Source: Myxococcota bacterium (GTDB lineage: Bacteria > Myxococcota_A > UBA9160 > UBA6930). From it: a stretch of 64,000 nucleotides of DNA. Both the position numbers and the translations under genes were made by a program. Position 1 is the stretch's first letter, and each line of letters opens with the position of its first letter. The DNA lies in contig OZ245015.1 in the NCBI GenBank assembly GCA_965223705.1, positions 1,984,001 through 2,048,000 on the forward strand, given 5' to 3'. Positions 1-64,000 of the stretch are shown one piece after another. Below the pieces are notes generated by a model. The model saw nothing but the letters and a program-made list of their open reading frames with translations. It was not told the DNA's origin and made no database searches.

Positions 1-1
1 A

Positions 2-607
2 GAGGCGCTGTACGAGTCCGACGAGGTGTTGATCGAGCGGCTGCTGTCGGAAATGGATGTCACCGAATCGTTCGAAGAACTGGCGCGCATCGGGCACCGC
101 TTCCTGTCCGATGAGCCGATGAACTTCCACGAGGCGCTTCGCTTTTCGACACCGAGCGGCAAGATCGAAGTCGCGTCCGACGCCGCAACAGAAATGGGTC
201 TGCCGCGAGTGCCCGCTCCCGACGCCGACGCTCGGCCCAAGGCGGGGTGGTACCGGCTTCTCTCACCGGCATCGAAGTGGCGTCTCAATGACTCGTACGC
301 GAACGATCCGACGATTGCCAGGCAATCGGGTCCGCCGGCGGTGACGATCCATCCGCTCGATGCGCAAGCGATCGGCGTGGCCGACGGGGACCGAGTCACG
401 CTCCACAACGCCGCCGGTCGGCTCGACTTGCTCGCAACGGTCGAGGCCGTCACACCCCCCGGCGTCTTGCTAAGCCACAAGGGGCGCTGGCCGAAGGCGG
501 AGACGTCCGGCGCCAATGTCAACGTGCTGCACGCGCCGCGAAGCTCCGACATCCCGGGCTGTTCCGCGGTCCACGGGGTCGAAGTTCAGGTCGAAAAGGC
601 CGTCTAG
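2..607 (+). CDS. Molybdopterin-dependent oxidoreductase, C-terminal part (5'-truncated by window edge)
   Basis: Frame is open from base 2. Contains FSTPSGKIE and a molybdopterin dinucleotide-binding domain pattern (LNDSY...IHPLDA..GVADGDRV.L.N..G...NVN). Confidence 0.85.
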   Translation, partial: EALYESDEVLIERLLSEMDVTESFEELARIGHRFLSDEPMNFHEALRFSTPSGKIEVASDAATEMGLPRVPAPDADARPKAGWYRLLSPASKWRLNDSYANDPTIARQSGPPAVTIHPLDAQAIGVADGDRVTLHNAAGRLDLLATVEAVTPPGVLLSHKGRWPKAETSGANVNVLHAPRSSDIPGCSAVHGVEVQVEKAV

Positions 608-1506
608 AGATCTCGTTCGGTCGGCAGCCGAGACGCTTCGGCGTTGAGCGCATCGAACGCCGTCTTCTTGCGCGGCCTCCGGTCGAACAAGGCTTCGGGT
701 GGAAGCGTGTCGACGTGGTCCTCACGCTTCGGGTCCGGTCGCGAGAAGTAGCCCAGGGCGTAACTCCCCATCGTGTAGCCGAGAAGCTCTTGGAGATCTT
801 CCGACAGCGTGGCCGCGAGCTCGGGCGGGCACGACAAGTACTGGTTTTCCTCTTGTCGCAGCCAACCGAGGCAGTAGGTGATGTTCACGCCGATGCGTTC
901 CGAATCGGAACGGTTTTCACCGCCGCCGTGGAGCACGCTTCCGGTGTAGAGCAACACCGAGCCCGCGGGCATTTCGGCTTGCGTGAGCTCATCCTGAGTT
1001 GCGCGCCGGTCCGGCTCCCATTTCGAGCTCCCCGGAACGATCCGGGTCGCGCCGTTTTCCGCCGTGAAATCGGTCAAGGCCCAGATCGTATTGAGCTGCG
1101 GTTCGATCGTTCGGGGGAGGTAACCGCCCCACGCGAGACGGTCGCGATGCAGCGTCTGCCGACCTTGGCCGGGCATCAGCCGGATGACCTGGGTCAAGTG
1201 CAGTTGGTACCGATCGCAGTAGTCCGACAAGAAGCCGTCGCACAGCGCCCGAATTCTGGGGTGGGTGACGAGGTCTCGGCTCCGCGGGGAGCGCGCGACG
1301 AGGGCGCCGGTCCGCGAGGTCGCGCGGCCGGTGAAGTCATCGCGTCCGAGGCCTGAGCCCTCGATGTACGGTCGGAGCTCCGAGGTGAGCGCCTGCGTCT
1401 CGGTGCTCGTCAGGAGGTTGTCGATCACGGCAGCGCCATCGCGTGCGATCGCCGCGAGAATGGCGTCGGGTTCTGCGTTCGCTGAAAAATGCTCGAGAAC
1501 GGCCAT
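604..1506 (-). CDS. Phytanoyl-CoA dioxygenase (PhyH) family Fe(II)/2-oxoglutarate dioxygenase
   Basis: Motifs Q.LHRD, WALTDFTAENGATRIVPGS, LHGGGEN and GWLRQEENQYL. Confidence 0.9.
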   Translation of the reverse strand: MAVLEHFSANAEPDAILAAIARDGAAVIDNLLTSTETQALTSELRPYIEGSGLGRDDFTGRATSRTGALVARSPRSRDLVTHPRIRALCDGFLSDYCDRYQLHLTQVIRLMPGQGRQTLHRDRLAWGGYLPRTIEPQLNTIWALTDFTAENGATRIVPGSSKWEPDRRATQDELTQAEMPAGSVLLYTGSVLHGGGENRSDSERIGVNITYCLGWLRQEENQYLSCPPELAATLSEDLQELLGYTMGSYALGYFSRPDPKREDHVDTLPPEALFDRRPRKKTAFDALNAEASRLPTERDL

Positions 1507-1508
1507 GG

Positions 1509-2285
1509 CTAATCCTCAAAAATGGCGACGGCGCGGGTGAAGCCCGCCGACGCGCCGCGGATCTTGAACGGAAAGCAAGCGATCGTGAAACCGGTTGCGG
1601 GAAGGGCTTCGAGATTATGGAGCTTCTCCAGGTGGCAATAGCCGATTTCCATCCCCGCACGGTGGCCTTCCCAGATGAGCCCCGCGTCTCCCGTCTCCGC
1701 GAATTTGTCCTTTGTGTAGACAAACGGTGCGTCCCAGCTCCACGCGTCGGTACCGGTGACGCGCACGCCGCGTTCGAGGAGAAACAGCGTCGCTTCCTTG
1801 CCCATCCCGCAGCCGGCGCTGACGTAGTCGTCATTGCCGTAGGCCTTCCCCGCGCGCGTGTTGACGACGACGATCTCGAGCGGTTTGAGCTCGTGCCCGA
1901 TGCGCTCGAGCTCTTTTTCGACGTCGACGGGAGTCACGACGTAGCCGTCATCCAGGTCGCGGAAATCGAGCTTCACGCCGGGGTTGAAGCACCACTCGAG
2001 CGGTACTTCGTCGATGGTGATGGCGCGCTTGCCGCCGTCCATCGTCGAGTGGAAGTGGTAGGGCGCGTCGAGGTGGGTGCCGTTGTGGGTCATCAACCGG
2101 ATCCACTCGATGGCCCAGCCCTCGCCGCCGGGGAGCTGATCCTTTTCGAGCCCAGGAAAGAAGGCGCTCACGTCTCCCGCCGTGTCGTCGTGATTCAAGT
2201 ACTCGATCTTCGGGCCGTAACCCGGCGGATCGGACGCGATGTCGTTTTCCAAGTAGACGGAGAGATCGACGAAGCGGCGGGCCAT
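1509..2285 (-). CDS. Cyclase family (kynurenine formamidase-like) metal hydrolase
   Basis: [11 protein letters not shown] motif, [14 protein letters not shown]. Start moved to ATG 2285, which follows a GGAGGAAGG RBS. Confidence 0.9.
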
Positions 2286-2365
2286 GGGTCCTTCCTCCGA
2301 TAGTCCCGGAAAGCGTAGCCCTCTCGATCCCGTGTAGCATCGGACCCGAACGCGAGGAGACAGCG

Positions 2366-3436
2366 ATGGATTTCGGCGTGTGCGTGACGACAAAGATCGA
2401 CGATGTGGGTTACATCGCGTTCGCAGAGAACCTGGGCTTTACCCACGCGTGGGTCGCCGACACGCAGATGATCTGGTCCGATTGCTACGCCGTGCTCGCT
2501 CTCGCCGCACAGCAGACGCGGCGTATTCAGCTCGGTACAGGCGTTTCGGTCGCCGGTACGCGGGCGGCGCCGGTCATCGCGCACAGCATCGCCACGATCA
2601 ACCGCTTGGCGCCGGGCAGGACGTTCCTGGGCCTCGGCACGGGGAACAGCGCGATGCGCTTGATGGGGCATCGGCCTCTGCGCCTCGGGGAGTTTACGCA
2701 CGAGCTCGAAGTGATCCGCGCATTGCTGCACGGCGAGGAGATCGTCTATTCGTGGCGCGGCGAAGAGCACGTGGTGCGGTTCGATATGGCCGAGCTCGGT
2801 TTCATCGACATCGAGCAAAGGATACCGATCTACGTGTCGGGCTTTGGACCGAAGACGCAGCGCGTCGCCGGGCGACTGGGCGACGGTCTCGTGCTTTCGA
2901 TCCCGCCTGACGCTTCGCATCTGGACCGCGCGCTCGGCAACGTCGCACGAGGTGCCGAGGAAGCCGGAAGGCCGAAACCCGGACCGGACTATTTGACCTG
3001 CTCGCTCACCATGGCCGCGATTCTTCGCCCCGGTGAGGATCTCCGCTCGGAGCGGATCCGCCGCGAGGTCGGGCCCTTCGCCATGTCGTCACTCCACTAC
3101 GTCTACGACCGCGTGCGCCAATTGGGAGGCAAGCCGCCGGCGCGACTCGGCGGGGTTTGGGAAAAGTACTGCTCACTCGTCGAGACCGTTCCCGAGTCGC
3201 ATCGCCACATGCGTATCCACGCCGGGCACTGCACGTACGTCTTGCCCGAAGAGGAGGAGCTCGTGACGCCGGAGCTCATTCGGGAAACGTGTCTGGCGGG
3301 GACGCCGGAAGAGGTGGCGGCACAGATCCGGGAACTCGAATCGCGGGGGTTGCAGCAGCTGATGTTCCTGCCCTCGCTCGAGACGCAATATTCCTACCTC
3401 CAACAGTTCGCGGATGAGGTCATGCCGATCGTCTAG
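2366..3436 (+). CDS. LLM class flavin-dependent oxidoreductase
   Basis: [46 protein letters not shown]. Confidence 0.9.
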
Positions 3437-3465
3437 GGATTCCCCGAGGGGTAGAATCGACAAGT

Positions 3466-3498
3466 GTTCGAACGTATGTTTTAAACATTCGTTTGAAC
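3466..3498. promoter_or_regulatory. TetR (PsrA-type) operator: 16-bp inverted repeat containing two overlapping AAAC-N4-GTTT-like boxes
   Basis: GTTCGAACGTATGTTT-T-AAACATTCGTTTGAAC (2 mismatches between arms). Lies just downstream of a TAGAAT -10 box (3452-3457) and upstream of the TetR gene. Confidence 0.75.
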
Positions 3499-3517
3499 GA
3501 GGCCGAACTACTCTTCC

Positions 3518-4156
3518 ATGAGCGCCGACACCAAAACCGCGATTCTCGATGCGTCCGAAGCCCTTTTTGCCGAGCGAGGGATCGAGGCGAGTTCGCTGCG
3601 CGCGATCACGGCCCAGGCCGGCACCAACCTCGCCGCGGTGAACTACCACTTCGGTTCGAAGGAAGCGCTCATCGCGGCCGTCGTCGCGCGGCGGATCGCG
3701 CCGGTCAACGAAGAGCGCTTGAAGCTCCTTAACCAGCTCGAGGCCGGTCGAGAGCCCGCGACCCTCGAGGGTGTCTTGGCGGCGTTCTTCGGGCCTCCCG
3801 TACGCATGCTCGAGGGCGAAGGGGCGCAGGCTTCGCTGCTCGGGAAACTGATTTCGCGCATCTACTGGGAATCCGGCGACGAGACGCGGCGGCTGATCCT
3901 CGCGCAATTCCGGGAGGTCCTCGAGCGATTCATTCCCGCGCTCGCGGAGCAGCTTCCGGAACTTTCTCTCCGCGAGGTGGGTCTGCGTTTTCAGTTCGCG
4001 CTGGGCGTGATGGTCCACACCCTGTCCCAACGCGCGCGGACGGAGGGCGTCGAGTTCGACCTTTTTGTCGAGGACGATAGTCAGCGCCAACTCGAACGCA
4101 TGGTCGCATTCGTCGCAGCGGGCTTTCGCGCGCCCGCCTTCGGAGATAGCGAGTGA
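3518..4156 (+). CDS. TetR/AcrR family transcriptional regulator, PsrA-like
   Basis: HTH region ILDASEALFAERG...SLRAIT..AG.NLAAVNYHFGSKEAL. C-terminus ends FVAAGFRAP. Confidence 0.9.
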   Translation: MSADTKTAILDASEALFAERGIEASSLRAITAQAGTNLAAVNYHFGSKEALIAAVVARRIAPVNEERLKLLNQLEAGREPATLEGVLAAFFGPPVRMLEGEGAQASLLGKLISRIYWESGDETRRLILAQFREVLERFIPALAEQLPELSLREVGLRFQFALGVMVHTLSQRARTEGVEFDLFVEDDSQRQLERMVAFVAAGFRAPAFGDSE

Positions 4157-5385
4157 GTACCGAGCTCTTTGAAGTACCGCCGGAAGCGCCTCGGCCGGTC
4201 GAAGCGCCGAAACGCAGGAGCCGGTCCGGGTGGTACGCCATCGGGGTGCTGTTGCTGGCCGGGGCCGCGGTTGTCTTCATGCTCTTGACCCGCGCCGAAG
4301 TCGAGACGCGCGCGCCGGAGATCTTGCCGCCGTTGGTGCGGACGATGACCGCCTCGCTCGCCGAGGTGGCCCTCGTGCTCGAGGCCCGAGGTACCGTCGA
4401 GCCCGAAACGGAAGCGCAAATTGCCGCGGAAGTCGCAGGCCGCGTGGAGTCCCTCTCGCCACTGCTGGTCGAGGGTGCCTTTTTCAAGGCTGGCGACGCG
4501 CTTCTCAAGCTCGATCCGAGCGACCACCGCGTGGAAGCCGACCGCGCCCGCGCCGCACTCGCCGTCCGCGAGGCGGAAGCGGCCATGGCGGAGCGGCAAG
4601 TGACCCGCTGGCGTGCTCTGTCGGAGCGCGGTGTCGCGAGCAACGCCGACCTCGACAACGCCGAAATGCAGATCGGTGTCGCGCGAGCTTCGGTCCGCGC
4701 GGCGCGTGCGGATCTCGCCCGCGCCGAGCTCAATCTGCGTCGCACCGTCATCCGGGCGCCGTTCGACGGCCGCGTGCGCAGCGTGTCGGTGGACGTCGGC
4801 GACTTCGTGGCGCGCGGCGCTCCGCTGGCGCGTCTCTACGGGACGGACACCGCAGAGGTCCGCCTGCCCGTTGCTCCCGAAGAGGTCGGGCGGCTCGGCA
4901 TCGGTCTCGACTTCGTTCGCGAAGACGCGGAAGCCGCCCCAAAGGTGGAGCTTGTCGCGTCCGTCGGCGGCGGTGACGCGTCCTGGACCGGTGTGATCGA
5001 TCGTCTCGAGGGCGAGATCGATCAGCGCGCGCGCACGGTGGGTGTGGTGGCACAAATCGAAGATCCCTTCGGCCGGATCGAGCCACTTCGCGGTCGGCCA
5101 CCGCTCACCCCGGGGATGTTCGTCAACGCCCGCATCCACGGCAGGACGGTCGAGGGAGCCGTGGTGATCCCCCGCGAAGCGTTGCGCTCGAACGATCGCG
5201 TTCTCGTGCTCGACGAAGACTCCCGGCTCCGTTTCCGCGACGTTCGAATCGTTCAACGCCGGGGGGATGAGCTCGTCGTCGGCGACGGTCTGTCCGACGG
5301 CGACCGCGTGTGCATCTCCCCGCTCGACGTCGTGACAGACGGGATGCGGGTCCGTGTAGCAGAAGCGGAGACGGCTTCCCCGTGA
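4153..5385 (+). CDS. Efflux RND transporter periplasmic adaptor subunit
   Basis: N-terminal TM segment, GTVEP...AEVAGRV, IRAPFDG, LTPGMFV, VIPREAL. Confidence 0.92.
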   Translation: MSTELFEVPPEAPRPVEAPKRRSRSGWYAIGVLLLAGAAVVFMLLTRAEVETRAPEILPPLVRTMTASLAEVALVLEARGTVEPETEAQIAAEVAGRVESLSPLLVEGAFFKAGDALLKLDPSDHRVEADRARAALAVREAEAAMAERQVTRWRALSERGVASNADLDNAEMQIGVARASVRAARADLARAELNLRRTVIRAPFDGRVRSVSVDVGDFVARGAPLARLYGTDTAEVRLPVAPEEVGRLGIGLDFVREDAEAAPKVELVASVGGGDASWTGVIDRLEGEIDQRARTVGVVAQIEDPFGRIEPLRGRPPLTPGMFVNARIHGRTVEGAVVIPREALRSNDRVLVLDEDSRLRFRDVRIVQRRGDELVVGDGLSDGDRVCISPLDVVTDGMRVRVAEAETASP

Positions 5386-8300
5386 ACCGAGCTATCGCCT
5401 GGTTCGCCGAGAACAGCGTCGCCGCGAACTTGCTCATGATCGGCGTCGTGGTCGCCGGACTGATGACGTTGCCGACGATTCGCCAGGAAGTGTTCCCCGA
5501 GACGAGCACGGATCGAATCACGATCTCCGTTCCGTACCCCGGTGCCGCGCCCGAAGAAGTCGAAGAAGGCATCACGGTCCGTATCGAAGAGCAGCTCCTC
5601 GGGATCGATGGCATCAAACGCGTGACGTCCACTTCGAGCGAGGGGGCGAGCTCGGTCGTCGCAGAGCTCTACGAAGACGCGGATTCGAGCCGCGTTCTCG
5701 ACGACATCAAGAATCGCGTCGATTCGATCGATACGTTTCCACTCGACGCCGAAGAACCGATCGTTCAAGAGCTGGTTCTGCGCGCCCAGGTCCTGAATAT
5801 CGCCATTGCGGGGGATGTCGACGAGCGGACGCTCAAGGTGCTCGCCCAGCGGGTGCGCGACGAGCTCACCTCGCTCGACGAGATCACGCACGTCGAAGTC
5901 GTCGTGGCGAGACCCTTCGAGATGTCGATCGAAGTCTCCGAGGATGCGCTGCGCCGCTACGACTTGACGTTCGACGAAGTCGTTGCGGCCGTTCGCGCGC
6001 GATCGGTGGACTTGCCCGGCGGCTCCATCAAGACGCGCGGCGGAGAGATCCTGCTGCGCAGCAAAGGGCAGGCGTACGACGGCCACGACTTCTCGAGCAT
6101 TCCGCTCCGGAGCGAAGCCGATGGACGACGCTTGCTCGTGGGCGACGTCGCGGAAGTCGTCGACGGTTTTCGCGATACCGATCAAGCGGCGCGGTTCGAC
6201 GGCCAACGCGCCGTTCTCGTCCAGGTGTTCCGGGTCGGCGAGCAGAACGCCCTGCGCATCGCGGATCGCGTGCGGGACTACATCGAGACCGCCGCGGCGA
6301 GGATGCCGACCGGCGTCACACTCACGATCTGGCAGGATGACAGCGAGTTGCTGCGCGGGCGCCGGGATCTCCTCCTGCGCAACGGTCGCGACGGGTTCTT
6401 GCTCGTCATCCTCGTCCTCGCGCTCTTCCTGCGGGCGCGCGTCGCGTTCTGGGTGGCTGTCGGCGTACCGATCGCGCTTCTGGGAACGCTCTGGGTCATG
6501 CCGAGCTGGGGTGTTTCGATCAATTTGCTCTCGCTCTTCGCGTTCATCGTCGTGCTGGGCATCCTGGTCGACGACGCGATCGTGACGGGCGAAAACATCT
6601 TTCGGCACCAGGAGAACGGGCTGCCACAACTCGAGGCTGCCAAGAAAGGGACCCAAGAGATCGTCGTGCCCGTCGTATTCGGGGTTCTCACGACCATGGC
6701 GGCTTTCGCCCCGATGTTGACGATGCCGGGCCCCTTCGGCCGGATCATTCGCGTGATCCCAGCCGTGGTGTTGACGGCGCTCGCGTTCTCGCTCATCGAG
6801 ACGAAGTTCATCCTTCCCGCTCATCTGGGACACAGTCGCTCGCCGGGCGGGGGTGGACCGAAGTTCTGGCAACGGTTTCAGGACGGGATCTCGAGGCGCC
6901 TCACGAATTTTGTCGAGCGGCGCTACCGCCCGTTTCTGACAAAGGCCTTGGATCACCGCTGGTTGACGCTCGCGATCGCATTCTCCGTGGTCGTCGTCAC
7001 GGCGGGTTACATCGCGAGTGGGCGGATCCAGTTCGCGTTCTTCCCGCGCGTCGAAGGTGACGACGTCGTCGCGGTGTTGACGATGCCCGTGGGCACGCCG
7101 GTGGAACAGACCAGCCGCGCCATCGCGCGACTCGAAGAGACGGCCGCCGAGTTGATTCGCGAAAGCGATCGGCGCTGGCCACCGGAAGCTGTACCGAGCA
7201 ACGCCCGACACGTCCTCGCGACGATCGGGGAACAACCCTACCGAGTGCGTCAATCGAGGACGCCCGCCGGCGGCAGCGCCGCCGGTACGGGCGGGCACAC
7301 CGGCGAAGTCCACATCGAGCTGTATCCCTCCGAACAGCGGGCGGCGAGCGCGGAGCGCATGGAAAACCTGTGGCGGGAGCTCACCGGCGCGATTCCCGAC
7401 GCGCGGGAGCTCGAGTTCACGTCGTCGCTCATCTCCGCGGGCGATGCGATTCACATCCAGCTGCGGGGCGCGAAGACGGAATCCCTGCGAGCCGCTGCGA
7501 CGGACGTCCGGAATCGGCTGGCGAGATATCCGGGGGTCTTCGACGTCGCGGACTCGTTCCGCGACGGGAAACGCGAGCTCAAGCTGCGGATCTTGCCGTC
7601 CGCCGAGGCGCTCGGAATCACCCTGCGCGATTTGGGTCGGCAAGTGCGGCAGGCGTTCTACGGCGCGGAAGTTCAGAAGATTCAGCGCGGACGCGACGAG
7701 CTGCGGGTGATGGTTCGTTACCCCGAAGCGGCTCGGCGCTCGCTCGGCGATATCGAGACGATGAGGATCCGCTTGCCCGACGCGACGGCGGTTCCCTTTT
7801 CCGCCGTGGCCCAGGTCGAACTCTCCCGGGGCTTCGCGTCGATCCGCCACAACGAGCGCCAGCGCGTGATCGACGTGACCGCCGACGTCGATCCGACCCA
7901 GGCCAACGCGAACGAAGTCATCGCCGACCTACGGGCAAAGGAGCTCCCGGCGATTCTCGCGCAGTACGAAGGCGTGGGCTTCACCTTCGAAGGCGAACAG
8001 CGGGAGCAGGCCGACACCATGGCGAACTTCCGCAGGGGCTTTGCGTTGTCGCTGATCGCGATCTTCGCTCTGCTCGCGATCCCGCTGCGTTCCTACGTCC
8101 AACCGCTGGTCGTCATGTCGGCGATCCCGTTCGGTTTCGTCGGTGCGGTTTGGGGCCACGTCCTCACCGGACGCGACCTCAGCATGCTTTCGGTGATCGG
8201 AATTCTCGCCGCGGCCGGTGTGGTGGTAAACGACAGCTTGGTCCTCGTAAGCTTCGTCAACCGCCGCCGCCGCGAAGGTCTCGGGGCGCGGGAGAGCGTC

Positions 8301-8567
8301 GTCGAGGCCGGAGTCGCGCGCTTCCGCGCGATTTTGCTGACGTCGCTCACCACGTTCCTCGGACTCACCCCGATCATGTTGGAGCAGAGCCTCCAGGCGC
8401 AGTTCCTGATTCCGATGGCGATTTCGCTGGCGTACGGCGTCGGCTTCGCGACTTTCGTCACGCTTCTCGTCGTCCCGAGCATGACGCTGGCGCTCGGCGA
8501 TCTTCCGGGGCTCCGGGGGTACCACGCGGGTGTCACGGCGAAGGGTGGCTTGACGGAATCCGCGTGA
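5382..8567 (+). CDS. Efflux RND transporter permease (AcrB/AcrD/AcrF family)
   Basis: About 1060 aa. GILVDDAIV and RFRAILLTSLTT motifs. GTG start overlaps the adaptor stop (GTGA). Confidence 0.95.
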   Translation: MNRAIAWFAENSVAANLLMIGVVVAGLMTLPTIRQEVFPETSTDRITISVPYPGAAPEEVEEGITVRIEEQLLGIDGIKRVTSTSSEGASSVVAELYEDADSSRVLDDIKNRVDSIDTFPLDAEEPIVQELVLRAQVLNIAIAGDVDERTLKVLAQRVRDELTSLDEITHVEVVVARPFEMSIEVSEDALRRYDLTFDEVVAAVRARSVDLPGGSIKTRGGEILLRSKGQAYDGHDFSSIPLRSEADGRRLLVGDVAEVVDGFRDTDQAARFDGQRAVLVQVFRVGEQNALRIADRVRDYIETAAARMPTGVTLTIWQDDSELLRGRRDLLLRNGRDGFLLVILVLALFLRARVAFWVAVGVPIALLGTLWVMPSWGVSINLLSLFAFIVVLGILVDDAIVTGENIFRHQENGLPQLEAAKKGTQEIVVPVVFGVLTTMAAFAPMLTMPGPFGRIIRVIPAVVLTALAFSLIETKFILPAHLGHSRSPGGGGPKFWQRFQDGISRRLTNFVERRYRPFLTKALDHRWLTLAIAFSVVVVTAGYIASGRIQFAFFPRVEGDDVVAVLTMPVGTPVEQTSRAIARLEETAAELIRESDRRWPPEAVPSNARHVLATIGEQPYRVRQSRTPAGGSAAGTGGHTGEVHIELYPSEQRAASAERMENLWRELTGAIPDARELEFTSSLISAGDAIHIQLRGAKTESLRAAATDVRNRLARYPGVFDVADSFRDGKRELKLRILPSAEALGITLRDLGRQVRQAFYGAEVQKIQRGRDELRVMVRYPEAARRSLGDIETMRIRLPDATAVPFSAVAQVELSRGFASIRHNERQRVIDVTADVDPTQANANEVIADLRAKELPAILAQYEGVGFTFEGEQREQADTMANFRRGFALSLIAIFALLAIPLRSYVQPLVVMSAIPFGFVGAVWGHVLTGRDLSMLSVIGILAAAGVVVNDSLVLVSFVNRRRREGLGARESVVEAGVARFRAILLTSLTTFLGLTPIMLEQSLQAQFLIPMAISLAYGVGFATFVTLLVVPSMTLALGDLPGLRGYHAGVTAKGGLTESA

Positions 8568-9702
8568 GGAGGACGAGCCAGGCCGCGATCGTCGCGAGCC
8601 CGGTAACGGCAAACACCGCGGGATAACCGCGCGCCTCCGCGAGAACGCCGAGCAGTAGACAACCGACCGCCACCCCGACGCTGAACCAAGCCTGGAAGAA
8701 CGCGATCACTTTCCCGCGGTCTTCCGGGAGTGCCGCGCCGAGCGCGACCGCGCTGAACGATGGGTAGAACAGTCCGTGGGCGAAGCCGAAGAGAGCGCCG
8801 ACCGGGATCAGCGTTTCGGGGCGCAACGCGGCCATCGCGAAGATTGAAGCGGCGTAGAGGAGGAGGTTCGCCAGCGCGACGCGCCGGTGCCCCCAACCAT
8901 CGACCCAGCCGCCGAGGACGACGCGGACGGCCACCGCGGCGATGGCGTACGCGATGAAGTAGCCGCCGACCCGTTCCATCCCCAGCTCGAGCGCGAACGG
9001 GATCTGGAACGTGGTCATCGCCCCAAAGGCCGCTCCGACGACCGTGATCACGCCGAAGATCGGTCGCAGCGCGGGCCGGGTCATGACGGCCATCAACGTC
9101 GAGCGCTGCGTCGTTCCGGAATGCTCAGCGTGTCGCGGTTCCCGAATTCGCGAGGCGAGGGCGGCGCACAAGAGCGCCATGATCGCAGCGACGACAAAAG
9201 TCGCTTCCCAACCGCGCCACTCGGCCAACCGCTCGCCGAGGGTTGCGGCTGCCGCGTTCATCCCGAGCATCGTCACACCGAACAGGCCGATGGCTTGCGC
9301 GGTGCGGGTCGGTGGCGCGAGATCGACACACAGGGTGGCTCCGGCAGAGACCGCGAGGGCGAAGGCGATGCCCTGAACGACGCGCAACGCGTACAGCAGG
9401 GGGCCGATTTCCGAGACCGCGACGAGCGCGGAGCTCGCGACCGCCATCAGGACGGAGCCGCCCACCATGAACACGGTTCGTCCGAAACGATCCACCAAGA
9501 CACCGGCCGCGAGGAGGCCCACGACAGCGGCGATTGCGTGCAAGGTCGTGACGACACCGACTTCGAAAGGACCGGCGGAGAGCGCCTCCGTGACGAACTT
9601 CGGAACCAGGTAGAAGGTCGAGAAGGCGTACCCAAAGCAAGCCTGTGCGGCGAGCAGCAAGACGAGGTCCGCGCTCCAGAACGGCTCCTGCCGGGGATTC
9701 AA
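8533..9702 (-). CDS. MFS transporter
   Basis: About 12 hydrophobic segments, GVLVDRFGR motif A, and RVVQG. Confidence 0.88.
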   Translation of the reverse strand: MNPRQEPFWSADLVLLLAAQACFGYAFSTFYLVPKFVTEALSAGPFEVGVVTTLHAIAAVVGLLAAGVLVDRFGRTVFMVGGSVLMAVASSALVAVSEIGPLLYALRVVQGIAFALAVSAGATLCVDLAPPTRTAQAIGLFGVTMLGMNAAAATLGERLAEWRGWEATFVVAAIMALLCAALASRIREPRHAEHSGTTQRSTLMAVMTRPALRPIFGVITVVGAAFGAMTTFQIPFALELGMERVGGYFIAYAIAAVAVRVVLGGWVDGWGHRRVALANLLLYAASIFAMAALRPETLIPVGALFGFAHGLFYPSFSAVALGAALPEDRGKVIAFFQAWFSVGVAVGCLLLGVLAEARGYPAVFAVTGLATIAAWLVLLTRIPSSHPSP

Positions 9703-9908
9703 TGCTGTCGTTCGCGTTCGGTCTCGACCCGGATCCGATTCTCGAGTCGCGCGATGACCCGAAGGATGCGGTGCTCGTGGACGTCGTTTCCGCCACGTCC
9801 GTCGGCGCGGAGAGGGGCTTCGACCCGGCGAAGCTCCACACGCGTGGTCAGCCGGTCTCGTCGCATCTGCAGACGATGCAGTACGGGATTCTCGGATTGG
9901 GGGGTCAA
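9699..9908 (-). CDS. Small hypothetical protein (69 aa, helical and charged)
   Basis: Fills the gap between the CBS gene and the MFS gene. AAGGAAG RBS before a TTG start. Stop overlaps the MFS start. Confidence 0.5.
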   Translation of the reverse strand: MTPQSENPVLHRLQMRRDRLTTRVELRRVEAPLRADGRGGNDVHEHRILRVIARLENRIRVETERERQH

Positions 9909-9930
9909 CCAGGCTTCCTTCAGCTGCAGC

Positions 9931-10377
9931 TCAGCTCGTGAATTCTCTCGGCTCGCGAAGATGGCGGCGCAGTTCGTCGATCACAGCCGTCTGGTCTTCG
10001 AGCAGCGCGTTGACGACGTCGCCGATGGACACCATCCCGATCGCACGTCCACCGTCTTCGACCACCAGATGGCGAGTCCGGTGATCGGTCATCAGACGCA
10101 TCGCGCTTTCGAGGGAGCACTCCGGCGCGATCCTCTGCACGACGGGGTTCATGATGTCGGAAACCCTCGCGTGGATCAGGTCGTCCTTACTGTGCGCAAC
10201 GCGCCACACGTAGTCGCGCTCGGTCAAGATCCCGTAGATGCGATCCTCTTCCTTCACCAGCAGGGATCCGACGTCGCGTCGCGCCATGAGTTGAAGCGCG
10301 TTCCAGATCGGCGACCCCGGTGTGGTCGTGAAGATCGCGTAACCCTTGTGGTCGAGGATGGCCTGTATGGAATGCAT
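9931..10377 (-). CDS. CBS domain-containing protein (stand-alone CBS pair)
   Basis: ALQLM....VGSLLV, GILTERDY, RTRHLVV, GMVSIGDVV. AAGGAGG RBS. Confidence 0.92.
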   Translation of the reverse strand: MHSIQAILDHKGYAIFTTTPGSPIWNALQLMARRDVGSLLVKEEDRIYGILTERDYVWRVAHSKDDLIHARVSDIMNPVVQRIAPECSLESAMRLMTDHRTRHLVVEDGGRAIGMVSIGDVVNALLEDQTAVIDELRRHLREPREFTS

Positions 10378-10412
10378 GGCTCCTCCTTGCGCATCGAAAA
10401 GATGCCATAGAA

Positions 10413-10429
10413 CGCAAGGTGTGCGCCGG
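10413..10429 (-). promoter_or_regulatory. Putative sigma-54 (-24/-12) promoter for the CBS gene
   Basis: Minus strand reads CCGGCGC-ACACC-TTGCG (GG-N10-GC), 35 nt before the ATG. An AT-rich tract lies further upstream (about 10470-10487). Confidence 0.55.
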
Positions 10430-10530
10430 AGAACTGGCGCTCCTCACGCGACAAAAACGCCATCGCACAATGAAAATCTATATTTATCGGCAAGTTCGGT
10501 CGGGTTAGGGCGACATTCGTTGAGAGTTGC

Positions 10531-11826
10531 CTAGTCGACGATCCGTTCTCCCGTCGAAAAGAGCAGCCACACGACGATGCCGAACAAATAGATCCCGGCG
10601 GCCAACAGGAACGCCGATGCCCAGGACCCGGTGCTATCGACCAGAGCACCGGAGACGACCACACCGATGATTCCCGGAATCGTCCCCGCGGTGTTGGTCA
10701 CGCCGAGAAGCGACCCGGCGTACTTCGGCGCGATATCGAGATGGTTGACCGCAAAGCCGACCAGGGCGAACGCACCGAAGAAGAGTGCCGCCGTCATCAC
10801 CGCGACGCCTTGCATCGGCGTGTTGACCATTCCGACGAGGGTGAACGCGGCCGCCGGTCCCACCATTCCGATGGTTTGCATGATGTTCCGCGTCGCCGTG
10901 ACACTCACGCCCCGCGCGATCATGCGATCGGCAATCTGCGCGGCGATGTTGGCCATGACAAACATCGCGACGTAGGGGAGGAAGGAGTAGACGCCGACTT
11001 CCCGGATGTTCACCCCGAGCCCTTCGTTGAAGTACGTGGGAAGCCACGCGAGCATGACGTAGAAACCCCAGTTCGCGCAGAAGTGGTTGATGATCAGCGC
11101 CCAGACGGGGACTTTGCTGAACAGGAGGCGCCAAGGGACGGCAGCCGCTTTCGCGACCTCGGGCAGGCCGCTTCGAATGTGCGCCACCTCGGTCTCGCGG
11201 ATCGTCGGGTGCTCGCTGGGGAGGTCGGTCGTCTTCCACCACCAGAAGAACCACCACACGACGCCCGCCGCCCCGTAGGCGTAGAACACCACGCGCCATC
11301 CCCATTCGGCGACGATCCACGGGGTGAGGAGGAGCGCCGTCACGGTTCCCAAGGAGATGCCGCTGTAGACCAGGGCCGTCGAGCGCGCTTTTTCGGCGAT
11401 CGGGATCCAGCGCCCGAACATGGACAAGACCGCGGGGAAGTTCACGCCTTCGCCCATTCCCATGAGCGCCCGCGTGACCAGTAGCAAGGTCAGGGAAACC
11501 GCCGCAGCCGGCGGCGTCAACATCGTGAAGATCGACCACCAGACGACGCCGAAGCCGAGGACCGCTTTGCCCCCGAAACGGTCCGCCAACCATCCGCCCA
11601 GAATTTGTGTCGCCATGTAGCCGAAGAAGAACGACGACAGCACGAGTCCCTGGGTCGTCTTGTCCCAGCCGAACTCGGTCGCCATCGGAATGATCGCGAC
11701 CGAGATGTTGACGCGGTCGATGTAACAGATGTAGCTCGAAAGGAAGCAGAACCCGACGAGCGTAAAACGCCTCGGCCAGTATTCGCGCAAGGGGGTCGAG
11801 GTCGAAGCTGCGGTGGCGTCGCTCAT
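10531..11826 (-). CDS. MFS transporter, ACS (anion:cation symporter, SLC17-like) family
   Basis: ICYIDRVNISVAI, SSFFFGY..TQI.GG.LADRFGGK, NHLDIAPKYAG, NTAGTIPG. Confidence 0.92.
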   Translation of the reverse strand: MSDATAASTSTPLREYWPRRFTLVGFCFLSSYICYIDRVNISVAIIPMATEFGWDKTTQGLVLSSFFFGYMATQILGGWLADRFGGKAVLGFGVVWWSIFTMLTPPAAAVSLTLLLVTRALMGMGEGVNFPAVLSMFGRWIPIAEKARSTALVYSGISLGTVTALLLTPWIVAEWGWRVVFYAYGAAGVVWWFFWWWKTTDLPSEHPTIRETEVAHIRSGLPEVAKAAAVPWRLLFSKVPVWALIINHFCANWGFYVMLAWLPTYFNEGLGVNIREVGVYSFLPYVAMFVMANIAAQIADRMIARGVSVTATRNIMQTIGMVGPAAAFTLVGMVNTPMQGVAVMTAALFFGAFALVGFAVNHLDIAPKYAGSLLGVTNTAGTIPGIIGVVVSGALVDSTGSWASAFLLAAGIYLFGIVVWLLFSTGERIVD

Positions 11827-11885
11827 GAGTTCTCCCGTGGGCGTTCAGCCTACGAGAGTCGTCTCGTGTTCGTACAGGTCTTTTT

Positions 11886-12746
11886 CTAGAGGCCCGCGCT
11901 CGCGTCGCCGAGCGCAGTTAGCCACGAGACGTAGGCCTCGGGCCCCTCCTCGCGTCCGAATGGCTTCGGCATGGCCACCAGTCGGTCGACACCTGCGTCG
12001 CGAAACGCACGCAGTTCATCCCGACTGAGTGATCCCGCCGGCGGCGTGATGCTGATCTCGAGTCGTCCCAGCGCCTCTGGGCGATCGGTATGCGCGCGCA
12101 GCGTCTCGAGAGAGGCCAGCGCTTGCCGCGTCGCTTCGAGATCGAGGGCGAAGCCGTACCAGCCATTTCCGCGAGCGAGAGCGCGGCGTTGTGCGGCTTC
12201 GCTCATGCCACCCACGACGATGGGCGGGTGGGGTTGTTGGACCGGCCTCGGGAAGGCGTTCACCCCTTCGAACGAAACGAACTCGCCCTGGTAGCTCGGC
12301 TTCTCTTGCGTCCACAGGGCCTGGATCGCCTCGACGTACTCGTCGGTCCGCGCGCCTTTTTTATCAAACGAAACGCCGAGGGCGTCGAACTCGGGCTTCA
12401 AGTAGCCCACGCCGATTCCGAAGATCAGCCGGCCTTTCGACAAGACGTCGACGGTCGCGAGCTCTTTGGCGAGGACGGCGGGGTTGCGTTGGGGCACGAT
12501 GATGATGCCCGTCGCGAGTCCGACGCTGTCCGTTTCGGACGCCAGAAACCCGAGCGCCGTGGCGGGATCCATCATGGGGTAGCCCGGCGGAACGGGTGAG
12601 GGCGGAACCTGCGGATCGGGAAGGACGACGTGCTCGCCTGTCCAGAGCGATTCAAAGCCGGCGGTTTCCGCCGCGCGCGCGACGATCGCCATCGCGTCGG
12701 GCTCTGCCAAGGGACCGTTGTTGATGCCGAAGAGCCCGAGCTTCAC
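11886..12746 (-). CDS. LLM class (probably F420-dependent) oxidoreductase
   Basis: AETAGFESLWTGEHVVLP, PQRNP..LAKELAT.DVLS.GRL, PRPVQ. GTG start overlaps the upstream stop. Confidence 0.9.
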   Translation of the reverse strand: MKLGLFGINNGPLAEPDAMAIVARAAETAGFESLWTGEHVVLPDPQVPPSPVPPGYPMMDPATALGFLASETDSVGLATGIIIVPQRNPAVLAKELATVDVLSKGRLIFGIGVGYLKPEFDALGVSFDKKGARTDEYVEAIQALWTQEKPSYQGEFVSFEGVNAFPRPVQQPHPPIVVGGMSEAAQRRALARGNGWYGFALDLEATRQALASLETLRAHTDRPEALGRLEISITPPAGSLSRDELRAFRDAGVDRLVAMPKPFGREEGPEAYVSWLTALGDASAGL

Positions 12747-14455
12747 GGTGCGGTTTGCTCGCCGCGGATGAGCTTGCCCGGGAGCGCGCCCGTCGGCTCG
12801 CCGTCTTGAAAGGTCACTTCGCCAGACACCACGGTCGCGCGGTAGCCGCTCGAGCGTTGCACGAGCCGGCGACTCTCGCCCGGGAGGTCGTAGACCATTT
12901 CCGGAGGGCGCAGGCCCAACGCCTCGTAATCGATCAGGTTGACGTCGGCCTTCATGCCCGGTGCGAGCAGGCCTCGGTCGTTCAATCCGTAGAGCTCGGC
13001 GGTTTTGCGCGTCTGATTCGCCACGACCCATTCGAGCGGGAGGCGTTCGCCGCGCGACCGGTCGCGGGTCCAGTGTGTCAGCATGAATGTCGGCGTGCTG
13101 GCGTCGCAAATGACGCCGCAGTGGGCGCCGCCGTCCGAAAGTCCAAGCCTCGTCTGCGGGTGCACCAGCATCTCCCGAATTGGCTCGAAGTCGAACTGCG
13201 AGTAGCCAAAGAGCGGGAAATAGAGGAGCTCCGTGCCGCCCCGCTGAAGGAGCAGATCGTACGCGACGTCTGCGGGCTCGCGTCCCTCGCGCTCAGCGAT
13301 CGCTTTCACGCTCTGTTCGGGCGCCGGCTCGTAGTTCGGCGGGTCACCCAACGGGAAGAGCTTGTGGAAGCTGCTCGTGATGTAGGAAGCGAGGGGGAAG
13401 TTGTAGGTCACTTCCTCGGCCAGCATGCGGGCCTTCACTTCCGGCTTGCTGAGTTCCGCGACGCGTTGCGCGAGCGGAAGATGTCGCAGCGCCTTGTACG
13501 TTCGATGCGAAACGAAGGGATGGATCGTCGCTTCGAGGCCGAGCAGGAGACCCGCCGGCCGTCCGGCGACCTGGGGGACGACCAGCGCTCCCTCGGCGTT
13601 CGCCGCTTCCGTGAGCTCGAGGACCCGCTGCCACTGGGTCGGGTCCAGGTCGTTTTGAAGCAGCGCGAACGTGATCGGTCGGCCGACCTCACGCGAGAGC
13701 CGCGTCACCCAATCGAGCTCTCGACCCTCGGGCATCAGGTCCGACGCCATCTCGAAGACGCCACAACCCGCGCGCCCGAGAGCGCGACCGATGGCGAAGA
13801 GCTCTTCCTCTCCGGCGAACGTTCCGGGCACCGGCACGCCCTCGATGGATCGGTGGAGCACCGTCCGAGACGTGGTGAACCCGAGCGCTCCGGCGCGCAG
13901 GCCTTCTTCCACGATGGCACCCATGGCTCGGACGTCGTCTTCGGTCGCGACCTCGTTCGCCGCGCCGCGCTCGCCCATCACGTAAGCGCGGACCGCGCCG
14001 TGCGGAACTTGCGCGCCGATGTCGATGGCCAGCGGTTTGCGCTCGAGGGCATCGAGATACTCGGGGAAGCTCTCCCAGGACCAGTCGATGCCCTCCGCGA
14101 GCGCTGCGCCCGGAATGTCCTCGACTCCTTCCATCAACCCGATCAGCCAATCCTGGCGATCGGCACGGGCCGGGGCAAAACCCACCCCGCAATTGCCCAT
14201 GACCACCGAGGTGACTCCGTGCCAGGAAGAGGGCGATAGGAACGGATCCCAGGTCGCTTGCCCGTCGTAGTGGGTGTGAATGTCCACCCAGCCGGGGGTG
14301 ACGCAGAGGCCATCGGCGTCGATGTCGCGACGGGCGGGCCCGGCCTTGCCCTCGGCTGAAACGATCTTGCCGCCTTCGATGGCGATGTCCGCCGTGCGAG
14401 CGGGCTCGCCCGAGCCGTCGATCACCTGGCCACCTCGAATCGCGATGTCGTGCAC
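12743..14455 (-). CDS. N-acyl-D-amino-acid deacylase family amidohydrolase
   Basis: [39 protein letters not shown] before GTG 14455. Confidence 0.9.
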
Positions 14456-14572
14456 TGTCTGCCTCCGGTTGGTAACGAGACGCAAGGATAGCGGTTCCCT
14501 CGGGGTCCACGGGCCCCCGGTAGGGCCCGCTATATTCAAGCGCGCCGTTCCCGGCGAGCGCGGAGGTTCCAC

Positions 14573-14947
14573 ATGCCGATCAAGGCCCACGAGACGATCG
14601 ATACGCTCAACATTCCCGGGCTGGCCCACCAGACGCTGGTCGGCGCCAAGGACGGGCTCCGAGGTTTTGAAATCTGGCGGCAGACCATCGAAGCCGGTGG
14701 CGAAACGCCGATGCACAAGCACGACTGCGAGGAAGTGATCGTCATTCTCGAAGGCGAGGGAGCCTGCGTGGTCGAAGGGGAGACCGAACCTTTCCGAGCC
14801 GACCAATCCGTGATCGTTCCGCCGAACGTCGTCCACAAGATCTGCAACACCGGCACGGGTCCCTTGCGGTTGATGGCGACGCTCGCGATGGCGCCGGTCC
14901 GGGTGGAGACACCGGACGGCGATCCCATGGCCCTTCCCTGGGATTGA
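14573..14947 (+). CDS. Cupin domain protein
   Basis: TPMHKHDCEE...LEGEG and VPPNVVH cupin motifs. GGAGG RBS. Confidence 0.9.
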   Translation: MPIKAHETIDTLNIPGLAHQTLVGAKDGLRGFEIWRQTIEAGGETPMHKHDCEEVIVILEGEGACVVEGETEPFRADQSVIVPPNVVHKICNTGTGPLRLMATLAMAPVRVETPDGDPMALPWD

Positions 14948-15756
14948 GTGTGAGCACGGTCGAACGCATCGGATCCGCACCTGCGATCGCCATCGAATCG
15001 GTGGGCGAGGGCGAAGTCGTGTTCTTCATGCACGGCATCGGCGGCAACCGAACGAACTGGCACGGCCAGCTCGAGGCTTTCTCCGGGCTCTACCGGGCGG
15101 TGACCTGGGACGCGCGTGGCTACGGGGACAGCGATGACTACGACGGGCCCCTGCGCTTCTCGGACTTTGCCGACGATCTCGTTCGCGTGCTGGATCGGCT
15201 CGATGTCTCGAAAGCGCACCTGTGTGGGCTGTCGATGGGCGGGCGAATCGCGACAGACTTCTACGAGAGTCACCCCGATCGCGTCGCGAGCCTGATCTTG
15301 TGTGACACGTTTCCGGGCTACGACAACTTGGATCCCGAGCAGCGAGAGGCGTTCGTCCGTTCGCGGAAGGAACCCTTGGTACAAGGCGGGGAGCCGCGCG
15401 ACATCGCGCCCGGCGTCGCGAAGAGCCTGGTGAGTGAGACCGCCGGGCCCGAAGTGGTACAGCAGCTCATCGACTCGATTTCCGCGCTTCACAAAGCGTC
15501 CTACATCAAGGCGATCGAAGCGATGGTCATGTACGAGAAAAGCGCCGCGCTCGAGATGATCGCGGTTCCGACGTTGTTCGTCGTCGGAGCGCACGACCGG
15601 TTGACACCACCCGAGTTGTCGAAAGAGATGGCAGCCCGCGTTCCCGGCGCCGAACTCTGCATCATCGACAATGCGGGTCATTTGACGAACTTGGAGCGTC
15701 CGGAAGCCTTCAACCGCGCCGTCCTCGACTTTCTGTCGAAGCGGGACAACGCGTAG
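14944..15756 (+). CDS. Alpha/beta fold hydrolase
   Basis: HGIGG, DARGYG.S, GLSMGG nucleophile elbow, catalytic D and H (AGH..NLE.P..FN). Start may be GTG 14950. Confidence 0.9.
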   Translation: MSVSTVERIGSAPAIAIESVGEGEVVFFMHGIGGNRTNWHGQLEAFSGLYRAVTWDARGYGDSDDYDGPLRFSDFADDLVRVLDRLDVSKAHLCGLSMGGRIATDFYESHPDRVASLILCDTFPGYDNLDPEQREAFVRSRKEPLVQGGEPRDIAPGVAKSLVSETAGPEVVQQLIDSISALHKASYIKAIEAMVMYEKSAALEMIAVPTLFVVGAHDRLTPPELSKEMAARVPGAELCIIDNAGHLTNLERPEAFNRAVLDFLSKRDNA

Positions 15757-15785
15757 CCAAACGCCGATCAACCCACGGAGAAACC

Positions 15786-16883
15786 ATGCACGTCGGATAC
15801 ACCGCCATTTTTCAGAATCCTGGAGAACGCATCTCGGACGCCGAGGTCTATCAGAACGAGTTGCGCCTCGCGGAGCTCGCGGAGCCGCTCGGCTTCGAGT
15901 CGATCTGGGGCGTCGAGCACCACTTCACCGACTACACGATGTGCCCCGACGTGGTGCAGTTTCTCACGTATATGGCGGGTCGCACCCGGAAGGCGCAGCT
16001 CGGGAGTATGGTCATTGTTCTCCCCTGGCACGATCCGATTCGCGTCGCCGAGCAGATCTCGATGCTCGACCACGTCTCCGGCGGCCGCATGATTCTGGGT
16101 ATCGGTCGCGGCGTCGGGCGCGTCGAATACGAGGGCTTCCGCCTCGACATGAACACGTCTCGCGAACGGTTCGAAGAGTACACGGCGATGATCCTCGACG
16201 GCCTCGAGCAGGGTTACCTCGAGCTCGACGGTCAGTTCGTACAACAGCCGAAACGCGACATCCGACCGCGACCGCTCAAGAGTTTCCGCGGAAGGACGTA
16301 CGGAGCGGCCGTCTCGAACGAGACGATGCCGTTGATGGTCAAGAACGAGGCGGGCCTTTTGGTCGTGCCGCAAAAGCCGTGGAGCGTCGTGAAGAACGAC
16401 ATCCTGCTCTACAACGAGGCTTACCAGAAAGAGCACGGCTGCGACGCGCCGCCGCCGCTCGTCGCCGGCTGGACGTTTGTCGACGAGAACGCGGACCGAG
16501 CCGAAGAGCTCGGTCGGAAGTACATCACCGACTACTACGAGTCCGTCATCAAGCACTACGAGTTCGACGACATCCATCTCTCGAAGACGAAGGGCTACGA
16601 GTTCTACGGCAAAGGCTTTCAGGAGAAGATTCGCGAGCTCGGCCGGGACAAAGTGATCGAGTTCTTGGTCGACCTGGCGGTCTTCGGCACCCCGGAGCAG
16701 TGCTACGAGCGAATCATGCACTTCCACAACTTGACGGGGAACAACGGGTACATGGCGATCCTGAGCTACTCGGGGATGCCCTTCGACGAAGCGGAGCGCA
16801 ACATGCGTCTGTTCGCTGCGAGCGTGCTGCCGGAGCTCAAGAAGGTCGAAGTCAGCGAGCCCGAGTTCGCCCTCAGCGCGTAG
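15786..16883 (+). CDS. LLM class flavin-dependent oxidoreductase (luciferase-like)
   Basis: AEPLGFESIWGVEHHF, LPWHDP.RVAE..SMLD..S.GR, GIGRG. Confidence 0.92.
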   Translation: MHVGYTAIFQNPGERISDAEVYQNELRLAELAEPLGFESIWGVEHHFTDYTMCPDVVQFLTYMAGRTRKAQLGSMVIVLPWHDPIRVAEQISMLDHVSGGRMILGIGRGVGRVEYEGFRLDMNTSRERFEEYTAMILDGLEQGYLELDGQFVQQPKRDIRPRPLKSFRGRTYGAAVSNETMPLMVKNEAGLLVVPQKPWSVVKNDILLYNEAYQKEHGCDAPPPLVAGWTFVDENADRAEELGRKYITDYYESVIKHYEFDDIHLSKTKGYEFYGKGFQEKIRELGRDKVIEFLVDLAVFGTPEQCYERIMHFHNLTGNNGYMAILSYSGMPFDEAERNMRLFAASVLPELKKVEVSEPEFALSA

Positions 16884-17616
16884 GCGAGAGCGCGAGGCGC
16901 GAGGTCGCGTTTTCGAGGAGGCCCTCGATCCGGGCCTCCTGCTCGCGCGGCAGGTCGACAAACACCGCGCCCATACCGATGGGGGAGGCCGGTGCGCAAC
17001 GCGTCGAGTCCGTGACGGTGCGGACAACGCGCGCCGCTACCTGGGTCTCGACCTCGCCGCAGTTCCATCGCATTTCGATCTCCCGGCCCATGGGCCACGG
17101 TGCCGGCGCCGACACGTAGGCCCCGCGGACCGAAAGGGTGTAGATACGCGCCGGTTTCGCTTCACCGTCGCACTGCAGTTGCGCCCGGGCGGAGAAGGGG
17201 GCTCGGGGAACTTCCCGGGCCTCACCGGCTCGATTGAGCGAGATCAGTCGATTCACCACGAAGCGGAGCTCCGCGGGTTCGTGATCCCAAGCGAGAGCGT
17301 GGCGGAAGCCCAGTGCGGCGATGCGGTCGCGGCGGCGTCGATCGAGGGCATCGCCGATGCCGATCCCGATGACCCGCCGGGCCGAGATCTCGGCGGCAAA
17401 CGGCATCATGACGAAGTCGAGCCACGCGACGTCGACCGAACGTTCGACGAACGCGAGTGTGACCGGGCCGCGGAGCTCGTCTCGGGCGGAGCGAGCCTCG
17501 GCGTGGCCGCGCACGCGCAGCGGCTCGAGCCCGACGCGTCGCAGATGATCCGCCAGGCCGCGTTCCGCGAGCCGGTCCGAAGGATCAAGCAGGAGCGCTC
17601 GAGGCTTGTTACGCAT
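16873..17616 (-). CDS. PilZ domain protein with N-terminal receiver-like region
   Basis: C-terminal REVPR (RxxxR), TLSVRGAYV, ARVV, GMGAVF. Confidence 0.75.
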   Translation of the reverse strand: MRNKPRALLLDPSDRLAERGLADHLRRVGLEPLRVRGHAEARSARDELRGPVTLAFVERSVDVAWLDFVMMPFAAEISARRVIGIGIGDALDRRRRDRIAALGFRHALAWDHEPAELRFVVNRLISLNRAGEAREVPRAPFSARAQLQCDGEAKPARIYTLSVRGAYVSAPAPWPMGREIEMRWNCGEVETQVAARVVRTVTDSTRCAPASPIGMGAVFVDLPREQEARIEGLLENATSRLALSPTR

Positions 17617-17703
17617 GCCTACACCGTGGTTTGAGGGCTTCCATGCGAGAGTAAGTACCGGGCGAGCCCCTAAAGGTGTCGAGAGCCCGCTAGGATCGCC
17701 GCC

Positions 17704-18909
17704 ATGGCAGGCTTACTCGAAGGGATCCGGGTCCTCGACCTCTCGAGAATCTTGGCGGGTCCCTACTGCGCGATGACGCTCGGCGATCTCGGTGCGGACG
17801 TGGTCAAGGTCGAACACCCGACCGGGGGTGACTTGACGCGCGGCTGGGGGCCGCCCTTTACGGAATCGGGGCTCTCGGCTTATTTCCTTTCGGCGAACCG
17901 CAACAAGCGAAGCCTGACGCTCGACCTATCGACCGAGGACGGGCGCGCTGTGCTTCGCGACCTCATCCGTTCTGCCGATGTGTTGCTCGAGAATTTCCGC
18001 GCCGGAACCCTCGAACGATGGGGCTTCGACTGGTCCGCGCTGACCGATCTGCGCCCGGATCTCGTCTACTGCAGTGTGACGGGCTTTGGGACCGACGGTC
18101 CGCACCGTGACGAGGCCGGCTACGATTTCATGATTCAAGCCCGGGGCGGACTCATGAGCATCACGGGCTTCGCCGACGGCGAACCGGTCAAGGTCGGTGT
18201 CGCCATCGCGGACCTCGTGACGGGTCTCTTCGCCTCGACCGCCATTCAAGCGGCGCTTTTTGCGCGCGAGCGCGGCGCCGGGCCCCAGCACATCGACATG
18301 GCGCTTCTCGACAGCCAGGTGGCGATGCTGGTGAACGTCGCGAGCAACTTCCTGGTCTCGGGCGAGGTACCCGGCCGCCTCGGCAACGCGCACCCGAACA
18401 TCGTCCCCTACGAAGCCTTCGACGCGGCGGATGGAGCCTTCACGATCGGGGTCGGCAGCGACGCACATTGGCGCGCGTTGTGTCGGGCCATCGATCGGGA
18501 GCCGTGGGCGGAAGACCCACGGTTTGCGACGAACGCCGCGCGAATCGAACATCGCGCCGAGGTCTCGGCGCAGCTCTCCGAGATCGCGAGGAGCCGCTCG
18601 GTCGCATCGTGGCTCGAGTTGCTCGAGGGTCTGGGCATCCCGTGCGCACCGATTCAGGATGTCGCGCAAGTCTTTGCGGATCCTCGCGTCGTCGCGCGCA
18701 ACATGCGCGTCGATCAGCCGCACCCGGCGGGTGACGTTCCCCTCGTGGGCCCTGCGATCAAGGTACCGACCGCGCCGACGGAGATCCGCCGCGCCCCACC
18801 GCTGCTCGGCGAGCACTCGCGCGAGGTCTTGCGAGAGCTGTATTCCGAGGAGCGCGTCGACGAACTCCTGCGCTCGGGTGTCACGTCCGCGCCTACGTCC
18901 GATTCTTGA
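17704..18909 (+). CDS. CaiB/BaiF family III CoA-transferase
   Basis: LEGIRVLDLSRILAGP, GADVVKVE, NRNKRS, ENFR.G, PPLLGEH. Confidence 0.95.
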   Translation: MAGLLEGIRVLDLSRILAGPYCAMTLGDLGADVVKVEHPTGGDLTRGWGPPFTESGLSAYFLSANRNKRSLTLDLSTEDGRAVLRDLIRSADVLLENFRAGTLERWGFDWSALTDLRPDLVYCSVTGFGTDGPHRDEAGYDFMIQARGGLMSITGFADGEPVKVGVAIADLVTGLFASTAIQAALFARERGAGPQHIDMALLDSQVAMLVNVASNFLVSGEVPGRLGNAHPNIVPYEAFDAADGAFTIGVGSDAHWRALCRAIDREPWAEDPRFATNAARIEHRAEVSAQLSEIARSRSVASWLELLEGLGIPCAPIQDVAQVFADPRVVARNMRVDQPHPAGDVPLVGPAIKVPTAPTEIRRAPPLLGEHSREVLRELYSEERVDELLRSGVTSAPTSDS

Positions 18910-19267
18910 AGTAAGAGTCCTTGCAGACGATCTTGCCGTCGCGGAACGTGTAGATGTCGCAGCCCATCCAGTCTTGGACGGTTCCATCGGCCAGGGTCGC
19001 CGTGCGACGCCACGCCGAGAGCGCCTGGTCACCCGAGATCGCGTAGTTCTGACCGATCCACTTGATGTCGGGGGCAGCCTCGAAGATCTGTTCGAACGCC
19101 GCCCGCAGAGCTTCGTGCCCTCGGATGCGCGCGCCGTAGATTTCCGGGCCGCCGGGCGCCAGGAACTCGCCGTCTTCGGCGAAGAAGGCCATGGCCCGAT
19201 CGAGGTCGTGTCGGTTCAGCGCGTCACAGAAAGCGTCGAGGGTGGCGATTTCGAATTGCTCGGCCAT
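18893..19267 (-). CDS. Nuclear transport factor 2 (SnoaL-like) family protein
   Basis: F.DA.NRHDLD...FAEDG and GCDIYTFRDGKI..KDSYFK. GGAGG RBS. Confidence 0.88.
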   Translation of the reverse strand: MAEQFEIATLDAFCDALNRHDLDRAMAFFAEDGEFLAPGGPEIYGARIRGHEALRAAFEQIFEAAPDIKWIGQNYAISGDQALSAWRRTATLADGTVQDWMGCDIYTFRDGKIVCKDSYFKNRT

Positions 19268-19303
19268 GTGAGGAAGTCCTCCAAGGGGTCGAGGGGAATC
19301 GTG

Positions 19304-20077
19304 TTACGGACCTTGAATCGTTTCGGTGAAGCCGCCGTCCGCGACGAGGAGGTGGCCGTTCACATAGGACGAGGCCTCCGAGCAGAGGAATACGAGCGGT
19401 CCCCCCAGCTCCGGAGGGTCTCCCCAACGACCGAGGGGCGTCCGCGTCTCGACCATGCTGCTGAACTCTCGATTTTGTTGGAGTACGACGTTGATCTCCG
19501 TTCGGAAGTAACCCGGGAGGATCGCGTTACTCGTGATGCCGTGGGGCCCGAGCTCGCTTGCCAGCGCCTGGGTGAGCCCGGCGATCGCGTGCTTGCTCGT
19601 CGTGTACGAGAGAACGCTGGCCCGGCCGACCAGAGAGAGGATGGAGCCGATATGCACGATCCGTCCGTACCGGGCGGCGCGCATCGGCCCCGCGCATTCT
19701 CGCGCGAGGACATAGGATGCTGTGACGTTCGTCCGCATCACGCGCTCGAAACCTTCGGTTTGGCTCTCCTCGAGGTCGACGCGTTCGAGAATCCCCGCGT
19801 TGTTGACCAAGATGTCGATACGTCCTCGCTCATTCGCGACGCTCGCCACAGCTTCCCGAACCGCGGCTTCATCCGTGATGTCGAGCGGCAGCGCCGTTGC
19901 GGATCCGCCTTTCGCGTGGATCGCTTCTACACGCTCCTCGAGTTTCGCCGCGTTGCGTGCGATCAAGACGACGTTCGCACCGGCTTCGGCGAGCGACATC
20001 GCCATCTCGGCACCCAGCCCCTGCGAGCCTCCCGTGAGTAGCGCCACACGTCCATGCAATGAGAAACGATCGGTCAA
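19304..20077 (-). CDS. SDR family oxidoreductase (gluconate 5-dehydrogenase-like)
   Basis: TGGSQGLG, NNAG, YTTSK, PGYF.TE. Confidence 0.92.
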   Translation of the reverse strand: MTDRFSLHGRVALLTGGSQGLGAEMAMSLAEAGANVVLIARNAAKLEERVEAIHAKGGSATALPLDITDEAAVREAVASVANERGRIDILVNNAGILERVDLEESQTEGFERVMRTNVTASYVLARECAGPMRAARYGRIVHIGSILSLVGRASVLSYTTSKHAIAGLTQALASELGPHGITSNAILPGYFRTEINVVLQQNREFSSMVETRTPLGRWGDPPELGGPLVFLCSEASSYVNGHLLVADGGFTETIQGP

Positions 20078-20171
20078 GTCGAAACCACGCTCTTTCCGAG
20101 GGAGACACTATCGCTTCTCCGCCCGAGGCACTTCGCGTAGAATGCTTTTCCGTCAAAAAAATGGAGATCCA

Positions 20172-21248
20172 ATGCAGTACAGCATCACGGTTCAGACAAA
20201 GATTGACGATTGGCAGCTCATCAAAGAAGCGGAAGAGCTCGGTTACGATGCCGCTTGGGTTCCGGACACACAGATGGTCTGGTCCGATTGCTACGCGACC
20301 ATGGCTCTCGCGGCCGCGAACACGTCGCGCATCAAGCTCGGCACGGGCGTTTCGATCGCCGGCACGCGCATCGCTCCGGTCACCGCGCATTCCATCGCGA
20401 CGATCAATCAAATCGCCCCGGGACGAACGTTTCTCGGCATGGGCACGGGACACACCGCGATGCGCGCGATGGGCATGAACCCCATGCCGCTCAAGGAGTT
20501 CGCAGAATATCTACGCGTGCTCCGCGCGCTGCTCCACGGCGAAGAAACGGAGTACACCTACCGAAATCGCACGCGTAACATCGCCTTTCTCCACGACGGT
20601 ATGGGCTTCCGCAACACGGAGGATCCGGTTCCGATCTACGTAGCGGCCAACGGCCCCAAGGCGCTGCACATCGCGGGTCAATACGGCGACGGGTTGATCT
20701 CCGCGATGGGCGAGAATCCCGAGATGTTGGCGTTCAACCTCGGGATGGCGAAGCAAGGCGCCGAAGCGGCCGGCCGGGCGTTTGACGACTATCACACCGC
20801 CTCCATCACGCACGCCGTCGTGCTGCGCCCCGGTGAGACACTGAAATCCGATCGCGTGATCGAATACACCGGCGCCTGGGTCGTGGCGATGATCCACTTC
20901 GTCTACGAGATTTTCGAATACACGAAGAACGAAGAGATGATTCCCGAATTCATGCAGCCGATCTGGGAGGAATACTGCGAACACGTCGACAAGATGCCGC
21001 TCCCGCCGGAGTCGCGAGCGCGCATGATTCACGACGGGCACTGCACGTACTACCCGAAGGAAGAGCGTCGGTTCATCACGCCGGAAATGATCCAAGGCGC
21101 TTGCATGGTGGGTGGCCCCAGCGAACTTGCCGAGCAAATCCGCGCCGCGGAGAGCGGCGGACTTCGAGAGATCAGTTTGTTGCCGCCGATCGACGTGTTT
21201 CGGGATACCATGCAGGAGTTCGCACGCGACGTGATCCCGCTCGTCTAG
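20172..21248 (+). CDS. LLM class flavin-dependent oxidoreductase (paralogue of 2366-3436)
   Basis: [36 protein letters not shown] 20172 follows GGAG and a TAGAAT -10 box. Confidence 0.9.
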   Translation: MQYSITVQTKIDDWQLIKEAEELGYDAAWVPDTQMVWSDCYATMALAAANTSRIKLGTGVSIAGTRIAPVTAHSIATINQIAPGRTFLGMGTGHTAMRAMGMNPMPLKEFAEYLRVLRALLHGEETEYTYRNRTRNIAFLHDGMGFRNTEDPVPIYVAANGPKALHIAGQYGDGLISAMGENPEMLAFNLGMAKQGAEAAGRAFDDYHTASITHAVVLRPGETLKSDRVIEYTGAWVVAMIHFVYEIFEYTKNEEMIPEFMQPIWEEYCEHVDKMPLPPESRARMIHDGHCTYYPKEERRFITPEMIQGACMVGGPSELAEQIRAAESGGLREISLLPPIDVFRDTMQEFARDVIPLV

Positions 21249-21304
21249 CCGTCGAGCGACTTCGGCAACCGAAGACAGTCCAAGAAATCGAAGGGGTGGG
21301 AGTC

Positions 21305-21339
21305 AAAGCGGGCGAGGCCTCTCGGGTCTCGCCCGCTTT
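21305..21339. terminator. Probable bidirectional intrinsic terminator
   Basis: AAAGCGGGCGAG-N11-CTCGCCCGCTTT, perfect 12-bp arms, between convergent genes. Confidence 0.7.
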
Positions 21340-21359
21340 CCTTGGTTTCCTCAATCTCC

Positions 21360-22580
21360 CTAAGCCGCGGGTTTCGGCGCGGTCTTCGGCAGCAACAGGA
21401 GCAAAGCGATCCCCGAAGCGTTGCTGCCGGCACAAACCCAGTAGGCGAGGGAATAGCTTCCCGTCGAGTCATAGAGCCAGCCGGCAAAGGGCGGGCCGAA
21501 CGCCGCGGCAGCTCCCGCGATCCCGAAAATGAAACCGACGATCGCGCCGGCGGAGGCGCGACCGAAGTAGTCGGCGACGATGGCCGGAAACAAAACGGTG
21601 CCACCGCCGTAGGAGAACCCGAACAGCAAGCTTCCAATCGCCAGTACGCCGTAGTCCTCCGCGCGTGCGAACAACACGAACGCGATCGCTTGCAGGGCGA
21701 GGACGCCGGCGAGAGCGGGGCGGCGCCCGATGTGGTCGGAGATCACCCCGGTCGACAGTCGACCGAAAATGCCGCCCGCACCGATCGCCGACAACAAGTA
21801 CGCACCGTCGATCGCACGGAGGCCGAGATCGATGGCGCCTGCCGGCAAGTGCACCATCGGTGTGAAGATGACGAGCCACGTCGACATGAAGATCGCGGTG
21901 AGGATCCACAGGACCGAGGTGCGGCGAGCCTCGGCCAGTTGCCAGATCGCTTCCTCGATCGGTGTGTCGCCGGAGCCAGGTTGCGACGACACGCCGTCGC
22001 CGTCCGGGCGCAGGCCGCGGCTTTCGGGATCGCGCACGATGAAAAGCGAGACGAAAAAGATGAGGAGTCCGCCGACTACGGCCAGCCCCAGATAGGTGGT
22101 GCGCCAGTCGTAAAACTGGAGGAGCCAGGTGACGAGGGGCGGGACCAACATGTTGCCGAAGCTCGCGCCGCTCGAGGATAGGCTCACGGCGAGGCCGCGC
22201 CTGCGAACGAACCAGCGAACGACCGTCGCGTTGCACGGGACAAAGACCGCGCTCATTCCCATCGCGGCGATGAGCCCGACGGCCGCATAGACGTGCCACG
22301 GCAACTCGACGAAGGAAAAGAACCCCCAACCCAACCCGAGCAGCAGCGCGCCGCCGGCGATCACCGCCCGCGGGCCGTAGCGATCGGTCAGGGGGCCGGA
22401 CACGATCCCGAGAAAGCCGTACAAGAATACGTACAGCGCGTAGGGCATCGAGAGCGTCGCGCGATCCCAGGCGAGATCGGCGCTAATCGCGGGCAGCATG
22501 GCGCCGAAACTGAACTGGATCCCGTAGGCGATGAAGAGCACCGAGAACGTGCAGCAGACGATCCACCAACCGTAAAACAC
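21360..22580 (-). CDS. MFS transporter (OFA/MCT-like)
   Basis: FYGWWIV, G.LTDRYGPR, WFVRRRGLA, SDHIGRR, GWLYD.TGSY. Confidence 0.9.
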   Translation of the reverse strand: MFYGWWIVCCTFSVLFIAYGIQFSFGAMLPAISADLAWDRATLSMPYALYVFLYGFLGIVSGPLTDRYGPRAVIAGGALLLGLGWGFFSFVELPWHVYAAVGLIAAMGMSAVFVPCNATVVRWFVRRRGLAVSLSSSGASFGNMLVPPLVTWLLQFYDWRTTYLGLAVVGGLLIFFVSLFIVRDPESRGLRPDGDGVSSQPGSGDTPIEEAIWQLAEARRTSVLWILTAIFMSTWLVIFTPMVHLPAGAIDLGLRAIDGAYLLSAIGAGGIFGRLSTGVISDHIGRRPALAGVLALQAIAFVLFARAEDYGVLAIGSLLFGFSYGGGTVLFPAIVADYFGRASAGAIVGFIFGIAGAAAAFGPPFAGWLYDSTGSYSLAYWVCAGSNASGIALLLLLPKTAPKPAA

Positions 22581-22704
22581 ACAGTGCCTCTGTCGCGGTC
22601 GGGTGCGACGCGACGCATCCTAGCAGCTGCACCGGTCCCCCGGATTTCCCAGCAGGGGTGATCGCGGGTCGGTACAATCGCAGTAACCAGCGAAGGAGCC
22701 CCGA

Positions 22705-23979
22705 ATGACCAAGACGTTTTTTCGCGGAGCGCGGCTACTCGACGGCGTTTCGGAGCCGGTGGACGACCGGGTCATCGTGCTCGACGGCGACCGCATCGAA
22801 GCGGTGACGTCCGCCGGTGAAGCGCCGGAGCCCGGGCCCGGAGACGCGGTATACGATCTGGCGGGGCGCGTCGTCATGCCGGGGATGGCGTTTTGCCATT
22901 ACCACCCGGCCTACGACAACGTGAACAGCCTGGCGGAGATCGATCTCAAGCACCCGCCGACGACCCTGACCCTGATCGCCGCGAAGAACGCGGAGCTTCT
23001 GCTCCAGTGCGGCTACACCATGGCCGTCGGCGCGGGAGCCGCCCACTACATCGATGTGGCACTTCGCAACGCGATTGACAGCGGTCTGATTCCCGGTCCA
23101 CGCATCGTGGCGTGCGGCCGCGATGTCGTGACAACCGGCGACTCTGTTGATTCGCACCCCAAGTGGTGGAACCTGCAACTCGAAGGCCTGGCCAAACGCT
23201 GCGATGGACCGGACGAGTTCCGGCGCGCGGTCCGAGAAGAGATCGCGAACGGAGTCGACATCGTGAAGCTCTACCCCACCGGCGGGCATGGCTTGCCCCA
23301 CCCTTGGGACGTGATGAGCATGAACGAAGACGAAATCGAAGCCGCCTGCACGGCGGCACACGACCGCGGGCGCAAGATTCGCGGCCATTTGATCAACAAG
23401 CGCGGGATCCTGGCGGCGCTGAAAGCCGGCATCGACGTCGTCGATCACGGCGACGGCACCGATGACGAATGCATCGAATGGTTCCTCAAGCAGGGGAGCT
23501 TCCTCGCGCCGAGCCTGTACTTTCCGTGGAAACTCTCCACCACGTTCCGCGCCGGTGACGCGCCGGGTCTCGGATCCATGGTCCCGGAGCTCGAGCGGAC
23601 GCTCGAAACCCACCCTGAGACGATCAAGAAAGCCGACGAAGCGGGCATTCCGATCGTGTTGGGTGACGATTTCGGCTTCGGTGCGCTCATGCCTCACGGC
23701 GACTACGCCCAGGAGCTGACGGTCTACCCCGAGCTCTGTGGCGTGTCGAACCTCGACGTCATCCGCTGGGCGACGCGCAACGGCGCGCTGCTGCAAGGGC
23801 GACTCCACGAGCTCGGGACCATCGAGGCGGGCAAACTCGCCGACCTCTTGGTGGTCGAGGGCGACCCGTCGCGCGACATCTCGGTGCTGACCGATCGCTC
23901 GAATCTGAAGGCCATCGTCAAAGACGGGGCGTTTGTGAAGAACGCGCTCAAGGGAGACGCTCTCGGAGAGGCGGCGTAG
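22705..23979 (+). CDS. Amidohydrolase family protein (Xaa-Pro dipeptidase-like)
   Basis: PG...CHYH metal motif, GPRI, VDIVK, DHG, GDD, GTIEAGKLADL. Confidence 0.9.
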   Translation: MTKTFFRGARLLDGVSEPVDDRVIVLDGDRIEAVTSAGEAPEPGPGDAVYDLAGRVVMPGMAFCHYHPAYDNVNSLAEIDLKHPPTTLTLIAAKNAELLLQCGYTMAVGAGAAHYIDVALRNAIDSGLIPGPRIVACGRDVVTTGDSVDSHPKWWNLQLEGLAKRCDGPDEFRRAVREEIANGVDIVKLYPTGGHGLPHPWDVMSMNEDEIEAACTAAHDRGRKIRGHLINKRGILAALKAGIDVVDHGDGTDDECIEWFLKQGSFLAPSLYFPWKLSTTFRAGDAPGLGSMVPELERTLETHPETIKKADEAGIPIVLGDDFGFGALMPHGDYAQELTVYPELCGVSNLDVIRWATRNGALLQGRLHELGTIEAGKLADLLVVEGDPSRDISVLTDRSNLKAIVKDGAFVKNALKGDALGEAA

Positions 23980-23988
23980 AGCGAACCG

Positions 23989-24969
23989 ATGCGCGTTGGA
24001 GTCTGCATTCGCGGCTACAGCCGCATCATGGAACTGCTTCGAGAGTGCTTGCCCGAAGACGAGGTGTTTGATTGCGATCGCGACGAGGTCGTCGCTGAGG
24101 CCGCGAACGCCGACGTCCTGATCCCGACGATTGCGCCGATCCCAGAGGCCGCCTTCGCGGAGCCGCGGATCAAATTGGTGCAGCAGTACGGCGTCGGACT
24201 CGACAGCGTCGATATTCCCGCGGCGACCCGAGCCGGCGTACTTGTGGCGAACGTCCCGAGCGTCGGCACGGGCAACGCCGAATCCGTCGCCGAGCTCGCG
24301 ATCGCGCACATGCTGATGCTCTCGCGGAGCATTCCGCGGGCATTTGAGCGGTTCCGAGAGAAGCGGGTCGGTTCGCCGTTCGGGAACTGCCTCTGGGGCG
24401 GAACCGTTACGATCGTGGGCTACGGCGGCATCGGCGAAGAGATCGCACGCCGACTCGCGGGTTTCGGCGTGCGGGTGATCGCGGTCTCGAGACACGGACC
24501 TTCGGGCTCTCGTCCACGCGACCCTTCGGTGCATCTCGACCTCCACGTCGGCGCCGAGAAGATGGGCGACGCCGTCGCGGAAGCGGACTACGTCGTGGTG
24601 GCGGCTCCCGCGACACCGGAGAACATCGGGCTCGTCGGTGAATCCGTGCTTTCGCGCATGAAGCCCGGTGCCTACATCGTGAACATCGCGCGGGGACCCG
24701 TGATCGCCTACGAGCCGCTTCTCGAAGGGCTGCGGAGCGGACGTATCGCCGGCGCAGGGCTCGACGTTTTTTGGACCGAGCCGTTCGATCCCGACGATCC
24801 GCTCCTCGCCGAGAACGTGATCGCCACGCCGCATATCGGCGGCGCGACCGAGCGCAGCTTGTGGGGGATCGCCCAAGCCGTCGCCGGCGGAATCGAGGCG
24901 GTGCGACGCGGCGAGGTTCCGCCGTGTTGTGCGAACCCCGAGGTGGGCTTGGGGCGTCTCGCGCGCTAG
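23989..24969 (+). CDS. D-2-hydroxyacid dehydrogenase
   Basis: GVGLD.VD, NAESVAE, GYGGIG, NIARG, GLDVF..EP, TPHIGG. Confidence 0.92.
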   Translation: MRVGVCIRGYSRIMELLRECLPEDEVFDCDRDEVVAEAANADVLIPTIAPIPEAAFAEPRIKLVQQYGVGLDSVDIPAATRAGVLVANVPSVGTGNAESVAELAIAHMLMLSRSIPRAFERFREKRVGSPFGNCLWGGTVTIVGYGGIGEEIARRLAGFGVRVIAVSRHGPSGSRPRDPSVHLDLHVGAEKMGDAVAEADYVVVAAPATPENIGLVGESVLSRMKPGAYIVNIARGPVIAYEPLLEGLRSGRIAGAGLDVFWTEPFDPDDPLLAENVIATPHIGGATERSLWGIAQAVAGGIEAVRRGEVPPCCANPEVGLGRLAR

Positions 24970-25415
24970 CTCGCCAACAGCTCCGAGGCGAGCTTCCGAG
25001 CCAGGGCGCCGTCGATCTCGCCTTTGTGCGCTTTCATCAACACGCCCATCACCTTGCCGACTTCCTTGGGATTCGAAGCGCCGGACTGGGCGATCGCCTC
25101 GGTGACCCAGCTCCGCGTCGTCTCTTCGTCGGCCAGGCTCGGTAGGTATTCCTCGATGACGGCGAGCTCCGCGCGCTCCTTGGCCGCCTGCTCCTCCCGG
25201 CCAGCGGTGTCAAAGGCCTCGATGCTCTCTTTGCGTTGCTTCTCGAGTCGGCGCAAGAGACCGACGCACACCTCGTCAGATAGCGTATCAGCGCCGTCCT
25301 TTTTCATTTCGTTGAGAAACAGCGCACGCACGCTGCGAAGCGCCGCGAGGCGGTCCGCCTGCTTGGCGCGCAGCGCGTCCTTCATGTCGTTGCTGATCGT
25401 ATCGACGAGCCCCAC
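24966..25415 (-). CDS. GatB/YqeY domain protein
   Basis: DMKDALRAK, KQRKESIEAF..AGR, E.AVIEEYLP, GKVMG. GTG start abuts the GST stop. Confidence 0.92.
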   Translation of the reverse strand: MGLVDTISNDMKDALRAKQADRLAALRSVRALFLNEMKKDGADTLSDEVCVGLLRRLEKQRKESIEAFDTAGREEQAAKERAELAVIEEYLPSLADEETTRSWVTEAIAQSGASNPKEVGKVMGVLMKAHKGEIDGALARKLASELLAS

Positions 25416-26116
25416 TACGACGACCTCTTCTGTCCAAAGAGCACTTTCTTCTCGGCGTCGGAAATCCCTTCTTTCAGGATGCGCTCGAACTCCGCGCGCC
25501 CGACGTCGAAACCGCGCTGCACGCCAGGCCGTGCCTGCATCGTCTCGTGCCAGCGCGCGACGTTCGGGAACTCGCTGAGGTCGATACGATGCATGTCGTG
25601 GATCGCGACCCAGCCCCAACAGGCGATGTCGGCGACGGAATACCCGTCGTCGCAGATGTATTCCCGCCCTTCCAGGCGGCCGTCGAGCACGCCGTAGAGA
25701 CGGCCCGCTTCGTCGACGTAGCGATCGATCGCGTATTCGATCGGCTCCGGGGCGTAGCGGGTGAAGTGGTGCACCTGGCCGCACATCGGACCGAGCCCGC
25801 CCATCTGCCACATCAACCATTCGAGCGCCACGGTGCGCTGACGCGGGTCGTCTGACAAAAGCCCGCCGGTCTTTTCCGCCAGGTAGAGCAGAATGGCGCC
25901 CGATTCGAATACCGAAATCGGCGCGCCACCGTCGGCAGGCATCCGGTCGACAATCGCCGGCATGCGATTGTTCGGGCTGATCGCCAGAAAGTCCGGTTTG
26001 AACTGGTCGCCCGCGCCGATGTTCACGTACGTAACGTTGTACGGGAGACCGAGTTCTTCGAGGGCGATCGAGACTTTCCAGCCGTTCGGTGTAGGCCAGT
26101 AGTAGAGGTCGATCAT
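25415..26116 (-). CDS. Glutathione S-transferase (YfcG/YghU Nu-class-like)
   Basis: MIDLYYWPTPNGWK, ISPNNRMPAI, FESGAIL.YLAEK, WQMGGLGP. Confidence 0.93.
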   Translation of the reverse strand: MIDLYYWPTPNGWKVSIALEELGLPYNVTYVNIGAGDQFKPDFLAISPNNRMPAIVDRMPADGGAPISVFESGAILLYLAEKTGGLLSDDPRQRTVALEWLMWQMGGLGPMCGQVHHFTRYAPEPIEYAIDRYVDEAGRLYGVLDGRLEGREYICDDGYSVADIACWGWVAIHDMHRIDLSEFPNVARWHETMQARPGVQRGFDVGRAEFERILKEGISDAEKKVLFGQKRSS

Positions 26117-26180
26117 CGTTCCGGAATCATACGGACATTCCCGGGGAGAGACGAGGCCGTCCGCCCGTTAGACTCGTTCC

Positions 26181-26792
26181 GTGCTCAAGCTGTCATCGGA
26201 AACCGACGCCCGCTGGGCCGCGTGGGCGGTCGAATACCTGCCCGAAGTGCTCCTCGACCACGCGCACTGCGAGAAAAAGGCGGCGGGCGCCGCAGTGAAC
26301 TTGTTGTTTCGCTATCCCCGGGAGCCGGCCCTTCAGGTACCCCTCGCGAATCTCGCCCGCGAAGAACTCGAGCATTTTGAGGCCGTGCTGGGGGAACTCT
26401 CGCGGCTCGACATCCCGTTTGACTGGCAACGTCCCGGGCCCTACGGCGGCAAGCTGCACGCCATCGTTCGCGCCGAGGAGCCCGAACGGTTGCTCGACAC
26501 GCTCCTCTGTTGCGCGGTGATCGAGGCCCGCAGCTGCGAAAGGCTAAAGCTCCTGGCCGGTGTTCTGGAAGACACCCGACTTCGAGCGTTGTATGAAGCG
26601 TTGCTCGCCTCGGAGGCGCGTCATCATGGCGTTTATGTCGAGCTGGCGCGGACGGTATGCCCGGAACACTCCGCGTTCGAGGCGCGCCTGCGGGAAATCT
26701 GCGATCACGAATCGCGGATCATCGCGTCTGCGCCCGCACTGCCGCGGCTCCATGCAGGCGAGGGCTTCGTGTCGGAGGTCGTCAGGCCCTAG
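26181..26792 (+). CDS. miaE: tRNA 2-methylthio-N6-isopentenyl adenosine(37) hydroxylase MiaE
   Basis: L.DHAHCEKKAA, EELEHF, IEARSCER and SEARH di-iron motifs. Confidence 0.92.
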   Translation: MLKLSSETDARWAAWAVEYLPEVLLDHAHCEKKAAGAAVNLLFRYPREPALQVPLANLAREELEHFEAVLGELSRLDIPFDWQRPGPYGGKLHAIVRAEEPERLLDTLLCCAVIEARSCERLKLLAGVLEDTRLRALYEALLASEARHHGVYVELARTVCPEHSAFEARLREICDHESRIIASAPALPRLHAGEGFVSEVVRP

Positions 26793-27901
26793 TCGAGGAT
26801 CCTCCCGAGCGCCTCGAGAAGGGCGTCGACCGTCTCGGAGCGTGCGTTCTCTCCCATCAACCCGATGCGCCAAATGGTTCCGGCCAGCTTTCCGAGTCCC
26901 GCGCCGACCTCGATGCCGTGTTCGAGGAGGAGCGCTTTGCGGACGTCGGCTTCTCCCAGCGAAACGACCGCGTCGGGGAGCCGCACCGACGTCAGCATCG
27001 GAAGCCGGTGCGCCTCGTCGACGAGCGGCTCGAAGCCGAATCGCGCGAGTCCTGCGACAAGGCGCTCCGCGGCCCCCCGGTGTCGCGCCGCGCGGGCTTC
27101 GAGCCCTTCTTCTTCGATGATGCGCAGTCCTTCGTCGAGCCCGTAGATCGCCGAGATGGGCGCTGTGTGGTGGTAGACCCGTTGCCCGCCGCCGTAATAA
27201 CCGGCGAGCAGACCGACGTCGAGGTACCAACTTTGCACCGGTCTCTGACGGTTCCCGGCTCGCTCGACGGCGCGCGGACTGAAGGAGACCGGGGACAGGC
27301 CCGGCGGGCAGGACAGACATTTCTGGGTGCCGCTGTACGCCGCGTCGATCCCCCACGCGTCGAGCGAGACCGGCAAGCCGCCGAGCGACGTCACGCAATC
27401 GAGAACGACCAAGGCGTCGACCTCCGCGGCTGCCGCAGCGATCGTCGGCACCGGCTGGAGTGCGCCGGTGGACGTTTCCGCGTGAACGAAGGACACAACG
27501 CGGGGACGCGTCTTGCGAATCGCATCTCCCATCGCGTCGTCGGACAGCACGGTGCCGGGTTCGGTCTCAACGCGGGTGACCATCGCACCGATGCGCGAAG
27601 CGACTTCGCACATCCGCTCGCCGAAGACGCCCGCGACTCCGACGACCACCGCGTCTCCTGGCTCGAGCAAGTTCACGAGGCACGCTTCCATGCCCGCGCT
27701 GCCGGTCGCCGAAAGGGGAAGTGTCATCGGATTGTCGGTGCCGAAAAGCGGACGCAACCGATCTTTCACGCTGTCCATCATGTCGAGGAAGACCGGGTCG
27801 AGATGACCCAAGAGCGGGCGGCTCATCGCCTCGAGGACGCGGGGCGAAACGTTCGAAGGGCCGGGGCCGAGGAGCAGTCGTCGCGGGAGTTCCGTGGGCA
27901 T
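26789..27901 (-). CDS. Alanine-glyoxylate/serine-pyruvate aminotransferase (class V PLP)
   Basis: LLGPGPS, GHLDP.F, HAETSTG, D.VTSLGG, SGTQKCL, YHHT, RIGLMG. Confidence 0.93.
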   Translation of the reverse strand: MPTELPRRLLLGPGPSNVSPRVLEAMSRPLLGHLDPVFLDMMDSVKDRLRPLFGTDNPMTLPLSATGSAGMEACLVNLLEPGDAVVVGVAGVFGERMCEVASRIGAMVTRVETEPGTVLSDDAMGDAIRKTRPRVVSFVHAETSTGALQPVPTIAAAAAEVDALVVLDCVTSLGGLPVSLDAWGIDAAYSGTQKCLSCPPGLSPVSFSPRAVERAGNRQRPVQSWYLDVGLLAGYYGGGQRVYHHTAPISAIYGLDEGLRIIEEEGLEARAARHRGAAERLVAGLARFGFEPLVDEAHRLPMLTSVRLPDAVVSLGEADVRKALLLEHGIEVGAGLGKLAGTIWRIGLMGENARSETVDALLEALGRILD

Positions 27902-27960
27902 CGGCGCAGTATATCCAGGCGCACCGTGCGTCGCCGGGTTACGTTTGCCCGAGGGACCTC

Positions 27961-28116
27961 ATGAAGCGTTGGACCATTTTCTTGCTCGGCCTTCTCATCG
28001 TCGGCGCCGGTTGGTACGTCCTCGCTTCGGGCCCGCGCCCCACACAAGACAGTCACCCCGAGATCGACGCGTCGTCGCGAGAGAAACTCCAGCGCGAACT
28101 CGAGCGCGGCGATTGA
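27961..28116 (+). CDS. Small single-TM hypothetical protein (51 aa)
   Basis: MKRWTIFLLGLLIVGAGWYVL followed by a charged tail. GAGGG RBS. Stop overlaps the dgt start (TGATG). Confidence 0.65.
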   Translation: MKRWTIFLLGLLIVGAGWYVLASGPRPTQDSHPEIDASSREKLQRELERGD

Positions 28117-29264
28117 TGGGCTCGCTGCGCGAGCAGTACGAAGAGCGGGAGGCAACTCGCCTCGCCGGCTACGCCTTGACCGCACGCGCGTCGCGCGGAC
28201 GCTTGCACCCCGAAGAAGGTCACGCCTACCGCACGGATTTCCAGCGAGACCGCGACCGCATCGTGCATTCCCGGGCGTTTCGGCGCCTCGAATACAAGAC
28301 CCAGGTATTCATCTTTCACGAAGGCGACCACTACCGGAACCGGTTGACCCACACTCTCGAAGCGAGCCAGATCGCCCGCACGATCGCCCGCGTGTTGCGT
28401 GCGAACGAGGACCTCGCCGAAGCCATCGTGCTGGCACACGACTTGGGGCATACGCCGTTCGGCCACGCCGGCGAGCACGCGCTGGCGCGATTGATGGAAA
28501 GCGATGGCGGCTTCGACCACAACCGCCAGACGCTCCGCATCGTCGATTGGCTGGAAGAGCGCTACCCGGCTTTCCGCGGACTCAACCTCACCGACGAGAC
28601 GCGCGAGGGGATCCTGAAGCACGGGTCGAAATGGGACCACCCGGTACCCACGCCGCCACTCGCTGCGAACCCGAGTCTCGAAGCACAGCTCGCCGACGCG
28701 TCGGACGAGATCGCGTACCTGAATCACGACCTCGACGACGGCTTGCGCTCTGGCCTCCTCACCCGCGAACAGCTCGAAGTGCTCTCGCTCTGGCGGGAGG
28801 CGACGCGCCTCGCGAGGGATCGTCACGGGGATCTCGAAAAGGCTGGCGCGCATCCGGCGATCAGCGCGTTGATCGACATGCTGACGACCGATCTCGTTCA
28901 CGCGACGATCGCGCGACTCGAAGAACAGGGCTGTGAGAGCGTCGACGACGTGCGCAACGCTCCGACTCGGGTCGCTGTCTACTCCGACGCCGTTGTCGCC
29001 GCCCGGCGAGAGCTCCGGGAGTTTCTGTTCGACAATTTGTACTACCACCCTCGTGTGCTTCGGATGAGCCGCAAAGCCGAGCGTATCCTGACCGATCTCT
29101 TCGGCATCTATCGCGAAGAACCGCGGCAGCTGCCCGCGCGCGTGACGCGGAATTTCGCCGATGTGGGCGAGGCTCGGGCCATCGCGGACTACATCGCCGG
29201 CATGACCGACCGGTTTGCCCTTTCCGAGCACCGAAAACTCTTCGATCCGCACGAACCGGTCTGA
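28116..29264 (+). CDS. dgt: Deoxyguanosinetriphosphate triphosphohydrolase (dGTPase-like, HD domain)
   Basis: FQRDRDRI.HS.AFRRL..KTQV, RLTHTLE, HDLGH.PFGH.GE, D.IAY..HD, DYIAGMTD. Confidence 0.95.
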   Translation: MGSLREQYEEREATRLAGYALTARASRGRLHPEEGHAYRTDFQRDRDRIVHSRAFRRLEYKTQVFIFHEGDHYRNRLTHTLEASQIARTIARVLRANEDLAEAIVLAHDLGHTPFGHAGEHALARLMESDGGFDHNRQTLRIVDWLEERYPAFRGLNLTDETREGILKHGSKWDHPVPTPPLAANPSLEAQLADASDEIAYLNHDLDDGLRSGLLTREQLEVLSLWREATRLARDRHGDLEKAGAHPAISALIDMLTTDLVHATIARLEEQGCESVDDVRNAPTRVAVYSDAVVAARRELREFLFDNLYYHPRVLRMSRKAERILTDLFGIYREEPRQLPARVTRNFADVGEARAIADYIAGMTDRFALSEHRKLFDPHEPV

Positions 29265-29324
29265 TATAAGCGGCAGCGAGCGGGTGATCTATCGTCCCCC
29301 GACAAGAGACAGGGGTCGTGAACA

Positions 29325-30515
29325 ATGAGCTTGGCGCAAGCCCTCGAACGTGCGGCTCGGGCGATGCCCGCGACCGCGGATCAGATCCGCCCTGCGAACG
29401 GCGATCCGCACCGGCTTTTGAGTGAACTCGAGGCCGACGCGGCGGGAGAAGTCCTCGCGTGGCTGTTGCGCGAAGAGCCCGACGACGCGGCGGAGTTGGT
29501 CGAGGTCTGGCTCGACGAGCCGTCCGGGCGCGACCTGGTGCTGCAACTCGACGAGGGCGGTCTGCCGAAGGCGAGCCGCAAGCTCCTTCGCCGAGCGCGC
29601 CACGCTTTGCGCTCGAAGGGGATCGATGTGCCCGAAACGCCGCCGGTCGCGCGGGTGGCGTCGCTCCGCAAAGTCGACGACGAGTTCCGCACCGCGGCGC
29701 TCTCGCCGATCGATCCGGCCGGAGCGCGGATGGCCTACCTCGTCGAACCCCATCCGAGTGGCGGCGCTCGCTTGTTCGAGATCGGCTTGTCGAGCTCGAA
29801 AGGTGTCTTGGGCGTGCGGGTGTACTCCGCGAGTCGCAGCAAGATTCGCAGCTTCCTGAAAGAACTGACCGGTCGAGCAGGACAGCCCGGCGTGACCGCT
29901 CCGCCTGACGCGGTCCGGGCGCTGTTCGCGCGGGCGCTCGCGAAGCAGCCCGAGAGCCGCCCCGTGCCGGGCACCGTGGCGGAATGGCGCTCACAGCTCA
30001 TGCCACCCGAGGGCGAGACTCCGGCGACCCCGGCGGAGCGCGTGGTCGAAGCCTTGGGGGAGGTCGCCGCGGACGCCGACGGCGCCATCGAGCTCGCGCG
30101 CACCGCGCGGGTGGGCCCTTGGCCGAGAGACCCGAAAGACCTCGAAGCGCTCGCGGAGAAACTCCGCGATCAGGCGGCCGGGCCGATCGTGTTGAGCCCG
30201 GCTCAGCGCAAAGAGCAGGCGGCCACGTTGATCGACGAGGCTCTGGACGAGTGGTTCGGGGGTGCTGGGGGCGAAGAGATGGCTACCCTGTACCGCGAGT
30301 CCGCGTTCATATTGTGGCAACGCGGCGAAGAAGACACGGCCCGGACCTGTCTGGCCGCAGCCCGGGCTTTCGAAGAGCAACCCCCCACGCGCAATCCCAT
30401 GGCGCGCTTCTTGGTAGAAACACCGCTCGCCGCCGTCCTCGCCGAAGCGACCGGAACGGCCCCCGAGAGCGCTGGAGAAGCGACCGAGGAAGGCACGTCG
30501 CTCATCACCCCCTAA
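29325..30515 (+). CDS. Hypothetical protein (396 aa)
   Basis: Long ORF with typical codon pattern in a co-directional run. Notable segments K..RK..RRA.H.LRSKG and SPIDP.G.R. No family recognised with confidence. Confidence 0.8.
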   Translation: MSLAQALERAARAMPATADQIRPANGDPHRLLSELEADAAGEVLAWLLREEPDDAAELVEVWLDEPSGRDLVLQLDEGGLPKASRKLLRRARHALRSKGIDVPETPPVARVASLRKVDDEFRTAALSPIDPAGARMAYLVEPHPSGGARLFEIGLSSSKGVLGVRVYSASRSKIRSFLKELTGRAGQPGVTAPPDAVRALFARALAKQPESRPVPGTVAEWRSQLMPPEGETPATPAERVVEALGEVAADADGAIELARTARVGPWPRDPKDLEALAEKLRDQAAGPIVLSPAQRKEQAATLIDEALDEWFGGAGGEEMATLYRESAFILWQRGEEDTARTCLAAARAFEEQPPTRNPMARFLVETPLAAVLAEATGTAPESAGEATEEGTSLITP

Positions 30516-30535
30516 AGGTAGGTAGGCCGCATGCA

Positions 30536-30609
30536 GGCCAGAGGCGTGCGTCCCCCAGATGTCGGGGGACCGCCTGGCCCAAAAAACTCGCCTCGCGCCC
30601 ATGCGAGGC
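30536..30609. other. Structured intergenic element: long hairpin, A6 run, second hairpin
   Basis: Nested pairing GGCC/AGGCG/GTCCCCC with GGGGGAC/CGCCT/GGCC (30536-30579), AAAAAA (30581-30586), then GCCTCGC-N6-GCGAGGC (30590-30609). Confidence 0.55.
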
Positions 30610-30627
30610 TACGAAGGTTGATGCGTC

Positions 30628-33375
30628 ATGAGACGAGGCTTTGGCCGACGACGTCGGCGACAGAACAGCGACGAACTCCCGGGATTCGATCCCGCCGAAC
30701 TCGAAAAAGTAACGGAGGCGGGCCTGGTTTCGGCTCCACTCGAGAGGCGCGATCTCTCCGCCGTTCCCGCTCACATGGCTGTCGTCGGGACCGCGCAGGA
30801 TGAAGAAAAACAAATCGAGTGGTGGGTCATACGGGCGGAAGGTGTCGCAGAAGCGGTGGCGGCTGCCCTCGTGGTGCGCGACGCCGCGCCCGAAGCGAAC
30901 GCCGGGGTAACCCGGCACATCCTCGCGGTCGCGAATGGCGCGAGTGATTCGGATCGTCGCTCGCTCTCGTGTTTCGGGGCGCTTCCCGCCGAAGTGACGA
31001 GTCATGTCCTCGAGCGCGACATCGCTTTGGCCGGGCCGCCTCCCGAAGAGCGCTCGCCGGTGCCGGTCGATTGGTTCGTTTCCGCGGTCGGCGACGAGGC
31101 CGTACGACTCCTCGCCGATCGCGCGTTGGCTGGCCTCCGCGGCTTGGCGGGGAAATACGCGGGGTCGCTCCGCGCCGATGCTCGTTCGGTGGAACTGTGC
31201 GTCTCCGCACGCCCGGTAGCGGCGCTGCAACTCGAAGGTGAAGCGTTGTCGCTCGTCACGCTTCTTCCGCAACGGTCCGTCGCGCCGCTAGGGAGCGAGT
31301 CGCTGGCCGATGCCCTCGATCGTCTCGAGGGCAACCTGCGCCGCCGGTTGAACGACCGCAAAATACGAGACGGCGAGGAAGGTCTCCGCGGCCGGATGGG
31401 GCCCGTCTTGGCGAGCCACTGTGGCGTCCGGAGCGCTGCGCCGTGGCCTTTGACCGGAGAAGATCCGGACCCGCTCGATTGGGTGGGCGTCGACGCCTCG
31501 GGAGCAGTCGTGTTTGGAACCGCTCGGCTGTCGCTCGGAATCCCCGACCTATTGGCACTGCTCGCCGGCGTGGCGCGCGCGCGTCAGCTCCTGCCGGTGA
31601 TCTTGTCCGATGTCCACGGCCCGATTCGCCCCGACGAAGTGCGACTCGTGATCGCTGCCGAGAGCTACGGCGAGGGAGTCGCGACGCTACTTCCCCGACT
31701 GCGATTCCCCGTCGAATCGCTGTCGATCACGGATATCGCCGCGCAGTCGCCTCCGCTCGCAGCGAAAGCCAAGGCCTCGGGGACCGCCGCTCCTTCCGCC
31801 GGCACCGACGACAAGAGTCGACGCGGCCGAAGTCGGCGCGGGCGCGGGCGGCGACGAACGCCGGACGCGCCGCCGACCGAGGCACCCGCGTCGGAGCCCG
31901 AGGCTTCCGCAGAAGTCGACGCCGAAACATCCGAGCCTGCAGAGCCGGCCATCGAGGAGTTCTCGCTGTTCGACCTCGATGACGACAATGGCGACGACGG
32001 CGCGAGCCGCCGGCGCCGCCGTCGGGGCCGTCGCCGAAGTGGTGGACGGAGCCGGTCCGACGATCAGGGCGACGGCGAGGACGGTTCGGGCGAAGCTCCA
32101 GGGGCCGCAGAGAGCTCGCGCGCCGAAAAGAGCGCCGCAGGGACATCGGACGCAGACGGTGAGGACGACGCCGATGTCGACGACGAGCAGCTCCTCGGCC
32201 TCGATCCGGATGCGCCCGAACCCGAAGATTCTGTCGACGTTCGCTACGAGGACGCGGAGCTCGACGAAGAGCCTCTGACCGAGTCGGAGCAATTGCGGCT
32301 CGAGCGGGAGCGCCGACGTCTCGCCCGCATGGCGACACACGGAAAGAAGGAGCGCGCCGAAGAAGGCGACGAGGAACCGGATACCGCGGACGAGCCCGAC
32401 GGCTTGCCCCGGGGGCGGCCCGCGATCTTGGCCCACGCCGATCGACAGTCGCTGATCGCTGCGACGGTGCTCGCGCGGGACGTGCGCAACGTCGAGGGTG
32501 TGTGGGTCTATCCGCAGGACGAGCTGATGACGTTCTTTCGCGGTGTCGCAACCGATCTGCGCGAAAACACGCCGATTTTCGTCATTGGATTCTCGGCGAA
32601 GCCCAGCCGCGACGCGATTCAGGCCGCCGCACTCTACCGGGGGCGGCTCGTCTGGTTCGACCACCACGAGTGGCCGCCCGAGGACGAAGGCGCCATGGCC
32701 GAGGCTGTCGGTGCTGGTCGGCTGTATCTCACACCGGGCGCGGAAGGGCCGCTCGCTCCCGTGCTCTCTCAATGCAAGCGGCGGAGCCGCTTCTCGGACA
32801 AACTCGTCGATCTCGCTACGGGTCGTTTCACGCAGCACGACTATGAACGCTGGGGCCGGCTCTGGTGGAAGCGACTCGGCGACCTGGCGGCGCAGTCCGG
32901 CCCCGTAGGCAACGCCCTCGATCCGCTCTTCAGCGGCCGGCCCTCGGACCTCGCGCGGGAAGCGGCCAAGCAGCCGACACCGGATCCGCCCGACGAGCTG
33001 GCGTACGCCCTCGGGCGCGATTTTCGGATCGTTCACTTCGGTGGGTTCGGCCTTGCGGTCGTTGTGGTTCCCGAGCCGCTCGACCTGCATTTGACGACCC
33101 GCATCGTGCGGGAACGCCACGGGCTCGCTCTGTCCCTCGGCCTGCGCGAAGGTGGCGAGGCCATCGTTCTGGGAAGCGACGACGCCACAGGTCGCCGTTC
33201 CCTCGATTGCAGCGCGATGGTCGACCATCTGGCGGGGAAGTTCTCCTGGGCGGAAGTGCTGCCCGACGATGACCATGTGGCGAGGCTTCGGGTCCGCGAC
33301 TTGGCGCTCTATCCCGAGCGACTCGAGGAACTCGTCAGCGACATCGCGATGGGTCGATCGATCCTCGAGGGCTGA
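30628..33375 (+). CDS. Large multidomain protein: degenerate nuclease-like N-terminal region, low-complexity Arg/acidic linker, degenerate DHH/DHHA1 domain
   Basis: 915-aa ORF. C-terminal AILAHAD...WFDHHEW. Central RRGRSRRGRGRRR and SRRRRRRGRRR blocks among D/E-rich tracts. Confidence 0.75.
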   Translation: MRRGFGRRRRRQNSDELPGFDPAELEKVTEAGLVSAPLERRDLSAVPAHMAVVGTAQDEEKQIEWWVIRAEGVAEAVAAALVVRDAAPEANAGVTRHILAVANGASDSDRRSLSCFGALPAEVTSHVLERDIALAGPPPEERSPVPVDWFVSAVGDEAVRLLADRALAGLRGLAGKYAGSLRADARSVELCVSARPVAALQLEGEALSLVTLLPQRSVAPLGSESLADALDRLEGNLRRRLNDRKIRDGEEGLRGRMGPVLASHCGVRSAAPWPLTGEDPDPLDWVGVDASGAVVFGTARLSLGIPDLLALLAGVARARQLLPVILSDVHGPIRPDEVRLVIAAESYGEGVATLLPRLRFPVESLSITDIAAQSPPLAAKAKASGTAAPSAGTDDKSRRGRSRRGRGRRRTPDAPPTEAPASEPEASAEVDAETSEPAEPAIEEFSLFDLDDDNGDDGASRRRRRRGRRRSGGRSRSDDQGDGEDGSGEAPGAAESSRAEKSAAGTSDADGEDDADVDDEQLLGLDPDAPEPEDSVDVRYEDAELDEEPLTESEQLRLERERRRLARMATHGKKERAEEGDEEPDTADEPDGLPRGRPAILAHADRQSLIAATVLARDVRNVEGVWVYPQDELMTFFRGVATDLRENTPIFVIGFSAKPSRDAIQAAALYRGRLVWFDHHEWPPEDEGAMAEAVGAGRLYLTPGAEGPLAPVLSQCKRRSRFSDKLVDLATGRFTQHDYERWGRLWWKRLGDLAAQSGPVGNALDPLFSGRPSDLAREAAKQPTPDPPDELAYALGRDFRIVHFGGFGLAVVVVPEPLDLHLTTRIVRERHGLALSLGLREGGEAIVLGSDDATGRRSLDCSAMVDHLAGKFSWAEVLPDDDHVARLRVRDLALYPERLEELVSDIAMGRSILEG

Positions 33376-33394
33376 GCCCGGAACAAGGGCGGCG

Positions 33395-34156
33395 ATGGCA
33401 CGCGCCAATCTCGTCGAGGTGTTCTCGTCGATCCAGGGTGAAGGACCGAGCGTCGGCCAAAGGACGATCTTCGTCCGATTCGGCGGTTGCGACTTGCGCT
33501 GCGCGTGGTGCGATTCGCCGCACACCTGGAAGCCCCACCGCGCTTGGCGCGTCGAGGAAGAGCCGGGAAGTGCCGCCTTCTCTCAGTACGAGAATCCGGC
33601 ATCGCTCGACCAGGTGGTCGCTGCCGTCGCGGGGCTCGATCCCGCTCGCCACCGCTGGATCAGTCTCACCGGCGGCGAGCCGTTGTTGCAGCCGGCGCTC
33701 CCCGAGTTCGCCGCGGCCTTGGCCCAGTGGGGTACTCCGCTGCATCTCGAGACCCACGGTCTCGCTTGGCAGGCATTGCCCGCGGTGCTGCCCCGCTTGG
33801 GCTTCGTCTCGATGGATTGGAAGCTCGCCTCGGACGTGGAGCGGGCGAAGGGTGCATCGGGTGCCCCGTTCGCGGCAGAGCACCGAAGATTCCTCGCCGA
33901 AGCACGCGGGGTCGCTACGTGCGTCAAGCTCGTGTTGACCGCGCGGAGCGAAGACGCAGAGCTGATGGAGGCCTTCGAGAGCGTGGCCGAGCTGGCGCCC
34001 GACGCGACGCTGATCCTTCAGCCCGTGACCCCGACGGCCGACTTCGACAGGCGCCCCGATCCGGGACGCGTTCACGAGGTCGCGCGGCGCGCCGGGGACT
34101 GGGTTGCCGATGTCCGGGTCATTCCTCAGACCCACGTACTGTACGACGTTCTCTAG
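33395..34156 (+). CDS. queE: 7-carboxy-7-deazaguanine synthase QueE (radical SAM)
   Basis: EVFSSIQGEG, FVRFGGCDLRCAWCD, TGGEPLLQ, LETHG, RVIPQTH. Confidence 0.9.
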   Translation: MARANLVEVFSSIQGEGPSVGQRTIFVRFGGCDLRCAWCDSPHTWKPHRAWRVEEEPGSAAFSQYENPASLDQVVAAVAGLDPARHRWISLTGGEPLLQPALPEFAAALAQWGTPLHLETHGLAWQALPAVLPRLGFVSMDWKLASDVERAKGASGAPFAAEHRRFLAEARGVATCVKLVLTARSEDAELMEAFESVAELAPDATLILQPVTPTADFDRRPDPGRVHEVARRAGDWVADVRVIPQTHVLYDVL

Positions 34157-34683
34157 CGGTGGTCGGTCAGCCGTCCGCGGACAGCATCGAGGAGCGATAG
34201 CGCGTCGCCCTCGGGCGGCGCGGCAAGTCGCAGGCCCGGGAGACAGCCGGCGCGTTCACCGGCTTCGAGGTCGCGCGAGGAGTCTCCGATGACGAAGCTG
34301 CGTCGGAGGTCTGCGTTGAGCTCGTCGCGCGCGCGGAAGAGCAGACCCGGTTCGGGTTTCCGGCAGGCGCAGCCTTCGTCGGGACGATGTGGGCACCAGT
34401 AAGTCGCGGCGATCGGAACGCCGGTGCAAGCGAGGTCGCGCAGGAGGCGCCTCTGGAAGCGCCAAAAATCCGCTTCCTCGAAATACCCGCGTCCGATCCC
34501 GCTCTGATTCGTCACGATGGCCAAGCGGTAGCCGGCATCCGAGAGCATCCTGCACGCGAGAAAGGCACCCGGAAGCGGCGCGTAGTCGGACAGCTTGTGG
34601 TTGTAGCCTCGGTCCTCGACGAGGGTGCCGTCGCGATCGAGAAAAACGAAGGGTCGCTGTGCGGGTGCCGCGAGATCCGACAT
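34153..34683 (-). CDS. gmhB: D-glycero-D-manno-heptose 1,7-bisphosphate phosphatase (HAD IIIA)
   Basis: FLDRDGTL, VTNQSGIGRGY, CPH....C.CRKP, VIGD...D. Confidence 0.88.
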   Translation of the reverse strand: MSDLAAPAQRPFVFLDRDGTLVEDRGYNHKLSDYAPLPGAFLACRMLSDAGYRLAIVTNQSGIGRGYFEEADFWRFQRRLLRDLACTGVPIAATYWCPHRPDEGCACRKPEPGLLFRARDELNADLRRSFVIGDSSRDLEAGERAGCLPGLRLAAPPEGDALSLLDAVRGRLTDHR

Positions 34684-34694
34684 CGGACGCCAGG

Positions 34695-36749
34695 TTAGCG
34701 ACGTCGCAGACTCAGGCGAAGCACAGCCAGCTCGCGCTTCAAGCTGGCTTCGTCCGCACCGCCGAAGCGGGCGGCGAGGTAACGCTCGGTGATCGTTCGG
34801 AACGCCCACGCGGCCTCGGGAGTCAGCGAGCGCTCGGACTCCGCGACGAACTCTCGCGCGGTCGTGGTCGCGCCTCGAACCAGGCCCACGCGTCGCAGCA
34901 TGCCAAGGGCGCGCGCGTAAGCGAAGGGCAGGGGCGCCCGCTCTGGCTCGCCGCGTCGCAGCCATAGAAGGGCGCCGATCCCGACCAGTAGCGGTGCCAG
35001 GATCCAGAACGCCGCGCCTCCTTGCAGCGGAGACTTCCCGGCGGATGGCTCGAGCGGGCCCGAGTCGTCGGGGGAGACGGCGCGAGCCAGCCAAGAAAAG
35101 GAGGCGATCTGCCGCTCTCGGTCATAGTCCACGAAGGAACGGAACCACCAGAGTTCCAGGGCGCTCGTCAGTTCGCTCAGTCGATTGACGGCGGAGAGGG
35201 CGGCCGACCCGGCGAGTCTCAGATCGGGCGGTGTCGGGTCGAAGCGCACCCAGCCGGCGGTGGCGAAATGAATCTCGACCCAGCTGTGCGCATCGGCCTG
35301 TGAGAGCTCGATGAACCCGCGCAGGGAGTTTCGCCGACCGCCCGCAAAACCCGTCACCAACCGCGAGGGCAAACCCGCGGAGCGCGCGAGAAGCACCATC
35401 GCCGACGCGAAGTATTCGCAATGACCGGCCGTATCCCGGAACAGGAAATCCTCGATCGGTGGATTGTCACCGCGGCCGTGCGCGGGAGGCGCGTCGGTGT
35501 ATCGGCCGGTCTCGATCAGATGGTCACGGAGCTTCGCCACCCGGTCGTAATCGGTCGCGGCGTCGCGCGTGAGTTCCGCGGCGAGTTCCCGGACGCGGGG
35601 CGAGAGGCGCGGCAGAGCGCGGTAGCGTTCGGCGTTGTCTTCCGGCGGGAGAGCCGCGCGGTCGCCGCGAAGCGCGTCGGCAGAGGGAACCAGGCTCGCG
35701 CTCCGAATCCGATATTCGACCCGGCGCGCGGCGCTGTCTTGCGCGTAGAGGCTCCCGTTGCCGTCGCGCTCGATGCGTCCCATCGGTCCCCGCAGTCCCA
35801 GGGCCGGGCCGGCGGAGAAAATGACGCCGGCCGTGGTCGGTTCTCGGACGATCCGCTGGTGCGTGACCTCGCGCCGGTCGCGTGCGAGCACCAATCCAAC
35901 GCGCGCGTCTCCCGCGACTTGCCGGCCCGTGCTCACCGACCAGGTCCGGCCGTCGAAGTGATCGAACGCGAGCCCACGCCAATAAGCGTCCTCCGGGGCA
36001 GGCGTTTCGCCCCGCAAGATGTCGACCCGCAGGGCCACGCGGTTGTCCTGTCGAATCCGCCCGATGTCGCCGAGGGACACGCTGTCGCTAAAGCCGGAGC
36101 GCGCGAGCGCGGCGCCGCCGCCCGGGAGCGGGACACCGGCCCGCATCCTCGGGAGAAGCGGAAAAATGATGAGCGCAAGCGCGAACGTCAAGAGCGAAGC
36201 CAGGAGTGTCAGGCGGAGGAGACCGGCCGAAAGTACGGCTCGTTCGGCGCCGGGTTGGCCGGCTTCCGCGGCTTCGCAGGCGAGGGTGTGGGCGAGCAGC
36301 GTCCAGACCGTGAAGGACGAATACGCGGCCAGGCACAGCGGGAACAGCGCACTGTCCGTCAAGTTCGAAGCTGCCACGACTTGAAGCAGCGATAGCCCGA
36401 CGAGCAAGAATTCCGAAGTTCGCGGGCGTGCGTCGAGCAGCTTCAAGACGAGTGTCGCCGTCGCGAAGTACGCCAGCGCGATGAGCGTCGAGCCGTGCCA
36501 GAACCACGTCGCGCCACAGCCGAGCATGCCGACGAGGAGGAGGCCGTTGAGAAGGTTCCCCCGGGTTTGCCAGGGGCGGGGGTTCGGACCGAGGCGCATC
36601 GCAACGAGACCGAGAGCGGCGGCGCCGAGGATGATCGGAAGAGCGATCGCCTCGGATAGAGCGAGCGTCGCCGTCGATGCGGCGCACATCCCGTAGGCGG
36701 CTCGCGGGCGGGCTGAGCTGAGCGGGCCTCGGAAGTTGCGGCGACTCAC
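34695..36749 (-). CDS. Transglutaminase TgpA family membrane protein (DUF3488/DUF4129)
   Basis: N-terminal TM segments, YWRG.AFD.FDG..W, GHCEYFASAM, AHSWVE, FDPTP. GTG start overlaps the DUF58 stop. Confidence 0.92.
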   Translation of the reverse strand: MSRRNFRGPLSSARPRAAYGMCAASTATLALSEAIALPIILGAAALGLVAMRLGPNPRPWQTRGNLLNGLLLVGMLGCGATWFWHGSTLIALAYFATATLVLKLLDARPRTSEFLLVGLSLLQVVAASNLTDSALFPLCLAAYSSFTVWTLLAHTLACEAAEAGQPGAERAVLSAGLLRLTLLASLLTFALALIIFPLLPRMRAGVPLPGGGAALARSGFSDSVSLGDIGRIRQDNRVALRVDILRGETPAPEDAYWRGLAFDHFDGRTWSVSTGRQVAGDARVGLVLARDRREVTHQRIVREPTTAGVIFSAGPALGLRGPMGRIERDGNGSLYAQDSAARRVEYRIRSASLVPSADALRGDRAALPPEDNAERYRALPRLSPRVRELAAELTRDAATDYDRVAKLRDHLIETGRYTDAPPAHGRGDNPPIEDFLFRDTAGHCEYFASAMVLLARSAGLPSRLVTGFAGGRRNSLRGFIELSQADAHSWVEIHFATAGWVRFDPTPPDLRLAGSAALSAVNRLSELTSALELWWFRSFVDYDRERQIASFSWLARAVSPDDSGPLEPSAGKSPLQGGAAFWILAPLLVGIGALLWLRRGEPERAPLPFAYARALGMLRRVGLVRGATTTAREFVAESERSLTPEAAWAFRTITERYLAARFGGADEASLKRELAVLRLSLRRR

Positions 36750-37735
36750 GGGGACACGGCTCCGGCGCGCTCGGGCGGCGCTCCTTCCGGCACGACGGTG
36801 GCGAGAAAGCGCAGCAGATGCACGCGCTGCTTCGCACCCGACGCGGCCGGAAAGCGCTTCTCGTCGGTGATCAGGCTGACTTCCTGTCCCACTGAAAGCG
36901 CGGCAACCACCTCGGACGCCGCGTCTCGCACCGAACGTTCGAACGCGCGATCCGCTCGCCGTTTCGCCGTTCGCAAGCGCACGCAACGACTGGCGGCATG
37001 TTCCGGTTCACTCTCCCGCACGAACAGCCGGTGCTCGCGGACCGAGCGCGGCCAGTGCACGCGCCGCAGCGGATCGCCCGTGGCGAACTCGCGGAGCAGC
37101 GTCGCTTCGGGCGGTTTCTCACCGCCCGGGATCGGGTGACGCCCGTCGCCGTCCGAGCGCGTCAAATCCCAGGGCGAGCGTCGCAGAATCTCCGGGAAAA
37201 CGAGCGCTTCTTCGGGCGCTTCGATCCGCAGCGACTTGCTGAAGAGTCCGAAGGGGAAGCGCGTCGATGCGCGGAAGCCGGCGAACGCGATGCGCCCGCG
37301 TCGCTCGGGCACGACGCGATACACGCGCTGTACGGTCTCGCCCGGACCGATTCGCAGGGCGAAGACGCGCCCGACGGATTGGCCGTGGTACGCATCCGGC
37401 CCTACGAGATCTTCCACGACAACCGCGTACGCCGGGAAGCGGCGTTGACTGTTGGTGAGTTCGAGTGCGACGGGTGTCGCCGTCCCACAATAGATTTCGT
37501 TCGGATAACGTCGGCGCACTTCGAGGCCGCGCAAGGCGGCTTCCGAGAAGACGCCTGAAAAAATGAGGAAGCCTAAGAGGGCGGCGAACAAGAGGTAGAG
37601 CAAGTTGTTGCCGGTGTTGAGAGCCGCGAAACCGACGGCAAAGCAAATGCCCGAGAACACCCAACCGGCGCGCGTGGGGCGGAGGGATCGCGGGGGCCGA
37701 AGCGCTCGGCGGATTCCCGCGAGCACCCGGTTCAA
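36746..37735 (-). CDS. DUF58 domain protein
   Basis: AALNTGNNLLYL, TRFPFGLF.K, LREF..GD..RRVHW. Confidence 0.92.
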   Translation of the reverse strand: MNRVLAGIRRALRPPRSLRPTRAGWVFSGICFAVGFAALNTGNNLLYLLFAALLGFLIFSGVFSEAALRGLEVRRRYPNEIYCGTATPVALELTNSQRRFPAYAVVVEDLVGPDAYHGQSVGRVFALRIGPGETVQRVYRVVPERRGRIAFAGFRASTRFPFGLFSKSLRIEAPEEALVFPEILRRSPWDLTRSDGDGRHPIPGGEKPPEATLLREFATGDPLRRVHWPRSVREHRLFVRESEPEHAASRCVRLRTAKRRADRAFERSVRDAASEVVAALSVGQEVSLITDEKRFPAASGAKQRVHLLRFLATVVPEGAPPERAGAVSP

Positions 37736-38682
37736 AGCGGGACCGGAATCGACTCGAGAATCTCTTCGACCAACCAACGCGTGTGGGACGCGCTGGTTTG
37801 ACCCGAATCGAGGATCAGCCGGTGGGCCAACACGGGTTGCGCGGTTTCGCGGACGTCTTCGGGGATGCAATAGGCGCGCCCGTCGAGCAGCGCCCGAGCC
37901 TGAGCCGAAGCGCGATGCGCCAACGCCCCGCGCGTCGAGACCCCGACGGCGATGTCGTCTCGGTCGCGGGTCGCCGCTGCGATGTCGAGCAAGTACCGAA
38001 GCACCGCGTCGTCGAACTTGACGCGTTCGCTCGCGCTCCGCAGCCCGAGAATCTCTTCCACCGAAAGGACCGGGCTGACGTCCACGACGTCGACCACAGT
38101 ATCTCCGCGCAGGACCGCAAGTTCGTCCTCTCGTTCGGGATGGCCGAGTTCGAGACGGCGCTGGAAGCGATCGAGCTGGGATTCGGGAAGCGGGTACGTG
38201 CCGTGATGCTCGAACGGATTCTGCGTGGCGATCACGAAGAATGGATCCGGCAGCACGTGTCGTTCTCCGTCGACCGTCACGCCGCCTTCCGCCATCGCTT
38301 CGAGCAGCGCCGACTGCGTTTTCGGGCTGGCCCGGTTGATCTCATCCGCCAACACGATCTGCGCGAAAATCGGTCCCGGAGAAAAGCGCAACGCCCCGAC
38401 CATGGCGCCGTCTCGGAACTCCGGGAGGACGCCACCGATCACGTCGCTCGGCAACAGGTCGCTCGTGAACTGGACGCGCTGGAACGTGGCCGCGCAGGCG
38501 CCCGCGAGCGCTCGCGCCAGCGTCGTCTTGCCCACGCCCGGCACGTCCTCGATCAACACGTGACCGCCGCTCACGAACGCTTCGACGGCCGAGCGAACGA
38601 TCGCTCGCTTTCCGCACACGGCTTTTTCAATTTCATCGCACAGTCGCGCGGCCTGCGCCGCCGCTTCTGTGGGATCCGGCAC
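37732..38682 (-). CDS. MoxR family AAA+ ATPase
   Basis: GHVLIEDVPGVGKT, QFTSDLLPSD, DEINRASPKTQSALLEAM, ATQNP, LPESQLDRF. Confidence 0.95.
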   Translation of the reverse strand: MPDPTEAAAQAARLCDEIEKAVCGKRAIVRSAVEAFVSGGHVLIEDVPGVGKTTLARALAGACAATFQRVQFTSDLLPSDVIGGVLPEFRDGAMVGALRFSPGPIFAQIVLADEINRASPKTQSALLEAMAEGGVTVDGERHVLPDPFFVIATQNPFEHHGTYPLPESQLDRFQRRLELGHPEREDELAVLRGDTVVDVVDVSPVLSVEEILGLRSASERVKFDDAVLRYLLDIAAATRDRDDIAVGVSTRGALAHRASAQARALLDGRAYCIPEDVRETAQPVLAHRLILDSGQTSASHTRWLVEEILESIPVPL

Positions 38683-38819
38683 ATGAGACAACGGACACCT
38701 CGGCTCCGTACCTCTTCGGATCGTGGGGATTTTCGCTGAATGCGCCGCGCGCTCTCGGAGGATCGTGAGTCGGCAATTGACTCGCAAGGAAGGCCTCGAA
38801 GCTGCGGCGGGTCTAGCGG

Positions 38820-39899
38820 TTACGGATTTTCGGCGTCCGCCGCGAACAACGCGGCCCGCGGGTCCGCGGCGTCGGCCGCCGCGCGGGCCGCTGTGAGGAG
38901 GGCTTCCAAGTCGCCGCCGAGATCGGCGAGGCGTGCTTCGTAACGCGGAATGTCGGCTTCGTAGGTGCCGCCGAGAACGAGGCAAGCGTCGTTCAACCGT
39001 ACCTGCTCCGCGTAGCGTTCGGTGTCGACGGTTTCGAGATCGAGCGTCGTGATGATCTCGAGCAAATCCCCCTCGAACTTTCTGCGCTGTAGATCGCGGT
39101 CGGACCCCGCCGGCTGTTCGGCGTAGAGCCTGGTGATTCCGCGCCTGAAGTTGGCCATCACGTACGACATCATGCGCGACTCGGTCACCTCGAGGCGCGC
39201 CCTCTCACCTTCGTCTCGCCGCTCGCGGAAGCGAACCGCCGCTTCCTGCCCGACGAACGTCGCGAGCCCTTCGTTGAAGTCGGGCTCGCCCGGTGCGAAG
39301 ACCGTCGTGTGCACCAGTTCGTGCAGGATGACTTCGGTCAGCTGGCCGGGTGGGAGGCGGAGCATGGGTTCTGTCAGCGGATCGTCGAACCAACCGAGCG
39401 TGGAGTACGCGCGCACCGGCGACACGCACACGTCGAACCCGTCCGATCGGAGCTTCTCGGCCGCGCGTTTCGCGTCCTCTTCTTTGAAATAACCCTTGTA
39501 CGGTGCGTCCCCGATCAGCGGAAACCAGAACGGGTACGCGACGAGCTCTCCAGGGCGGGTTCGAACGATCGTCGTCAGCATGCGTTCGCCCGGCCACGCG
39601 GCGTAGCTCTCGTACTGGCCTTCGACCTCGAGTCCGATCTCTTGCGCGTATTCCCGCGTCGCGGCGACGAGTTCGAGCGCGGCGACCACGTCGGGCGGCG
39701 TCGCCGGATCTCGCAACACTTCGGCGATGGGGCGGCGCGCTTTGAGGAGCTCCATCTGGCCACGGGCGAGTTGGGTGTAGTAACACCCCGAGAGGGTCAG
39801 CGAGAGCAAGACGATCCCAGCGAGGGACGCGGCCGGGCGGGAGAGCTTGCGAAGGAGAGGGAGGTTGGTGGCGGAAGCCCAACGGGCAATCGTGCGCAT
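38820..39899 (-). CDS. Putative zinc aminopeptidase lipoprotein (DUF2265-like)
   Basis: Lipobox-like LSGC, PYKGYF, AYSTLGWF.DP, HELVH (HExxH), FNEG. Start uncertain. Confidence 0.85.
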   Translation of the reverse strand: MRTIARWASATNLPLLRKLSRPAASLAGIVLLSLTLSGCYYTQLARGQMELLKARRPIAEVLRDPATPPDVVAALELVAATREYAQEIGLEVEGQYESYAAWPGERMLTTIVRTRPGELVAYPFWFPLIGDAPYKGYFKEEDAKRAAEKLRSDGFDVCVSPVRAYSTLGWFDDPLTEPMLRLPPGQLTEVILHELVHTTVFAPGEPDFNEGLATFVGQEAAVRFRERRDEGERARLEVTESRMMSYVMANFRRGITRLYAEQPAGSDRDLQRRKFEGDLLEIITTLDLETVDTERYAEQVRLNDACLVLGGTYEADIPRYEARLADLGGDLEALLTAARAAADAADPRAALFAADAENP

Positions 39900-40803
39900 C
39901 GAACTGCGGATCTCCGGCGACGGCGCTTCCGAGCGCGCCGAGTTGATCTCCGCCGCTGCTTTCGAGGCCGGCGCGACGGGGTTGGTGGAACGTAACGAGG
40001 CGGGAGAAGGGCGCACGCCCTGGGTCGCGGATATTTACGCCCCGGCCGATCTGGGCGCCGCGGTCTTTGCGGCGGTGCGCGCGGCCGCAGATGAGGAGAC
40101 CCGGGTCGCCGCGCCCGTGAGCGAAGAGCCCGTCGATTGGGTGGCCCACTTCCGCGAGCATGCCCGGCCGGTCGCGATCGGGGATCTCGTCATACGCCCC
40201 TCCTGGCAGACCTTCGCCGGACCGCCGCCGGGGGTCGAGCTGGTGATCGATCCCGGGCAAGCGTTCGGAACCGGTGCTCACGAGTCGACGGCTGCCGCGA
40301 TTCGGCTCCTGCAACGCAGCCGTCTGATTTTGCCGCGCGGCGCTCTGCTCGATGTCGGTTGCGGCAGCGGCGTACTGGCTCTTGCCGCACGGGCGTATGG
40401 GGCTCCGGCCGCCGTGGCGTTCGATCTCGATCCCCTCGCCGCACGAGCGACGCGTGAGGCCGCTGCCCATAACGCGATCGACGGCGTGCTCACCTTCTGC
40501 GGTCCGTTCGGGGCGCTCCGCGGTCGATGTTGGCCGACCGTGATCGCGAACTTGTTGCGTCGCGAACACGCTCCGCTGTTCGGTGCATTGGCCGCAACGC
40601 TCCCAGCCGGAGGGTCTCTCATGGTGGCGGGGCTTTTGTCGTCGGAAGCGGACGAGGTGCTCGAGTGGGCCGACGGCGCCGGCCTCGCGCCGGTGGATCG
40701 CGTCGAACAGACCGACGGGTCCGGTTCGTCTTGGGCGGGGCTTTGCTTCGAACGCCCGTCGACCTCAGGCGAGACGCGCCCGCCAATCCTCGAGGAGTTC
40801 TGA
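39868..40803 (+). CDS. prmA: 50S ribosomal protein L11 methyltransferase
   Basis: IDPGQAFGTGAH.ST, LDVGCGSGVLA, D.DP.A, ANL. GGAGG RBS before GTG 39868. Confidence 0.9.
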   Translation: MAEAQRAIVRIELRISGDGASERAELISAAAFEAGATGLVERNEAGEGRTPWVADIYAPADLGAAVFAAVRAAADEETRVAAPVSEEPVDWVAHFREHARPVAIGDLVIRPSWQTFAGPPPGVELVIDPGQAFGTGAHESTAAAIRLLQRSRLILPRGALLDVGCGSGVLALAARAYGAPAAVAFDLDPLAARATREAAAHNAIDGVLTFCGPFGALRGRCWPTVIANLLRREHAPLFGALAATLPAGGSLMVAGLLSSEADEVLEWADGAGLAPVDRVEQTDGSGSSWAGLCFERPSTSGETRPPILEEF

Positions 40804-41658
40804 GAGGGTCTGTCGGAACGGGACCCGCGGTGCCCAACCCGTGGTTGCCGAGAGCTTGTCCGCGTTGCCGATCGCGTGGTCTACCGGGCGCCAGAGCTCG
40901 GCGTCGGTCTCGACGGAAACCGGTCGGCCGACGCCGCTCGCATCGATCATCGCTTCCGCGAGCCCGGCAATCGACCAGGCTGTGCCCCGAGCGACGTTGT
41001 ACGCGCCCGAGGGAACTCCCGGAACGAGGAGCCGCCAGTACGCGTCGACCACGTCGGCCACATCCAGGAAATCCCGTGTCGAGTGGGCGTTTCCGATCTC
41101 GACGAAGTCCCCGCGCGACCCGCGCTCGATGGCGACGAGCTGACGCGCGAGCGAGCTCTCGACAGCCCACGGCGGACGTCCTCGGCCGGTGTGGTTGAAC
41201 GGGCGAGCTCGGACGACACAGAGCGTGTCGCTCGCGCTGCGCGAGGCCATTTCATCCGCACACGCCTTGGTCCAGGCGTAGTGCGTTTCCGGTCGCAGGG
41301 AAGCGTCCTCTCTGAATCCGCCGCTCTCGGGGTGACTGCCGTAGACCTGGCCCGTGCTCGCGACGAGAACGCAGCGCACGCTGTCGCACGCTGCCGCCGC
41401 TTCGAGCACGGCGCGAGTTCCGAGGACGTTGATGCGAAACGTCTCGTTCGGCGCACGGTCGGCTCGGGCTACGGAACTCTCCGCGGCGAGGTGCACGATG
41501 GCGTGCGGGCGCGTCGCGGCGACGTGGCCTGCGACAGCCTGCGCGTCGGTGACGTCGAGAGCACTGGATGTGCCGTCCACCGCTGCGCCCCGAGCGCGGA
41601 AAGCGGGGACGAGGTGTTTTCCCACGAAGCCCGTGGCACCCGTGACCCAAACTCGCAC
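40765..41658 (-). CDS. NAD-dependent epimerase/dehydratase (GDP-mannose 4,6-dehydratase/Rmd-like extended SDR)
   Basis: TGATGFVG.HL, HLAA.S.V, YAWTK, RPFNHTG, RDFLDV.DVV.AY. Confidence 0.88.
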   Translation of the reverse strand: MRVWVTGATGFVGKHLVPAFRARGAAVDGTSSALDVTDAQAVAGHVAATRPHAIVHLAAESSVARADRAPNETFRINVLGTRAVLEAAAACDSVRCVLVASTGQVYGSHPESGGFREDASLRPETHYAWTKACADEMASRSASDTLCVVRARPFNHTGRGRPPWAVESSLARQLVAIERGSRGDFVEIGNAHSTRDFLDVADVVDAYWRLLVPGVPSGAYNVARGTAWSIAGLAEAMIDASGVGRPVSVETDAELWRPVDHAIGNADKLSATTGWAPRVPFRQTLSELLEDWRARLA

Positions 41659-41715
41659 GGCGCGGAACCTAAGGGAGGCCGTCTGCGCGTGCTACCTTGC
41701 GCCGGGGGTGGCGCC

Positions 41716-42738
41716 ATGATCCTTGGTATCTCGGGACCGAACGCGGCGGGCAAGGGCGAGGCGATTTCGTTCCTGCGCGCGCGCAGCTTCGAAGTGCATT
41801 CGTTGTCCGACGTGCTGCGGGACGAACTCGTTCGCCGCGGTGAAACCGAAAGCCGAGAACGGATGATTGCTCTCGGTCGCGAGTTGCGGCGCGAAGGTGG
41901 CCCGGGAGTCCTGGCCGAGCGCATTGCTTCGAAGCTCCATCCCGAGCGCAATCACGCGATCGATTCGATCCGGCACCCGGTCGAGGTCGACGTCCTGCGC
42001 GCACTCCATCCGAGCTTTCGTCTCATCTGGATCGACGCGCCCCTCGAACAACGCTTCCAACGCATCCGCGACCGCGACCGACCGGGCGACCCCGAGAGTC
42101 TCGCGGAACTGCAACGACTCGAAGGCGCCGAACTCGGAAGCGAGGACCCCGCGGCGCAGCAGCTCCTCGCCGTTCGCGACTGCGCCGACGAACGGATCGA
42201 AAACCGGAGCGATCTCGACGCGCTCTACACATCGCTGCAGGCCGTCCTAAAAAAAGGGCTCTACTTTGAGAGGCCCGGCTGGGATGCCTACTTCATGGAC
42301 ATCGCCCGCGTCGTCGCGTCCCGGTCGAACTGCGTGAAACGCAAGGTCGCCGCGGTGATCACGCTCGACCGGCGCATTATCGCGACGGGCTACAACGGCA
42401 CGCCCCGGGGCGTCCGCAACTGCAACGAGGGCGGCTGCCCGCGCTGTAACAGCTTCGCACCGGGTGGGACCCAGCTGGGCGAGTGTCTGTGCTCCCACGG
42501 CGAAGAGAACGCCATCGTCCAGGCCGCCTACCACGGCGTTTCCGTAAAAGGGGCGACCCTCTACACGACGTGTTGCCCATGCCTGCTCTGCACGAAAATG
42601 GTCATCAACGCCGGCATTTCCGAGGTCGTCTACAACGCGGATTACCCGCTGGGGGATCTATCCCTCGAACTTCTGGAAGCTTCGGGTGTGAAGGTGCGGC
42701 AGTACACGAGCGCGGCCGCCGAGCCCCCGCCGGGATAA
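41716..42738 (+). CDS. Fusion of P-loop NMP-kinase-like domain and dCMP deaminase
   Basis: N-terminal GISGPNAAGKG and IDSIR. C-terminal RPGWDAYFM, SRSNC, GYNG, HGEENAI, PCLLC. Confidence 0.9.
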   Translation: MILGISGPNAAGKGEAISFLRARSFEVHSLSDVLRDELVRRGETESRERMIALGRELRREGGPGVLAERIASKLHPERNHAIDSIRHPVEVDVLRALHPSFRLIWIDAPLEQRFQRIRDRDRPGDPESLAELQRLEGAELGSEDPAAQQLLAVRDCADERIENRSDLDALYTSLQAVLKKGLYFERPGWDAYFMDIARVVASRSNCVKRKVAAVITLDRRIIATGYNGTPRGVRNCNEGGCPRCNSFAPGGTQLGECLCSHGEENAIVQAAYHGVSVKGATLYTTCCPCLLCTKMVINAGISEVVYNADYPLGDLSLELLEASGVKVRQYTSAAAEPPPG

Positions 42739-42744
42739 CAGCGG

Positions 42745-42773
42745 TTGACCCCGCCCGGGGGCCTTGATAGACA
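42745..42773 (+). promoter_or_regulatory. Putative sigma-70 promoter
   Basis: TTGACC-17 bp-TAGACA with a TG extension, upstream of the exported-protein gene and tRNA. Confidence 0.45.
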
Positions 42774-42865
42774 ATCCCTTTCTCGAGCGCGGGGCAGCCC
42801 GCGGAGCGCCCCCTGACACGCGCGCGGGAGTCCCAGGAATGCTCGTCCGACGAGTTGCGAAAGAC

Positions 42866-43537
42866 ATGCGGATCTTGGCCTCGTTCTTGGCCCTGTTCGT
42901 CCTGGCGGCAGGTCAGGCAGCGGCCCAGAACCGGGTGCGCGTCGCTGTCCTCCCGATCCGCGTAAACGCCGCGACGGACGCCGCCTATCTTCAGGAAGGG
43001 CTTGCCGATATGTTGGCCGCCCGGCTGGGCCAACACGACGGCGTCGCGGTGATCCCGGTCCGCGATGGCGACGCCGCGACGTCCGACACCGATCGCGCGC
43101 GCGAACTCGCTCGGGGGTACTCCGCCGACTTCGTTCTCTTCGGCTCCTTCACGAGGTTCGGCGCGGGGGCGAGCCTCGACGTCAAGTGTCTGCCGGTGCG
43201 CTCGAACGACGAGACCGATCCGCGCTCCGTCTTTATCCAAGCGGGCGAGCTCGGCGAGATCATTCCGCAGCTCGACGGCCTGGTCGGGCGCGTCGCCCGC
43301 TACATCGGGTCCGGTCCGAAAGCGACTCTCGAGGACCCGGGAGATCAAGCGGCCCGGGCACGCGGTCTGCGCGACGCGCTATCCCAGATCGATCAACTCA
43401 ACGAGCGCGTCAGGCGTCTCGAAGCCTCGAGTGGGGCCGATTCCGGAAACAGCGCTGGCGTGGATCCCTTCGGCGACGACACGAGTGGTTCTTTCGACAG
43501 CGTCTTCGAAGGGAACGAAGCCGGCGGAGACGGCTGA
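42866..43537 (+). CDS. Exported protein with TolB-N/CsgG-like domain
   Basis: Signal peptide ending AAA-Q, RVAVLPI.VNA...YL..GL.DML..RL, ADFVLFGS, SLD. C-terminal coiled coil and acidic tail. Confidence 0.75.
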   Translation: MRILASFLALFVLAAGQAAAQNRVRVAVLPIRVNAATDAAYLQEGLADMLAARLGQHDGVAVIPVRDGDAATSDTDRARELARGYSADFVLFGSFTRFGAGASLDVKCLPVRSNDETDPRSVFIQAGELGEIIPQLDGLVGRVARYIGSGPKATLEDPGDQAARARGLRDALSQIDQLNERVRRLEASSGADSGNSAGVDPFGDDTSGSFDSVFEGNEAGGDG

Positions 43538-43567
43538 GCGCTTCCGCTACCGTTCCCAACGCATCCC

Positions 43568-43644
43568 GGCGATGTAGCTCAGCTGGTTAGAGCAGCGGAT
43601 TCATAGCCCGCAGGTCGGTGGTTCGAGTCCACCCATCGCCACCA
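43568..43644 (+). tRNA. tRNA-Met (CAU), elongator type
   Basis: GGCGATG/CATCGCC acceptor stem, D arm GCTC..GAGC, anticodon loop TTCATAG, GGTTCGAGTCC, encoded CCA. G1:C72 is paired and there are no three consecutive G:C pairs closing the anticodon stem, so not an initiator. Confidence 0.95.
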
Positions 43645-43691
43645 ACGAATTCGACTCAGAGACGCGTCGGGAATCGACGTCGACGGCAGCC

Positions 43692-44006
43692 TCAGTAGAG
43701 CCGTACCGCGAACATCCGGTCGCCGCGATCGAGAACCGCCCAAACCGCGTCACGCTGGGTTCGGATACGCAGCGGTGTTTCACGCAGTGTCCGCGTGTCG
43801 TATCCGATCAGTGTCACTTCGCCTCGCTGACTCGTGACGACCCGGAAGGGTCCGCTGACCCCGTGCTCTTCGAACGTTTCGGGGTCGACGAAGGACACCG
43901 ACAGCTGCGAAATCATCTGCGCAATCGGGGGCTCTGCTCGCGCCGATGCGCACGCGAGGAGGGTGGCAGCGAAGATCGGTATGATCTGTGCGATCTTGCG
44001 AATCAT
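43692..44006 (-). CDS. Small exported hypothetical protein
   Basis: Signal peptide ending ARA-E, followed by a beta-rich domain of about 80 aa. Confidence 0.6.
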   Translation of the reverse strand: MIRKIAQIIPIFAATLLACASARAEPPIAQMISQLSVSFVDPETFEEHGVSGPFRVVTSQRGEVTLIGYDTRTLRETPLRIRTQRDAVWAVLDRGDRMFAVRLY

Positions 44007-44057
44007 GGGGGCGCCATCGACGGCACACGTCGGCGCCTTGAGAATGGGGGCGCGGCT

Positions 44058-44498
44058 GTGAGGAATCTCGTTCTGGTCTTGACGGCGCTCGTCGGCGCGT
44101 CGCTACTCGGAGCGCCGAGCGCGACCGCCACCGGTGAAGGCGCCACACCGGCGCCCGCGGAAGCCCGGGCCTACATCGTCTCGCCCCGTCACGGTGAAGT
44201 GGTGACCAGTCCCGTCAAGGTTGTCTTCGGGCTTACGGGCATGGGCGTTGCGCCGGCGGGAGTCGTCCTCGAACGCACCGGGCACCACCATTTGCTGATC
44301 GACGTCGAAGAACTTCCTCCCCTCGACCGACCCCTACCCGCCGACGCAAACCATGTGCACTTCGGCGGGGGGCAGACGGAGACCACGATCGAGCTTCCAC
44401 CCGGGGAGCACCGTCTGCAACTGCTCCTGGGCGATGCGGTGCATCGACCTCACGAGCCCCCCGTTTTGTCGGAACCGATCGTCATTCACGTCCGCTAG
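44058..44498 (+). CDS. DUF4399 domain exported protein
   Basis: YIVSP..G..V.SP..V.FG..GM.VAPAG, GHHHLLID, HFGGGQTE, L.PG.H.L.L..GD..H. Confidence 0.9.
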   Translation: MRNLVLVLTALVGASLLGAPSATATGEGATPAPAEARAYIVSPRHGEVVTSPVKVVFGLTGMGVAPAGVVLERTGHHHLLIDVEELPPLDRPLPADANHVHFGGGQTETTIELPPGEHRLQLLLGDAVHRPHEPPVLSEPIVIHVR

Positions 44499-44636
44499 CC
44501 GGGGCTGCGCAACACGGCCGCATCTGCGTCCGTTCCGCAAGCGATCCGCAAACATCGCGACACCTCGAGTGCCCTGCGCGGCACACACGCCCGAGGTCTC
44601 TCCGCAAGCTGCGGGGGACCCGGTACGAGGTAGGCC

Positions 44637-45461
44637 GTGGCCAACCAACGCACGTTCAAGATCTTCGCGCTGCTCGTCGCCGCGCTCTTGCTCGCGGCTC
44701 TCGCCACGGGCTGCAGCTCTCTGCCGACGGTGCTCAAGCGCGGTCCCGTGACCCAGTCGCCGAATCCGTCACCGAATTGGCCGCCGGCCACTCCGCAGAC
44801 GGTGACCGTGCCTTCGAAGACACCCGAAAGTGTCGAAGCCACCGCGACCGCTGAGAAGCCCGAGCCGCCGCCTCCGGTCGCGAAGACGCCGCAGAAGAGC
44901 CAGGAAACGCGCACTCCGCGCTCCGCTCGCGCGGAGAAACAGCGCTACGTCCTGCAGCCTCAAGACCGGATCGCCGTAGTCTTTCCCTACGCACCTTCTC
45001 TCGATCAGGAGATCGTGATCCAGCCCGATGGCATGATCGCGCTTCCGTGGCTCCCTCCGCTGCGAGCCGCAGGTGAAACGCCGTCGTCTCTCGAAAGTTC
45101 TCTGCGCGCTTCGCTTGCGCGCGTGATGCACAACCCGCGACCGCGGGTCGTGGTCCGGTCCCTCGGTCCGCGCTTCGTCACGGTGCTGGGCGCCGTGGCG
45201 CGACCCGGTCTCGTCGACCTGCGCGCAGCCGCAGATACGGGCTACGCCGTCGAAGCGGCCGGAGGGGTCCGCGAAGGTGCCGACCGCGACCGGGTCCTCC
45301 GCATTCGGCCGGGCAGCGGACCGGGAGCGGCTCTCCAAACGACGTCGCTCGCCCCCGGAAGCCAGCCGCTGGCCCTGCGCCACAACGACGTGGTCTACGT
45401 GCCCTCGAGACTCGAGTCGTCCATACGACGCAAGAACCGCTTCGGCCGGGACGGGGGCTAA
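44637..45461 (+). CDS. Polysaccharide biosynthesis/export (OPX/Wza-like) lipoprotein
   Basis: Lipobox LATGC, Pro/Thr linker, PES region Y.LQP.D...PDG.I.LP...AAG.T, SLBB V.GAV.RPG...AGG, NDVVYVP. Confidence 0.88.
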   Translation: MANQRTFKIFALLVAALLLAALATGCSSLPTVLKRGPVTQSPNPSPNWPPATPQTVTVPSKTPESVEATATAEKPEPPPPVAKTPQKSQETRTPRSARAEKQRYVLQPQDRIAVVFPYAPSLDQEIVIQPDGMIALPWLPPLRAAGETPSSLESSLRASLARVMHNPRPRVVVRSLGPRFVTVLGAVARPGLVDLRAAADTGYAVEAAGGVREGADRDRVLRIRPGSGPGAALQTTSLAPGSQPLALRHNDVVYVPSRLESSIRRKNRFGRDGG

Positions 45462-45495
45462 CGATGTTCGAATTTCGCCAACGAGGTGGCCTGTC

Positions 45496-46695
45496 ATGAC
45501 CTTGCGAGATGCCCTCCACGCAATCTTCCGACGCCGATTGTTGATCGCCATCGTGCCCGTCGTAGCCGTACTGCTCGCTTGGGCGGTGATGCTCGCGCAG
45601 CCGACGCGCTACGAGTCGCACGCGCGTTTCATGGTTCTGCCGTGGCCGACAACGGCGATGGACACGGCCTTCGCGGCGGCCACCGGACAGCGCGAGCGAG
45701 CCGACGCCCGCGACCTCGAAACCGAGGTGCGACTGCTCGAGGGCTATCGACTTCCGGCGGAAAAGATCGGAACCCTGTCCGACGTCATTCACCAGGCGCG
45801 CGTCGAGCGCGGGGGTCTCTCCCGGGCTCTCGCGGGTGACACGGCCGACTTCGAAGAACTGAGCGAGCGCTGGAGCTCCATCACGCGCTTCGAGCGGATC
45901 CCGGGCACCGACCTCATCGAAGCGCGCTTCCGTTGGGAAGAGCCCTACGTGGCCCTCTCGGTCGCCGAAAGCTTCGTCGATTCGTATCTCGACCATCGCG
46001 CGGGGATCGCGCAACCCGCCGCAACTCCGCTTGCCGTACCCGCCATCGCGCAGGAGCGAGCCGCGGGATTCACGTGGGACGACGAGCTGCACGCCATCGA
46101 CGCCGAGCTCGCCGGGCTCAAGCTGAAGCGTGAGCACGTCGACGCCCAGGCGCGTCAGGGCGGTTGGATCGATACGCCGGATCTGGGAGACGGGGCGAAC
46201 GACCTGACCCGTCTCGACGGGCTCTACTACGAGCTTCGCGCCGAGCGCGATCGGCTCGCGCAGCTCTACAAGAGCGACGCCCGCGCCGTCGTCGAGATGG
46301 ACGCGCGCCTGGCCAGCCTTCGCCGACAGAAACTCGCGAGCGTTCGCTCGATCCTGGGCCTGCGGAACAAGGCCTTGGCGGACGGCAGGGAGCGCATCGT
46401 CGAGCGCCGCGAGCAGTGGGCCGCGACGAGCGCCGGACTTCCGGCGGTGTCTTCCGGCGCCGCTTCGAGCTTGCCGCCGATCTCGTTGGTCGTGCGTCCG
46501 ACAGTGCCGGAGAAGCCGGCCCCGCGCGTGCGCGTGCTGACACTGTTCTGGACTGCGCTCGCCGCGCTCGCCGCGGCGGTGGCCGCCGCGCTGTTGATGC
46601 ACCGCTTCGATCAAAAACTGACGCGCGCGGAAGACTTGGAGGACGCCGCAGGGGTCCCCGTACTCGCGACGATTCCGATGCGGAAAGGGGTCTGA
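45496..46695 (+). CDS. Polysaccharide co-polymerase/chain-length determinant (Wzc N-terminal, GumC-like)
   Basis: LRD....FRRR, TM, Y.S.A, coiled coil, Pro-rich P.VP.KP..P, TM, E...GVPVLATIP. Confidence 0.85.
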   Translation: MTLRDALHAIFRRRLLIAIVPVVAVLLAWAVMLAQPTRYESHARFMVLPWPTTAMDTAFAAATGQRERADARDLETEVRLLEGYRLPAEKIGTLSDVIHQARVERGGLSRALAGDTADFEELSERWSSITRFERIPGTDLIEARFRWEEPYVALSVAESFVDSYLDHRAGIAQPAATPLAVPAIAQERAAGFTWDDELHAIDAELAGLKLKREHVDAQARQGGWIDTPDLGDGANDLTRLDGLYYELRAERDRLAQLYKSDARAVVEMDARLASLRRQKLASVRSILGLRNKALADGRERIVERREQWAATSAGLPAVSSGAASSLPPISLVVRPTVPEKPAPRVRVLTLFWTALAALAAAVAAALLMHRFDQKLTRAEDLEDAAGVPVLATIPMRKGV

Positions 46696-46698
46696 GCC

Positions 46699-47382
46699 AT
46701 GGCCGAACTCTCCCGAAAATCAACGTCCGTTGTCGCGTCGCGGCGCGGTAACGCAGAGACCAGTGCCGATTGGGACGCCGAATGGAAGCGCCTCACGGCG
46801 CGCGTGATCCCGGCGATCGAAGCCGGCAACCGCATCATCGCGGTCACCGCCGGGCAATCCGGAGCCGGCGTATCCACCGTGACGTATCAGCTGGCGCGGC
46901 GCTTGGTGGTCCAGGGCCGCAAGCGCGTCGTCATCGTCGACGCCAACCTGCGGTCGCCGAGCTTGCACCGTTTCCTCGGTGGAACGCGCAGCCCCGGTTT
47001 GGTGGAATTTCTCAAGGGCGATCTCCACTTCACGCAGATCTCGCAGCGCTTGCCCCGGCTGCATTTCATCGCGGCAGGACGCGGCGGAGGCGATCCCGTG
47101 CACTTGCTCGAGTCTCCGCGCTTCGCCGAGGGACTCGAAGCGCTGGCCAAGGACTTCGACGTCGTGCTCATCGACATGCCCGGCATCATCGCGCACCCGG
47201 AGACCGAGGCGATGCTTCGCCACGCGGACGGCTGCGTGCTGGTCGCGGAAGCGGATCGCGCTCGCGCCCCGGCGGTTCGGGCGGTTGCCGACCGGATCCG
47301 CGACGCGGGCGTCACGTTGATCGGCGCCGTGCTGAACAAGCGCACGTATCCGATCCCGGAACGCCTCTACCGCATGCTGTAG
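46699..47382 (+). CDS. CpsD/CapB family BY-kinase-like protein
   Basis: IIAVT.GQSGAGVST, VIVDANLR.P.LH, PGL, DVVLID.P, GAVLN. Confidence 0.88.
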   Translation: MAELSRKSTSVVASRRGNAETSADWDAEWKRLTARVIPAIEAGNRIIAVTAGQSGAGVSTVTYQLARRLVVQGRKRVVIVDANLRSPSLHRFLGGTRSPGLVEFLKGDLHFTQISQRLPRLHFIAAGRGGGDPVHLLESPRFAEGLEALAKDFDVVLIDMPGIIAHPETEAMLRHADGCVLVAEADRARAPAVRAVADRIRDAGVTLIGAVLNKRTYPIPERLYRML

Positions 47383-47439
47383 AGCGCGAGTGCCGCGCTG
47401 AATCTGCTATACGAGGGTCCATCGCAAGGAGGACCCATC

Positions 47440-48624
47440 ATGCGTTCAGTCGTCGTCGCCGGTGCCTACATGACTCCCTTTGGGAAGTTCCTCGACCGCA
47501 ACATCCGGTCTCTGGCGACGGAAGCGGCGCAGGGCGCGGTTTCGGACGCCGGTCTTTCGCCGGCCGATGTCGAGATGGTCGCTTTTGGAAACGCCGCCGC
47601 CGGCGTCTTGACCGGTCAGGAGATGATCCGCGCGCAGCTCGCCCTCGCGGGTTCCGGCATCGAAGGCGTGCCGATGCTCAACGTCGAGAACGCCTGCGCC
47701 TCAGCGTCGAGTGCGTTCCATCTGGCCTGGTTGTCGATCGCGGCCGATCAGTGTGAAGTCGCGCTGGCGATCGGCGCCGAAAAGATGACTCACGAAGATA
47801 AAAAGCGGGCCTTCGTCGCCCTCGCTCGAGCGGTCGATGTGGAAGAGCTCGTGCGGGAGCAAGGAGAGCAGGTGCTCACCGAAGGCGCGGGTTCGCTGTT
47901 CATGGACATCTACGCCAAGGAGGCGAAGACGTACATGGAGCGCAGCGGCGCGACGCAGCGCGATTTCGCGATCGCCGCGTCGAAGACCCACTTCCACGGC
48001 AGCCTCAACCCGAAATCGCAATATCGTCAAGCGCGGACGGTCGAGGAAGTTCTCGAGAGTCGGCCCATCGCCGGCCCGTTGACGCTGCTCATGTGTTCAC
48101 CGATCGGCGACGGATCGGCCGGATTGGTGCTCTGTTCGGAAGACTACGCGCGCAAGAAGGGCCTACCGTTCGTCCGCGTTCTGGCATCGACGCTCCAGTC
48201 GGGTGTGCGCGACGGGGAGGGCGATGTCGTGCGCCGCGCCGCCGACAAGGCCTACGCCACGGCCGGCATCGACCCGTCCGACATCGACGTGATCGAGCTT
48301 CACGACGCCGCGAGTCCGGCGGAGTTCGCGATCCTCGAAGATCTGCAGGTCGCCGGCGGCGCCGAAGACGTCGTGCGTTTCATCTCGACGGGAGAGACGC
48401 GGTTGGGCGGTCGGCTCCCCGTCAATACGAGCGGTGGTCTGGTCAGCAAGGGGCATCCCATCGGCGCGACCGGATGTGCGCAGTTGGTCGAGCTCGTCGA
48501 GCAATTGCGAGGCCGGGCCGAAGGACGGCAGGTCGATGGGGCGCGGATTGCTGTCGCTGAAAACGCCGGGGGCGATCTCGGCAACGGCCCGGCGGCCGCT
48601 GTCGTTACGGTCCTCGGCGCCTGA
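47440..48624 (+). CDS. Thiolase family protein (SCP2/SCP-x type)
   Basis: NVENACASAS, CSPIGDG, ELHDA, NTSGGL.SKGHPIGATG. AAGGAGG RBS. Confidence 0.93.
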   Translation: MRSVVVAGAYMTPFGKFLDRNIRSLATEAAQGAVSDAGLSPADVEMVAFGNAAAGVLTGQEMIRAQLALAGSGIEGVPMLNVENACASASSAFHLAWLSIAADQCEVALAIGAEKMTHEDKKRAFVALARAVDVEELVREQGEQVLTEGAGSLFMDIYAKEAKTYMERSGATQRDFAIAASKTHFHGSLNPKSQYRQARTVEEVLESRPIAGPLTLLMCSPIGDGSAGLVLCSEDYARKKGLPFVRVLASTLQSGVRDGEGDVVRRAADKAYATAGIDPSDIDVIELHDAASPAEFAILEDLQVAGGAEDVVRFISTGETRLGGRLPVNTSGGLVSKGHPIGATGCAQLVELVEQLRGRAEGRQVDGARIAVAENAGGDLGNGPAAAVVTVLGA

Positions 48625-50821
48625 CACCGTCGGACAGGCCGCGGATCGGTGACGGGGCGGTCTGCCTGAAGGCGCCGACACCGGCGCGGTCGAATTCCCG
48701 CGTGTTGCCGACACCGGCCCGGTCGATCTCCCGCGTGTTGCCGACACCGGCCCGGTCGATCTCCCGCGTGTTGCCGACACCGGCCCGGTCGATCTCCCGC
48801 ACGGCGCGAATGATGCGATCTTGATCGGCGGGTGAGACCGACGGTCCGATCGGCAATGAAAGCGTTTCCGCTCCCGCCCGCTCGGCGATGGGATAGCGGC
48901 CTTCGCGGTCGGGAAAGCGCTCGCGGTAGTAGGGCTGCTGGTGAATCGGGTGATAGTGGATCGACGCTCCGATCCCCTCACCTCGAAAGCGTTCGATGAC
49001 AGCGTCGCGATCGAGTCCGCGCACCCGCACGGTGAACAGATGATACGCGCTTCGGCCTTCGGGGGCGGTGAGCGGTGCGAAGTGTCGGCACGCGCGCAGC
49101 TCTCTTCGGTAGCGAAGCGCCTGGTGGTTCCGCAGGTCGGTAAACGCTTCGAGGCGGGCGAGCTGCGCTCGACCGAGCGCGGCCTGAAGGTCGGTCATGT
49201 TGTACTTGAAGCCGAGGCGCTGCATGCGACTGCGCAGGAGCTTGCGGCTGCCAAAACGCTTCCAGGCGTCGGTCGAGAGTCCGTGCAGCCTCAAGCTCCG
49301 TACGAGCTCTGCGCGCTCAGAGTCCCGTGTCGCGAACATGCCGCCTTCGCAGCTCGTGATGTTCTTGTTGGGATAGAAGCTGAAGCAGGCGTCATGCGCG
49401 CCGCCGCCGACGGCGACACCATCGACAAAGCGGGAGCCGATCGCGTGCGCCGCGTCCTCGATGATCGGTAGCCCGTGCGCGCTCGCCACCTCGGATAGCC
49501 CCGCTATGTCGCAGGGGGTGCCGCCGAAGTGCACCGGTAGGATCGCGCGCGTACGCGACGTCACCTGCGCGGCGACGGCGATCGGGTCGACGTTCAGTGA
49601 GTCTTCGGAAACGTCGGCGAACACCGGGGTCGCTCCCGTGTAAAGGACGGCGTTCGCCGTGGCGACGAAGCTCATCGGCGTGGTGATCACTTCGTCGCCG
49701 GGCCCGATGCCGTGGCTCAAAAGCGCCAGGTGGAGAGCGGCGGTGCACGACGACACGGCCACCGCGAGAGGAGCTCCTACCGCCTCGGCGAACTCCCGTT
49801 CGAAACGGGCGACTTCAGGGCCCGTTCCGATCCAGCGAGAGGCCAGGGTGGCGTCGACGGCGCTCCGTTCGGCCGCACCGATGTCGGGCACGCCGAAGGC
49901 GATGAAGTCGTTCGCCTTCCGAGCGGGCGCGGCCGCTCGAGCGTGCGTCTCGAGCCGGTCGCCGGCCGTCCAGCCCAGCCGGTGAGCGAGCGCGCCGCCG
50001 CGCAGTCGGAGCCCGTCGATCGACACCTCGTCGAGACGCAGCGCGTCTTTGCCACAACGGACGAGGAGCTGTGCCGCGCGTACGTCGAGTGCTCCCGGCG
50101 AAGCGTCGGGGTCTCCCTGCCAAAGCGCGAAACGCGCCTCGAGGATCGAGAAAGCCACCTGACGACAACACGAGGCGAGCCCGTCCCCGAGCGGCCCGGC
50201 GTGCGCCCGCGTCAGCCGCTCGAGCGTCGTGGCGGAAAGCTCGGGATCGAACCGTCGAGAGGGCTCCGCTCGTACACCGTCGGGAGCGTCGTTCACGGAT
50301 TCGAAAGCTCCGTTGCGCGCGTGCGTCACCGCGTCTGCGACGGCGTGGAGAAAGAGCTCGGAAACGTCGGTCCCCGGATGAAAGCGCCGCGTGAGCTCGC
50401 TTGCCCGGTCCTTCCAACAGAGCGGAATACGTGCCGCCGCGCGGCCCGAGGCGACCGCTTCTCTCGCGGCGCGAAACGCGGGGCCGGCGAGGCCGCCGAG
50501 GTACAAACGGTCGGCCTTTTGGAACGCGCGCGCGAGCGCCGCTCGGGCGGTGTCGTACCAATCGCTCTCCTCGCCCAGGTCGAGAAAGAAGCGACACGGC
50601 CCGGCGCCACGGAGGAGCGCGATGGACTCCGGGGACATCGGATCCTCCGGCGCGAACGTGCGCCAGGCGTTCGGCGCGGTCTCGCCCTCCGGGATGACGG
50701 CGAAGACGTGTTGCCAGCCGCGCTGGCGAAGGTCGTTCGCCACGATGTCTGCGACGCGAGACGAGGCGAGAAGGACGAGTTGTGAAATACCTGCGCTCCA
50801 ACTCCGAGACTCTTCCCTCAT
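48605..50821 (-). CDS. DegT/DnrJ/ArnB family PLP aminotransferase with N-terminal formyltransferase-like extension
   Basis: C-terminal half has VSSCTAALHL, ILPVHFGG, IEDAAHA.G, FSFYPNKNITSCEGG, GFKYNMTD. N-terminal extension of about 300 aa. Start ATG 50821 or GTG 50860. Confidence 0.88.
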   Translation of the reverse strand: MREESRSWSAGISQLVLLASSRVADIVANDLRQRGWQHVFAVIPEGETAPNAWRTFAPEDPMSPESIALLRGAGPCRFFLDLGEESDWYDTARAALARAFQKADRLYLGGLAGPAFRAAREAVASGRAAARIPLCWKDRASELTRRFHPGTDVSELFLHAVADAVTHARNGAFESVNDAPDGVRAEPSRRFDPELSATTLERLTRAHAGPLGDGLASCCRQVAFSILEARFALWQGDPDASPGALDVRAAQLLVRCGKDALRLDEVSIDGLRLRGGALAHRLGWTAGDRLETHARAAAPARKANDFIAFGVPDIGAAERSAVDATLASRWIGTGPEVARFEREFAEAVGAPLAVAVSSCTAALHLALLSHGIGPGDEVITTPMSFVATANAVLYTGATPVFADVSEDSLNVDPIAVAAQVTSRTRAILPVHFGGTPCDIAGLSEVASAHGLPIIEDAAHAIGSRFVDGVAVGGGAHDACFSFYPNKNITSCEGGMFATRDSERAELVRSLRLHGLSTDAWKRFGSRKLLRSRMQRLGFKYNMTDLQAALGRAQLARLEAFTDLRNHQALRYRRELRACRHFAPLTAPEGRSAYHLFTVRVRGLDRDAVIERFRGEGIGASIHYHPIHQQPYYRERFPDREGRYPIAERAGAETLSLPIGPSVSPADQDRIIRAVREIDRAGVGNTREIDRAGVGNTREIDRAGVGNTREFDRAGVGAFRQTAPSPIRGLSDGVRRRGP
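48674..48800. repeat. 33-bp tandem repeat, about 3.85 copies, in frame (REIDRAGVGNT)
   Basis: Unit GCCGACACCGGCCCGGTCGATCTCCCGCGTGTT at 48674 (variant), 48707, 48740 and 48773 (partial). Confidence 0.97.
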
Positions 50822-50931
50822 CGGCGCAGGGCTGCAGCTCTTGAGCAACTTTCCGGGCACGGGCCCGTCTGCGCTGCGGGATGTCCGATCGCAGCCTCAA
50901 GCTCCTTGGATCGGCTCCCGATATCCGAGAG

Positions 50932-52185
50932 ATGCGAAAGCGCGTCCTGTACGTGGTGGAGACCCTGGCGGGGTGCGGCACCACGGATTGTGTCGGCGAT
51001 CTCGCGCGTCATCTCGATGCGCGGCGTTTCGCGCCGGCTGTGCTCGCGGTACGTACTCAGGCCGACGCCGAGTGGGCCGAGCGCGAGCAGGCGGGCTTGC
51101 GCGCGTTCGAAGCCGCGGGAATTCCCGCGTGGGTGCTCAACCTCAGCGCCGACCAGAGCTTCCGGCAAAAGACGCGGCCGCTGACGCGCTGGCTGCGCGA
51201 TCGCCGCCCGCACGTACTCCACGCCCACAGTCGCCCCGCGGATCTGTGGTGCGCGTGGTCGGGTCGCCGCGCGGGCGTTCCGGTCCGTCTCTACAGTCGC
51301 CAAGCCACGTACGGCGGACTCAGCCAAACGACGCGACTCCGCTATGCGTGGGCGGCGCGCAGTGGGTCCGGGGTGGTCGCCGTATCCGGCGCGGTGGGCC
51401 GCCACCTCCGGTCGCGAGAGTGGGCGCCGCCGGCGCGCGTGTTCTCCATCGCCGACGGCGTCGACTTTGACAAACTCGTCGTATCGGAACCGCGGGTCGA
51501 CGTTCGCGAGAAACTGGGACTCGACCCGGACACGCGCCTGGTCGGGTGCGTCGCCAGCTTGCAGCCGCGGAAAGGGCAGGCAATCCTGGTCGACGCGTGG
51601 CCGGAAGTGCGGCGTCGACAACCCGACGCGCGGTTGGTTCTCGTCGGAGCCGGCCCCGACGCTGCCAAGCTCGAGCAGCGAGCGCGTGCGACGGGCTGCG
51701 CGGACACGATTTGTTTCGCCGGATGGCGCGAGGACTACATCGACTTTCTCGATCAGTTCGATGTGGTCGCTCACCCGTCGCTTTGGGAAGGATTCAACTT
51801 GACGCTTCTGTCCGCGGCGGCCATGGGGCGGCCCATCGTCGCGACCCCGCTCGCGTCGAATCGCGAGATGTTGGGAGATGCGGGGTGCCGGTATCCCGAC
51901 CCGAGCGGCTTTCGCGATGAGTTCGATTCGCAGGACCCCGAGGCCTGGGCAACGGCGATTGTTTCGCTTCTTGAGGATTCCCGGGATGCGCGAAGACGAG
52001 GCCGAGAAGCGCAACGCCGCGTGCGTGCGCGCTTCAGCGCCGTCCTCGCCGCGCGCCGTCACGAAGCGCTCTACGAAGAGCTCCTGCGCCACGCGCGGGT
52101 ACACTGGACGGGCACTCCTCTGTACGGAGGCGCCCTGCGCTTTGCCGGAAGAAAACCCAGTGCCCGAGTCGGCGCGACCGGCTGA
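50932..52185 (+). CDS. Glycosyltransferase family 4 protein
   Basis: RVLYVV, HVLHAH, VAVS, RKG, EGF.L.LL.A.AMG.PIVAT. Alternative start at 50881. Confidence 0.9.
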   Translation: MRKRVLYVVETLAGCGTTDCVGDLARHLDARRFAPAVLAVRTQADAEWAEREQAGLRAFEAAGIPAWVLNLSADQSFRQKTRPLTRWLRDRRPHVLHAHSRPADLWCAWSGRRAGVPVRLYSRQATYGGLSQTTRLRYAWAARSGSGVVAVSGAVGRHLRSREWAPPARVFSIADGVDFDKLVVSEPRVDVREKLGLDPDTRLVGCVASLQPRKGQAILVDAWPEVRRRQPDARLVLVGAGPDAAKLEQRARATGCADTICFAGWREDYIDFLDQFDVVAHPSLWEGFNLTLLSAAAMGRPIVATPLASNREMLGDAGCRYPDPSGFRDEFDSQDPEAWATAIVSLLEDSRDARRRGREAQRRVRARFSAVLAARRHEALYEELLRHARVHWTGTPLYGGALRFAGRKPSARVGATG

Positions 52186-53212
52186 AGCGGATCGGCGAGC
52201 CGCAGGACGCGTCGCCCGAGAAGTCGCCACGCGATGCGAGCCGCTCCGCGACGTCGCAGGGCGCGTCGTCGTCGCCGTTTCGGGAGGCTGCGATTCGACG
52301 GTGCTCGCCCGGGCGCTGACCCATCACCGGCCTCCGTTCCCGAACTTGCGCCTGGCTCACGTTCACCACGGGTTGCGGGGCGCTCCAGCCGACGCGGATG
52401 CCGCCTTCGTGCGCGCTCTCGGCGAAAAGTGGAGTACCCCGGTCGAAGTCGTGAGGGTTGATCCCCTCAATCTTCGCGACGGCGGCTCTAGTCGCGCGCG
52501 ACCCACCGTCCAAGAAGCGGCACGCCAGCTGCGATACCGGAGCCTCTACGAAATCGCGGGCCGCGACGGCGTGGTTCTGACCGCGCACCACGCCGGCGAT
52601 CAGGCCGAAACGGTGCTGCTGCGCTTGTTTCGAGGGACCACGCCGGAAGGCCTTGCGGGGATCCCCAGGGTATCGCCGGATGGGCGAACCCACCGACCGC
52701 TCCTCGGTGTCTCAAGAGGGGACATCGAAGCCTACGCCCGTCACCACGGGGTCGAATTTCGGGAGGACTCGTCCAATCGCGATCCGAAGTACGCGCGCAA
52801 CGCGCTGCGCCACGAGTGGCTGCCCGGGCTCAGTGAGGCTTTCAACCCCCGACTCCTCAGGGCCCTGGGGCGCCTTGCCGATGCGCAACGTCAGGATGCG
52901 GACTGGATGGCGCGACAGGCTGCGGAGGTTTTCGCTCGGCGCGTCGTCGCGGACGGTGACGTCCGGACGATCGATCTGCGAGGCTGGTCGGCACTTCATC
53001 CGGCGGAAGCTCGCCGCGTGGTGGCCCTCTTGTTCGCCGACGTGGGGATGGGTCGCGATATTTCGCGTGTGCACATCGAGCGAGCGCTCGAATGCTTTTC
53101 CGGCGGACGCTCCGGCGCGGAATACGAGTTCCCCGGCGGCGTGCGCCTTCGGCGCGCCGCTGAGTGCGCATTGTGTTGGGTAATTCCGGTGTCGCGCGAG
53201 AGCGAGTGCTAG
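52160..53212 (+). CDS. tilS: tRNA(Ile)-lysidine synthase
   Basis: VAVSGGCDS, HVHHGLRG, EAAR.LRY, TAHH..DQAETVL.RL.RG, RPLL, EDSSN....Y.RN. Start approximate. Confidence 0.93.
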   Translation: MPESARPAEADRRAAGRVAREVATRCEPLRDVAGRVVVAVSGGCDSTVLARALTHHRPPFPNLRLAHVHHGLRGAPADADAAFVRALGEKWSTPVEVVRVDPLNLRDGGSSRARPTVQEAARQLRYRSLYEIAGRDGVVLTAHHAGDQAETVLLRLFRGTTPEGLAGIPRVSPDGRTHRPLLGVSRGDIEAYARHHGVEFREDSSNRDPKYARNALRHEWLPGLSEAFNPRLLRALGRLADAQRQDADWMARQAAEVFARRVVADGDVRTIDLRGWSALHPAEARRVVALLFADVGMGRDISRVHIERALECFSGGRSGAEYEFPGGVRLRRAAECALCWVIPVSRESEC

Positions 53213-53301
53213 GCTCGGTTCCTGGCGCGCGGCGACTGAACAGCGACCGTCACGTGGATAGCGAGACCGCTTTTCCCGACGGAGGAGGCCCGTAAGCGAC
53301 C

Positions 53302-55209
<1,908 letters not shown>

Positions 55210-55226
55210 GCGGGCGGGCGCAACGC

Positions 55227-56087
55227 ATGTCGCAGCATCCTGTCTTTCCCCGCGACGCGTTGAATTTGATGGGCGTGCTGAACCTGACGCCCGATTCGTT
55301 CTCGGACGGGGGGCAGCTTCTCGGTCCCGGCGAGACGCCGGATCGGGAGCGACTCCTGCGTCGGGCCGGAGCGCTGATCGACGCCGGCGCGACCGTCCTG
55401 GATCTCGGCGGCGAGTCGACGCGCCCGGGCGCTCACGAGATCGACACCGATCGCGAAGCGGCTCGGGTCGTCCCCGCTGTGGAAACCCTGGCGAAACGCT
55501 TCGACATTCCCCTGTCGATCGATACACGGCGGGCCCCGGTAGCGACCGCCGCACTCGATGCGGGCGCCTGCATCGTCAACGACGTGTCGGGGCTCAGGCA
55601 CGATCCCGCTCTGGCCGCGGTGGCTCGGCGAGCGCGCTGTCTGATCCTCGGGCACTTGCGCGGCGTCCCCGCGACGATGCAGCAAACCATCGCGTTTGAC
55701 GACGTCATCGGCGACGTCACGCGCGAGCTGCTCGAGTCGGCAGAACTCGCGAGCCGTGCCGGCATCTCCGAGGCGCAGTTGTGTTTCGATCCGGGAATCG
55801 GGTTCGGGAAGACCGAAGCGCACAACCTCGCGCTGCTCGCGAACTTGAACCAGATTCGCGCGCGGTTGCCCGAGGCTTCGGCGCTTCTCGTCGGGGTCTC
55901 TCGCAAGGGGTTCCTCGGAAAGCTCACCGGTGATCCGGCGCCGCAACGGGATCTCGCGAGTCACGTCGCCGCCGCTCTCGCTCTCTTTTCGGGAGCCGAC
56001 GCTGTGCGCGTCCACGACATCGCCGGCGCGCGCCGCGCATCACAGATCGCGTTGGCGCTCCGGGCTGCGAAGCGGGGGCCGTCGTGA
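55227..56087 (+). CDS. folP: Dihydropteroate synthase
   Basis: MGVLNLTPDSFSDGG, D.GGESTRPG, SIDT, NDVSG, DPGIGFGK, SRK, RVHD. Confidence 0.97.
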   Translation: MSQHPVFPRDALNLMGVLNLTPDSFSDGGQLLGPGETPDRERLLRRAGALIDAGATVLDLGGESTRPGAHEIDTDREAARVVPAVETLAKRFDIPLSIDTRRAPVATAALDAGACIVNDVSGLRHDPALAAVARRARCLILGHLRGVPATMQQTIAFDDVIGDVTRELLESAELASRAGISEAQLCFDPGIGFGKTEAHNLALLANLNQIRARLPEASALLVGVSRKGFLGKLTGDPAPQRDLASHVAAALALFSGADAVRVHDIAGARRASQIALALRAAKRGPS

Positions 56088-56986
56088 ACGAGCTACTGAC
56101 CTGGGGACAAGAACTCTGGTCGGAGCTCACCGTTTTCTTCCAGACGAACTACGACCCCGTGTGGGACACGCTCGATATCGCGTTCGTCGTGGTCGCCGTC
56201 TACTGGGTGATCTCCCTTCTGCGCGGAACCCGGGCGGTGCAGGTGGCCGCGGGTTTCCTCGCACTCATCGCGTTGCGCCTCGTTGCAGAGCTCGGTCAAC
56301 TGACGACCACGCTGTGGATTCTCGACGCGTTCCTCGGCTACGGCGTGTTCATCATCATCGTGCTGTTCGCGCCGGAGATCCGCCGCGCGCTCGCCCGCGT
56401 GGGTCGCGGGGTCTTCCTCGGGAAGGCCGCTCAAGAGGAGCTCCAGCACCTGGAAGAAGTCGTGCGAGCCGCTTCCGATATGGGCGAGCGCCGCACCGGA
56501 GCGCTGATCGTGATCGAGCGGGAGACCCGGCTCGAAGACCTCGTCGAAGTCGGGGTGACACTCGACGCGGCGCTCACCCGAGAGCTCCTCACGTCGATTT
56601 TTCAGCCCTCTTCACCGCTCCACGACGGCGCTGTGATTCTCCAGGGTGGCCGCGTCGCCTACGCCGGCTGCATTCTGCCGCTGACCCTGCGCACCGATCT
56701 CGCGCAGGATCTCGGCACGCGCCACCGCGCTGCGATCGGCCTCACCGAAGAGACGGACGCCGTGGCCGTGGTGGTCTCCGAGGAGCGCGGCACGTTCTCG
56801 GTGGCGGCTGCGGGGCAAATCGTGCGCGGGCTCGACGCGCCCCGGTTGCGCGAGCAGCTGCGCGAGTCCCTCGCGCGCGAGGGTGGCGCGAGTGACGCCA
56901 CGGAAGAGCCGGCCGCGACGGAAATCGTGGACGATCGCGTGGCGGCGGCCGAAGCGCCCTCGGGTGGCGCTTCTTCGGGGCGCTGA
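56084..56986 (+). CDS. cdaA: Diadenylate cyclase CdaA (DacA)
   Basis: Three N-terminal TM segments, PEIRRAL, GALIV, PLHDGA, GTRHRAA.G, VSEE.G. Confidence 0.96.
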   Translation: MNELLTWGQELWSELTVFFQTNYDPVWDTLDIAFVVVAVYWVISLLRGTRAVQVAAGFLALIALRLVAELGQLTTTLWILDAFLGYGVFIIIVLFAPEIRRALARVGRGVFLGKAAQEELQHLEEVVRAASDMGERRTGALIVIERETRLEDLVEVGVTLDAALTRELLTSIFQPSSPLHDGAVILQGGRVAYAGCILPLTLRTDLAQDLGTRHRAAIGLTEETDAVAVVVSEERGTFSVAAAGQIVRGLDAPRLREQLRESLAREGGASDATEEPAATEIVDDRVAAAEAPSGGASSGR

Positions 56987-57016
56987 CATGCTGTTGCTTC
57001 GTTCGAGGGCCCGCTG

Positions 57017-57721
57017 ATGTTCTTCATCCTGACGAACCTCCGTCTCAAGCTGCTCGCGTTGGTGGTGTCGGTCATGCTCTGGGGCGTTGCGAACACGTCC
57101 TCTTCGATCGAGCGCGGCTTCGATATCCCAGTCGTTCTGAAGGGAATTCCCGCCGACATGGTGGTGACGGGATTGTCGACGGACAACGTCAACGTTCGCG
57201 TGCTCGGGACGCGGGCGGAGCTCCGCAGCTTCAGCGGTGGCGACCGTGTCTACGAGATCGAGGTAGCGGGGGCCCAACCCGGGCTGACGACCCAAGAAGT
57301 CGACCTGACGGCGTTCGATTTGCCACGGGGCGCGCGGATCGTGAGCCGCTCACCCTCGAGAATCGATTTCAATCTGGCCCGTCGGGGGTCGCGAGCGGTG
57401 CGCGTGCGGGCGGATATCGTCGGAGAACCCGCCGAGGGCTACCAGCTCCGGGACGTTTCGATCGTACCGGCCGTGGTGCGGGTCGCCGGAGCGCGTTCGG
57501 AAGTGCTTCGGCTCCGCGAGGTCGTGACCGAAACGCTCGTGGTGGACGGAGCACGAGAGAGCTTTTCGCGCCCGGTGAGCTTGTCGCTCAACGAGCGGCA
57601 CGTGTGGCTTGAAAACCCCGTCGAGCTGCAGGTGTCGGTCACGATCGAGCCGATCCCGGTCGCCCTGCCAGAGCTTCCGATCGAGGGCGAGGCCGCGCCC
57701 GAGCCGGAGCAGGAGTCTTGA
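57017..57721 (+). CDS. cdaR: CdaR/YbbR-like regulator
   Basis: N..LKLLAL.....LW TM followed by beta-rich YbbR-like repeats. Lies between cdaA and glmM. Confidence 0.88.
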   Translation: MFFILTNLRLKLLALVVSVMLWGVANTSSSIERGFDIPVVLKGIPADMVVTGLSTDNVNVRVLGTRAELRSFSGGDRVYEIEVAGAQPGLTTQEVDLTAFDLPRGARIVSRSPSRIDFNLARRGSRAVRVRADIVGEPAEGYQLRDVSIVPAVVRVAGARSEVLRLREVVTETLVVDGARESFSRPVSLSLNERHVWLENPVELQVSVTIEPIPVALPELPIEGEAAPEPEQES

Positions 57722-57722
57722 A

Positions 57723-59093
57723 ATGACGAGAGGACCCGCGAGGTCGCTGTTCGGGACCGACGGGGTGCGCGGGACCGCGAACAAATACCCGATGACCGCA
57801 GAGACCGCTTTAGCGCTCGGTCAGGCGGTGGCACACGTGTTTCGGAGCGGAACCCGCGAACGCCGCATTCTGATCGGGAAGGACACCCGGCTCTCCGGCT
57901 ACATGTTTGAAGACGCTCTCGCGGCGGGCGTGTGCTCGATGGGTGGGAACGTGATTCAGGTCGGGCCGATGCCCACACCGGGGCTCGCTTTCCTCACGCG
58001 CGATATGCGTTGCGACGCCGGCATCATGATTTCGGCGAGCCACAATGCGTATCGCGACAACGGCATCAAGTTCTTCGCGCACGACGGCTTCAAGCTGCCC
58101 GACGAGATCGAGGCGCGCATGGAATCCCTGGTGTCGTCCGGCGAGTTGGATCAGCTTCGCGCGGATCCCGACGAGATCGGGAGTGCGCGCCGGATCGACG
58201 ACGCTGCGGGCCGCTACGTCGTGTTTCTCAAGAAGACCCTGCCCATCGACCTCACGCTGGAAGGGATCCGGATCGTCCTCGATTGTGCGAACGGTGCGGC
58301 CTACAAAGTCGGACCGACGGTTCTGCGGGAACTGGGCGCGGAGGTCTTCACCGTCGGCGTCGAGCCCGACGGACGCAACATCAACCACGATTGCGGCTCG
58401 CTCCATCCCGAGAAACTCATCGCGAAGGTCCGAGAGCTTCGGGCCGACGTCGGCGTGGCGCTCGATGGCGACGCCGACCGCGTGCTGATGGTCGACGAGA
58501 AGGGCGGGGTGATCGACGGCGACGCGCTGCTCGCGATGTCGGCCGCAGACCTCATGGCGCGTGGCGCGCTCCGCGGAGGCTCGGTGGTCGCCACCGTCAT
58601 GAGCAACCTTGGGCTCGAGCGCTTCCTGCAGAGCCTGGGGCTCGATCTCGTGCGCACGAAAGTCGGCGACCGCTACGTCGTCGAGGCGATGCGGGCCGGC
58701 AATTTCAACCTCGGCGGCGAACAGTCGGGTCACATCATCTTCCTCGATCACAACAGCACCGGCGACGGATTGCTGACCGCGCTCCAGGCGCTCGCGATCG
58801 TACGTCGGGCGGAGCGACCTCTCTCCGAGCTGGTCCAGGGCATCGAGCGGTTTCCCCAAACCCTCTTGAACGTCCGAGTGAAGCAGAAGCGACCGCTCGA
58901 GGAGCTCTCGTCCGTGACGGAACTCGTGCGCAAAGTCGAAAAAGAGCTCGAGTGTCGGGGCCGGGTGTTGATCCGCTACAGCGGCACGGAGCCCCTGGCG
59001 CGGGTGATGGTCGAAGGCGATGATGAGGACCGGGTGAACGACTACGCGGAATCCTTGGCCGGCGAGCTTCGGCGCGCACTGGGGGCGGGGTGA
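57723..59093 (+). CDS. glmM: Phosphoglucosamine mutase
   Basis: FGTDGVRG, GKDTRLSGY, ISASHN, DGDADR, GGEQSGH, RYSGTEP..RVMVE. Confidence 0.98.
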   Translation: MTRGPARSLFGTDGVRGTANKYPMTAETALALGQAVAHVFRSGTRERRILIGKDTRLSGYMFEDALAAGVCSMGGNVIQVGPMPTPGLAFLTRDMRCDAGIMISASHNAYRDNGIKFFAHDGFKLPDEIEARMESLVSSGELDQLRADPDEIGSARRIDDAAGRYVVFLKKTLPIDLTLEGIRIVLDCANGAAYKVGPTVLRELGAEVFTVGVEPDGRNINHDCGSLHPEKLIAKVRELRADVGVALDGDADRVLMVDEKGGVIDGDALLAMSAADLMARGALRGGSVVATVMSNLGLERFLQSLGLDLVRTKVGDRYVVEAMRAGNFNLGGEQSGHIIFLDHNSTGDGLLTALQALAIVRRAERPLSELVQGIERFPQTLLNVRVKQKRPLEELSSVTELVRKVEKELECRGRVLIRYSGTEPLARVMVEGDDEDRVNDYAESLAGELRRALGAG

Positions 59094-59118
59094 TCCGTCC
59101 CGCGGCATTGGAGGTGGG

Positions 59119-59859
59119 GTGATCCGGTTCTCTGTTTCGGTCTCCCTCGACTCCGCGTTACCCCTTTTGGCCGGCGGCGCTGTCGACCTGCCGTCTGTGG
59201 CCACCCTCGCCAAGCTCGCGGGCGCCGCCGGTGTCCGCCTATCGGTGACCGAAGACCTCTTCCCGGTGAGCGAGAGCGATCTCCGCGACTTGCGTCGCAC
59301 GGGTTGTCCCATTGAGCTCTGCATCTCTCCGGTCCCGACGCTCGTCAAGGTGGCGCTCGAAGCGGCGCCGGAGCGCGTCATCCTGTGCGCTCCTCCGAGT
59401 CGGCCAGGGGAGCCCCCGAGACCTCTCGACTTCGATGCGTGGGGGCAGGCGCTGCCTCCCGCGATCCGAACGCTGCGCGAAAGCGGCACCCGGGTGACGG
59501 CCCTGTTGCGCCCGTCGCCCCAGGCGGTGAAGGCGGCCCACACCGTCGACTTGGGCTGCGTCGATCTGCATTCCGCTCCCGCGGTAGACGCGCAACGCGA
59601 CGCGGCGCTACTCGGAAGCGCTCGTGACAGCGGGAGGGGAGAGCTCGAACTCTTGAGTGACGCCTCACAGCTCGCGGCGAAACTCCGTATCGAGGTCAGT
59701 CTGTGCGGCGGACTCTCTTACGACAACATCGCTTCGCTCCCCGACTTGGTGCCGGCTGCGACGCACTACTGCGTTGGCCGAGCCTTCGTCGAGCGCGCGA
59801 TGCTGGTCGGGGTGGATCGCGCGGTTCGCGACCTCGCCCAACTGTCGTTGTCTTCCTGA
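59119..59859 (+). CDS. pdxJ: PdxJ (pyridoxine 5'-phosphate synthase)-like protein with degenerate active site
   Basis: Length and position after glmM match PdxJ. Residual motifs LAGA.G....ED....DL..LR, VDLHS, GL.Y.N, VG.A.V.RA..VG...AV. Catalytic residues are missing. Confidence 0.75.
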   Translation: MIRFSVSVSLDSALPLLAGGAVDLPSVATLAKLAGAAGVRLSVTEDLFPVSESDLRDLRRTGCPIELCISPVPTLVKVALEAAPERVILCAPPSRPGEPPRPLDFDAWGQALPPAIRTLRESGTRVTALLRPSPQAVKAAHTVDLGCVDLHSAPAVDAQRDAALLGSARDSGRGELELLSDASQLAAKLRIEVSLCGGLSYDNIASLPDLVPAATHYCVGRAFVERAMLVGVDRAVRDLAQLSLSS

Positions 59860-59880
59860 AGGCACGCGAAGAGAAGCGCG

Positions 59881-61455
59881 ATGGATGCTTGGAATCTCGT
59901 GACAAGCGCCGAGATGCGCGAGCGGGATCGCTTTACCGTAGAGACGCTCGGCGTTCCCGCCGAGGTCTTGATGGAGTGCGCCGGTCTCGAGTTGGCGCGC
60001 CGCGCTGCTCGGTTGCGCCCCGGGCGAGGCACCATCGCCGTGTTCGTCGGACCCGGCAACAACGGCGGTGATGGCTGGGTCGCCGCACGACACCTCCACC
60101 ATTGGGGATTGCCGGTCGTCGTCGTCGCGGTCTCCGATCCACCGCTCGGCGAAGACAGCCCCGCTGCCGCAAACCGACGACGCGCACGGCGGGTTGGCGT
60201 TCGCGAGGAGACGCTCGCGACGTGCCCGCCGGCGACCGTGTTCGTCGACGCCCTGCTCGGAACCGGGGTCAATCGTCCGCTCGAGGGAGCGATTGCAGAC
60301 GCCGTCGGCTGGCTGAACCGCCGCTCGCAGGAGGCCGTTGTTCTCGCTGCCGATCTCCCGACGGGGGTCGACGCCGACACCGGCGCGGTTCGGAGCGAAG
60401 CCGTCCGCGCGGACGAAACCTTGGCCTTCGGCGCGCCGAAAATCGGCCTGACGTGGCCCCCCGGCCGCGACCACTGCGGCCGGATTTCAGTCGCGGGAAT
60501 CGGCATCCCCCGTGAAATCTCGTCGTTGCCACCGGCGGCGCGGATGTTGACGGCCCGCGGCGCGGCGGATCGGGTGCCCGACCGGATGGCGGCGTCTCAC
60601 AAGGGGACGTTCGGACATGTTCTCGTGGTCGCAGGCTCCCCCGGCATGAGTGGCGCGGCGGCGCTCGCTGCCGACGGGGCACTCCGCGTCGGAGCCGGAC
60701 GCATCACCGTCGGGTGCCCGGAACCGATCCATGCCGTTCTCGAAATGAAGTGCACGGAGGCGATGACCGTCGGGCTTCCCGCTACCGACCTCGGTGGCTT
60801 CTCGCGCGACAGCCTTCCTGAGCTACGCAAGCTCGCCGAGGCACGGGATGTGCTCGTCGTCGGTCCCGGCATCGCGCGCGCGACCGATGCCGGCGACGTC
60901 GTTCGCGCCATCCTTCGAGAGATCGCACGTCCCGTCGTCGTCGACGCAGACGCCCTTTACGCCGTCGCCGCGGCCCCGGATCTCTGCCAAGGGCGCGAGA
61001 GCCCCACGGTGATCACCCCGCACCCTGGAGAAGCAGCTCACCTGCTGGGAATCGACGCCGCCGAGGTGAACCGGGACCGCAGGGCGGCCGCCGAGGAACT
61101 GGCGACGCGCTTCGGCGCGACGGCGGTGTTGAAAGGTGCTGGGACCGTGATCGCCGACCCGGCCGGTGAGGTGTGGATCAACCCGACGGGCGGGCCTGCG
61201 CTCGCCACGGGTGGTACCGGCGACGTCCTGGCCGGAGCCGTGGGCGGCTTGCTCGCACAGGGGTGCGACGCCGTGACGGCGGCGGCACTGGCGGCCTATC
61301 TTCACGGGCTCGCGGCGGACCGGATGGCCACCGCGGTCGGGCTGCGTGCCGGAGATCTGGCGGACGCGTTGCCCGAGGCGCTCGCGTATGTTCGAGGAGT
61401 TTCCGGTCAAGCGACCGAAATGATTGAGGATCCTCATGTATTGGCTTTCCCGTAG
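59881..61455 (+). CDS. nnr: Bifunctional NAD(P)H-hydrate epimerase/dehydratase
   Basis: LME.AG, GPGNNGGDG, DALLGTG, DLPTG, HKGTFG, DADAL, TPHPGE, GGTGDVLAG. Confidence 0.96.
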   Translation: MDAWNLVTSAEMRERDRFTVETLGVPAEVLMECAGLELARRAARLRPGRGTIAVFVGPGNNGGDGWVAARHLHHWGLPVVVVAVSDPPLGEDSPAAANRRRARRVGVREETLATCPPATVFVDALLGTGVNRPLEGAIADAVGWLNRRSQEAVVLAADLPTGVDADTGAVRSEAVRADETLAFGAPKIGLTWPPGRDHCGRISVAGIGIPREISSLPPAARMLTARGAADRVPDRMAASHKGTFGHVLVVAGSPGMSGAAALAADGALRVGAGRITVGCPEPIHAVLEMKCTEAMTVGLPATDLGGFSRDSLPELRKLAEARDVLVVGPGIARATDAGDVVRAILREIARPVVVDADALYAVAAAPDLCQGRESPTVITPHPGEAAHLLGIDAAEVNRDRRAAAEELATRFGATAVLKGAGTVIADPAGEVWINPTGGPALATGGTGDVLAGAVGGLLAQGCDAVTAAALAAYLHGLAADRMATAVGLRAGDLADALPEALAYVRGVSGQATEMIEDPHVLAFP

Positions 61456-61906
61456 CCCTGCGCAAACCCTCGAGGCCGGTGCTCGTATTGCCGCGTGTCT
61501 CGAGGGGCACGGGGCCCTGGTGAGCCTCGAGGGGCCACTCGGCGCGGGCAAGACGGTCCTGGCAAAAGGGATCGCCGCCGGTCTCGGCATCGATCCCGAC
61601 GGCGTGGCGAGTCCAACTTTCGTCATCGCGAACGAGTACGCGAGCGAGCGCTGCCCGCGGCTCGTTCATGCCGACCTCTACCGGTTGACGGATTCGGCCG
61701 AGCTGGACGCGGCCGGGGGACTCGACTGGCTCGCGCCGGACTGCGTTGCACTGATCGAATGGGGCGATCGCTTCCCCTCGTGGTTCCCCGAGGATCATAT
61801 TCGCGTGTCGCTGGCCCACGTCGATGCGGAGACCCGGCGCATTTCGGTCAGCGGCGGTGGAACCCGAGGCGATGCGCTCCGAGCGGCGCTCACCGGAGGC
61901 GCTTAG
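61436..61906 (+). CDS. tsaE: tRNA threonylcarbamoyladenosine biosynthesis ATPase TsaE
   Basis: L.GPLGAGKT, SPTF, HADLYRL, IEW. Confidence 0.95.
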   Translation: MYWLSRSPAQTLEAGARIAACLEGHGALVSLEGPLGAGKTVLAKGIAAGLGIDPDGVASPTFVIANEYASERCPRLVHADLYRLTDSAELDAAGGLDWLAPDCVALIEWGDRFPSWFPEDHIRVSLAHVDAETRRISVSGGGTRGDALRAALTGGA

Positions 61907-63148
61907 GTGGCGCTCATCGTTCAAAAGTTCGGGGGCACCAGCGTCGCGGATCCCGACCGCATCCGGAATGTCGCTCAACGCGTGCGCAAGACGGTGCTCG
62001 AGGGGAATCGCGTCGCAGTGGTCGCATCGGCCATGGCCGGAGTGACCGATCGGCTCGTCGCTCTCGGACGCGAGCTTGGCGGAGACGACGCCGAGCCGCG
62101 AGAGCTCGACGCGCTCTTCGCCACGGGAGAGCAGCAGACCGTGGCACTGCTCGCGATGCACCTGCGCAGCCTCGGCACCCCCGCTCGGTCTTTCAGCGGC
62201 GCGCAGGCGGGGATGCAGACCGACGCGGCGCACACGCGCGCGCGAATCCTCGCCATCGACACGAAGCGCGTGCAGCAGAGTCTCGATGCCGGTGAGGTGG
62301 CGGTGGTTGCGGGCTTCCAGGGGATCGGGCCCGACGGCGACACCACGACGCTGGGACGCGGCGGCTCCGATACGTCGGCGGTCGCACTCGGCGCCGCCTT
62401 GGGCGCCTCGGTGTGCGAGATCTACACGGATGTCGAAGGGGTGTACACGACGGACCCGAACCTCGTCGCGGCGGCCCGCAAGCTCCGCCGCGTTTCGTAC
62501 GAAGAAATGCTCGAGATGGCGAGCCTCGGAGCCAAGGTGCTTCAGATTCGCTCGGTGAAGTTCGCGAAGCGCTACGGGCTGCCGTTGCACGTGCGCTCCT
62601 CGTTCGTCGAAGGCGAGGGGACTTGGGTCGTTCGGGAGGAGGAAGTCGTGGAGCAGCTGGTGGTTTCGGGCGTGACCTACAACCGCAACGAGGCGAAGAT
62701 TCGCTTGCAGGGGGTCGCGGACGCTCCGGGAGTTGCGGCAAAGATCTTCGCGCCGCTCGCGGACGCGGGCATTGTCGTCGACATGATCATTCAGAACGTG
62801 AGCCAAGACGGCACCACCGATGTGACCTTCACCGTCGGTCGCGACGACTATCGGCGCGCCCTCGCCCTCGTCGAAAGCGGCGCCACGCAGTTGGCGGTGG
62901 AAGGCGTTTCCGGAGACACCGATATTTCGAAGATCTCGGTCGTGGGCGTCGGCATGCGCGATCACGCCGGCGTCGCCGCGCGCATGTTCCAGGTGCTGGC
63001 GGATGAAGGCATCAATATCCAGTTGATCACGACGAGCGAGATCAAGATCTCGGTCGCGATCGAAGAGAAGTACACCGAGCTGGCCGTCCGGGCGCTCCAC
63101 GCGGCGTTCGTCGAGGCCGGGGCGGAAGACCCTGTCGAAGAGCACTAA
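61907..63148 (+). CDS. lysC: Aspartate kinase
   Basis: QKFGGTSV, SAM, GFQG, TLGRGGSD, YTDV.GV.T.DP, two ACT domains, TSEIKIS. Confidence 0.98.
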   Translation: MALIVQKFGGTSVADPDRIRNVAQRVRKTVLEGNRVAVVASAMAGVTDRLVALGRELGGDDAEPRELDALFATGEQQTVALLAMHLRSLGTPARSFSGAQAGMQTDAAHTRARILAIDTKRVQQSLDAGEVAVVAGFQGIGPDGDTTTLGRGGSDTSAVALGAALGASVCEIYTDVEGVYTTDPNLVAAARKLRRVSYEEMLEMASLGAKVLQIRSVKFAKRYGLPLHVRSSFVEGEGTWVVREEEVVEQLVVSGVTYNRNEAKIRLQGVADAPGVAAKIFAPLADAGIVVDMIIQNVSQDGTTDVTFTVGRDDYRRALALVESGATQLAVEGVSGDTDISKISVVGVGMRDHAGVAARMFQVLADEGINIQLITTSEIKISVAIEEKYTELAVRALHAAFVEAGAEDPVEEH

Positions 63149-63173
63149 CCGCGCGACCGCCCGGCTGTGGGTC

Positions 63174-63557
63174 TTGTTGTTCGCCGCCGTGGCCGGGTGG
63201 CACGCGTTTCCGGCGAGCGTCCCCGCGACGTGTGAGGGACCGGTGTCGGTCGCCGAAGGACCCGCACCGGTCGTTCACTGCAGTGGGCGTCCTCACGCCG
63301 GCACCGTTCGCGGCGCGGCGCGGCGCCTCTTCGGACTCCCCATCGACGCCAACCGCGCGACGCGGGAGACGCTCGAAACACTCCCCGGAATCGGTCCCGC
63401 ACGAGCGCGGGCTTGGCTTGCCGCACGCCTCGAGGCTCCGTTCCGCTCCTGGCGAGACCTCGAGCGGATCCGCGGGATCGGCCCGAAGCGCGCGGCGGCA
63501 TTGCGCGACGTCGTGTGTTTCGATCGGTGCGCGCCGTGCCCGGGTGTATCGTGCTGA
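63174..63557 (+). CDS. ComEA family helix-hairpin-helix DNA-binding protein
   Basis: ID.N.A....L..LPGIGP..A and F.S..DL.RI.GIGPK. Start uncertain. Confidence 0.85.
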   Translation: MLFAAVAGWHAFPASVPATCEGPVSVAEGPAPVVHCSGRPHAGTVRGAARRLFGLPIDANRATRETLETLPGIGPARARAWLAARLEAPFRSWRDLERIRGIGPKRAAALRDVVCFDRCAPCPGVSC

Positions 63558-64000
63558 GGCCCTCGGAGGATCCGAAGCTCGCTGCGGCGTCCCAGTTCTG
63601 GTCGCGGCTGCTCGGCAACACGAAACGCGCTCCCCACGCGGCGGTCCGTTGGCTGCGCGAGTCGCTCTGGAGCTCCGAGCCGATCTCGCCGTGGCCTCTT
63701 TCCTGGCTGCGCGGCGCCCTGCAGTTCGCCGTCGTCGTCTCCCAGGGCTTCGTTCGGGATCAACTGCTCCTGCGCGCGCACTCGCTCACGTTCCTTACGG
63801 TGTTGTCCCTGGTCCCGTTGCTCGCGCTGGCCGTCTCGATGGTGACGCTCTTCGGGGTCGGGGAAGACCTCGATTTGACGCGGAAGATCCTCGCGCAGAT
63901 TGCGGCGGGGAGTCCCGAAGCGGTGGAGTGGATTCTCCCCTACGTGACGGGACTCAATTTCGGTCAGCTCGGCAGTTTGGGCGCGGGCGCGCTGTTGGCT
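63551..64000 (+). CDS. YihY/virulence factor BrkB family membrane protein (3'-truncated by window edge)
   Basis: Own translation from GTG 63551 is open to the window end: GFVRDQLLLRAHSLTFLTVLSLVPLLAL. Confidence 0.85.
   Translation, partial: MLRPSEDPKLAAASQFWSRLLGNTKRAPHAAVRWLRESLWSSEPISPWPLSWLRGALQFAVVVSQGFVRDQLLLRAHSLTFLTVLSLVPLLALAVSMVTLFGVGEDLDLTRKILAQIAAGSPEAVEWILPYVTGLNFGQLGSLGAGALLA

Follow-up and report, generated by a model that had tools for sequence, protein, structure and literature searches.

What does a large protein do that is assembled from nuclease folds, has lost key catalytic residues in them, and matches no characterised family? The question is raised by one gene in the 64,000-nucleotide stretch of DNA analysed here (the window), whose product, P0001, an earlier note had described as a NucS-like region, an RNase E-like charged linker, and a degenerate DHH-DHHA1 domain, a combination that it proposed to be a catalytically reduced scaffold and the best candidate for a new system. 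All of the strings quoted there are present in the translation of ORF 30628-33375, and the gene and its parts are laid out below with the evidence for each.

30628..33375, + strand: whole gene, 915 aa (P0001); ORF, orthologues, DNA contigs
30628..30663, + strand: Arg tag at the N-terminus, residues 1-12; mean column conservation 0.74 (alignment A1)
30679..31023, + strand: domain 1, PD-(D/E)xK-like fold, residues 18-132; AF2 model, VIA
31060..31368, + strand: domain 2, YjbR/CyaY/MotA-C-like fold, residues 145-247; VIA, conservation
31369..31743, + strand: domain 3, NucS-C-like PD-(D/E)xK fold, residues 248-372; Foldseek, VIA, alignment
31744..32412, + strand: low-complexity linker of alternating Arg and acidic blocks, residues 373-595; charge pattern, conservation
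31951..31977, + strand: linker motif, residues 442-450, consensus F-E-E-hydrophobic-S-x-F-D-L; strict pattern
32413..32988, + strand: DHH domain, residues 596-787; AF2, Foldseek, VIA, alignment
32989..33372, + strand: DHHA1 domain without the GGGH motif, residues 788-915; VIA, alignment

The reading frame is not an assembly artefact, because one contig of run X1, which may be the source sample of the stretch, spans all of it with 1 differing letter and 0 gaps; the start codon is backed by an MRRxFGRRRR N-terminus conserved in orthologues. Orthologue conservation and the DNA contigs together rule out an artefact or a decaying pseudogene, and a recent paralogue is likewise ruled out, the own genome having no second match to P0001 below E 0.03. 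P0001 and its pieces matched 0 Pfam and 0 NCBIfam families, which agrees with the earlier impression of an unrecognised architecture, and among 35 homologues searched against Pfam weak DHH matches appeared in 4 (E 0.025-0.22), none over the cut-off. PDB sequence searches with three alignments of the family returned low-complexity or chance matches only, PHROGs gave 2 matches among 15, both to unnamed single-member entries, tblastn against phages found 0 matches to P0001, and a viral fold search nothing at E <= 0.001. A search for a sigma-70 promoter-like site found none, and terminator-like sites occur at chance frequency.

Confident models predict that the protein is made of five parts: a PD-(D/E)xK-like domain, a YjbR/CyaY-like domain, a NucS-like domain, the Arg/acidic linker, and DHH-DHHA1. 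The earlier division into the last three holds, but residues 18-247, undescribed there, form two further folded domains. Domain 1 lacks both the conserved catalytic Asp and the ExK; its VIA matches (Can1, XisH, PaqCI) are middling (Z 5.0-5.7), and its profile matches domain 3 weakly over 91 aligned columns (E 0.004, probability 8.6%). Domain 2, in which R160, R165, K176, R182, and R238 are conserved, is closest to 9t2w (Z 8.2, rmsd 3.0, 99 aligned), followed by YjbR 2fki (Z 6.2) and MotA-C 5jlt (Z 5.9), its Z of 6.2-8.2 to double-wing/CyaY-like folds being level with frataxin-like rows and unaccompanied by a Pfam match to YjbR/MmcQ (PF04237). YjbR-like domains, like MotA-C, are predicted DNA binders (PMC7641849), although some proteins that do not bind DNA share the YjbR/CyaY fold and rank equally high in VIA. 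For domain 3 the proposed NucS-like fold is upheld: the top five Foldseek matches of the N-terminal model are all EndoMS/NucS (5/5, best E 3.7e-4), and VIA superposes it on the C-terminal RecB-like fold of NucS with Z 6.8, rmsd 2.8, and 102 aligned residues. The absence of ExK extends across 149 sequences, position 298, which from the spacing given in the earlier note we take to be that of the Glu, being Ala in 106/149, and position 300, presumably that of the Lys, being Arg in 147/149; D284 is retained in 146/149. Besides lacking ExK, P0001 probably differs from EndoMS/NucS in having a YjbR/CyaY-like domain, the best fit among the VIA matches listed, in place of the N-terminal, mismatch-binding beta-barrel of NucS; the VIA alignment to NucS covers residues 253-372. 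Acidobacteriota hypothetical proteins of 363-470 aa, which head the list of Atlas look-alikes for the N-terminal module (score 0.91), have no common Pfam family in 30/30 matches and may be its standalone form; word-based searches, too insensitive to demonstrate absence, found no standalone N-terminal modules.

At the other end of the protein, an AF2 pLDDT of 95.5 and 59 Foldseek matches at E <= 0.001 bear out the DHH-DHHA1 assignment. The top VIA match has Z 13.1 (rmsd 8.6, 304 aligned), and an archaeal DHH domain, an H. pylori DHH protein, and RecJ-Cdc45 are the top rows within 1 Z unit. At 325 aa the module has the size of NrnA/NrnB and no RecJ OB fold. With the small DHH-DHHA1 phosphoesterases (NrnB/COG2404, NrnA, pAp phosphatase) it shares size, fold, an HxDxD-type motif I, and the DHH, and DHH phosphoesterase clusters are among its Atlas look-alikes (scores 0.94-0.96), but unlike NrnA/NrnB it lacks the motif II Asp and the GGGH and carries a large N-terminal fusion. 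Motifs I-III are also in register with bacterial RecJ, in a weak alignment (E 0.013, probability 3.4%), whereas neither P0001 nor the rest of the own genome matches TIGR00644, and P0001 has no OB-fold extension and has lost a catalytic Asp.

How far the active site has decayed can be read from the orthologues, and the loss of the ExK Glu and of the motif II Asp proves common to the whole class family. The motif II Asp, said earlier to read Gly, is Gly654 in P0001 and Gly in 147/147 sequences of its own order and 19/19 of the class's other order (166/166 class sequences), while it is Asp in 4/4 sequences of a group from a distant phylum, the only ones to keep the GH of GGGH (4/4). The GGGH, a selection criterion for NrnB/COG2404 in its DHHA1 (PMC12709177), is indeed lost from P0001; the His position is not H883 of the DDDH that had been proposed in its place, since alignment with a lineage keeping QGHEN puts it at residue 881, and the His is lost there. 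HADRQS in motif I is likewise true of P0001 but not of its order, whose consensus is HADRDS (position 607 D in 81 and E in 16 of 147), so the DxD is broken here (D605, Q607) while 607 is acidic in 97/147. The DHH itself is retained, as claimed (residues 678-680: D678 147/147, H679 143/147, H680 130/147), as are H603 (129/147) and D605 (143/147); D738, invariant in the own order (147/147) and throughout the class (166/166), stands at the place expected for the motif IV Asp (NrnA D156), though unaligned to characterised enzymes. The site is thus degenerate yet less dead than described, H603, D605, H679, H680, and D738 being kept in 88-100% of 147 sequences, and motif I and DHH are better preserved in orthologues than in P0001. 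Basic residues dominate the most conserved positions: R617, R718, R719, R721, and K725 (146-147/147), with RRSRF 718-722 an invariant basic patch in the DHH domain, and R160, R165, R182, R254, and R300.

Those retained residues give some substance to an atypical one-metal or rewired DHH exonuclease or diribonuclease, replacing RecJ or a nanoRNase. In the own genome there is no match to the DHH families of Pfam, no Orn over cut-off, and no protein of NrnC size, because its sole PF01612 match has RNase D size; no RNase J passes the cut-off in 31 class genomes (0/31). An orthologue from the distant phylum, which comprises three genomes, has a near-intact DHH site (HxDxDG, motif II Asp, DH, and GH), with the linker relocated to the N-terminus. 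We nevertheless judge catalysis clearly unlikely: the metal-bridging Asp is missing in every class sequence, the second motif I Asp is variable, the GGGH His is gone, H603 is mostly Arg in the other order, and an Orn-like DEDDh protein of 198 aa, below cut-off but found in 23/23 genomes of the own order, could on its sequence be the diribonuclease. NrnA requires D24, D26, D80, D156, H20, H103, and H104, and its D80N D156N mutant is reported to have no activity while dinucleotide binding persists (PMC9757072).

Between the two halves lies the linker, 223 aa whose charge blockiness exceeds that of 200 shuffles by z = 8.3, as the earlier description of Arg and acidic blocks implied; its composition and poor conservation suggest that it is disordered. 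"RNase E-like" is apt for composition and charge pattern, not for sequence homology. The likeness extends to short conserved motifs, which the C-terminal scaffold of RNase E (BR-bodies) also combines with alternating Arg-rich and acidic blocks, and it invites an RNA-side reading in which the linker would form BR-body-like condensates, the dead DHH-DHHA1 would grip nanoRNAs or the ends of RNA, and an RNA-decay enzyme would dock on the linker motif, P0001 thereby providing in trans the scaffold tail missing from the class's short RNase E/G. Similar charge blocks drive the condensates of RNase E in Caulobacter (PMC10412687), the DHH module is as large as a nanoRNase, and RNase E/G is a single copy in 60/61 class genomes (open frames of 451-827 aa), the own one having a tail of merely ~100 acidic residues. 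The missing tail does not discriminate, however, because in many genomes of other classes, which lack the gene, the sole frame is likewise of RNase G type and 500-600 aa long; moreover, P0001 has neither homology to RNase E nor an attached RNase E catalytic domain (no Pfam match), and its N-terminal folds belong to mostly DNA-acting families. The earlier lean to RNA had no specific evidence behind it, and we consider this role somewhat doubtful.

The linker motif occurs in 115/133 proteins of the own order by strict pattern and in 0/19 of the other order. It resembles the actinobacterial NucS clamp motif, [EK]-[LY]-[TR]-L-F (PMC6159515, PMC8228993), and clamp binding through it is a putative lead, weakened because its Leu position varies, the other order lacks it, and the own MutS has a canonical Q-type motif. 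In further contrast to EndoMS/NucS, the motif is internal, and the own genome has both MutS and MutL. A trial of DnaN with residues 428-462 scored 0.05 against a mark of 0.32 and carries no weight either way.

The gene is present in 38/38 genomes of its own class and 0/163 other genomes of the phylum, and recJ (TIGR00644) shows the complementary pattern, with 0/39 class genomes against 142/162 others, in samples that overlap without being identical; recJ was found in 0/3 genomes of the distant phylum carrying an orthologue, their completeness being unstated. RecJ is otherwise nearly ubiquitous (PMC1193525). Its loss does not require P0001, because 20/162 other genomes likewise have no recJ match and none outside the class has the gene, and the pattern amounts to one or two evolutionary events, kin not being independent. 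RecR and XseA are each present in 5/5 genomes tested, and XseA could cover the loss. Motif scans of the genome proved unreliable, missing RecR, Rho, and XseA, all found otherwise, and only their MutL and Orn-like matches were kept.

The surroundings of the gene comprise three neighbours.

28116..29264, + strand: dgt, dGTP triphosphohydrolase, upstream; NCBIfam NF002326, 484 bits, over cut-off
29325..30515, + strand: 396-aa conserved protein of no known family, upstream; no Pfam or NCBIfam match over cut-off
33395..34156, + strand: queE-like radical SAM gene, downstream; best models QueE, below cut-off

The upstream dgt is conserved in 19/21 loci across both orders, the 396-aa protein in 15/21, and the queE-like gene, starting 19 nt past the stop, lies directly downstream in 20/21 loci of both orders and 2.5 kb downstream at the distant locus L051. 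Single copy, fixed synteny, and class-wide presence rule out a mobile defence island, and the "new system" proposed earlier does not survive as a multi-gene one: this is a single-copy, housekeeping-like gene within a conserved gene string. With the partly retained pocket residues, the neighbours could suggest a pseudo-active DHH site binding a guanine nucleotide or dinucleotide and regulating the dGTPase, QueE, or their expression. This is less likely still than catalysis, since adjacency may be inherited in a region whose gene order is widely conserved (an aminotransferase gene in 17/21 loci), greA adjoins the gene in 2/2 distant-phylum loci having downstream DNA, and standalone relatives sit among unrelated genes. 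The greA neighbour, together with weak fold matches to MotA-C and subunit 5 of RNA polymerase, might instead hint at a transcription accessory that touches DNA and RNA polymerase with its dead restriction-like folds and MotA-C-like domain; those matches are at background level (Z < 6.5, E > 0.01) and reflect common folds, and we regard the idea as very improbable.

Taken together, the predicted folds and the key catalytic residues missing across the family support the earlier scaffold inference, and P0001 is quite probably a non-catalytic, nucleic-acid-binding scaffold. Its specific role is a more tentative matter: a housekeeping pseudonuclease scaffold in DNA maintenance, in the manner of Cdc45, is a possibility that we rank above RNA decay, the evidence pointing at least as much to DNA, given the YjbR-like domain and the absence of recJ matches throughout the class. 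In this scaffold, the N-terminal module (dead PD-(D/E)xK, YjbR-like, and dead NucS-like domains) would hold duplex or branched nucleic acid through its conserved arginines without being able to cut it. The DHH-DHHA1, presumably descended from a once-active small DHH phosphoesterase whose metal-bridging Asp is gone, would offer a cleft for binding ends or single strands, in which one metal may remain, while the linker would contribute weak multivalent binding, probably condensate-like clustering, and its motif, in one order only, would dock some partner. P0001 would then play a structural part in a replication or repair assembly of a lineage without RecJ, like Cdc45 and the inactivated archaeal RecJ homologues, while exonuclease VII or other enzymes would do the cutting. 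The gene's surroundings speak against a role in DNA: dgt and queE, and greA in the distant phylum, belong to nucleotide and tRNA metabolism rather than to repair.

Inactivated DHH proteins have a precedent as structural replication parts (PMC3307487), and Cdc45 and the archaeal homologues (arCOG00428, arCOG00432) share with P0001 the DHH-DHHA1 fold, the loss of catalytic residues, and strong conservation; its fold matches include RecJ-Cdc45 and CMG chains. The link to Cdc45 is one of fold, and unlike Cdc45, P0001 is bacterial and carries, besides its DHH-DHHA1, a charged linker and three further domains, two of them PD-(D/E)xK-like and one YjbR-like. That it is the bacterial counterpart of the RecJ-to-Cdc45 transition, kept by a RecJ-less class as a structural part of replication or repair, with one gene copy joining a condensate-forming linker and a DNA-binding domain to three dead nuclease folds, and with the distant phylum as an intermediate whose DHH is near-active, seems fairly unlikely; the tree is quick and unrooted with long branches meeting, and we therefore claim no order of events.

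Active-site decay stands at different stages in four lineages (near-intact, partly dead, dead, and standalone), which allows a side-by-side test of how a nuclease becomes a scaffold. If P0001 is a stand-in for RecJ, it would show how bacteria can maintain their DNA when a nearly universal gene is missing; should it prove an RNA scaffold, it would be a condensate organiser decoupled from RNase E. The outcome also bears on nanoRNA clearance in genomes without a recognisable Orn, NrnA/B, or NrnC, and in either case it concerns a large marker gene, near-universal in an uncultured class, that has so far carried no annotation.

We find that P0001 is a real and undescribed protein architecture, built of known component folds and of the pseudonuclease-scaffold kind, and no description of it was found in titles and abstract openings of a mostly non-subscription literature.

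Window 30628-33375 (+): P0001 gene, a translated open reading frame of 915 aa.

Every string quoted in the earlier note is present in this translation, and window 29200-34300 is spanned in one piece, with one differing letter, by a contig of sequencing run X1; contigs of run X3 match the P0001 region too, but piecewise, both runs belonging to one study that is possibly the source sample. Searches against Pfam and NCBIfam profiles returned zero family matches, in keeping with the note, which did not recognise the architecture. Among 8000 scored candidates there are 513 full-length homologues, which their sources name 'hypothetical protein' and place in MAGs of Myxococcota, Myxococcales or Deltaproteobacteria, and precomputed Pfam domains are absent from the 120 homologues listed.

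The gene is present in all 41 relatives. Searched for by its C-terminal module, it occurs in 38/38 genomes of the class (both orders represented; presumably class UBA9160) and in 0/163 other genomes of the same phylum; the N-module alignment found it in 46/48 class genomes, the two missed having contig-cut frames in the C-module search, and gave weak matches (E 0.004) in 2/203 genomes outside the class. Across the whole library, the C-module search yielded 156 matches falling into four groups: A, the own order; B, the other order, at about 40% identity; C, proteins of 936-968 aa in a separate three-genome phylum (present in 3/3); and D, standalone 330-aa proteins derived from metagenomes. In a quick tree, unrooted and made from 59 rows that include 25 of the 147 group A rows, a single branch separates each group from the others.

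AlphaFold2 models are confident for residues 1-374 (pLDDT 94.2) and 590-915 (pLDDT 95.5), and together with fold searches they divide the N-terminal part into three domains:

Residues 18-132: domain 1, restriction-endonuclease-like, with a middling fold match (Z 5.0-5.7).
Residues 145-247: domain 2, YjbR/CyaY/MotA-C-like (top fold match Z 8.2).
Residues 248-372: domain 3, NucS-like (NucS fills the top 5 Foldseek places, best E 3.7e-4; Z 6.8).

The NucS-like segment and the C-terminal DHH-DHHA1 fold proposed from the sequence are thus borne out by fold searches, but the original domain list had omitted domains 1 and 2. Domains 1 and 3 align as profiles over 91 columns (E 0.004). Group C carries the same N-module (HMM E 2e-20).

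The catalytic residues are eroded unevenly. In domain 1 the alignment shows neither a conserved catalytic Asp nor an ExK; domain 3 keeps E250 in 125/149 and D284 in 146/149 sequences and lacks the ExK, as had been read, with Ala or another small residue at the Glu position and Arg at the Lys position in 147/149 (Gln and Arg, respectively, in group C). DHH motifs I-III are in register with three RecJ sequences in a weak alignment. Set against the NrnA site, given as H20, D24, D26, D80, H103, H104 and D156 in the available part of PMC9757072, the 147 group A sequences keep H603 in 129, D605 in 143, D/E607 in 97, H679 in 143, H680 in 130 and D738 in all. The D80 equivalent, the motif II Asp reported earlier as Gly, is fixed as Gly throughout groups A, B and D and is Asp in 4/4 group C sequences, the only group to retain the GGGH His. 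An invariant basic patch, RRSRF-x-x-K, is common to groups A and B and missing from C and D. Such a pattern would be expected had catalysis been dropped and binding retained, and P0001 is probably a non-catalytic nucleic-acid-binding scaffold. The catalytically reduced scaffold of the earlier note is supported by the lost motif II Asp, but the DHH pocket, conserved to a degree that may be compatible with some activity, leaves room for a residual enzyme, which we consider unlikely; a nucleotide sensor built on the same site appears rather improbable.

The linker is about 16% Arg and 25% Asp+Glu. Its median length is 264 aa in group A (152 proteins) and 218 aa in group B (19 proteins), counts that take in near-duplicates, and the alternation of Arg and acidic blocks first read from the sequence is evident in its charge blockiness (z 8.3 for P0001; medians 7.2 in the first 40 of group A and 2.7 in group B). 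In group C the long charged region is N-terminal and only a short linker joins the N- and C-modules, so the composition of this region matters more than its position. Charge blocks of this type drive RNase E condensates in Caulobacter, according to the accessible portion of PMC10412687, and a scaffold for RNA decay or condensates is a version that we regard as doubtful; a transcription accessory is a very unlikely one. A short linker motif conserved in 115/133 group A and 0/19 group B proteins resembles the clamp motif of actinobacterial NucS, as described in excerpts of PMC6159515 and PMC8228993, and its possible identity as a clamp-type motif is only a lead.

The neighbourhood looks like a housekeeping string rather than a defence island. 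In both orders queE lies directly downstream (20/21 loci) and dgt upstream (19/21), with cutA in 11/21 and two further genes nearby:

Window 29325-30515 (+): conserved 396-aa protein, directly upstream in 15/21 loci, with no Pfam or NCBIfam family match.
L043:7052-7411 (+), at another locus: unannotated gene of about 120 aa, lying between the 396-aa protein gene and the target gene in 8/21 loci; absent from the window.

The sole locus without queE is in G025, a 68% complete genome in which the gene's N- and C-terminal halves are widely separated (G025:C1, 37532-38761 and 736965-738317), through either a split or a misassembly. The group C gene stands before greA. The group D relatives at two metagenome loci (L055:8001-8996 and L059:8001-8987), standalone DHH-DHHA1 proteins, are more fully degenerate (DHH reads SAR) and lie in the identical order maf, phosphatase, gene, pfk, flanking names that we take from the sequences as maf, dual-specificity phosphatase and pfk. 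Elsewhere in the window, an ORF at about 41720-42738 (+) looks like a two-domain fusion, presumably of a P-loop kinase and a dCMP deaminase domain.

Several nucleases were not found in genomes carrying this gene. The Pfam DHH search gave no match in the own genome, which is 95% complete in 2 contigs, versus 13/14 controls with one; 18/81 class genomes have matches over cut-off, and among those examined are NrnA-like fusions of patchy occurrence and a protein resembling a pyrophosphatase, but no RecJ. Described as nearly ubiquitous, with mollicutes and mycobacteria lacking it, in the part of PMC1193525 consulted, RecJ was found in 0/39 class genomes versus 142/162 other genomes of the phylum, and in 0/3 group C genomes. 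RecR and XseA are each present in 5/5 tested genomes and MutS in the own genome; NucS was found in 0/3 class genomes, RNase J over cut-off in 0/31 and Orn over cut-off in 1/41, that one with stops. Two distant-phylum genomes hold frames of 191-221 aa with weak NucS_C matches (L175, L176), and G014 (one contig, 97% complete) has no full-length Rho match; G000, G218 and G228 each have one. Below the Orn cut-off, G000:C1:1111183-1111776 (-) encodes a 198-aa Orn-like DEDDh protein, a candidate unrecognised diribonuclease, with weak matches in 23/23 own-order and 0/18 other-order genomes. The RecJ absence amounts to one or two events and calls for caution, because 20/162 outside genomes also lack a recJ match and XseA can buffer the loss; the Orn-like protein of the own order likewise discourages over-reading of the missing nucleases.

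By the membership tests applied, P0001 does not belong to the NucS, NrnA/B or RecJ families, and it probably lies outside those of Cdc45 and the inactivated archaeal RecJ proteins as well. The closest working model for P0001 is nevertheless Cdc45, together with archaeal RecJ homologues that have lost their activity, as presented in the available text of PMC3307487, and a scaffold serving DNA maintenance is the version that we tentatively entertain.
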